Assembly: GCA_038858525.1 (NCBI GenBank)
Contig: JAWCFL010000025.1
Span: 13,927 to 26,773, forward strand
Direction: 5' to 3'
Length of the DNA stretch: 12,847 nucleotides
DNA from: Candidatus Jordarchaeales archaeon
GTDB lineage: Archaea > Asgardarchaeota > Jordiarchaeia > Jordiarchaeales > Freyrarchaeaceae
Shown here: positions 1 to 12,847 of the stretch, one piece after another
How positions within the stretch are numbered: position 1 is the stretch's first letter
Layout of the letters: the number at the start of each line of letters is the position of its first letter
Notes under the pieces: model-generated
Database searches by the model: none
What the model was told of the DNA's origin: nothing
What the model saw: only the letters and a program-made list of their open reading frames with translations
Made by a program: the position numbers and the translations under genes

Positions 1-3
1 TTA

Positions 4-18
4 CGACAAATTATATAT
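4..18 (+). promoter_or_regulatory. Putative BRE + TATA box for the mtd-fusion gene
   Basis: CGACAAA (4-10) directly followed by TTATATAT (11-18). SD-like GGGGTGA at 43-49 precedes ATG 56. Confidence 0.6.
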
Positions 19-55
19 TAGGCTTCGTTCTCCCATTATGTCGGGGTGATTGAAA

Positions 56-1714
56 ATGGAAGTGTTGGAGTTAAAGAAACCCGGCAGGAAACTTACAGTG
101 ATGGTGATTGAAAAGGAGTATGATGAAGTCATCAGGGAGCTCGAGGTTGCCGGGGACGGAGAGCTAGAAGTAAGAGTTCCAACACCAGCTTTCAAGGAAT
201 TTCTGAAGAAACTTGTTTCAAGTGCGAGGCCTGATTTTGCAACGGAGGAGCTGGGTGACCGTGACTCGAAAGGCAAAACAGAGCTTGCAGCAGTTTTCGA
301 GTCCCTAAAGGTTCCATTCTTCACTGTTGATATTGACGAGAACGCGAAGAACTATTTGCTCCACGAACTAGACACATTGAAAGATAAGCTAAAGGAGACG
401 CTGAAGACATTAAACGTGCTAAGAGAGAAAGGTGGGCACGAAGCAGACATAGACTACTTGACGGTTTACGCGGGCTATCTAAAGGACGAGTTGAAGGAGA
501 GTGCTGACCGCATCAAGCGAGAGGTTAGGCCAGCTTGGATAGTCAAAGGCATATTAGACGCCGCCGAGAAAGTCGCAGCCGGTAAGAAAGAGCTTATTGG
601 GATTCACGTATGCTCCCCCGTGCACCTCGACGAAGTTGTAAAGCTTTTAGAGTCACTCGGTGTTAGAGTGGAGGTAGCGTCCATGAAGAAGGAATATGTT
701 ATTGAGGAGGCTGCGGGCAGCAGCCCCGCCTCCATAAAAGTAAAGGTTAAACCTGTCGTAAAGGGAGCTGTAGGAAAATTCCCATACATACTTTTCTTCC
801 TGACAACAGACGATATCGCGAGCCCGTTCGACATATGCATGGCTTACGATGCCGGCTTCGACACGGTTAAGCCCTACGAATCCGTAACTCCCGAGAAAGC
901 GAAGGTCATAGTTCAGGACGCAATATTCTCACGCGGGACTAAAGGGGTCAAGTACACGTGCTTCTTCGTGAGTGGGAAAGACATCGACAAGGTTGAAGAT
1001 GCGGCTGAAGTCGTCAGGAAAACAATGTTCAAGCCCTTCAAGACGTCTGTTGTAGTGGATCCAAGGGGCGCCTATACTACTGCTGCAGCCATGATAGCCA
1101 AGGCGGAGGAAGGCCTTCAGAAAGCAAATCTCGGAGAGCTTACAGGGAAATCATGTGCAGTGTTCGGAACGGGTCCCGTGGGAATGATAGCTGCAGTCCT
1201 GCTGTCCAAGCTCGGCTGCGACACTGTGATAGCTGAACCATACGAGAAGCTGAGCCAAGCATACGTTGACTCTGTCGTAAACCGGCTCAAGGAGAGATAC
1301 GGAGTTAACGTCAAGGGTATTTTCGCCCCAACTAAGATCGAAAGAGCAAACATCGTGCAGAATGCCGATGTGGTCTTCACTGCTGCGGCGGCCGGCGTCA
1401 GAGTTATCGATGCGTCAATAATGGAAAAGATAAGGAAAGCCACTTTGTTCGTGGACATAAATGCTGTTCCACCGTCCGGAGTTGAGGGCGTAGAACCCAA
1501 AGACGACATGAAAGAAATAAGGCAGGGCGTTTATGGCATTGGCTCGCTGGCTGTAGGAGACCTAAAGTACAAGGTTGAAATGGAAATGTTACAGGACGCT
1601 AGGATAAGTGGCGACGGCTTCTTCGATTACAGTTACGCACTTGAAAAGGCAAGGGAGATCCTTAAAAGGAAAGTAGAGCTCGTGCCAGCGTTCACCGTGA
1701 CTGTTTCACGCTAA
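56..1714 (+). CDS. mtdB: NAD(P)-dependent methylene-tetrahydromethanopterin dehydrogenase (MtdB-like) fused to an uncharacterised ~210-aa N-terminal domain
   Basis: From nt 779 the protein has MtdB-type motifs SPFDxxMAYDAGF, QDAIFSR, DPRGAYTTAAAM, the Rossmann GTGPVG and DINAVPPSGVEG. ATG 56 is preferred over TTG 50 because of SD spacing (552 aa). Confidence 0.85.
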   Translation: MEVLELKKPGRKLTVMVIEKEYDEVIRELEVAGDGELEVRVPTPAFKEFLKKLVSSARPDFATEELGDRDSKGKTELAAVFESLKVPFFTVDIDENAKNYLLHELDTLKDKLKETLKTLNVLREKGGHEADIDYLTVYAGYLKDELKESADRIKREVRPAWIVKGILDAAEKVAAGKKELIGIHVCSPVHLDEVVKLLESLGVRVEVASMKKEYVIEEAAGSSPASIKVKVKPVVKGAVGKFPYILFFLTTDDIASPFDICMAYDAGFDTVKPYESVTPEKAKVIVQDAIFSRGTKGVKYTCFFVSGKDIDKVEDAAEVVRKTMFKPFKTSVVVDPRGAYTTAAAMIAKAEEGLQKANLGELTGKSCAVFGTGPVGMIAAVLLSKLGCDTVIAEPYEKLSQAYVDSVVNRLKERYGVNVKGIFAPTKIERANIVQNADVVFTAAAAGVRVIDASIMEKIRKATLFVDINAVPPSGVEGVEPKDDMKEIRQGVYGIGSLAVGDLKYKVEMEMLQDARISGDGFFDYSYALEKAREILKRKVELVPAFTVTVSR

Positions 1715-2718
1715 CAAAACCCTCTATCTATTACTATTTCTGCTATGTCCACAGCGTATTCTCCTATTTTTTCCATTGCTTTTTGTATAGAGCATATGGC
1801 ACATCCAACGTAAGGATCCGTTTCGTTTATAAGCCCCTCAGAAACCTTAAGCGACTTTTCCCGTATTCTGGGCCATCTCTCATCTATGATCAAGTTTGCC
1901 GTGTTTAAATCCTCTGAGAAAAACGCTTTGACGGCGTCGTCGTATATCTCCAACGATTGCCTTCCAAGGTCTACGAGCAAATTTAACACGTCGACAGCGA
2001 TCTTTTTTCCACGTCCACGTAGAAGTATGTATGTCCTAGCCACTTCCGAGGCACAGTCGGCAGTATGCTCTATCTTGTTAATCAGCGTTTGGTACTCTAG
2101 GCAATCCGCGGCGTCGACGTTCAGCTTCTCCGCAAGCAACGGGTCCTGTATTGCCTTCTTCAACACTCTCAGAAGGAAGAACGAAAAGTGATCCACGTCG
2201 TCATCAAGCGTATAAACCGCTCTAGCGGCGTCTAGAGCGTCCTCCTCCAGTGCCTTAACAGCGCTTTCACACATAGAGTATGCTACGGAATGCATGCGCC
2301 TAACGCTCATGTTTAGCGAAACCTTAGCTTCATCTAGGGCTGCCTCAAGGTACATGTGCTTAGAAGTCGACTCCATAATCCTAAGATAAAGCATTCTCGC
2401 CACTTTTCGTATACCCTTCTGCTGAGATGGAGACAAGATCCCATCGGACTTGATCACGATGCTTTTGTAACCGTTTAAGTAACAAGCTATTATTTTTCTG
2501 GAGAGCGATGCAAATTGTTCATCCTTACCAACAGTTATCTCCACATGTTTGTCCTCTTTTTCCGAGAGAGAGACAGGAGACAAAACCAATGCTCCGTCCC
2601 GCCTCACAGAAAGCGAAACAGCATCCCCCTTCTTCAACCTATGAAATTCAAGCCACTCTTTCGGCAGCGAAACAACCAATGAAGACCTGCCGAGCGAAAT
2701 TATTCTTCGAACGTCCAT
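1711..2718 (-). CDS. AbrB-domain / PhoU-domain transcriptional regulator (archaeal phosphate-uptake-regulator family)
   Basis: The N-terminus VRRIISLGRSSLVVSLPKEW...LKKGD is an AbrB fold. PhoU-like helical repeats follow (DDDVDHF...INKIEHTADCA; MEKIGEYAVDIAE). Start reassigned to ATG 2718, which has GGTGG upstream (335 aa). Confidence 0.88.
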   Translation of the reverse strand: MDVRRIISLGRSSLVVSLPKEWLEFHRLKKGDAVSLSVRRDGALVLSPVSLSEKEDKHVEITVGKDEQFASLSRKIIACYLNGYKSIVIKSDGILSPSQQKGIRKVARMLYLRIMESTSKHMYLEAALDEAKVSLNMSVRRMHSVAYSMCESAVKALEEDALDAARAVYTLDDDVDHFSFFLLRVLKKAIQDPLLAEKLNVDAADCLEYQTLINKIEHTADCASEVARTYILLRGRGKKIAVDVLNLLVDLGRQSLEIYDDAVKAFFSEDLNTANLIIDERWPRIREKSLKVSEGLINETDPYVGCAICSIQKAMEKIGEYAVDIAEIVIDRGFC

Positions 2719-2846
2719 CCAATTCCACCATGAATAATGTTGAAAAAGTATTCCTGAATATATTTTTAAAATTAAGGATATATACTTGTTTTTCATGGAG
2801 CCATTTACTTGAAGCATTAAGAAATTCAAGGTTAAGGTGTTTGGTC

Positions 2847-3278
2847 ATGCGCATCTATTTCTCCGCACCTTTATTCTGTGAGGCTGAACGTGCCTTCAAC
2901 GAAAAAGTAGCCACAAGGCTTCGTGAAGCAGGGTTCGAAGTCTGGCTTCCTCAGGAAATATCAATAGTGAAAAGTGAGTCTGAGGGAGAGAAGAAATTCA
3001 TTTACGAGTTAAACGTTTCAGCGCTTAAGAATAGCGACGTAGTTGTTGCGGTTTTGGACGGAGCTAACGTGGATAGCGGTGTCGCCTTTGAGGTCGGATA
3101 CGCTACCGCGCTGGGAAAACAAGTAATAGGCTTAAAAACTGATCATCGTGTTTTTTCTAAATTCGAGGAAGTCAACTTGATGCTTGAATTTTCTATGAAA
3201 TCTATTTGTAAGACTGTCGAAGAGCTCATTGACTTTTTAAAGGTCATTAGTAGCTCCCGCACTCAGCTTACCCATTAA
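2847..3278 (+). CDS. Nucleoside 2-deoxyribosyltransferase / nucleotide N-hydrolase family protein
   Basis: Motifs IYFSAPLF, WLPQE and DVVVAVLDG..VDSGVAFEVGYATALGK, with the catalytic Glu in FEVGY. Real start is ATG 2847 (143 aa). The upstream in-frame extension overlaps the PhoU-family gene antisense. Confidence 0.85.
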   Translation: MRIYFSAPLFCEAERAFNEKVATRLREAGFEVWLPQEISIVKSESEGEKKFIYELNVSALKNSDVVVAVLDGANVDSGVAFEVGYATALGKQVIGLKTDHRVFSKFEEVNLMLEFSMKSICKTVEELIDFLKVISSSRTQLTH

Positions 3279-3444
3279 TCAGACATTTTAACGCTTGACT
3301 AAATCTGTTATGTTCCTGCTGCTGTGGCCTCTTTAACGGCTTTCGTTTTTCAACGGAAAATCATGGCATTGGAAGTTGCATGGTAACATTGTGAGTGGTA
3401 AAAATGCTGAAAAAGGTCGGTTAAATCAGAAATCTCCTGTAAAC

Positions 3445-3458
3445 CGAAAACTTATATT
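3445..3458 (+). promoter_or_regulatory. BRE + TATA box of the acyl-CoA dehydrogenase gene
   Basis: CGAAAA-CTTATATT. SD GGAGG at 3497-3501 precedes ATG 3508. Confidence 0.65.
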
Positions 3459-3507
3459 GCTTGAAGTTTAGTATTTAAACTACAAAGAATGTGGCAGGAG
3501 GAAATAA

Positions 3508-4674
3508 ATGGTTGATTTTCGTCTTTCCGAGGAGCAGATTGCCCTTCGTGAGAAAGCCCGAAAATTCGCACTTGAAGAAGTCTATCCCGTAGCTCCATAT
3601 TACGACAAGACTGGAGAGTTTCCGATGGACGTCATAAAAAAGGCACACAAAGAGGGGCTCATGAACCTTGGTATACCGAAGGAGTATGGTGGTCCCGGAT
3701 ACGGCGCCCTTGAATCAGTCTTGGTTGTTGAGGAAATGGCTGCTGCTTGCGCCGGGATGGCCACCACCATCTACGCTAATGACCTCGGTGCAGAACCAAT
3801 CATCCTCATGGGGACAGATGAGCAGAAACGCAGATTCCTAACTCCACTAACAAGGGAGCCTCTCCTAATCTCGTTTGCCACTACCGAGCCTGGAATGGGG
3901 TCCGACGTTGCAGGCATCAGGACGACATGTGAACGCGACGGGGACGAATATGTACTTAACGGCAGCAAGATGTTTATAACAAACGGCAACCACGCCGAAT
4001 TTATAGTTATATTCGCTCGGCTTAAAGGCACAAGGCGACATGAAGGGTTATGCGCCTTCGTCGTTCCACGTGAAACGGAAGGAATGAAAACATACGGCCC
4101 CCTCAAAAAGCTTGGACACAGGGCGTCCGACACGGCAACCATCGTCCTTAAAGATGCACGGGTACCAGCTGAGAACAGGATAGGCCCGGAAGGAAGCGGC
4201 TTCATGCTAGCCATGATGACCTTCATGCATACACGGCCAGCTATAGGAGCCATGGCAACGGGATTAGCCCGCTCAGCAATGGAGTACGCCATAAATTACG
4301 CCAAACAACGGGAAGCCTTCGAAAAGAAGCTCTACGAGTTTCAAGCAATTCAACACATGATCGCAGACATGTATGCTCGCATTGAAGCAATGAGGCTTCT
4401 AACGTGGAAAGCAGCATGGCTCCTTGATCAAGGGGAGAACGCTTGGATAGCGGCCAGCGTAGCAAAGCTCGTCGGCTCAGAGGACGCGATGAAAATAGCT
4501 ACAGACGCCCTCCAAATATACGGAGGAAGAGGATACCTTGAAAGCTACAAAATAGCAAAAATTTTCCGCGACGCAAAACTCTATCAGATCTATGAAGGAA
4601 CTTCCCAAATACAGCGACACATCATTTCACGATACCTATTCAAAGAGTACCAAACACTCATAAAGGACTTTTAA
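3508..4674 (+). CDS. acd: Acyl-CoA dehydrogenase (short/medium-chain type)
   Basis: FAD-binding FATTEPGMGSD, GSKMFITN, KLGHRASDT, QFQ-like EFQAIQHMIADM, GGRGY, and catalytic Glu in QIYEGTSQIQR. 388 aa. Confidence 0.95.
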   Translation: MVDFRLSEEQIALREKARKFALEEVYPVAPYYDKTGEFPMDVIKKAHKEGLMNLGIPKEYGGPGYGALESVLVVEEMAAACAGMATTIYANDLGAEPIILMGTDEQKRRFLTPLTREPLLISFATTEPGMGSDVAGIRTTCERDGDEYVLNGSKMFITNGNHAEFIVIFARLKGTRRHEGLCAFVVPRETEGMKTYGPLKKLGHRASDTATIVLKDARVPAENRIGPEGSGFMLAMMTFMHTRPAIGAMATGLARSAMEYAINYAKQREAFEKKLYEFQAIQHMIADMYARIEAMRLLTWKAAWLLDQGENAWIAASVAKLVGSEDAMKIATDALQIYGGRGYLESYKIAKIFRDAKLYQIYEGTSQIQRHIISRYLFKEYQTLIKDF

Positions 4675-4722
4675 TTTTCTTTTCTTCCAATTTAGTTTTC
4701 GTCATCTTAAAAAAAGAGTTTT
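4675..4722. terminator. Bidirectional U-rich terminator region between convergent acd and rubredoxin
   Basis: TTTTCTTTTCTT follows the acd stop on +. The A7 run at 4709-4715 gives a U7 tract on - after the rubredoxin stop. Confidence 0.5.
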
Positions 4723-4734
4723 AAATTATACGTT

Positions 4735-4896
4735 TTACTCTAGCTTTTCGAACATGTCCTTGCTTGCACCGCAAACTGGGCAAACCCAATCTTCAGGCAA
4801 TTTTTCAAAGGGAGTTCCCGGCTTTACACCCGAGTCAGGGTCCCCCTTCTTCGGGTCATATACATAGCCGCAAACGGTACAACGCCACTTTTCCAT
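4735..4896 (-). CDS. rub: Rubredoxin (53 aa; absent from the ORF track)
   Basis: Manual translation gives [53 protein letters not shown]. It has two CxxCG knuckles and an SD GGAGG upstream. Confidence 0.97.
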
Positions 4897-4942
4897 GGTT
4901 AACCCTCCACAGCGCTATACTCGCCTCCTACTTGTAGTTTAT

Positions 4943-4958
4943 CTTTTATACTTTTAAC
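4943..4958 (-). promoter_or_regulatory. Putative BRE + TATA box of rubredoxin
   Basis: The minus strand reads GTTAAAAG-TATAAAAG, about 47 nt upstream of the ATG. Confidence 0.55.
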
Positions 4959-5375
4959 TCTTTTGTCGCAACAGAGAAACCGCCACTCGCACTCTCAGCA
5001 TATTTGAAACGTTAAGGTAACTTAACCTCGATTTTTAAAAGATCTGTTCGAGTACCTCTAGAAAAAGCTCATCAGTAGTTGAATAATTCAAACTCCACAT
5101 AGCTTTCTGGTTGATGCGAATAGCTAAAACGGGCAATTGGAGAGAATGGTTGCTTAAATGTCCAGGACATTGTCCCCACTGCTGATGCGAAAATTATTGT
5201 ATTACGAGCATGGAGAAAAAGGAAAAACATGACTAAAAAGAAAGGTTAAGCAACACCCGAATTTAATCATGTAACAGCCTTCGGTTGATGCCTAACTATG
5301 GAGGTAACGAACACGCTATTAATGGAAGACAAAATGAATGCTAAAAATTACTAAGAAAGCTGCAGGTTTTTTGCG

Positions 5376-5798
5376 TCACTTTACTTTTTCGAGTATTATC
5401 GCTGGGCAGACTCTAGTGACGCCTTGTATAGCCTCAAGCTTCCTGCAGAAGTCGATTAACTCGTTAGAGTTTCTGAACCAACACTCTAGTAGAATCATAT
5501 GATCTCCGCTTGTAGCGTAAACACTAACTGCTTCCCTCATGCTCTTTACTTTTTCTATTACTAGTAGGTAGCTTTCAGGCTTAGTATCTAACCCTATTAG
5601 TGCGTTCGCCTCGAACCCCATTTTTCGGAGGTCTACATCAATAGTGTACTTTTTTATCACTCCGCTTTTTTCAAGTCTTTTCACTCTTTTTCTAATGGTC
5701 GCTTCACTTACGCCCAATTCATTCGCTATTCTGAGAAACGGTGTCCTCGCGTTTTCTCTAAGAATTTCTATAATTTTTAAGTCCGAAATTCGAACCAT
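5376..5798 (-). CDS. lrpA: Lrp/AsnC family regulator, LrpA-like
   Basis: N-terminal HTH (ENARTPFLRIANELGVSEATIRKRVKRLE) and a RAM domain with SGDHM and VCPAIILEK, as in Pyrococcus LrpA. 140 aa. Confidence 0.88.
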   Translation of the reverse strand: MVRISDLKIIEILRENARTPFLRIANELGVSEATIRKRVKRLEKSGVIKKYTIDVDLRKMGFEANALIGLDTKPESYLLVIEKVKSMREAVSVYATSGDHMILLECWFRNSNELIDFCRKLEAIQGVTRVCPAIILEKVK

Positions 5799-5802
5799 AA
5801 AG

Positions 5803-5836
5803 TATATTAATTAGAATAAAAATATAAACTTGTCGT
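5803..5836. promoter_or_regulatory. Overlapping divergent promoters of lrpA and rubrerythrin
   Basis: On -, CGACAAG-TTTATATT lies 22 nt before the lrpA ATG, suggesting a leaderless transcript. On +, TATATTAA (5803-5810) and AATATAAA (5821-5828) lie upstream of SD GGAGG and ATG 5860. Confidence 0.55.
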
Positions 5837-5859
5837 ATCATAATGGGAGGATTTTTGTC

Positions 5860-6444
5860 ATGAAGGCAACACTTGAAGCGCTGGTCAAGGCGTTCATAGG
5901 TGAAAGCCAGGCGAGAAACCGCTACAGTTTCTATGCGAAGAAGGCTAAGGAGGAAGGATATGAGCAGATAGCAGAAGTTTTCCTAATTACGGCTGAGAAT
6001 GAGAGGGAGCACGCAAGCAACCTCTTCAAGCTCATTAATGAACTGAGGAGGAAGAGCGGCGGGAAACCAGAGGAAATTGTTGTGGAAGCGTCGGCTCCGC
6101 TAATTCTTGGTAGCACAGCCGAGAACTTGAAAGCGGCTATTGCGGGGGAAAACTACGAGTACACGAAAATGTATCCTGAATTCGCAAACATAGCGGAGAA
6201 AGAGGGATTTGCCGAGATCGCAAAGAAGCTGAGGGCGATAGCTAAAGCAGAACAGCATCACGAGGAAAGGTACCGGAAGATACTTGCGCAGGTGGAAGCA
6301 GGAACAGTCTTCAAAAAGGACAAAGAGGTCTGGTGGGTTTGCAGGGAATGCGGTTACGTTCATTATGGCAAAGAACCGCCTGAAGAGTGCCCGTCATGTG
6401 GCCACAAGAGGAGCTACTTCCAGCTTAAATGCGAAGAGTACTAA
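5860..6444 (+). CDS. rbr: Rubrerythrin
   Basis: Di-iron ligands [21 protein letters not shown] and EQHHEERY, plus a C-terminal rubredoxin-like CRECG...CPSCG. Start is ATG 5860 after GGAGG (194 aa). Confidence 0.95.
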
Positions 6445-6460
6445 AATAGACCCGCACTTG

Positions 6461-6476
6461 CTTCCTCCCCCTTTTT
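6461..6476 (+). terminator. Pyrimidine/U tract after rbr
   Basis: CTTCCTCCCCCTTTTT begins 17 nt after the rbr stop. Confidence 0.35.
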
Positions 6477-7309
6477 CATGTGCCAACTCTGAATTTCTCC
6501 GTCATTTGCTTTAGCGTCCTTATAGCGCTTAGCGCAGCTAGGTAGCTTGTTTCTGGATTCTCTGGAGAAGGGTAGTTCTGAGTTATGCAGGTGAGCTTTC
6601 CAAACGCGCCCTCAACATGAATTTCATGTATGTTCTTTTTTACGGTTGGATCAACGATCACTTTAACCCTAGTTTTATCTGCTCCCACTCCGGCGAGGCT
6701 AAGCGTCAAAGCCACATTTATGCCCTTAGGGAAAAGTCGCGCCGCCTCTCTGGCAGCTCCCTCAAAAAGAACTGTGGGCTCACTTACCTCGTCTAGATTT
6801 ATCCCCTTCTGTTTCACATACTCGTTTCCCCTGAAAGCTGCGGGCGGCTTCCTAGTTACAAGTTCAACTCTCTCTATTTGCTCCATGGCAGCAGCCTTAA
6901 CCGCATCTATACCGCTTATGGCGCCTGAAGGTATATAGACGTGGACCCCCCTTTCCTCCAATATTTTAAGTATTTTTTCATAAAAATTCTGGTCATAGAA
7001 AGCTCCCACACTCAAAACCATGAGGTCCTTTCCCGCCAAAAGCACCTTTTCACTGTAATCCTTAACGGCTGAAGGAGCCGCAGCTTCAATAACAATGTTA
7101 ACCTTTTTGTCATTTACGACTTCATCTATGCTCCCCGCTACTTTTGGCCTCTTCTTGAGGGAATCAGCCAGCTTAACAGCTTTCTCCTTAACAACGTCGA
7201 AAAGATAAATTAATTCGACATCTCCAGCTTTTCCCTCATCAATCGCTTTTGCTAATGTGCTACCGATTGCACCACAACCTATGATTGCAACGTTTATCAA
7301 AGGGGACAC
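6476..7309 (-). CDS. nadX: L-aspartate dehydrogenase
   Basis: GCGAIG Rossmann motif, SVGA, PSGAISGIDA, INVA, NIHEI (catalytic His) and NPETSYLAALS. Start is GTG 7309 or TTG 7300. Confidence 0.92.
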   Translation of the reverse strand: MSPLINVAIIGCGAIGSTLAKAIDEGKAGDVELIYLFDVVKEKAVKLADSLKKRPKVAGSIDEVVNDKKVNIVIEAAAPSAVKDYSEKVLLAGKDLMVLSVGAFYDQNFYEKILKILEERGVHVYIPSGAISGIDAVKAAAMEQIERVELVTRKPPAAFRGNEYVKQKGINLDEVSEPTVLFEGAAREAARLFPKGINVALTLSLAGVGADKTRVKVIVDPTVKKNIHEIHVEGAFGKLTCITQNYPSPENPETSYLAALSAIRTLKQMTEKFRVGT

Positions 7310-7347
7310 CCCTCATGAAAAAGCATCTAATCTGTAGCAGGGTGACA

Positions 7348-7353
7348 TTTAAA
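7348..7353. promoter_or_regulatory. Palindromic TATA-like TTTAAA between divergent nadX and mfnE
   Basis: A single TTTAAA sits near the centre of the 88-bp divergent intergenic region. Confidence 0.35.
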
Positions 7354-7397
7354 CATTGGAAGCTCATCGTTAATAAAAGCTTTTAGTGGGTGAGGAC

Positions 7398-8042
7398 ATG
7401 TATACCGCGGTTGTTAAAGTTGGAGGAAGTCTAGCTCGCTCAAAAAGAAATCTCAAGCGTCTCTGCTCTAAGCTGTCCAGTCTAGGGAAACGTTACCCAC
7501 TGCTCCTAGTTCCAGGAGGGGGACCATTCGCAGACGAGGTAAGAAAGGAGTACCGCAGGTTTAAGCTAAGCGAAGACGTTGCACACTGGATGGCTCTAAT
7601 GGCTATGAACCAGTTCGGACTTATGCTCGCTGAGCTGACAGGAATCGAAGCCAGCGAAGCTATTGGTGGCGGAAAAACCATTGTTTTTCTGCCATTCCGG
7701 CTGATCTTCGAGGATGACCCTCTCCCTCACTCTTGGGACATCACGTCCGACTCCGTTGCCGCATACATTGCTTGGAAAGCCAAGGTATCAATGGTTATTC
7801 TTCTAAAAGATGTTGATGGAGTTTTTTCTAATGACCCTAAAAGGCACGCTGATGCTAAGTTGCTTGAAAACGTGAAAGCTTTTGACCTAGCATCTCTGGG
7901 AGTTTCAACAAGCGTGGACCCCTTCTTCCCAAAACTTGTAGGAAATTACGGTATTGAAGCATGGGTTATAAATGGCAAATATCCCGAGAGGCTCGAGAAA
8001 CTTCTTTCGGAAGGAAGAACTATGGGGACGAGAATTTATTAA
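7398..8042 (+). CDS. mfnE: [5-(aminomethyl)furan-3-yl]methyl phosphate kinase (MfnE-like; amino-acid-kinase family)
   Basis: VVKVGGSL, VPGGGPFADEVR, AHWMALMAM, LPHSWDITSDSVAAYIA and KDVDG match the MfnE/Orf21 subfamily signature. mfnB is nearby. Start is ATG 7398 after GGGTGAGG (214 aa). Confidence 0.8.
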   Translation: MYTAVVKVGGSLARSKRNLKRLCSKLSSLGKRYPLLLVPGGGPFADEVRKEYRRFKLSEDVAHWMALMAMNQFGLMLAELTGIEASEAIGGGKTIVFLPFRLIFEDDPLPHSWDITSDSVAAYIAWKAKVSMVILLKDVDGVFSNDPKRHADAKLLENVKAFDLASLGVSTSVDPFFPKLVGNYGIEAWVINGKYPERLEKLLSEGRTMGTRIY

Positions 8043-8743
8043 CTACTTTTTAGTATCTCGTCAGACCTTTCTAGAATACTTTTTATTGGTGGGGCGAGCC
8101 AGAAAACGCCTGCTCTCCAGTCAACTTCGACGTAGCCTCTCAGTTCAAGCCAGTTAAACACCTTTCTCGTAGATGCTAAGTTAAACTTCATGGTGTCTGC
8201 AAACTGGCTTATCCCTCCAGCTTTCCCATCATACTTGCTTAGTACATTAAGTAGTGGGGCTACTTTTTCTATTAGCTTCGCGAGCAGTGTTCTCAGGGCG
8301 AGTGAAAGGTTTAACCCGGTTACGGTGCTGGTGCCTATCACGGGGACATCATCCGGAATATCGAAGACCTGCTTGATGACTTCTGGAGGCCGGGCCCCTT
8401 CCACATCCTGCTTGTTCGCAAGGTACACGCGTGTAGTGTCTGGGAGAAACTCGTCGACCTCTCTCCTCACGGCTTTTGCCTCCTCGTCCCGTCTTGAATC
8501 GGCACTATCTATTACGAAGAGGACGCCGTCAGCTCCCTTCGAAAGTATTTCCCTCAGAACCCTAAAATGCTTCATACCCGGCGTTCCGAAAAGATGTACT
8601 CTAAGCCCCTCAATGTCAACCCTTCCGTAATCAAGAGCCACCGTTGTTTCGTGCTTGTCAATATGTATGCTTCTCCCACCCGAAAGGAACTTTACAACAC
8701 TTGACTTGCCCGAATGGTATCCGCCAGTAACCAGCACCTTCAA
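8039..8743 (-). CDS. Small Ras-like/MglA-type GTPase with a C-terminal winged-helix-like extension
   Basis: G1 GGYHSGKSS, G2 TTVALDYG, G3 FGTPG, G4 NKQD and G5 TST. An extra ~75 aa show a three-helix plus beta-hairpin pattern. TTG start. Confidence 0.85.
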   Translation of the reverse strand: MKVLVTGGYHSGKSSVVKFLSGGRSIHIDKHETTVALDYGRVDIEGLRVHLFGTPGMKHFRVLREILSKGADGVLFVIDSADSRRDEEAKAVRREVDEFLPDTTRVYLANKQDVEGARPPEVIKQVFDIPDDVPVIGTSTVTGLNLSLALRTLLAKLIEKVAPLLNVLSKYDGKAGGISQFADTMKFNLASTRKVFNWLELRGYVEVDWRAGVFWLAPPIKSILERSDEILKSS

Positions 8744-8848
8744 GCCAATACACCAACACCAACATTTTTTAAACGTATTTCATTAAGAAGCCAGCAAACC
8801 TAAAAACTCTTCGGACGAAACTTAAAAGTCACCTTGGAGTAACGCATT

Positions 8849-9583
8849 TCACTTAAACTTCTCCCTTAATTCTGCCTCTCTGATTAGAGAGACCAGCTCC
8901 CTAACTCTCGAGCTCGTTATGCGTCCCCTCACTCTGTCCCCTCCATCGCACGCCGCCCCTCTAACCCCCACTATGTCTGCCCCCGTCTTCACGATCAACG
9001 GCAAGTCTTCCCTGCGAAGTGAGCCAGCCAAAGCAACGCTTAACCCTCTATCCTTAGCGAGCAAAACAAAGCGCCTCACCCCCTCCTCACCCCAAATGTC
9101 GACTAAGCTGAGCCCATCCTTAACAGCTGTGTCAACCATCGCAACGTCAGCCTCCGCCTCCTCAACCACTATCGGCACGAGAAAAGGGTCGATAGCACCA
9201 ACTCTTCCCGCATCAGCATACCCAGCAATAACAACCTTAACCCTCAGACTGAACTCCTTAACAGCTCTCACAACGCTCTTCGAAAGATAAACTGCATCTT
9301 CAAACTTGCTTACACCATAAAGGCCAACCTTCACATAATTAACACCACTCACCGCTGCCCCCAAAGCCGCGAGCGCAACGGTACCGGGCTTAAAGGGAAC
9401 ATCACCAACAGTTGCGCTAACCTCAACCTCCCTGGGGACGACTTCACGCACCCTCCTGATCACCCACGGAAAATTGGCGCCCAGAGACCCCTCAGCAGGG
9501 TTCTTAACGTCTATTATGTCTGCTCCTCCAGCGACAGCCTCCAAGGCCTCAAACTCGTCAACAGGACTCACTAGAAGCTTCAT
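8849..9583 (-). CDS. mfnB: (5-formylfuran-3-yl)methyl phosphate synthase (4-HFC-P synthase)
   Basis: KLLVSP, DIIDVKNPxEGSLGA, YVKVG, GYAD, MVDTAVKDG and GSL...VGVRGAAC. Counting from ATG 9583 gives D25, K27, K85 and D151, matching the catalytic residues I recall for M. jannaschii MfnB. SD GGTGG upstream. Confidence 0.95.
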   Translation of the reverse strand: MKLLVSPVDEFEALEAVAGGADIIDVKNPAEGSLGANFPWVIRRVREVVPREVEVSATVGDVPFKPGTVALAALGAAVSGVNYVKVGLYGVSKFEDAVYLSKSVVRAVKEFSLRVKVVIAGYADAGRVGAIDPFLVPIVVEEAEADVAMVDTAVKDGLSLVDIWGEEGVRRFVLLAKDRGLSVALAGSLRREDLPLIVKTGADIVGVRGAACDGGDRVRGRITSSRVRELVSLIREAELREKFK

Positions 9584-9616
9584 GGAAACCACCTAACACG
9601 AAACTACTCAAACCCC

Positions 9617-9632
9617 TAAATTTAGCTTTCGC
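9617..9632 (-). promoter_or_regulatory. Putative BRE + TATA box of mfnB
   Basis: The minus strand reads GCGAAAG-CTAAATTTA, about 34 nt upstream of the ATG. Confidence 0.45.
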
Positions 9633-10046
9633 CACCAACCCGACAAAATAAGTTAAAAGTTAAAAACGCAGACTCAACACTCAAGATCCTCTTCATTCCA
9701 TAAACGGTCCGGGGGGTCAGACCTATCATCGTCTGCAACAAACATTAAACCACAATCAAGAAAAATACTTTTCCGAGCCTCCAAGTCGCTACGAGTTCAA
9801 TTAAACAATTTAGGCTGAAAAGCACATAGCAGTAACAACTTCAAGTGAAAAATTAAACGAAACACCATGTAGTAATAAAGCATGAGCTGCCAGGTTTCAG
9901 TTACGAAACACATGATGCACAAAGCCAATATGCTAAGAACAAGCGCTAGGCCGCTGACGTACACATGCATAGAGAAGCGGAACGCTCCTCAACCCGGCAA
10001 AACATTGAAACATAAATAACGAAACACTCATCAACATTAAAACTTT

Positions 10047-10068
10047 AAAAAGAAAGGAAAGAGAAAAG
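10047..10068 (-). terminator. U-rich terminator after cdhA
   Basis: The minus strand reads CTTTTCTCTTTCCTTTCTTTTT, 11 nt after the cdhA stop. Confidence 0.6.
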
Positions 10069-10079
10069 CACTTTTTCGT

Positions 10080-12440
10080 TTACTTCTTCTCTCTTACAAG
10101 TCGTGGTAGTAGTGTTGGGTCAGGTATTTCAGTGGGCTTCCAGCCTCTATCCTTCAATTCGCGCAGCAAGTCCTCTTTGAACGTGATCGGAATGTCGCCT
10201 TCAACTCTGATGAACTTGTCTATATCGTCCGGCCACTCCTTGCCCAAGTATTTCCTCGTTAAGTCGATGTAGTGGCTTAGCTTTATTTGTCGTCCCTTAG
10301 TCGTGTCGTTTGGTCTGAGGCAGAGCTTCGCGGTCAGAACTATGCATTCCTCCTTAGTCTCCGCTACCACGATAAGGTGCTCAGGCGTCGGTCCAACGTA
10401 AACCTTCTCTCCCGTTCTGGCATTGTAGACGTACCAGTCCTCGTCGACGTCGCTTCTGCCAAGATACTGCCGCCTGTACTTGGATCCATGTGGCCCAACT
10501 ATAACCGGTATGCCCCACATGTTAACTCCGGTAGCTATTGAGGCTGCCTTCTGTGAGTAGGCGCCCCAGGCAACGCCAACAGCCCCCACACGGTTGAGAA
10601 TGTAGTCCGCTATCTCCTCAAAGTTTCCTCTCAGATTTCTTCTGGCGAAAATACTTGCTATCTTTACTGCTGCTCCAACTATGTGGGAGTTTGCTACGCA
10701 AGAGCCGACGTTGACTAATCCTCCAGCATCGAAATTGCCAGGGTACTTCTCGTAAAGTGTTAAGCCTTCCTCATCCCTGTAGCGGCCAAGGTCCATAGCT
10801 GAGCATCCACTAGCGACCACAATATACCTTCTCTTCAGGAATTCCTCCGCCATCTCGACGAGGTCCTTGTGACCATTAGGATAATTCGCGCATCCGACGT
10901 AAGCTATGACGCCAGGTATCTCGCCAAGCACTATCGGTGAGCCAACATTCCTGATCTCCGTGTCCTTTATGGGGCCTCTTCCGCTTCTCATCTTGTAGCG
11001 GTCCTCCTTGATCTGCTTCTCGGCTGCTCTGACTATGAGGTCGTGCACCGGTATGCCCTGCGGGCAGACTTGACTACACCTGTTGCAAGAGACGCACGCA
11101 TCATATATGTCCGCAAGCTTGTTCAAGTCTCCATCAGCGGCAGCCTTGACGGCATATCCAGTCGGTAAGTCCTCGGGGCAAGCCCGCTGGCATGTGTGGC
11201 AGAGAGTGCATTTGGATGCAAGCTCAACGAGCTTCTTCTTGTCAGGTATAACCTTGTACTTCTTCCTTAAGGGGGCTAGCTTCATCGCCACTCTAACCGC
11301 TACTTCTCCCGCTTTTTCTGGGTCAGATATGAAGACGCCGTTTTCCGTCTGGCTGAGTGCTCCCTTAACCAAGTCCTCAACTATAGCGTCAACCGGGTCG
11401 TTTGTCCTGTCTGGCAGACCTCCAATGTTCTTGTCGGTTGTCGCTATGAACGCAGCCTTAATCTTCCTAGCCTCAAGAAGGTTATCGGTGCGTATGCACT
11501 GCTCGTCGACTACGACTACGTCAGGGGCTCCAGACCTAACATACCTTAACTGCCTGCTTATCGTCCCAACAATCTTGTATCTCGCATCATACCTCGTAAG
11601 ATCTATTGCTGTGCAGCATATACCAGCAACCTCAACTTGGTCCTCTAAGCCGTGCTCCCGCAAGTAGTCTATTATGCCGACCGCGGGTATAACGTTGTGA
11701 CCTATAACCAATATCACGGGCTTCTCTAAGTCCACCACGCCCATTCCTACCTCGACCAGAGGGGCTTCGGGGTCTCCCTTGGGGAACCCCAGCGTCGTTA
11801 TCTGGATTATGTCCGCTACTTCCATCGCTAGAAAGTCCATTAGGCCTATGTGGAGCGCCTTTGCTTCGAAGTCAAGGTAGTTGCTTTCCTGTCCGGTGTG
11901 AGTCGCAGACATGCAGTGGAGCACCTGCTCCTGGACGTAGTCGAGTACCGGGATGAAATCTCTAAGTGTTTTGGGCCTTATGCCGCACATCGTTCTCGTT
12001 ATCGGCGCCTCGACGGCAATATCATCACCCAGGTTTATCGGGTAATCTGGCCCATACCTACGGATCAGCTCGTCAAGCATGTGTCTAGCATGCCCTGCGT
12101 GGGCGGAGCAACCCATGAGGCACGCAATGAGAACGATACGTCCCTGCTGGTCACCAATGTTTATTCCGCAAGCCCCCCTCTTACCGGCGGTCAGGTCACA
12201 ATGCCCAAATGTACAAAGACAGCATTTATCGCAGAATGGAGCGTAGAAAGGCCTGTAGCGTTTTAGGATAGTGTGCGCCCAGTTTCTAGTAGTGAGTATG
12301 TTCGGGAATGGCATCGGGCCCTGAGGCTCCCATTCTTCCTCTTCCTCTATGATCTCGCCTATGTACATTTCAAGGTTCTTGAACGAAGCCATTCCTGTTT
12401 TTAACATGTCTGCCTTTATTTTTGCAGCTGGCTTTACCAT
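10080..12440 (-). CDS. cdhA: Acetyl-CoA decarbonylase/synthase complex alpha subunit (Ni,Fe-CO dehydrogenase)
   Basis: CDKCCLCTFGHC (D/B clusters), HAGHARH, C-cluster ligands GHN, GICCT, DEQC, VGCAN, SGCS and GSC, QKA lysine, and the extra 2x[4Fe-4S] domain CTLCHTCQRACP / CVSCNRCSQVCP. Start is ATG 12440 after GGAGG (786 aa). Confidence 0.97.
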   Translation of the reverse strand: MVKPAAKIKADMLKTGMASFKNLEMYIGEIIEEEEEWEPQGPMPFPNILTTRNWAHTILKRYRPFYAPFCDKCCLCTFGHCDLTAGKRGACGINIGDQQGRIVLIACLMGCSAHAGHARHMLDELIRRYGPDYPINLGDDIAVEAPITRTMCGIRPKTLRDFIPVLDYVQEQVLHCMSATHTGQESNYLDFEAKALHIGLMDFLAMEVADIIQITTLGFPKGDPEAPLVEVGMGVVDLEKPVILVIGHNVIPAVGIIDYLREHGLEDQVEVAGICCTAIDLTRYDARYKIVGTISRQLRYVRSGAPDVVVVDEQCIRTDNLLEARKIKAAFIATTDKNIGGLPDRTNDPVDAIVEDLVKGALSQTENGVFISDPEKAGEVAVRVAMKLAPLRKKYKVIPDKKKLVELASKCTLCHTCQRACPEDLPTGYAVKAAADGDLNKLADIYDACVSCNRCSQVCPQGIPVHDLIVRAAEKQIKEDRYKMRSGRGPIKDTEIRNVGSPIVLGEIPGVIAYVGCANYPNGHKDLVEMAEEFLKRRYIVVASGCSAMDLGRYRDEEGLTLYEKYPGNFDAGGLVNVGSCVANSHIVGAAVKIASIFARRNLRGNFEEIADYILNRVGAVGVAWGAYSQKAASIATGVNMWGIPVIVGPHGSKYRRQYLGRSDVDEDWYVYNARTGEKVYVGPTPEHLIVVAETKEECIVLTAKLCLRPNDTTKGRQIKLSHYIDLTRKYLGKEWPDDIDKFIRVEGDIPITFKEDLLRELKDRGWKPTEIPDPTLLPRLVREKK

Positions 12441-12466
12441 TTTAGCCCTCCACAAGCATTATCATG

Positions 12467-12488
12467 GTTCCTCGTGGAAACGAGGAAC
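12467..12488. repeat. Perfect 9-bp inverted repeat (GTTCCTCGT-GGAA-ACGAGGAAC), candidate cdhA operator or 5' hairpin
   Basis: Read directly from the sequence. It lies between the cdhA TATA box and SD. Confidence 0.7.
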
Positions 12489-12497
12489 ACGTATTTG

Positions 12498-12513
12498 TTT
12501 TAAAAGTTTCGTC
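12498..12513 (-). promoter_or_regulatory. BRE + TATA box of cdhA
   Basis: The minus strand reads GACGAAAC-TTTTAAAA. Confidence 0.65.
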
Positions 12514-12640
12514 TAAAGACGCATCTTCTCCTGCAACCGGAATAGTTGCATTAAAAAACTAAAAATCCGTCTAAAACACGTGACGCAGGAAATTACACAT
12601 TTACTGGAACGCCGTAGTCAGCAGTTTCGGGGTAGATGGG

Positions 12641-12648
12641 TTTAAATA
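12641..12648 (+). promoter_or_regulatory. TATA box for the (probably leaderless) HTH gene
   Basis: TTTAAATA ends 26 nt before ATG 12675. No SD is present. Confidence 0.5.
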
Positions 12649-12674
12649 TTTGTTTTAGCTCCATTAGCTCTTTT

Positions 12675-12847
12675 ATGGAAGAAGAGCTCTTACGTCCCTC
12701 TGAGGTTGCTAAGAAGTTCGGTGTTTCAGTTAAAAAGCTTTGGAAGTGGCAAAGGAAAGGCATTATTAAAGCGATTAAGCTTCCGACTGGTAAGCTACGC
12801 TATCCTAAGAGTGAGGTTGAGAGGTTATGGAGGCAGTTAGGAGCTAC
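12675..12847 (+). CDS. MerR/excisionase-like helix-turn-helix protein, 3'-truncated by the window; resembles the N-terminus of IS607-family TnpA or the small HTH gene of IS200/IS605-IS607 elements
   Basis: Manual translation gives MEEELLRPSEVAKKFGVSVKKLWKWQRKGIIKAIKLPTGKLRYPKSEVERLWRQLGA..., open to the window end. It is not in the ORF track. Confidence 0.75.
   Translation, partial: MEEELLRPSEVAKKFGVSVKKLWKWQRKGIIKAIKLPTGKLRYPKSEVERLWRQLGA

Follow-up and report, generated by a model that had tools for sequence, protein, structure and literature searches.

The characterised MtdA and MtdB methylene-H4MPT dehydrogenases of Methylorubrum extorquens (1LU9, 6TLK, 6TGE) are single-module proteins of 287–303 aa, and Loh et al. 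2021 (PMC7886697) noted a resemblance between the Mtd of Bathyarchaeia and the NADH-type enzyme found in methylotrophs. The TraB/Tiki/ChaN/EreA proteins form a separate superfamily whose 2His/2Glu catalytic motif is defined as E-x-H or GTxH, a Glu after strand 2 and GxxH after strand 4, and in which inactive or merely binding members are known, including ChaN and PMT C1/C2, the latter without 2His/2Glu (PMC6254334). Here we describe an archaeal protein in which an MtdA/MtdB-type enzyme follows a domain that we infer to be a very divergent, homologous offshoot of the TraB/Tiki/ChaN/EreA fold.

The gene lies in a 12,847-nucleotide stretch of a Candidatus Jordarchaeales contig (hereafter the window, all coordinates being on its forward strand), where an ORF at 50..1714, with no internal stops, encodes a 552-aa protein (P0001) from an ATG at 56 (CDS 56..1714 including the stop codon). 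This ATG is favoured over the TTG at 50 because homologues begin with MEVLEL or MKTLEI. A Shine-Dalgarno-like GGGGTGA (43..49) is legible 6 nt upstream of the ATG, as is an A/T-rich, TATA-like box, TTATATATTA (11..20, ~36–45 nt upstream), which may be an archaeal promoter element; scans of the window for tRNAs, Rfam families, promoters and terminators produced no relevant match. The genes upstream, among them those for a UbiA prenyltransferase and an adenine deaminase, bear no relation to the fusion.

By alignment, aa ~243–540 (782..1675) are an intact MtdA/MtdB-type, NAD(P)-dependent methylene-H4MPT dehydrogenase domain. Pfam Mpt_N (PF09176) matches aa 257–336 with 94.4 bits (4.6e-27, against a gathering cut-off of 27 bits), whilst PDB entries 6tlk, 6tge and 1lu9 match aa 245–537 at E ~1e-39, spanning MtdA residues 5–289. 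As the alignment begins at MtdA residue 5, the enzyme starts at aa ~242–245 (nt ~779–788), in agreement with the first-pass annotation, which had placed this start only at nt 779 of a 552-aa ORF and had remarked that characterised enzymes of ~290–300 aa have no such preceding domain; none of the MtdA chains in the PDB carries such an extension. The dinucleotide-binding motif GTGPVG (1166..1183, aa 371–376) aligns to GTGPVG of MtdA, and G371, T372, G373, V375 and G376 are invariant in 39 homologues.

P0001 would be the only methylene-H4MPT dehydrogenase of this genome, NAD(P)-linked and serving the archaeal Wood–Ljungdahl/H4MPT C1 pathway. A genome search returned a single copy each of Mpt_N and of the N-terminal domain, both within P0001, with no further N-domain paralogues in the genome or upstream of the gene, and no F420-type Mtd was found in the genome (92.7% complete). 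With CdhA and MfnB encoded in the window and Mch elsewhere in the genome, the context fits an enzyme that would oxidise methylene-H4MPT with NAD(P)+. We also considered the N-terminal domain as a methenyl-H4MPT cyclohydrolase substitute, in the manner of the bifunctional FolD; this candidate is ruled out by a full Mch gene (418 bits) on contig C36, which makes such a substitute needless.

The first-pass annotation had asked whether the fusion is conserved and whether the domain also occurs as a separate gene beside mtd, and both proved to be so. The homologues number more than 1,400, and the best 120 of them are 550–618 aa long with 96–100% query coverage, except for one 321-aa fragment of P0001 itself. 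Elsewhere the same modules are arranged differently: P0146 is fused in the reverse order (Mtd, then N-domain), locus L004 is split, with N-domain genes for 213, 205 and 243 aa standing in tandem ahead of an Mtd gene for 332 aa, and stand-alone and fused N-domains occur in tandem at L007, L025, L027, L028 and L029, so that one to three paralogues accompany Mtd in a Rosetta-stone pattern. In a survey of 301 genomes of the phylum, the N-domain was present in 86 and Mpt_N in 90, with both in 83. The family appears to be a companion of Mtd, fused at either end or encoded in one to three adjacent genes, and since it almost never occurs without Mtd, its probable role is that of a subunit dedicated to assembly or docking of this enzyme. 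A search of a limited literature collection (on MtdB, Bathyarchaeia, Asgard archaea and TraB/Tiki) returned no description of the fusion or extension, nor had the first-pass annotation known of one.

The N-terminal domain (56..709, aa 1–218) yields a confident AF2 model (pLDDT 91.5, pTM 0.87) with a beta-alpha-beta-alpha-beta arrangement, a long helical hairpin (95–124/129–173) and a final beta-alpha-beta. Neither Pfam, NCBIfam nor PDB sequences matched aa 1–218, and HMMER searches of the same databases with the single domain and with 39- and 66-sequence profiles returned chance-level rows (ScaR, annexin, glutaredoxin and others). PF01963, PF04187 and PF05139 matched none of 66 family members even at E ≤ 10. 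Only 122 representatives at 50% identity occur among 1.84 billion proteins. Judged by these searches, the domain is an undescribed family of about 220 residues that databases have yet to model, and the first-pass description of it as unexplained holds, no characterised family, Mtd-associated or otherwise, having matched it.

All motifs quoted in the first-pass annotation are present in the order given there, and the GTxH motif that it reported missing is replaced after strand 1 by EKEY (110..121, aa 19–22; E19 38/39, K20 39/39, E21 39/39, Y22 38/39 in fused homologues), where archaeal TraB proteins carry LIGTIH. No subfamily among the 66 members examined family-wide has a conserved His at this position; the first catalytic His is lost and the canonical 2His/2Glu site is therefore incomplete. 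PDFATEELG (230..256, aa 59–67), at the end of strand 2, aligns to PEIVAVELD of archaeal TraB, and by this alignment E65 is the equivalent of the conserved Glu of the superfamily, position 65 being acidic in 65/66 members (E32, D33). The long helical hairpin (338..574, aa 95–124 and 129–173), a predicted dimer contact, bears R158 and W161; position 158 is basic in 60/66 (R48, K12) and position 161 is W in 57/66. R158, invariant in the fused subfamily, supplies the superfamily's conserved Arg on the helix before strand 4, and VRPAWIV aligns here to ERDVYIA of archaeal TraB, Arg on Arg. HVCSPVH (605..625, aa 184–190), at the end of strand 4, aligns to VIGLGH in the GxxH-equivalent region, with H184 in 38/39, S187 and P188 each in 39/39 and H190 in 34/39 fused homologues, whilst family-wide H184 is found in 47/66 and H190 in 21/66. 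Together with the positions that are invariant in the fused subfamily, the conserved acidic 65, basic 158 and His 184 suit a pocket for ligand binding or catalysis no less well than a role as scaffold alone.

The segment described in the first-pass annotation as a low-complexity linker is so only in part: the full-length AF2 model shows a long beta hairpin (665..763, aa 204–236) with strands 204–218 and 224–236 (pLDDT about 83, dropping to 61), the second strand is conserved among homologues, and in split systems the gene boundary sits between the two strands. An extra C-terminal strand past the MtdA end (1691..1708, aa 546–551), kept in homologues as an (L/V)T(L/V) pattern, may pair with this hairpin; the full-length model has a pTM of only 0.59, so that its placement of the two domains relative to each other is tentative. 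For the N-domain itself, a two-copy complex prediction reached a score of 0.42, where the highest of three controls gave 0.15; the mark of 0.42 was attained by 20/30 proteins solved as same-chain pairs and 1/23 solved as single chains (these counts are only rough, because our own alignment was used). The runs share at least 97% of contacts, with a partner pLDDT of at least 83, and place hairpin residues 109–146 against loop 31–44 of the other copy, suggesting an N-domain homodimer through the helical hairpin.

On balance we lean towards a reading in which the domain is a non-hydrolytic accessory module specific to the archaeal NAD(P)-type Mtd, divergently TraB-like and self-pairing, that builds or docks the holoenzyme. 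The family would have lost the canonical 2His/2Glu hydrolase site, the long hairpin would let the N-domain pair with a second copy of itself, or in other genomes with paralogues, and the beta-hairpin connector would tie it to the catalytic domain, pairing and connector together building or docking the Mtd holoenzyme. A polar pocket (E21, E65, D92, R158, W161, H184) may bind a small ligand or metal, and regulation can be read beside assembly and docking as a candidate role.

Rather unlikely, in our view, is that the N-domain keeps a working pocket, either as an additional catalytic domain, hydrolysing an intermediate or cofactor of the C1 pathway as a hydrolase or esterase, or as a metal or small-molecule sensor regulating Mtd, with a site of E19/E21, E65, D92, R158 and H184 instead of the canonical 2His/2Glu. 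Sixteen positions, including K20, E21, T63, E65, R158, W161, S187 and P188, are invariant in the fused subfamily despite mutual identities of 36–54% in this domain, the acidic 65, basic 158, Trp 161 and His 184 recur family-wide, and by the TraB motif alignment several invariant positions would map to the active-site region of TraB/Tiki. The superfamily moreover includes a haem binder as well as hydrolases that do and do not depend on metal (PMC6254334). However, every subfamily lacks the His of the essential His-Glu pair, no column is invariant across the 66 members, and positions 20, 22, 187 and 188 vary freely in stand-alone paralogues. With Mch present, no pathway step is obviously without an enzyme, and two or three paralogous copies per Mtd suit subunits better than enzymes.

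The TraB-like ancestry assumed for the accessory module would itself fail if the likeness reflected only a generic three-layer alpha/beta architecture, the N-domain being an unrelated, lineage-specific invention, which we consider unlikely. Foldseek of the model against the PDB gave nothing at E ≤ 1e-3, no superfamily model matched by HMMER, and in VIA the Z-score of ChaN (8.5) was no better than that of SUMT (8.5), with CbiL (8.1) and Ffh (7.7) near; a wide VIA search returned mostly two-helix hairpin matches to residues 94–163. Against this, one and the same superfamily is indicated by four individually weak lines from different methods, namely structure searches, profile-profile alignment, the register of the motifs and neighbours in a language model. 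Structural alignments with ChaN and TraB span the whole domain (144–145 residues) compared with 100–115 for other folds, accepted TIKI superfamily members superposing mutually over a similar 140–146 C-alpha (PMC6254334). An Atlas TraB cluster matched the N-domain with TM 0.53/0.50. The motif order that the first-pass annotation had likened to the TraB pattern was recovered by hhalign against archaeal TraB in the proposed register, collinear over all four motifs, with a score of 26.6 (P 0.004) that exceeds every one of 30 block-shuffled controls (best 20.1), albeit at a probability of only 8%.

A third proposal, which we hold doubtful, casts the N-domains as adaptors docking Mtd onto an HdrA-type flavoprotein or [NiFe]-hydrogenase module, coupling methenyl-H4MPT reduction to low-potential or bifurcated electrons. 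The methenyl/methylene-H4MPT couple lies at about −390 mV, below NAD(P)H at −320 mV, and reduction with NAD(P)H alone is therefore unfavourable. An HdrA-MvhD-like gene of ~850 aa, in divergent orientation, adjoins the N-domain/Mtd cluster at L004, L025, L026, L028 and L029 (57–70% mutual identity of the five proteins), followed at L004 by FrhB-like and [NiFe]-hydrogenase subunit genes, and NfnAB-like genes follow the reverse fusion at L020. Yet the conserved neighbour in the window, the same-genus locus L030, L007 and L020 is a PhoU/MazE-domain gene, not HdrA, the six or more HdrA homologues of genome G000 all lie away from mtd, and such neighbourhoods may merely reflect the supply of reductant. 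Equally speculative is the wider idea that Asgard archaea and Bathyarchaeia possess a multi-subunit methylene-H4MPT dehydrogenase, so far unrecognised, for which the family provides the structural subunits and which docks to an HdrA-MvhD-type flavoprotein/hydrogenase module; if true, these archaea, which lack the F420-type Mtd, could drive methenyl-H4MPT reduction by low-potential or bifurcated electrons rather than by NAD(P)H alone.

We found no evidence favouring an artefact of assembly or annotation, whether through loss of a stop codon or through a chimeric contig, and the conservation of the fusion already refutes it: 17 contigs carry exactly this protein, homologues 83–87% identical have the same length, the fused ORF recurs in all three other genomes of the genus, and the homologues number more than 1,400 in all.

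The accessory-module reading matters in that Asgard archaea and Bathyarchaeia hold a central place in thinking about the anaerobic carbon cycle and about how the archaeal ancestor of eukaryotes made its living, and reconstructions of their Wood–Ljungdahl pathway draw on gene inventories that label the protein merely 'Mtd'. In these lineages Mtd almost always carries or adjoins one to three unannotated TraB-like modules, with one group of loci also adjoining an HdrA-like gene. Hence the bacterial MtdA/B of 30 kDa is probably smaller than the enzyme as it is actually assembled in these archaea, which bears on the electron carrier used and on the direction of the pathway. If the models hold, the N-domain would be a further example of a non-catalytic subunit derived from a hydrolase fold.

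Among described systems, TraB/PrgY/GumN (PF01963) shares with the N-domain the order of its elements: strand 1, a helix, P-D/E-x-V/A-x-x-E-L on strand 2, VD on strand 3, the helical insertion, the Arg-containing helix, strand 4 with its motif and a helix. The N-domain differs in that the Pfam model is silent, EKEY stands for GTxH, the GxxH His is only partly retained, a 20-residue loop follows strand 1, the helical hairpin is much longer and, unlike TraB/PrgY/GumN, it is dedicated to one partner enzyme. The haem-binding ChaN of Campylobacter jejuni (2G5G) shares 6% sequence identity with it, and is a secreted lipoprotein whereas the N-domain is a cytoplasmic enzyme module with no sign of haem binding. 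Erythromycin esterase-type enzymes (EreC, 6XCQ; Bcr135, 3B55/2RAD) appear as weak Foldseek rows (E 0.03–0.1) and have the conserved Glu after strand 2 in common with the N-domain, but are twice as large and depend on an essential His-Glu pair that the N-domain lacks. To the whole of MtdA of M. extorquens, finally, aa ~243–540 align with the GTGPVG and the conserved DPxGxxTTAAA and D(I/Y)NAxPPxG segments in common, and P0001 exceeds MtdA/MtdB by the 218 residues at its N terminus, the hairpin connector (~30 residues) and one further strand at the C terminus.

The fusion is encoded by a single open frame on the plus strand of the window (50-1714), in which the ATG at 56 gives the 552-residue protein P0001; this start is supported because P0001 homologues begin with MEVLEL or MKTLEI, and a TATA-like TTATATATTA (11-20, + strand) and a GGGGTGA (43-49, + strand) were read from the sequence upstream. 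Residues 257-336 match Mpt_N (PF09176, a domain of methylene-H4MPT dehydrogenase, Mtd) at 94.4 bits against a Pfam cut-off of 27, and the MtdA structures 6tlk, 6tge and 1lu9 align from residue 245 to ~537 (E ~1e-39, MtdA residues 5-289), in keeping with the first-pass annotation, which placed the beginning of the enzyme near nt 779. The window's genome holds exactly one copy each of Mpt_N and of the domain in front of it (the N-domain, residues 1-218), both within the P0001 gene. We found no F420-type Mtd in this genome (92.7% complete), a methenyl-H4MPT cyclohydrolase (Mch) gene lies on a different contig, and MfnB and CdhA are also encoded in the window, which together mark P0001, on sequence grounds, as the probable dehydrogenase of the archaeal H4MPT Wood-Ljungdahl pathway in this organism. 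The genes for MfnB (4-HFC-P synthase of methanofuran biosynthesis, 8849-9592, - strand) and for a 791-aa CO dehydrogenase subunit of the CdhA type, into which a 4Fe-4S dicluster domain is inserted (10080-12455, - strand), add to the Wood-Ljungdahl setting of this contig. In the window's clade the VIAEPY motif (1223-1240, residues 390-395) places Glu394 at the close of Rossmann strand 2, where Ser and then an Arg-/Lys-rich loop (IIASLNPKR) stand in most bathyarchaeal homologues; by the usual rule, Glu394 hints at a preference for NAD rather than NADP in the window's lineage.

Residues 1-218 had no match in Pfam, in NCBIfam or among PDB sequences, and when 1.84 billion representatives were searched exhaustively with a profile, the N-domain turned up in only 122 proteins. 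These are of four kinds: the domain is fused N-terminally (about 560 aa), fused in reverse order (P0146, 496 aa, Mtd then N-domain), free-standing (200-250 aa) or present as a fragment. The domain does occur as a separate gene beside mtd, a point that the first-pass annotation had marked for checking: stand-alone copies lie directly upstream, as at locus L004, where three tandem paralogues (213, 205 and 243 aa) precede a 332-aa Mtd. At L025, L027, L028 and L029 a copy of about 215-230 aa precedes the fused gene, and at L026 and L028 an N-domain of ~210 aa and a next one of ~243 aa precede a split Mtd. Among 301 genomes of the window's phylum the N-domain is present in 86, Mpt_N in 90 and both in 83, counts that, given the kinship among these genomes, are descriptive rather than a statistical test. 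The seven Mtd-only genomes encode short enzymes and serve as natural controls for the contribution of the N-domain; these (G027, G028, G047, G062, G111, G116 and G158) carry MtdA/B-type genes of 300-320 aa with the N-domain nowhere, G116 and G158 having three tandem mtd copies. The N-domain forms a separate family linked to Mtd, and the occurrence of both fusion orders, together with fission that keeps the genes adjacent, is the classical signature of physically interacting modules.

The model of full-length P0001 (pLDDT 88, pTM 0.59) does not fix the mutual orientation of the two domains. What had been described as a low-complexity linker becomes, in the model, an extended beta hairpin (strands 204-218 and 224-236), and an extra C-terminal strand (546-551) extends past the end of MtdA. 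Where N-domain and Mtd are encoded separately, the gene boundary falls between the two hairpin strands. With three controls scoring no higher than 0.15, the two-copy prediction of the N-domain reached 0.42, a mark attained by 20 out of 30 proteins whose structures are one-chain pairs and by 1 out of 23 whose structures are single chains, counts that are only roughly valid here, as our own alignment was used in the N-domain prediction. The two-copy runs agreed in at least 97% of contacts with a partner pLDDT of at least 83, and the symmetric predicted interface sets hairpin residues 109-146 against loop 31-44 of the second copy. These predictions support, but do not show, self-association of the N-domain; in paralogue-bearing genomes the equivalent contact would be heteromeric. 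The most likely reading, to which we give somewhat better than even weight, is that the N-domain serves as an accessory, non-hydrolytic module which builds or docks the Mtd holoenzyme.

Hydrolases of the TIKI superfamily (TraB/PrgY/GumN, Tiki, ChaN and EreA) carry a 2His/2Glu set of which the His-Glu pair is essential; PMT C1/C2, which lack the set, are inactive, and ChaN is a haem binder (PMC6254334). The first motif in the N-domain is EKEY, with His conserved there in no subfamily, so that the absence of GTxH remarked on earlier stands; H190, the counterpart of the GxxH His in the alignment, occurs in 34 of 39 fused proteins and in only 21 of 66 family-wide, and no column is invariant across the 66 members, all of which makes canonical hydrolysis unlikely. 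An acidic residue occupies position 65 in 65 members and a basic one (Arg or Lys) position 158 in 60, and Trp161, His184 and Asp92 are found in 57, 47 and 46, with K20, E21, T63, E65, R158, W161, S187 and P188 strictly conserved in the fused subfamily. A putative polar pocket does persist, still conserved across the family and strictly so within the fused subfamily, and it is in favour of a domain that keeps a ligand, metal or catalytic pocket; set against the eroded motifs, we hold this as a tentative, lesser possibility.

The AlphaFold model of the N-domain (39-sequence alignment) is confident (pLDDT 91.5, pTM 0.87), with strand 12-19, helix 44-57, strand 61-65, helix 76-83 and strand 88-91, followed by a helical hairpin (95-124 / 129-173), strand 179-186, helix 188-200 and strand 204-208. 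As to the TraB/EreA-like fold suggested at first pass, Foldseek gave no significant match in the PDB, though its weak rows include Bcr135 (3b55, 2rad) and EreC. In the ESM Atlas the family's own clusters come first, then an unnamed 184-aa bacterial cluster (TM 0.55/0.64), and the best named families are TraB_PrgY_gumN (TM 0.53/0.50) and DUF5694 (0.53), the next standing at 0.39; language-model neighbours include TraB/GumN (0.81) and DUF5694, a score that serves as a lead only. Comparing the profile of the 66-member family with that of nine genuine TraB proteins from related genomes, we obtained 166 collinear columns (score 26.6, P 0.004) in the register PDFATEEL/PEIVAVEL, VDI/FVD, VRPAWIV/ERDVYIA and HVCSPVH/VIGLGH, which agrees with the TraB-like motif order first proposed. 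None of 30 block-shuffled TraB profiles attained this score (maximum 20.1), and the reversed profile and the unrelated Mtd Rossmann domain gave 15.7 and 17.4. These lines are weak singly, but in combination they make it likely, though not proven, that the N-domain is distantly homologous to the TIKI/TraB superfamily; a generic rather than homologous likeness, which concerns ancestry and not function, would fit the Foldseek result, but is unlikely given the profile controls.

An ~850-aa HdrA-MvhD-like flavoprotein gene adjoins the N-domain/Mtd cluster divergently at L004 (1765-4314, -), L025 (2279-4822, -), L026 (626-3193, -), L028 (11412-12998, +) and L029 (4519-7047, +), with FrhB-like genes and those for the small and large [NiFe]-hydrogenase subunits beyond it at L004, and this divergent arrangement recurs in many Asgard genomes. 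Such neighbourhoods would suit an N-domain acting as an adaptor towards HdrA-type complexes; the window's genome has several HdrA homologues, none near mtd, and we regard the adaptor role as quite improbable. Two of these homologues (C1:82282-84210 and C4:86591-88525) contain in-frame TGA, one also TAG; this could denote selenocysteine, or broken genes. Convergent with mtd in the window lies the gene for a 372-aa protein with a MazE/AbrB-type DNA-binding domain and PhoU domains (1711-2829, -); because homologues adjoin mtd in same-genus L030 (78% identity), L007 and L020, this gene is conserved beside mtd and may regulate the C1 gene. At L020 the reverse-order fusion is followed (5894-8731, +) by an N-domain paralogue of only 183 aa and by two NfnAB-like genes (DHODB_Fe-S_bind plus Fer4_20/Pyr_redox_2), which suggests a local NADPH supply. 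A nucleoside 2-deoxyribosyltransferase-like/TIR_2 ORF in the window (2508-3278, +) shares ~320 nt with the 5' part of the PhoU gene, and its true start is probably further downstream because its Pfam domain begins only at aa 116. Three genomes of the same phylum (G170, G078 and G200) match GenBank MAG contigs labelled Promethearchaeota or Candidatus Hermodarchaeota at 100% identity across 6.1-6.7 kb, so an Asgard archaeon is the most likely source of the window. A small Arf/Ras-like GTPase (234 aa, 8039-8743, -) is consistent with this Asgard affiliation.

An artefactual fusion is excluded, as P0001 has more than 1,400 homologues, an identical protein occurs on 17 contigs and the same fused frame is found in all three other genomes of the genus. 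The best 120 of these homologues are 550-618 aa long at 96-100% coverage, except one 321-aa fragment of P0001 itself. The nearest named ones, which share no more than 52% identity with P0001, bear the labels Bathyarchaeota or Bathyarchaeia, and NCBI names the fused homologues Mtd or 'Mtd N-terminal domain-containing'. Our literature search found no paper mentioning an extra domain on Mtd, as the first-pass annotation had supposed; Loh et al. (2021) only likened bathyarchaeal Mtd to the NADH-type enzyme of methylotrophs (PMC7886697). Characterised MtdA-type enzymes are single modules of 287-303 aa with, as initially stated, nothing ahead of the enzyme, whereas P0001 carries extra residues in front.

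Follow-up and report, generated by a model that had tools for sequence, protein, structure and literature searches.

An Asgard archaeal family of MglA-like small GTPases fused to a winged helix: a possible GTP switch with a docking module

Described relatives and extent of the family

Among the closest described counterparts of the protein analysed here are the MglA-type small GTPases of groups 2-5 (the COG2229-type "ATP/GTP-binding proteins"), with an archaeal group 4 (Wuichet & Sogaard-Andersen 2015, PMC4316618). These groups are defined by the G3 sequence GTPGQ, and a G2 Thr-Thr replaces the Arg next to Thr of group 1 (PMC4316618). In the actinobacterial conservons, a GTPase of this type (CvnD/MfpB) is accompanied by a DUF742 HTH protein (CvnC/MfpC, the GEF), a Roadblock protein (CvnB/MfpD, the GAP) and a kinase (CvnA). 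The mycobacterial MfpC, a DUF742 protein of HTH type, is a protein partner of the MglA-type GTPase and acts as its GEF, not via DNA (PMC11343762). HAS-GTPases carry a hydrophobic residue at the position of the catalytic Gln, and GTP is still hydrolysed by other means (10.1101/2020.08.16.253419; PMC2848588). Research on Asgard small GTPases treats them as forerunners of the Ras, Rab, Arf and Rag systems of eukaryotes; the published studies deal with single-domain forms and with fusions to longin or roadblock domains (PMC10933270; 10.1101/2024.02.28.582541).

The gene under study lies in a 12,847-nt stretch of Asgard DNA (the window) and encodes 234 amino acids, in which a G domain is followed by a winged helix (Table 1). 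This fusion, proposed by a sequence-only reading, proved real, as indicated by Pfam matches to residues 1-155, an AlphaFold2 winged helix at about residues 160-217 and about 200 homologues (218-268 aa, Asgard-labelled throughout, E down to 1e-126) that align end to end; because so many proteins share it, the architecture is far beyond chance. A profile of the winged helix matches 147 of 251 Asgard genomes, with a single copy in all but one and reading frames of about 225-260 aa, and the family is absent from about 40% of the sampled genomes. It is usually single-copy, in contrast to the massive expansion of other Asgard GTPase families, and is spread over many Asgard lineages. When the same profile was run against 1.84 billion representative proteins, 38 matches were obtained, and nearly all of the significant ones were this architecture or fragments of it; a search among longer proteins agrees that this winged-helix subfamily occurs only fused to this GTPase, which is, within the searches made here, its only known place. 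In the ESM Atlas, a structure search returned full-length matches in Asgard clusters only, whereas the G domain alone retrieved archaeal KaiC-GTPase fusions and bacterial "ATP/GTP-binding" proteins. The sequence-only reading had not recognised this architecture among characterised archaeal regulators; likewise, neither a solved structure covering the winged helix nor a characterised member or a paper describing the fusion was found in the literature searched.

The family, seen here only in Asgard archaea, appears to descend from small GTPases of the MglA group 2-5 type. It probably departed from these ancestors in two respects, namely replacement of the Gln after G3 by Leu (Met in the genus of the window gene) and extension of the last G-domain helix into a winged helix. 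The reading favoured here, with a probability of roughly 40%, is that of an MglA-derived Asgard GTPase with a long-lived GTP state, whose winged helix is a docking module, somewhat more probably for a protein partner than for specific DNA. Orthologous loci were surveyed at 40 sites in 17 GTDB families, which are designated below by f numbers because the NCBI lineage labels are inconsistent. Indeed, a single clade of MAG proteins carries the NCBI labels Thor, Hermod, Heimdall and Loki.

Table 1. Positions of the gene, its domains and motifs, and its upstream region within the window (aa, residues of the encoded protein)
Feature	Position	Strand	Basis or remark
Whole gene, MglA-like GTPase and winged-helix fusion, 234 aa	8039..8743	(-)	ORF list and homologues
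Start codon TTG	8743-8741	(-)	
Stop codon	8039-8041	(-)	
G domain, aa 1-155	8279..8743	(-)	Pfam MMR_HSR1, Arf, Ras, SRPRB
G1 / P-loop GGYHSGKS, aa 7-14	8702..8725	(-)	motif coordinates checked
G2 / switch I, T33-T34	8642..8647	(-)	T34 invariant
G3 / switch II GTPGM, aa 53-57	8573..8587	(-)	no Asp; Met57 at the catalytic Gln position
G4 NKQD, guanine-specificity motif, aa 110-113	8405..8416	(-)	invariant in the 39-sequence alignment A1
G5 TST, aa 138-140	8324..8332	(-)	motif coordinates checked
Continuous helix, aa 146-169	8237..8308	(-)	AlphaFold2 secondary structure
Winged-helix domain, aa about 160-217	8093..8266	(-)	AlphaFold2, Foldseek, VIA-align, weak profile matches
Helix 3 ("recognition" helix), aa 189-201, LASTRKVFNWLEL	8141..8179	(-)	AlphaFold2
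Beta-hairpin wing, aa 205-216, VEVDWRAGVFWL	8096..8131	(-)	AlphaFold2; D208 nearly invariant
C-terminal helix, aa 218-232	8048..8092	(-)	AlphaFold2; lineage-specific
Spacer to mfnB, 105 nt	8744..8848	(-)	aligned f1/f2 upstream regions
GGTG-rich stretch	8751-8760		ahead of the TTG start
A/T-rich, TATA-like box	8763-8775		in the mfnB spacer
T-run box	8799-8814		in the mfnB spacer; conserved across f1 and f2

The G domain and the replaced glutamine

Residues 1-155 match the Pfam families MMR_HSR1, Arf, Ras and SRPRB at E of about 1e-10, with the Arf, Ras and MMR_HSR1 scores exceeding their cut-offs, and Foldseek places the domain with Arl2, Rab1, Asgard ArfR and MglA (E about 2e-11); the top PDB sequence matches of the protein are Asgard ArfR (8OUK/8OUM) and MglA (3T12). 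The hallmarks of the Ras-superfamily small GTPases (TRAFAC P-loop class) are present, i.e., G1 GxxxxGK[ST], a Thr in G2, G4 [NT]KxD and a Ras-like fold, but the G3 DxxGQ is not, since neither its Asp nor its catalytic Gln occurs anywhere in the family. G2 is TT in most lineages and YT in f9, and a few orthologues in the 40-locus survey have NKLD, NKKD, NKSD, TKQD or TKPD as G4. The intact G1, G2, G4 and G5 motifs would be expected to bind GTP or GDP with Mg. The generic names under which family members are stored in public databases ("50S ribosome-binding GTPase", "ADP-ribosylation factor-like protein" and "SRP receptor beta") are not supported, and this analysis corrects them.

Among solved structures, the best match to the G domain is provided by the ArfR proteins HodArfR1 and GerdArfR1 (PDB 8OUK, 8OUL, 8OUM, 8OUN), which are also from Asgard archaea (profile E 4.5e-21; Foldseek identity 25-31%). 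However, ArfR keeps the catalytic Gln (HodArfR1 was crystallised as Q72L), has an N-terminal amphipathic membrane-binding helix and has no winged helix, whereas the present family has GTPG followed by L or M, no N-terminal helix and a winged helix. The resemblance to MglA groups 2-5 comprises GTPG without Asp, the G2 pair T33-T34, a G4 of the form NKxD and the small Ras-like size; moreover, the nearest paralogue in the same genome is a typical member of these groups with a Roadblock neighbour. Nonetheless, only half of the GTPGQ signature is retained, as GTPG is invariant and L, M, H or E stands in the place of Q wherever G3 was found, and the family also differs in its fused winged helix and, in most lineages, in the lack of an adjacent Roadblock (MglB) gene.

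That G3 reads GTPGM, with Met at the position of Gln, had already been pointed out from the sequence. The replacement is real, because the closest paralogue in the genome (36% identity, followed by a Roadblock gene) has FGTPGQ and GTPGQ defines MglA groups 2-5 (PMC4316618). GTPG was seen in 39 of the 40 orthologues from the 17 GTDB families, the f26 locus being the one in which no G[TS]PG motif was found, and the residue that follows is never Q: it is mostly L, with M in the genus of the window gene, H in f28 and E in f19. Judging by these orthologues, the change is not peculiar to the window gene, and L or M, rarely H or E, is the rule family-wide. The family as it occurs in nature has the counterpart of the classical "GTP-locked" Q-to-L mutation.

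When aligned by eye, the bulky Tyr of the P-loop appears to correspond to Gly12 of Ras. Because the Gln is absent and a bulky residue would occupy the Gly12 position, a GAP mechanism of the Ras type is unlikely, and the GTP state should consequently persist for long or be terminated only when a partner provides catalysis in trans. The sequence-only reading had suggested slow hydrolysis. However, HAS-GTPases do hydrolyse GTP, and a hydrophobic residue alone is therefore no proof of slow hydrolysis and need not mean a long-lived GTP state. The family shares with HAS-GTPases (Era, FeoB, MnmE, YqeH, RbgA) the hydrophobic residue at this position (Met57 here, Leu in most orthologues). These are, however, other GTPase families, and the P-loop Asn and K-loop features of their cation-dependent members are not conserved here; the Asn position is occupied by H, N, Q, E, L or R in the orthologues.

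Within this context, it may be asked whether the protein is a GTPase associated with RNA or the ribosome, in which the winged helix binds RNA and hydrolysis of the HAS type is activated by RNA or a ribonucleoprotein, comparable to SelB or to the KH domains of Era/EngA. SelB is a multi-domain translational GTPase of EF-Tu type, in which four C-terminal winged helices bind SECIS RNA. It resembles the present family in being a GTPase with winged-helix structure at the C-terminus, which in SelB serves for targeting; however, its multi-domain EF-Tu-type GTPase, its four winged helices and its RNA ligand set it apart, and a relationship in sequence was not apparent. In favour of such a role, HAS-GTPases, which are defined by the hydrophobic substitution, mostly act on ribosomes, a single-copy gene with broad conservation would fit a housekeeping role, and MfpB acts at the level of translation (PMC11343762). 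Nonetheless, a G domain of MglA/Arf type, rather than of the Era, Obg or translation-factor type, the unconserved P-loop Asn, the lack of ribosomal genes in the surroundings and the genomes from which the family is missing make such a role highly improbable.

The winged-helix domain

AlphaFold2, applied to the whole protein with the 39-sequence alignment, gave a mean pLDDT of 89.4 and a pTM of 0.86, with helices at residues 146-169, 177-185, 189-201 and 218-232 and strands at 205-208 and 213-216 in the C-terminal part. The last helix of the G domain continues without a break as helix 1 of the winged helix, and three helices are followed by a two-strand beta-hairpin wing (pLDDT about 90), as in wHTH folds; the helices and hairpin that had been listed from the sequence coincide with these elements. 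The helix at residues 218-232 is missing from f9 orthologues, and its end has low pLDDT. Predicted alone, the domain reached a pLDDT of 89.8, and Foldseek matched it almost only to wHTH proteins of the MarR, IclR, CggR and PadR types (probability up to 0.98, with weak E values of 0.07-0.4). VIA-align gave Z scores of 8.5-7, a range near the background of the tool, for chains of MarR/ArsR type, NLR winged-helix domains, Csa3 and Rio2. At the level of sequence, Pfam did not match the C-terminal part alone, scans member by member hit many wHTH families, all below threshold and none specific, and an ESM Atlas feature search with residues 158-234 gave no usable match. The weak tail of the exhaustive profile search consisted of ordinary wHTH regulators (whole-library E 2e-6 to 8e-4).

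The sequence-only reading proposed, as a candidate, a one-component GTP-sensing DNA-binding protein, with protein docking as its other option for the wHTH. As a transcription factor, the protein would contact DNA through its winged helix, and its affinity for DNA or its recruitment of transcription machinery would depend on the bound nucleotide. The resemblance to the MarR, ArsR, IclR, TrmB and TFIIE-alpha families, in fold and in weak sequence matches, speaks for this proposal, as does the distant tail of regulators. Furthermore, helix 2, helix 3 and the wing fall, by eye, into the register of ArsR proteins, most lineages retain Arg or Lys halfway along helix 3, f9 has a basic wing, and features of a membrane anchor are absent from the protein. 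However, the positions of helix 3 expected to read DNA vary between lineages and are acidic in f21, and although the three helices and the wing are shared with MarR, ArsR and IclR proteins (Z up to 8.5, sequence matches sub-threshold), the domain lacks the dimerisation helices typical of these regulators and is found only fused to this GTPase. A homodimer prediction with two copies and alignment A1 scored 0.00, which is no answer either way, and net charge and K+R content do not discriminate as a proxy for DNA binding (the family median is 0, and an IclR-like control likewise gives 0). Thus, the MarR/ArsR/IclR-type fold stands, whereas the step from fold to regulator is weakened by the variable recognition helix and by neighbours that differ between lineages (see below); a transcription factor is possible but, on balance, doubtful.

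The winged helix could also act in cis on the nucleotide cycle, either as a fused counterpart of the CvnC/MfpC GEF or as a nucleotide sensor resembling the winged helix of STAND NTPases. MfpC is an experimentally shown GEF for MfpB, an MglA group 2 GTPase (PMC11343762). The best structural matches include winged-helix domains of NLR/STAND proteins, the pTM hints that the two domains are fixed relative to each other, and the clade that gained the winged helix is also marked by the lost catalytic Gln. In a tree of G domains, all members that bear the winged helix form one clade (support 87/94), outside of which stand first an f13 protein with GTPGQ and then an f15 protein with GTPGL, each consisting of the G domain only. 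However, the f15 relative carries the Leu substitution without a winged helix, and the winged helix is joined where the last G-domain helix ends, a site far from the nucleotide in Ras-like folds. Searches of the winged helix with E values as high as 10 did not reveal DUF742, and the DUF742 model found no match at the gene or in the genome, a weak negative given that control genomes also scored below the model cut-off. Taken together, these observations render in-cis regulation improbable.

In the Ras fold, the last helix of the G domain ends facing away from the switch regions and far from the nucleotide. On the basis of the predicted secondary structure and of this general knowledge of the fold, the winged helix would be placed away from the switches. 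Because it is attached there, it would be a fixed docking or targeting module, like the lipidated tail of Ras/Rab, and the switch face would stay free for nucleotide-dependent partners. It is somewhat more likely that such a module docks to a protein (for example, of TPR or Roadblock/longin type) than to specific DNA sequences. It should be noted that two features run counter to protein docking: the winged helix is most like those of true DNA-binding regulators (MarR, ArsR, IclR, TrmB) in fold and weak sequence matches, and the basic residue of helix 3 is widely kept. Alternatively, a switch with a long-lived GTP state might be tethered by its winged helix to DNA or chromatin, much as the lipid tail tethers Ras/Rab/Arf to membranes; this seems unlikely but would be of consequence. 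If true, a Ras-superfamily GTPase would recruit partners to the genome according to its nucleotide state in the closest prokaryotic relatives of eukaryotes, a direct route from small GTPase to DNA for which no counterpart is known from bacteria, eukaryotes or other archaea. The small, soluble and easily expressed protein lends itself to studies of whether a Ras-like switch contacts nucleic acid directly, whether the winged helix docks to TPR, Roadblock or longin proteins and how GTP is hydrolysed without Gln.

Upstream region and gene neighbourhoods

The TTG start is common to all eight orthologues from f1 and f2. The boxes in the spacer (Table 1) could represent a terminator of mfnB followed by the gene's own promoter. 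An apparent promoter of its own and a conserved TTG start would fit a low-abundance regulator; on the other hand, visual inspection of the aligned f1/f2 upstream regions revealed no evident conserved palindrome.

No neighbour is conserved across the 40 loci of the 17 GTDB families, and synteny is kept only within lineages; a lack of conserved neighbours has also been described for the archaeal MglA group 4 (PMC4316618). The order with mfnB, mfnE and cdhA is confined to two related GTDB families, f1 and f2, and neighbours in other lineages are quite different, which speaks against a transcription factor with a conserved target neighbourhood. The mfnB, mfnE and cdhA promoters, put forward as candidate targets by the sequence-only reading, thus lose their basis, and a functional link to the methanofuran genes (mfnB, mfnE) or to cdhA is unsupported.

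In f7 and f26, genes for a TPR protein, a protein of about 1290 aa and a Roadblock protein come, in this order, after the gene on its own strand, overlapping or separated by short gaps (11 loci, in one of which the contig ends before the Roadblock position). Of the 40 loci, only those of f7 and f26 have a Roadblock gene in the row. The f7 row, operon-like and headed by the GTPase gene, suggests a GTPase module based on protein-protein contacts no less than a transcription factor, and it recalls the conservons, which likewise combine an MglA-type GTPase, an HTH-type protein and a Roadblock protein. However, the winged helix of the family is not detectably DUF742, there is no sensor kinase, and the family is archaeal rather than actinobacterial. 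In the window itself, neither a kinase nor a Roadblock gene was found, and hence no operon of the conservon type (DUF742, CvnA kinase and CvnB Roadblock); none of the 16 Robl_LC7 genes of the genome lies near the gene, which accordingly lacks the MglB/Roadblock coupling of MglA groups 2-5. In f3 and f20, a gene for a TPR protein lies directly upstream; the TPR proteins of f7 and f3 show no specific relationship. As no partner gene is conserved family-wide, protein docking, the favoured role of the winged helix, draws on a minority of lineages, and the TPR neighbours, of a kind frequent in Asgard genomes, may be a coincidence.

The TPR protein of f3 has no match in the genome of the window. That of f7 has a homologue there (C4:56140-56871), the large neighbour of which is unrelated to the giant protein of f7. 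This homologue is encoded not next to the fused GTPase but next to a longin-like gene and a gene for an MIT-containing product of 1045 aa.

Domain composition and the missing glutamine

The GTPase–winged-helix gene, a 234-codon ORF with a TTG start, encodes a small-GTPase domain at aa 1-155 (Pfam) with the motifs GGYHSGKS (G1), T33-T34 (G2), GTPGM (G3), NKQD (G4) and TST (G5). Motif reading of the translated protein thus confirms the Met in G3 that the sequence-only reading had stated. Replacing the catalytic Gln with Leu is the standard means of stopping Ras and Arf proteins from hydrolysing GTP; Q72L was used in this way in HodArfR1. GTPG and T34 are invariant across the family, and NKQD is present throughout the 39-sequence alignment, whereas a few loci of the wider survey depart from it. 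GTPG is followed by Leu in most lineages, by His in f28 and by Glu in f19 (f numbers denote anonymous GTDB families of Asgard lineages); Met occurs only in close relatives of the window's protein, and Gln in none of the 39 orthologues in which a G3 motif was found (40 surveyed, 17 GTDB families). MglA groups 2-5 are defined by a G3 that reads GTPGQ, with no Asp, and by a Thr-Thr pair in G2 (Wuichet and Sogaard-Andersen, PMC4316618). The protein is a small GTPase of the MglA type; it carries two derived features and was found in this analysis only in Asgard archaea.

A bulky residue occupies the P-loop position equated with Ras Gly12. HAS-GTPases resemble the family in their natural hydrophobic residue at the catalytic Gln position (Leu or Met here) and achieve GTP hydrolysis by other mechanisms (10.1101/2020.08.16.253419; PMC2848588); slow hydrolysis, as judged from sequence, is therefore put no higher than plausible. 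The cation-dependent HAS-GTPases differ, however, in their typical P-loop Asn, which is not conserved in the family.

Pfam returned no match for the C-terminal 80 residues. In the AlphaFold2 model of the whole protein, built on the 39-sequence alignment (pLDDT 89.4, pTM 0.86), the last G-domain helix continues unbroken (aa 146-169) into helices 177-185 and 189-201, a β-hairpin (205-208/213-216) and a final helix. The C-terminal domain modelled alone (pLDDT 89.8) retrieved chiefly MarR, IclR, CggR and PadR-type chains with Foldseek (probability up to 0.98, E 0.07-0.4) and, with VIA-align, MarR and ArsR proteins at Z 8.5-7, which is near the tool's stated background, as well as NLR winged-helix domains, Csa3 and Rio2. 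Such modest scores are expected because the domain has only 60 residues, and the lists agree in holding almost only winged-helix domains. Scans of the 39 members gave sub-threshold wHTH matches (TFIIE_alpha in 19, MksE in 15, then TrmB, HTH_5 and HTH_IclR), and ordinary ArsR and IclR-like regulators made up the low-scoring end of an exhaustive profile search. Thus, the proposed GTPase–winged-helix fusion is borne out by the Pfam G domain and by a C-terminus that modelled as a winged helix and matched nearly nothing else.

Distribution and relatives

Approximately 200 proteins of 218-268 aa, all bearing Asgard labels, align with the protein over its full length; the identical protein is recorded from 17 contigs, and its closest named relatives are MAG proteins labelled Freyarchaeota (67-83% identity). 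The source genome, of the Asgard phylum, comprises 2.09 Mb and is 92.7% complete. The winged-helix profile matched in 147 of 251 sampled Asgard genomes (61 of the 89 high-quality ones), in single copy in all but one and always in a frame of ~225-260 aa. Among 1.84 billion representative proteins it found only 38 matches at E up to 1e-3, and nearly all significant ones were the same architecture or its fragments, with which a search among longer proteins agrees; this census places the winged helix almost exclusively in this GTPase architecture. Full-length look-alikes in an ESM Atlas fold search came from Asgard clusters only.

Public records name family members in generic or incorrect terms ("50S ribosome-binding GTPase", "ADP-ribosylation factor-like", "SRP receptor beta"). 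No solved structure covering the winged helix was found, nor did full-text literature searches yield a published description of the fusion; the two main Asgard GTPase surveys describe no forms other than single-domain ones and fusions to longin or roadblock (PMC10933270; 10.1101/2024.02.28.582541). The sequence-only reading named no characterised archaeal regulator with this architecture, and these searches brought up none; both the fusion and the Gln substitution are uncharacterised.

Close G-only relatives occur in some lineages that gave no winged-helix match: one in f13 (166 aa, canonical GTPGQ) and one in f15 (171 aa, GTPGL). In the G-domain tree first the f13 and then the f15 protein diverges beneath one clade that holds every winged-helix-bearing member (support 87/94). 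This order tentatively suggests, because branches are long, that the Q-to-L change preceded the fusion; the f15 protein may instead have lost its winged helix secondarily, and both proteins may be either intermediates or products of secondary loss. The f13 gene adjoins a KaiC-like gene, and upstream of the f15 gene lies a 97-aa ORF whose C-terminal half may resemble eukaryotic ribosomal protein eL22. The nearest same-genome paralogue is a KaiC-GTPase fusion (420-aa KaiC-like plus MglA-type GTPase) with FGTPGQ as G3, directly followed by a Roadblock/LC7 gene and then by another KaiC-like gene; the paralogue has a KaiC gene upstream and, 2.6 kb downstream, a Rab-like GTPase. The same KaiC-GTPase architecture occurs in Atlas clusters from Thermoplasmatota and Methanobacteriota.

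Possible roles of the winged helix

In the Ras fold, the far end of the last helix points away from the switch regions. A winged helix continuing that helix would dock or target the protein while leaving the switch face free for partners, and this position, as judged from the general Ras fold, favours a docking or targeting role. Such a docking module, attached to a long-lived GTP switch and somewhat more probably for a protein partner, is the reading to which we give a probability of about 0.4. MglA-type GTPases work with Roadblock partners. In mycobacteria the HTH-type protein MfpC (DUF742) is a GEF for the MglA-type GTPase MfpB (PMC11343762). DUF742 was not detected in the winged helix, either in member scans or with the DUF742 model on the genome. 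That it regulates the nucleotide cycle in cis is improbable, and an RNA- or ribosome-associated GTPase is more improbable still.

The GTP-sensing DNA-binding regulator of the sequence-only reading keeps its real fusion and Gln substitution, and its DNA-binding model becomes one of several live options, somewhat unlikely but ahead of the two just named. The fold and all weak sequence matches point to DNA-binding wHTH families, the middle of helix 3 holds a basic residue in most lineages, and the wing is basic in f9; however, the part of helix 3 that would contact bases, its N-terminal half, varies by lineage (acidic in f21), no dimerisation element is present, and conserved target-like synteny is lacking. 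Net charge says nothing either way, given that an IclR-like control is neutral too. Gene context differs by lineage: mfnB, the GTPase gene and convergent mfnE in f1 and f2; hdr-like genes, the GTPase gene, then convergent PEPCK, thermosome and AsnC in f9; a TPR protein immediately upstream in f3 and f20; and, in f7 and f26, a same-strand row with overlaps or short gaps.

This operon-like row, seen at L010 and at 10 further loci (L011-L014, L033, L042-L045), is headed by the GTPase gene and continues with a TPR protein (~300 aa), a ~1290-aa protein of which one region weakly resembles Peptidase_C25, and a Roadblock/LC7 protein of 120 aa. In the window's genome, the TPR partner from f7 is best matched by a 275-aa TPR protein. 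Its gene stands in a row with those for a longin-like protein of 131 aa (weak matches to Clat_adaptor_s and Intu_longin_1) and a protein of 1045 aa that contains an MIT-like region; no GTPase adjoins these three genes.

Surroundings of the gene

Within the window, C1-metabolism genes (cdhA, mfnB, mfnE-like, Mpt_N protein) surround the gene.

Features in the window and at compared loci (G000, the window's own genome; C4, a contig of it; G012 and G029, other genomes; L, loci extracted for comparison)
Feature	Position	Strand	Remarks
Mpt_N protein, 554 aa	50-1714	+	methylene-H4MPT dehydrogenase N-terminal domain
MazE/AbrB-type and PhoU domains, 372 aa	1711-2829	-	
Nucleoside 2-deoxyribosyltransferase-like, 256 aa	2508-3278	+	weak TIR_2 match
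Acyl-CoA dehydrogenase	3508-4674	+	ordinary annotation
Lrp/AsnC regulator	5376-5798	-	divergent from rubrerythrin; ordinary annotation
Rubrerythrin	5830-6444	+	divergent from Lrp/AsnC; ordinary annotation
Aspartate dehydrogenase, NadX type	6476-7309	-	ordinary annotation
mfnE-like kinase	7386-8042	+	below NCBIfam cut-off; convergent, 4-nt overlap with GTPase gene end
GTPase–winged helix	8039-8743	-	
Upstream spacer	8744-8848		also L006, L007, L048-L052
mfnB (4-HFC-P synthase)	8849-9592	-	same strand as GTPase gene, 105-nt gap
cdhA (CODH/ACS alpha)	10080-12455	-	further upstream; TIGR00314, 1201 bits
KaiC-GTPase paralogue	G000:C4:97305-99718 (L005:3305-5718)		
f13 G-only relative	G012, L054:3048-3548		
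f15 G-only relative	G029, L053:3005-3520		
97-aa ORF	L053:2396-2689		
f7/f26 row	L010:6105-12228		
MIT-like, longin-like and TPR genes	G000:C4:56122-60726 (L046:7123-11726)	-	

In the coordinates listed, the MazE/AbrB-PhoU ORF and the deoxyribosyltransferase-like ORF lie on opposite strands and share ~320 nt, so the start of one or both has probably been misassigned. The TTG start of the GTPase gene is kept in all eight orthologues from f1 and f2. Spacers of both families share an AAG(A/G)xTTTTTTA box ~55-75 nt upstream, which may serve mfnB as its oligo-T terminator or may be a BRE/TATA element, and a second, A/T-rich box lies ~20-40 nt upstream.
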